Numbered from the stretch's first letter, positions 1 to 6,218 are shown. The stretch is DNA of 6,218 nt from an uncultured archaeon (GCA_964510585.1 CAZECW010000059.1:1-6218); one strand, 5' to 3'. Made by a program: numbers and translations. The notes: generated by a model from the letters alone, not told the origin.

Positions 1-47
1 CTATTATTACTTACGATGAAGCAACACTCCAACCTTTCGGTTAAAAT

Positions 48-68
48 TGCACAAAAGACTTTTTACGC
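48..68 (+). promoter_or_regulatory. Archaeal BRE/TATA promoter, copy 1 (TGCACAAAAGACTTTTTACGC)
   Basis: 19/21 identical to 544-564, which lies directly upstream of the corrinoid gene; purine-rich BRE-like AAAAGAC followed by TTTTTA. Confidence 0.55.
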
Positions 69-80
69 CCATATTATTTT

Positions 81-515
81 ATGTATATAGATATAGCCAA
101 GAACATCACCGAGAGAGAGATAAAATCCTACGCGGACCTGAGAAGAAAGACTCCCTGCCACCGGTCGCCCACCTCAGCTGAGGCAGACGCTGACCTCCTC
201 TCCTACTCAACCACCTGGAAGAAGGCCGACCTAGGCCCCCATTAACTCCACCGGTTGCTGGCCAGAGGTATGTGGAAAACAGTGCACCGGCGAATTGAGA
301 TGGCATTCAGAAAGCCGCCCCTCACACTGCCACAGAGCACACGACAAATGTTTGAGGCGGCCACCACAGCCTAAGAGACTGGGAAGGTTGGGCGGAAGGA
401 GGAACCGCGCCTCAACATAGAATCTGAGGAATCGCCGCCCAAAAAAAGGTGCTTGGAAGGCTCAATGGGGCAGATAAATACTACCACAGCGAGTCTTAAA
501 GAAGGAAACGCATGA
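81..515 (+). other. Unassigned GC-rich segment: decayed gene or structured RNA
   Basis: ATG at 81 opens 54 codons (MYIDIAKNITEREIKSYADL...) to TAA 243-245; the same frame has further stops at 372-374 and 513-515. Visibly more GC-rich than the flanking intergenic DNA, with several stems. No family recognised. Confidence 0.25.
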
Positions 516-543
516 AAGATAGATGGCACCCCACCCCAAAAAA

Positions 544-564
544 TGCATAAAAGACTTTTTAAGC
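544..564 (+). promoter_or_regulatory. Archaeal BRE/TATA promoter of the corrinoid operon (TGCATAAAAGACTTTTTAAGC)
   Basis: TTTTTAAG at 556-563 preceded by AAAAGAC; ATG at 586 is 30 nt from the first T and has no SD, as expected for a leaderless transcript. Confidence 0.7.
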
Positions 565-585
565 ACTATACTCATATTGAGTCTT

Positions 586-1242
586 ATGTTAAAAGAAGAA
601 ATTTTAGAAGGGTTAAAGAAGTCGGTGATTGAGGGCAATCCGGAAGCAACCAAAAAATATGCAAAAGAAGCGGTGAAGAATAAGATTTCAGCCTACGAAG
701 CTGTTATGGACGGCATGTCTGCCGGTATGAAGGTTGTAGGCGAAAAGTTTGAGAACAAGGAATACTATGTCAGCGATCTGATTATGGCCGGGGAGGCTAT
801 GAAGGCCGGTTTGGAGATTCTTGAACCAGCTCTGAAGGCGGAGAAGGCAAAGTCTGTCGGTAGGGTGGTAATCGGAGTGGTAGAGGGAGACGTTCATGAT
901 ATTGGTAAGAATCTTGTTGTGGCTATGCTGAGAGGGGCGGGATTCGAGGTTCACGACTTGGGAATCGATGTCGCTGCTGATAAGTTTGTAAAGACAGCGA
1001 AGGAGGTTAAACCGGATATTGTGGCTGCTTCGGCCTACACGTCTACTTCTATGCCTCATCTGAGAAACATTTTGACTGAATTAAAAAAGTCCGGTTTAAA
1101 GGATACTGTTGCCTACATGATTGGAGGAGCTCCAACTACTGAAGACTGGGCGGTTTCTATTGGAGCTGACGGCTGGGCTGGGGATGCTTTAGAGGCGGTG
1201 AGTGTTGCGTCGGAATTGGTTAAGAAGATGAGAGGTAGTTAA
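586..1242 (+). CDS. Cobalamin-binding corrinoid protein of a methyltransferase system (MtaC/MtbC/MttC-like), 218 aa
   Basis: N-terminal cap (GMSAGMKVVGEKFENKEYYVSDLIMAGEAM), base-off/His-on motif GDVHDIGKNLV, then DLGIDV, SAYTSTSM and MIGGAP. Start moved from 523 to 586 because codons 1-21 of the ORF track run through the promoter. Confidence 0.95.
   Translation: MLKEEILEGLKKSVIEGNPEATKKYAKEAVKNKISAYEAVMDGMSAGMKVVGEKFENKEYYVSDLIMAGEAMKAGLEILEPALKAEKAKSVGRVVIGVVEGDVHDIGKNLVVAMLRGAGFEVHDLGIDVAADKFVKTAKEVKPDIVAASAYTSTSMPHLRNILTELKKSGLKDTVAYMIGGAPTTEDWAVSIGADGWAGDALEAVSVASELVKKMRGS
1232..1236 (+). promoter_or_regulatory. Shine-Dalgarno site (GAGGT) for the 1244 start
   Basis: Lies in the last codons of the corrinoid gene, 7 nt before ATG 1244; the genes are 1 nt apart, implying translational coupling. 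Confidence 0.6.
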
Positions 1243-1243
1243 A

Positions 1244-2404
1244 ATGAGCTGGAGAGAGAAAATAATAGACAAGGAAATTGATTTCATCGTGGAGAAAATC
1301 AGGTTGATGGTTGCGGAGGAAAAGATGACTCCGCTGGAACGATTCGCAAGCCTCGCAACCAAAGAGGAGCCTGACCGCCTGCCGATTTTTGCGGCGTCGA
1401 ATGAGTGGGCGGCTCACTACATAGGATACCAACTTAACAAGGATTTCGCGTTTGATCCCAAAAAATGGGTACACTGCGCACTCAAATTCTTGGAAAGAGT
1501 AGGCTCCGATATCTGTCTGCCCATCTATGATATCTATAATATTGGTCCCGACGCTATGGGTGCAAAGGTCATATTCCCCGAGGATGCCATACCAGAAATA
1601 AGGGAGCCCGCAGTTAAAACTCCTGACGACCTAAAGAATTTGAAAGTTCCAGACCCGCACAAAGAGGGGAGAATGCCACTACTAATAGAGGCACTCAAAA
1701 CGCTGAGATCTAAAATTGGTGACATCATCCCAATATACACTATTATTATGGGGCCCTTCTCATGGGCTGCGAATCTACGTGGGATCTATAATTTCCTTGC
1801 AGATCTGAAAAGGAACCCAAAATTTGCTCTGGACCTTTTAGACATCGTAGCGGACGCGGTTATAAAATACACAAAGGCACTGAATGACTTGGGATTCGCC
1901 CCGGTGGCTCTTGCAGATGTAGTGGCAAGCAGCTACCTCCTTTCACCGAAACAATTCGACGATTTCGTAATACCTCCCTACATGAAAATTCAGGAAGCTT
2001 TGGGTAGAGAAACCTTCATTCCCGGCGCAATCGGCGACTATGACACGCAAGCAAAAATGTTTCAATCCGGTATAGGTTCATCCTTCAATGTCCTGGGCAT
2101 AAATAACTATACCTACTGCGATAGAACTGGTACCGAGCCACTAAAAGAAGAAGACTTAGTTAAGGGGAAAACGATGGCAAAGAAGCTGGGAACATCCTTC
2201 ATGGCAAACATCTGGGGTCAATGGGTGCAGGTTCACAGCCCCCGAGAAATAGACGAGGAAGTAAAGAGAGTAATCAAAATTGTTGGACCCGAATGGCCCT
2301 TCATGGTTGGATTATGGTACGTCCCACTCGGCACACCCGTTGAAAACTTGGATGCCTTTATCCGCGCTGTCAAAAAGTATGGAAAGTTCCCAATAAAACT
2401 CTAA
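1244..2404 (+). CDS. Uroporphyrinogen-decarboxylase-fold (URO-D/MtaA/CmuA family) corrinoid-dependent methyltransferase-like protein, 386 aa
   Basis: Family-typical segments MTPLERF...EEPDRLP, AMGAKVIF, PDPHKEGRMP, GPFSWAANLRG, LLSPKQFDDFVIPPY, TPVENLDAFIRAVKKYG; coupled to a corrinoid gene. Lacks the HemE RQAGR motif and the MtaA HxC...C zinc ligands, so substrate and direction are unassigned. Confidence 0.85.
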   Translation: MSWREKIIDKEIDFIVEKIRLMVAEEKMTPLERFASLATKEEPDRLPIFAASNEWAAHYIGYQLNKDFAFDPKKWVHCALKFLERVGSDICLPIYDIYNIGPDAMGAKVIFPEDAIPEIREPAVKTPDDLKNLKVPDPHKEGRMPLLIEALKTLRSKIGDIIPIYTIIMGPFSWAANLRGIYNFLADLKRNPKFALDLLDIVADAVIKYTKALNDLGFAPVALADVVASSYLLSPKQFDDFVIPPYMKIQEALGRETFIPGAIGDYDTQAKMFQSGIGSSFNVLGINNYTYCDRTGTEPLKEEDLVKGKTMAKKLGTSFMANIWGQWVQVHSPREIDEEVKRVIKIVGPEWPFMVGLWYVPLGTPVENLDAFIRAVKKYGKFPIKL

Positions 2405-2405
2405 A

Positions 2406-2427
2406 TTCTCCTTTTTTTATTTGTTTC
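2406..2427 (+). terminator. Archaeal oligo-T terminator
   Basis: T7 run at 2412-2418 within a pyrimidine-rich tract immediately after stop 2402-2404. Confidence 0.65.
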
Positions 2428-2519
2428 ACGTGCAGAAATGGTCACTCTTGGCATAGTTAACCGTACTCACAGATGACGCCGGTTCCCCCTTTCGGATAAT
2501 TGAATTCAGTAGCATTAGA

Positions 2520-2705
2520 ATCGCAAACCCGGTGAAAGTGGGTATCTTCGACCGGGAATTCATAAAAAGGCTCGTAGAAATAGCGGAGTTCAGGAATAGA
2601 CTCGTTCACATTCACTGATAACACTCAACCATAAATTGCTACAATGCACATCTACTCTAAATTTTGCTAAAGAATTCCACATTCCACAACTTTGTGAAGT
2701 TTTTG
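2520..2705 (+). pseudogene. HEPN-domain (DUF86/HepT-like) RNase remnant
   Basis: Frame reads KVGIFDREFIKRLVEIAEFRNRLVHIH* with the HEPN Rx4H motif RNRLVH at 2592-2609; stops at 2616, 2619 and 2658; no intact N-terminal half or usable full-length start. Confidence 0.7.
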
Positions 2706-2790
2706 GCACTTTTCCGTTTTTCCAATTTGTGCCCGTTTCTCTTGCAGGATTTGGAGGAACCAGATTATATAATTTTTAAGCAATTTTTAG

Positions 2791-2880
2791 CGCCAGCTTG
2801 GATTCATTAGCGGTGAACCAGACTTCAAAATACCCGAAGTCAAAGCTCTAACCGAAAAGTACCTCCTATCCCTCAAATGA
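2791..2880 (+). pseudogene. Short coding-like remnant, possibly a PIN-domain C-terminus
   Basis: RQLGFISGEPDFKIPEVKALTEKYLLSLK* with no start codon; resembles the S/T-x-D-x-D-F tail of PIN proteins, and GEPDF also occurs in class I aminotransferase N-termini. Confidence 0.2.
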
Positions 2881-2995
2881 CTCTCCCACGTGGCTGTCCA
2901 CCGAAGTTGCATAATTATCATCTAGAAAATACTGCTACCAATACCATTTTTTTAAACACATACTTTGTTTCCAAATGCTGATATTGTGAGAAAAG

Positions 2996-3029
2996 TTAAT
3001 AAAAATGTGAATTTTATTACTATTGGTGA
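2996..3029 (+). promoter_or_regulatory. Promoter/operator and SD of the RHH-protease pair
   Basis: TATA-like TTAATAAA 2996-3003; inverted repeat TAATAAAA (2997-3004) / TTTTATTA (3012-3019); SD GGTGA 3025-3029, 4 nt before ATG 3034. Confidence 0.5.
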
Positions 3030-3033
3030 AAAA

Positions 3034-3303
3034 ATGAAGAGATTCTCTATTAGTCTACCCGATGATGTGGTTGAAGCCCTAGAGAAAATTTTAGAATCGG
3101 AACCCACCGCCTCCAGATCAAAAATTATTGCGGATTCACTTACAGAATACATAGCGAGGCATCACCCATTTCTCCTTAGCCGAGGGGAGAATTCTAGGGG
3201 TCCACGGGTTTTGCGAGAACTTAAAGCCACCCTACGTAGAGCCCCCTCTCCCCGAAGAAGAAAGCTACAGCGAATCCTAGAAGGATGGAAAAGAATTGAT
3301 TGA
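3034..3303 (+). CDS. Ribbon-helix-helix (CopG/NikR-N-like) DNA-binding protein with basic C-terminal tail, 89 aa
   Basis: MKRFSISLPDDVVEALEKIL...SRSKIIADSLTEYI fits the RHH strand-helix-helix pattern. ATG 3034 has a GGTGA SD, so it is preferred over TTG 2965. Confidence 0.8.
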   Translation: MKRFSISLPDDVVEALEKILESEPTASRSKIIADSLTEYIARHHPFLLSRGENSRGPRVLRELKATLRRAPSPRRRKLQRILEGWKRID

Positions 3304-3727
3304 AGTAGTCTACAAATATGTAGAGGACGGAGTGGGCAGAACAGGAAAGAAAATACCAGACCTCCCCGTAGCTTGGATAATACTTTACAGGAAAAAAGAA
3401 AACAGGAAAATGCTGGGCCCCTGCATTATTGACACAGGTTTTGATGGGGGCATATACGCTAACGCTCAACTCTCCTTGAACTTTGAAGGAATACCCCCCG
3501 AAGGAACAGAATGGTTTTACGGCGCAGGAGACCACGAAATTGAATGCGACATTTACAGTGCCGAGTGCCTCCTCCTGAGCGGAGAGAAAACTGTGCCCCT
3601 AGGCACAGTAACAATCTACATACCAGTAAGATTAGAAGACCTCCCCGAAGAAACAATAATGGGACGCGAAGTATTAAACAGCCTCTTATTAACTTTAGAT
3701 GGGAAAAACCTCAAAATAGGTTTATGA
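3296..3727 (+). CDS. Retropepsin-like (clan AA) single-domain aspartic protease, 143 aa
   Basis: Catalytic IIDTGFDG (Asp46, nt 3431), flap-like FYGAGD, C-terminal IMGREVL matching the hydrophobic-hydrophobic-G-R motif; TTG start overlaps the RHH gene by 8 nt. Confidence 0.85.
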   Translation: MIEVVYKYVEDGVGRTGKKIPDLPVAWIILYRKKENRKMLGPCIIDTGFDGGIYANAQLSLNFEGIPPEGTEWFYGAGDHEIECDIYSAECLLLSGEKTVPLGTVTIYIPVRLEDLPEETIMGREVLNSLLLTLDGKNLKIGL

Positions 3728-3890
3728 AAATTTGAAACAGAAGACCCTCTAACTTCAGCATTAGATTCCAAGATTCTCCTCACAACTATAGAAAAACTAA
3801 CCAAACACTCGAAAAAGTGGAATTCATTAGCATGTCATAAGCGCTCCTCAAATCCTCTCCTTAACCCTCTCCAGTAATTCATAACTAAAT

Positions 3891-3918
3891 GAAAAAATCT
3901 TATATATTTCGAGATTTT
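3891..3918 (+). promoter_or_regulatory. Promoter/operator of the small-ORF-PIN pair
   Basis: GAAAAAA BRE-like run, TTATATAT at 3900-3907, flanked by inverted repeat AAAATCT (3894-3900) / AGATTTT (3912-3918). Confidence 0.55.
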
Positions 3919-3939
3919 AACTCTAAAGAGGGATGAATT

Positions 3940-4101
3940 ATGACTAGCGAACAAAAGGAAAAGAAAGTGGAGCCAATCTACGAGAAACTTGCACCAGGCG
4001 AGATACTAATTATCTCAAAAGAAGGTAATTGCATAACGTATGCTGCAAACGAAAAGGGAAAAGTTGTTATGAAGAAAGTGTGCATAACCGAAGAGGACTA
4101 G
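3940..4101 (+). CDS. Small 53-aa protein, putative antitoxin partner of the PIN toxin (absent from the ORF track)
   Basis: MTSEQKEKKVEPIYEKLAPGEILIISKEGNCITYAANEKGKVVMKKVCITEED*; ATG 3940, TAG 4099-4101, purine-rich SD-like GAGGGA 3928-3933, TATA box upstream, 3 nt gap to the PIN gene. Confidence 0.7.
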   Translation: MTSEQKEKKVEPIYEKLAPGEILIISKEGNCITYAANEKGKVVMKKVCITEED

Positions 4102-4104
4102 CCC

Positions 4105-4539
4105 ATGGTGGCTAACTACTTTTTTGATACCGGATTCCTTACCTTGGCGATTACCAACCGTCTACTTGAAAAATGGATACGTCCATGGAAAGAAGTAAAA
4201 AAGGGACAGAAAATTTGCCATATCATCGAACCCGTTGTAGCAGAAACCTATTATCAATTAATGGGAGAGGGCATAGACAAGGAAGGAGCAAAAATTCGCA
4301 TCATACAGTTAAAAGCCATAAATCACATGAGTATTTCTAAGCTAGACGATAATGATTCTTTCAGAGCAGCCCATCATCACACTCAATTTAGGAAGCTCGG
4401 ACTCTCCTTAGTGGACTGCTTCATACTTGCCGTTGCAGCCAGACACAAACTTAAAGTATACACAACCGATCACCCCTTAAAAAACGCAGTAAAAAGAATA
4501 AACGTCCCCTGTGACTATCTCCCAGTCTCAACACTATAA
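4105..4539 (+). CDS. vapC: PIN-domain ribonuclease toxin (VapC family), 144 aa
   Basis: Four acidic active-site positions intact: FFD8TG, VAE47T, LSLVD104CFIL, YTTD122HPL; length typical of VapC. Confidence 0.88.
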   Translation: MVANYFFDTGFLTLAITNRLLEKWIRPWKEVKKGQKICHIIEPVVAETYYQLMGEGIDKEGAKIRIIQLKAINHMSISKLDDNDSFRAAHHHTQFRKLGLSLVDCFILAVAARHKLKVYTTDHPLKNAVKRINVPCDYLPVSTL

Positions 4540-4883
4540 AGACGCTAATAATAAAAAATCTCTATTAAACAATCTCAGAAAGCGCAAAAATCATACTCCA
4601 CAAACTAAACTCCCCCCACATAGGTATAACAACCCGGTAGCGAATCAATCTTTAAGCAAGCCCACAATCCAATTAAACGCACAACCGAATAATCTTCAGA
4701 AACCACACCGGATTTCACCATTCAACACAAGTGAAAAGCCTTGGCGCGGATACTTAAACTGGATTAAGATTTTTAACTTCGCCTTCCAATATTTATGTTA
4801 GGATGGTGACTAAAATAGCGAAAAAGGGCTAGTGGCAAACCGAGCAAAGTTCCGAGCCAAAAATCTGAAGATACCCGCATTAG

Positions 4884-5579
4884 GCAAAAAAATCGAATAT
4901 TTCCGCCACTGAAAAGTACAAAAATTGCTCCATTTGCCGCAAAATCCCCCCCATAGTTTCAGAATTTCGGAAAGGAGGCAAACCGCGAAGCGGTGTAATC
5001 TACGAGGCGGAAAAAAAGTTGGAAGTGGTAGGCAGCCCCTACTATAACGACTCCACTTCACACGATAACAGTTGTATCAAACGCTGCCCCGAGTGTGGCA
5101 CAGTGTACCTTTGGAAATTCAAATACGAGTGGTTCGTGGACGGTTCAGAGGACGAAATCACCCTGACCCGCCTAAGCGAGGCTGAAGGACAAAAAGCAGT
5201 ACAGGAAGCTCTCGAAAACGTTAAACAGGCCAAAAAGAAATTTCTGAACGATGCTCAAGCCCACCTCCAAGCAATAGAAAATTCCACCGACCAGCAACAA
5301 ATCAAAAATACAGCCGACTTCTTTTACCATCACCAATTGGTTCACAAGGAGGACATTTCCTTCGCCGTTCCCACACTTGTCAAAGCACTCATCAAACACC
5401 ATCACACCGAACCCAAATGTGACGCTGGTCAAAGCCTCTACTGGGCACTCCTCGAATTCGCCCTCAAAAGCGAAACACATAAACAACAACTACTAGACCT
5501 CCTCCAAACAGTTAATCAGAATGAAAAACCCCCAGAAGTCCAAGAACTCATCCAATACTGCAAACAAACACAAAAATAG
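4884..5579 (+). CDS. Hypothetical zinc-binding protein (CSIC...CPECG, GSEDE) with a helical C-terminus; start uncertain, possibly pseudogenised
   Basis: Frame is open from 4884 to TAG 5577-5579, but the first standard start is TTG 5019, downstream of the CSIC pair (4926-4937); second pair CPEC at 5085-5096. C-terminal AVPTLVKAL is HEAT-repeat-like. Confidence 0.6.
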   Translation, partial: AKKSNISATEKYKNCSICRKIPPIVSEFRKGGKPRSGVIYEAEKKLEVVGSPYYNDSTSHDNSCIKRCPECGTVYLWKFKYEWFVDGSEDEITLTRLSEAEGQKAVQEALENVKQAKKKFLNDAQAHLQAIENSTDQQQIKNTADFFYHHQLVHKEDISFAVPTLVKALIKHHHTEPKCDAGQSLYWALLEFALKSETHKQQLLDLLQTVNQNEKPPEVQELIQYCKQTQK

Positions 5580-5587
5580 CATTCACA

Positions 5588-5593
5588 TTTTTT
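5588..5593 (+). terminator. Possible oligo-T terminator
   Basis: T6 run 8 nt after stop 5577-5579. Confidence 0.35.
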
Positions 5594-5836
5594 CAACGCC
5601 CTTCCCATCTAAAGAAGTACAACACCTTTCTAAGGAATCATTCATTTACACGTTAAACCTATTCTTAAAAACACATCTAAACACAAAAGTTCACAGTGCA
5701 TTTCTTGGAATCTCGGAGCAAATTTGGAGACTGAAGATTCCCCAGAAAAGGTTTAACTTCCAAAAGAAAAGAAACCATACAAAGCCTAGTTACAAAAAGA
5801 GGAGCAAAAATGGGGAAACAAAAAAGCATACAAGAA

Positions 5837-5844
5837 GCCCCAGA
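5837..5844 (+). repeat. Left target-site duplication GCCCCAGA
   Basis: Identical to 5985-5992 and abuts the left TIR. Confidence 0.85.
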
Positions 5845-5984
5845 TGCGTTGTTGCATAATTTTATTTTTTTCAATTTATTTATATATTTTGATGAATTTT
5901 TTGCAATTTCACATTGTTAATCTGAAAAAAAATTAGGAGTATTAAATAAATTCATTCGAAAAAGTAAAATTGTGCAACAAAGCA
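5845..5984. mobile_element. 140-bp MITE (non-autonomous element), IS6-like ends
   Basis: TIRs TGCGTTGTTGCATAATTTTA (5845-5864) and TAAAATTGTGCAACAAAGCA (5965-5984) match 18/20 as inverted repeats; flanked by direct repeat GCCCCAGA; AT-rich non-coding interior. Confidence 0.85.
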
Positions 5985-5992
5985 GCCCCAGA
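5985..5992 (+). repeat. Right target-site duplication GCCCCAGA
   Basis: Identical to 5837-5844 and abuts the right TIR. Confidence 0.85.
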
Positions 5993-6218
5993 AAAAAATT
6001 CAAAAAAATAATTCTAACACTCCCGCCCACCGCAACACAAATACAAATTAAGCAAACAGTTTCCCAAAACCCCCCAACTCTTTTTAAACCCAATCCCCCC
6101 GAAGCTAAAAAACCAATATCTTAAACCAAAAACTCCCTCCCCCCTCAAGTTTTAAAAAACCCTTCAACAGCGGAAAGAACCCACAAAAACACCATACAGA
6201 AAAAATACAACTGCAAAT

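Follow-up and report, generated by a model that had tools for sequence, protein, structure and literature searches.

In anaerobes, the range of methylated compounds that can enter acetogenesis, methanogenesis and related C1 pathways is decided by corrinoid-dependent methyltransferase systems. Such a system requires one methyltransferase on each side of the corrinoid carrier, and the substrate-side components (MT I) set the substrate range of the system. MtaA, MtbA and MtsA activate a thiol via a His-Cys-Cys zinc site. CmuA, a chloromethane:corrinoid methyltransferase, is an MT I in which the methyltransferase domain is fused to a corrinoid domain, and it keeps an HxC...C motif. Enzymes with the uroporphyrinogen decarboxylase (URO-D) fold bind their substrates after the strands of the barrel.

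Members of this fold that function as MT I enzymes and do not contain zinc are already known. CdmB (2026), the chloromethane MT I of A. dehalogenans (structure 9rui), has a URO-D fold and an aromatic cavity and lacks zinc, and extensions between its first three strands form the dimer and substrate channels (PMC13222342). The Moorella O-demethylase MtvB is likewise a zinc-free MT I with the URO-D fold (PMC13222342). According to a rule stated in a preprint for the superfamily, thiol methyltransferases keep the His-Cys-Cys set, whereas oxygen-directed enzymes replace or lose the Cys ligands (PMC10418091). The systems of CdmB, MtvB, OdmB, VdmB and MtoB comprise four parts, which are the MT I, a corrinoid protein, an MT II and an activase.

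The window analyzed here is an entire contig (C59; 6,218 bp) from the genome of an Asgard archaeon (3.78 Mb, 96% complete), and all features given below are on its plus strand. The gene at 1244..2404 encodes a 386-residue methyltransferase with the URO-D/MtaA fold, as judged from domain matches, HMMs and a structural model, and this protein has no zinc triad. The gene is a conserved but uncharacterized variant of a known enzyme type, and it probably encodes the substrate-side MT I of a corrinoid-dependent methyl-transfer pathway.

The corrinoid-protein gene and its downstream neighbor

The gene upstream of the methyltransferase (586..1242) encodes a corrinoid (B12-binding) protein of 218 residues with Pfam B12-binding_2 and B12-binding domains (E 6e-20 and 1e-26, respectively). 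The mechanical open reading frame begins at 523, and the length obtained from the ATG at 586 agrees with the 209-224 residues of most other corrinoid proteins in the same genome. The NCBIfam models pyl_corrinoid, MtgC and MtbC match the protein with about 168-190 bits, each under its own cut-off, and relatives in the PDB are 1y80, MttC (7xcn), MtmC (3ezx) and a D. hafniense protein (4jgi). The gene includes a DxHxxG motif (DVHDIG, 889..906), which is predicted to serve in base-off/His-on binding of cobalamin. The role of this motif in cobalamin binding is established from MetH and from methanogen corrinoid proteins. MtaA, MtbA and MtsA likewise combine a URO-D (beta/alpha)8 TIM barrel with a His-on corrinoid protein that is a distinct polypeptide encoded close by.

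The corrinoid-protein and methyltransferase genes look like a two-gene unit, because the gap between them is only 1 nt, a Shine-Dalgarno-like sequence precedes the second gene, and an oligo-T tract follows it. The stop codon of the corrinoid-protein gene (1240-1242) is separated by a single nucleotide from the methyltransferase start codon (ATG, 1244), a spacing that suggests translational coupling, and on this sequence evidence the two genes are probably coupled. The Shine-Dalgarno-like GAGAGGT (1230..1236) is located 7 nt 5' of the same ATG. The oligo-T tract (T7, T3 and T3; 2412..2426) begins 8 nt past the methyltransferase stop codon, resembles an archaeal terminator and may mark the end of the unit. 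An A/T-rich, BRE/TATA-like element (539..565; ...AAAGACTTTTTAAGC) lies roughly 20-45 nt 5' of the likely start of the corrinoid-protein gene and is a putative promoter. This element is also an 88% copy of 26 nt found at 43-68. In the upstream region (87-538), neither a tRNA nor an Rfam family was identified, and folding tests gave no signal (z-scores of +0.46 and -0.29).

The zinc site, the fold and the candidate pocket

Scripted scans of the 386-residue methyltransferase find cysteines only at positions 78, 91 and 292 and histidines only at 58, 77, 139 and 331. The same scans find no H-x-C motif anywhere in the protein, nor the RQAGR (R.AGR) motif of HemE. The loop after strand beta-5, which in MtaA reads LHICGN and supplies the His and Cys ligands, is PGAIGD (residues 260-265; 2021..2038). 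The end of strand beta-8, which reads PGCG in MtaA (with the distal Cys) and GHG in HemE, is GLWY (residues 356-359; 2309..2320). The sequence-only reading of this DNA had reported both segments, the three cysteines and the missing HxC and RQAGR motifs, and the scripts reproduce each of these observations.

The ligand columns were anchored via a canonical paralogue from the same genome (C90_7785), by using a full-length alignment to M. mazei MtaA (4ay7) that places LHVCGD over LHICGN and TGCEVP over PGCGIA. In MAFFT alignments with this paralogue, the query has G and I at the His and Cys columns, or D and D in the other register, and the distal Cys column holds W or a gap. Non-ligand residues are thus found in all three columns. 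The register of the query at these columns is uncertain by about 4 residues between alignments, which is harmless because segments 254-275 and 345-365 hold no His or Cys.

None of the 18 family members retains the zinc ligands, and the same is true of all 36 representatives sampled from a wider clade. Because the family retains 50 invariant columns, this loss does not reflect the decay of a single gene. The position of W358 is occupied by W, F, M or N across the family, and the residues at the former ligand columns vary freely, which argues against simple substitute ligands at these sites. Canonical paralogues in the same genome retain the zinc triad, and HxC is missing in 11 of the 17 full-length URO-D paralogues, so the absence is real but neither rare nor exceptional in this genome. 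The view, implicit in the sequence-only reading, that missing ligands are very unusual was overstated given these paralogues, the zinc-free enzymes CdmB and MtvB (PMC13222342) and the superfamily rule stated above (PMC10418091).

The Pfam URO-D model spans residues 29-379 (E 4e-45). A superposition on MtaA, which had been suggested as a check, was performed with a model of the methyltransferase alone. The AF2 model, built from the family alignment, has a pLDDT of 92, and among solved structures it agrees best with M. mazei MtaA (4ay7; Z 30.7, rmsd 3.0, 328 residues, 22% identity). The same structure is the closest solved relative by sequence (E 2e-14 for the single sequence and 4e-18 for the profile). 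HemE structures match the model at Z 27-30 and thus have the same fold, and D96 of the query is aligned with the catalytic Asp of the FSDIL motif. A search of the ESM Atlas returned generic URO-D clusters only.

NCBIfam models score well under their cut-offs: MtaA_Meth at 83.3 bits (cut-off 400), MtbA at 72.9 (600), mtaA_cmuA at 97.2 (235.4), PRK06252 at 102.3 (244) and hemE (TIGR01464) at 39.5 (302.95). These matches are partial and extend to residue ~256 for the MtaA-type models, or over ~27-288 when hemE is counted, and no NCBIfam model names the family of this methyltransferase. In comparison with MtaA, the query is without the His-x-Cys and distal Cys zinc site and is likely an MT I rather than an MT II, its C-terminal third (beta-5 to beta-8) is no longer matched by MtaA HMMs, and it has an insertion around residues 288-301 and an extra helix at the N terminus. 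This helical extension (1244..1324, with residues 3-24 helical) is predicted from the AF2 secondary structure and the alignment of paralogues. Residues 1-26 lie outside the shared fold, as the structural alignment with MtaA and HemE starts at residue 27-28, and the helix is common to the zinc-less paralogues encoded on contig C27 (C27-type) and to members of the wider zinc-less clade.

The protein does not appear to be an orthologue of CdmB or MtoB. The profile match to 9rui is marginal (E 8e-4), and the query has 386 residues versus about 420-430 in CdmB-type proteins, whose long insertions between the first strands it does not have. The CdmB-like place in this genome is filled by another paralogue (C62_51901; E 2.4e-89 to 9rui), whose insertions are missing from the query when the two are aligned. 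The query shares an MtaA-like barrel with CmuA, but its methyltransferase and corrinoid protein are encoded by separate genes. A search for longer forms revealed no fused relatives of 677-2000 residues, which is weak evidence.

Conservation was compared across three groups, consisting of the family, other zinc-less proteins and canonical proteins. Twelve residues are invariant or nearly so within the family and differ elsewhere: W55, H58, Y62, E118, W174, Y231, Q269, N288, Y289, W324, W327 and H331 (spanning 1406..2236). According to the AF2 secondary structure, all twelve follow barrel strands. Residues common to all three groups include R33, G106, P117, D129, P171, A175, R179 and D225. Aromatic and hydrogen-bonding residues both occur among the twelve, a combination that is compatible with methyl donors of several types.

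Family members, their gene neighborhoods and the host genome

This small family forms 29 clusters at 90% identity (5.8 billion proteins searched) and three at 50% identity (1.8 billion proteins searched), and the next matches have ~33% identity. The nearest database protein (97% identity) is labelled Candidatus Jordarchaeaceae. Named members derive from Jordarchaeaceae, Lokiarchaeia and Freyarchaeota metagenome-assembled genomes and from Anaerolineae and Chloroflexia bacteria. In a search of 201 Asgard genomes, an orthologue is present only in the window's own genome, and the other matches correspond to the C27-type paralogue. This set includes five other genomes of the same genus in which no true orthologue was found, so the distribution of the family is patchy.

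Phylogenies were constructed by using FastTree (174 rows), IQ-TREE with LG+G4 (85 rows) and LG+C20 PMSF (47 rows). In place of named MtvB, MtoB, OdmB, VdmB, CmuA, MecE, MecC, MtsA or MtpA sequences, two paralogues with matches in the PDB, C90_7785 (4ay7) and C62_51901 (9rui), served as the only anchors. The family is recovered in all three trees with support of 98-99. A larger clade of zinc-less, MtaA-like proteins has an SH-aLRT support of 99 in both IQ-TREE runs, and FastTree recovers it weakly (84, with the fork open). This clade has 36 sampled representatives from Asgard archaea, Bathyarchaeia and bacteria, among them the paralogues C27_40405 and C27_44033 and a Bathyarchaeota protein. The trees separate the clade from CdmB-like proteins, but an AU test does not reject joining the two (p 0.60), and support along the backbone is weak (41-89 across trees). 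In view of these values, an initial placement of the family within canonical MtaA-like proteins was withdrawn. The zinc-less, MtaA-like clade itself is well supported and uncharacterized.

The most informative gene neighborhoods are bacterial. Three loci (L013, L022 and L024) encode orthologues with 49-51% identity, and in each of them a corrinoid-protein gene comes next, followed by the gene for a Pterin_bind methyltransferase. A RACo activase is encoded just downstream in L022 and L024 and upstream in L013. These three loci therefore hold the complete four-part set seen with CdmB and the O-demethylases, whereas the gene in the window adjoins a corrinoid protein only. The Pterin_bind enzyme is closest to the O-demethylase MT II of D. 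hafniense (4o0q/4o1e, E 6e-51), and no MT I of the known substrate-specific MttB or MtaB types was found in the three cassettes. In a further locus (L014), the order is orthologue, corrinoid protein and RACo. L022 also encodes a 679-residue protein in which a zinc-less URO-D domain is joined to a corrinoid domain. This fusion is closest to the C27-type paralogues, a sister zinc-less lineage, and has the domain order of CmuA. Next to one bacterial cassette is a gene for a Crp regulator that carries fused B12-binding domains.

Every locus in which the flanking sequence suffices (L013, L014, L019-L024 and L026) retains a corrinoid-protein partner. Among Asgard loci, the sole conserved order is corrinoid protein followed by methyltransferase. 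No transporter gene recurs beside the cassettes among the loci examined, which leans weakly toward membrane-permeant donors and weakly against charged substrates.

The host genome encodes 17-18 URO-D paralogues and about 15 corrinoid proteins. Nearly all of the paralogues, among them the canonical proteins, have a corrinoid-protein partner, and such pairing alone therefore does not discriminate among functions. The expectation that canonical paralogues would adjoin an MT I failed, as the neighbor of C90_7785 is a sulfatase. Away from the window, the genome has two RACo genes (on contigs C99 and C33) and at least four MtrH homologues, and contig C99 carries a complete cassette of MttB, corrinoid protein, RACo and MtrH. 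Jordarchaeia have been interpreted as users of methyl groups, in which MtrAH feeds an H4MPT Wood-Ljungdahl pathway (PMC9723677).

Candidate roles of the methyltransferase

The bacterial cassettes are the principal evidence on function. Because the pterin enzyme occupies the folate side in these cassettes, the URO-D protein is assigned to the substrate side. The sequence-only reading had offered three alternatives, which were a substrate-side demethylase resembling the aryl-methyl-ether O-demethylases, a metal-independent methyltransferase with a non-thiol acceptor, and an accessory factor for the corrinoid protein. The first of these is supported by the new cassette evidence, in that the orthologues adjoin a corrinoid protein, an MT II and RACo, but this support does not extend to membership in the aryl-ether O-demethylase clade.

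As an MT I, the barrel would dock the Co(I) form of the neighboring corrinoid protein over its C-terminal face, and a pocket made of family-specific residues (W55, H58, Y62, E118, W174, Y231 and others) would position the methyl donor. Co(I) would then attack the methyl group of the donor to yield CH3-Co(III). In this archaeon, a separate MT II of the MtrH type might pass the methyl group to H4MPT, and in bacteria with orthologues the pterin-binding enzyme would pass it to H4folate. Cobalamin oxidized to Co(II) could be repaired by a RACo activase encoded elsewhere in the genome. As the canonical site offers no zinc to act as a Lewis acid, a donor with a good leaving group is probable. By a rough estimate, an aryl methyl ether is the leading single candidate, though well short of an even chance. 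A methyl halide or other small volatile compound and an onium compound (for example, a quaternary amine or sulfonium) are equally placed behind it, and donors of some other kind are together slightly more probable than either of these two.

Several observations weigh against the MT I assignment. Gene order gives no direction of transfer, and the window and other Asgard loci pair the gene only with a corrinoid protein, such that the MT II and activase are presumed to be encoded elsewhere. Also, profile comparisons of the sequences place the family nearer to the MT II enzyme MtaA (E 4e-18) than to CdmB (E 8e-4). The protein could instead act as an MT II that transfers a methyl group from the corrinoid protein in its methylated form onto a non-thiol acceptor, which is a predicted function that we regard as quite unlikely. 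In the bacterial cassettes, this role would have the pterin enzyme load the corrinoid from methyl-H4folate, in a split, MetH-like biosynthetic methylation. Both the closest solved structure (MtaA, 4ay7) and the closest HMMs (the NCBIfam models of MtaA and MtbA) represent MT II enzymes, and the order of the cassettes is compatible with either direction. However, the known acceptors in this branch are thiols, which need the zinc triad that is absent here, and the pterin enzyme most resembles the MT II of a catabolic O-demethylase. The host is also rich in methylotrophy parts (17-18 URO-D proteins, ~15 corrinoid proteins, MtrH and RACo), and Jordarchaeia are read as consumers of methyl groups (PMC9723677). 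A methylcobamide:CoM methyltransferase or a uroporphyrinogen decarboxylase is extremely improbable, even though Pfam URO-D matches the protein and source annotations read 'uroporphyrinogen decarboxylase family protein'. The zinc triad and RQAGR are absent, W358 is at the position of the C-terminal His of HemE, the gene appears coupled to that of a corrinoid protein, and every NCBIfam score is far under its cut-off. These data agree with the sequence-only reading, which had argued against both functions.

Alternately, the enzyme might activate an O-linked methyl donor by using zinc or another metal held by H58, H331 and a carboxylate (E54, E118 or D225). Two histidines and several acidic residues are invariant, are either family-specific or conserved, and follow barrel strands. 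These residues (H58, H331, E54, E118 and D225) might together offer another site for a metal, which counts against a metal-free enzyme. In some O-demethylase MT I enzymes, zinc is present although the His-Cys-Cys set is not (PMC13222342, PMC10418091), and for the vanillate and veratrol O-demethylase MT I enzymes, which contain zinc, substitute ligands have likewise been proposed. However, H331 is ~7 residues beyond the end of strand beta-7, at a position that is an invariant Gly in the other groups and is not a known ligand position, and the former ligand columns show free variation among family members; a metal-dependent mechanism therefore seems unlikely, though worth keeping in mind. It is very improbable that the protein is a non-catalytic partner of the corrinoid protein, such as a scaffold, a cap that protects Co(I) or part of a sensor. 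CdmB has been proposed by its authors to be mainly a substrate-selecting scaffold (PMC13222342), and the Crp regulator with B12-binding domains beside one bacterial cassette would suit a sensor. In contrast, the 50 invariant columns are concentrated at the catalytic face of the barrel, and the layout of the cassettes is that of a complete methyl-transfer system.

Within the favored MT I assignment, it is conceivable, if rather doubtful, that the family and perhaps the whole zinc-less clade form a metal-independent MT I lineage that is separate from the O-demethylase and Cdm enzymes and acts on a substrate class new to the URO-D fold. One possibility for such a class is onium compounds, including quaternary amines and sulfonium compounds such as DMSP, which might be held by a Trp/Tyr cage with carboxylates. 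Another possibility is the O-methylated sugars of polysaccharides, which could be bound by the Trp/Tyr residues together with the Asn, Gln, Glu and His set.

Published accounts of Jordarchaeia describe methylamine-type routes only, despite the 17-18 URO-D methyltransferases in this genome. Assignment of a substrate to this family would add a class of methyl donor to the metabolism of Asgard archaea and Chloroflexi, and the clade could reveal how an MtaA-type barrel works without zinc. With twelve signature residues, the two-gene operon offers a testable way into the large and unassigned complement of methyltransferases in an Asgard archaeon. If the substrate is indeed an onium compound or an O-methylated sugar, the family would represent an unrecognized route by which methyl groups enter the Wood-Ljungdahl pathway in Asgard archaea and Chloroflexi.

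Mobile-element sequence at the start of the contig

The contig begins within a repeat, of which only the last ~70 nucleotides (window 1-70) are present. At least nine copies of this repeat occur in the genome, every one of them terminating in ...AAAGACTTTTTACGCCC. Several copies are located at the ends of contigs (C60, C22, C126, C77, C44, C214 and, twice, C148). The sequence resembles the terminus of an IS- or MITE-like element and is the probable cause of the assembly break at the contig start. A 26-nucleotide piece of the terminus (window 43-68) is found again at 539-564, with 88% identity, just 5' of the start of the corrinoid-protein gene. The promoter-like element of the operon, an A/T-rich stretch resembling BRE/TATA sequences (539-565, forward strand), may be derived from, or common to, the end of the mobile element.

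The two copies of the 26-nucleotide element flank a stretch of 450 nucleotides with ~50% GC (window 87-538). This stretch contains no ORF, no tRNA and no Rfam family above threshold, and a folding signal was absent from both strands.

Downstream genes and a second assembly of the locus

Downstream of the methyltransferase gene, the window encodes an RHH/CopG-type protein (2965-3303), a 143-amino-acid ORF that overlaps it and matches no family (3296-3727), a PIN/VapC-like protein (4105-4539) and a 186-amino-acid ORF that weakly matches GmrSD_N (5019-5579). This set of genes resembles the content of an accessory or mobile region. The same methyltransferase, with 99% identity, is encoded on a metagenome contig of 5163 base pairs (L018, Ga0129299_1011119), on which the downstream gene order apparently matches that of the window. 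Hence there are at least two independent assemblies of the locus.

Related methyltransferases in the host genome

The whole genome carries 17-18 genes of the URO-D family and ~15 corrinoid-protein genes, mostly arranged as adjacent pairs, together with two genes for the corrinoid activase RACo and at least four MtrH homologues. When the URO-D paralogues are aligned, only three show a zinc triad that is canonical or nearly so; it reads H-x-C...C in two and N-x-C...C in the third. One gene, on the reverse strand of contig C62 (51901-53163; locus L027, 2905-4164), encodes a 420-amino-acid protein closely related to CdmB, the chloromethane methyltransferase (E-value 2.4e-89 to PDB 9rui). It adjoins a corrinoid-protein gene and a short MtrH-like fragment with an in-frame TAG. 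The CdmB paper (PMC13222342) describes Asgard homologues from the Sigynarchaeales; the closest database relative of the present genome is labelled Jordarchaeaceae.

Bacterial loci of the family

Orthologues of the zinc-less methyltransferase also occur in bacterial loci. In a Chloroflexia MAG, the orthologue (L014, 4659-5824) is broken over two overlapping frames (4659-5285 and 4760-5824), which makes it either a pseudogene with a frameshift or the product of a faulty assembly. In locus L022, the gene immediately 5' of the orthologue (7862-9901) encodes a 679-amino-acid fusion of a zinc-less URO-D domain to a corrinoid-protein module; the fusion lacks HxC, contains a DIHDLG motif, and has as its nearest relatives the zinc-less archaeal paralogues of the C27 type, such as C27_40405 and C27_44033. 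The Anaerolineae cassette (L013) encodes a 442-amino-acid protein (6610-7938) that combines a cNMP-binding domain, a Crp-type HTH and both B12-binding domains, and this protein may be a corrinoid-sensing transcription factor.
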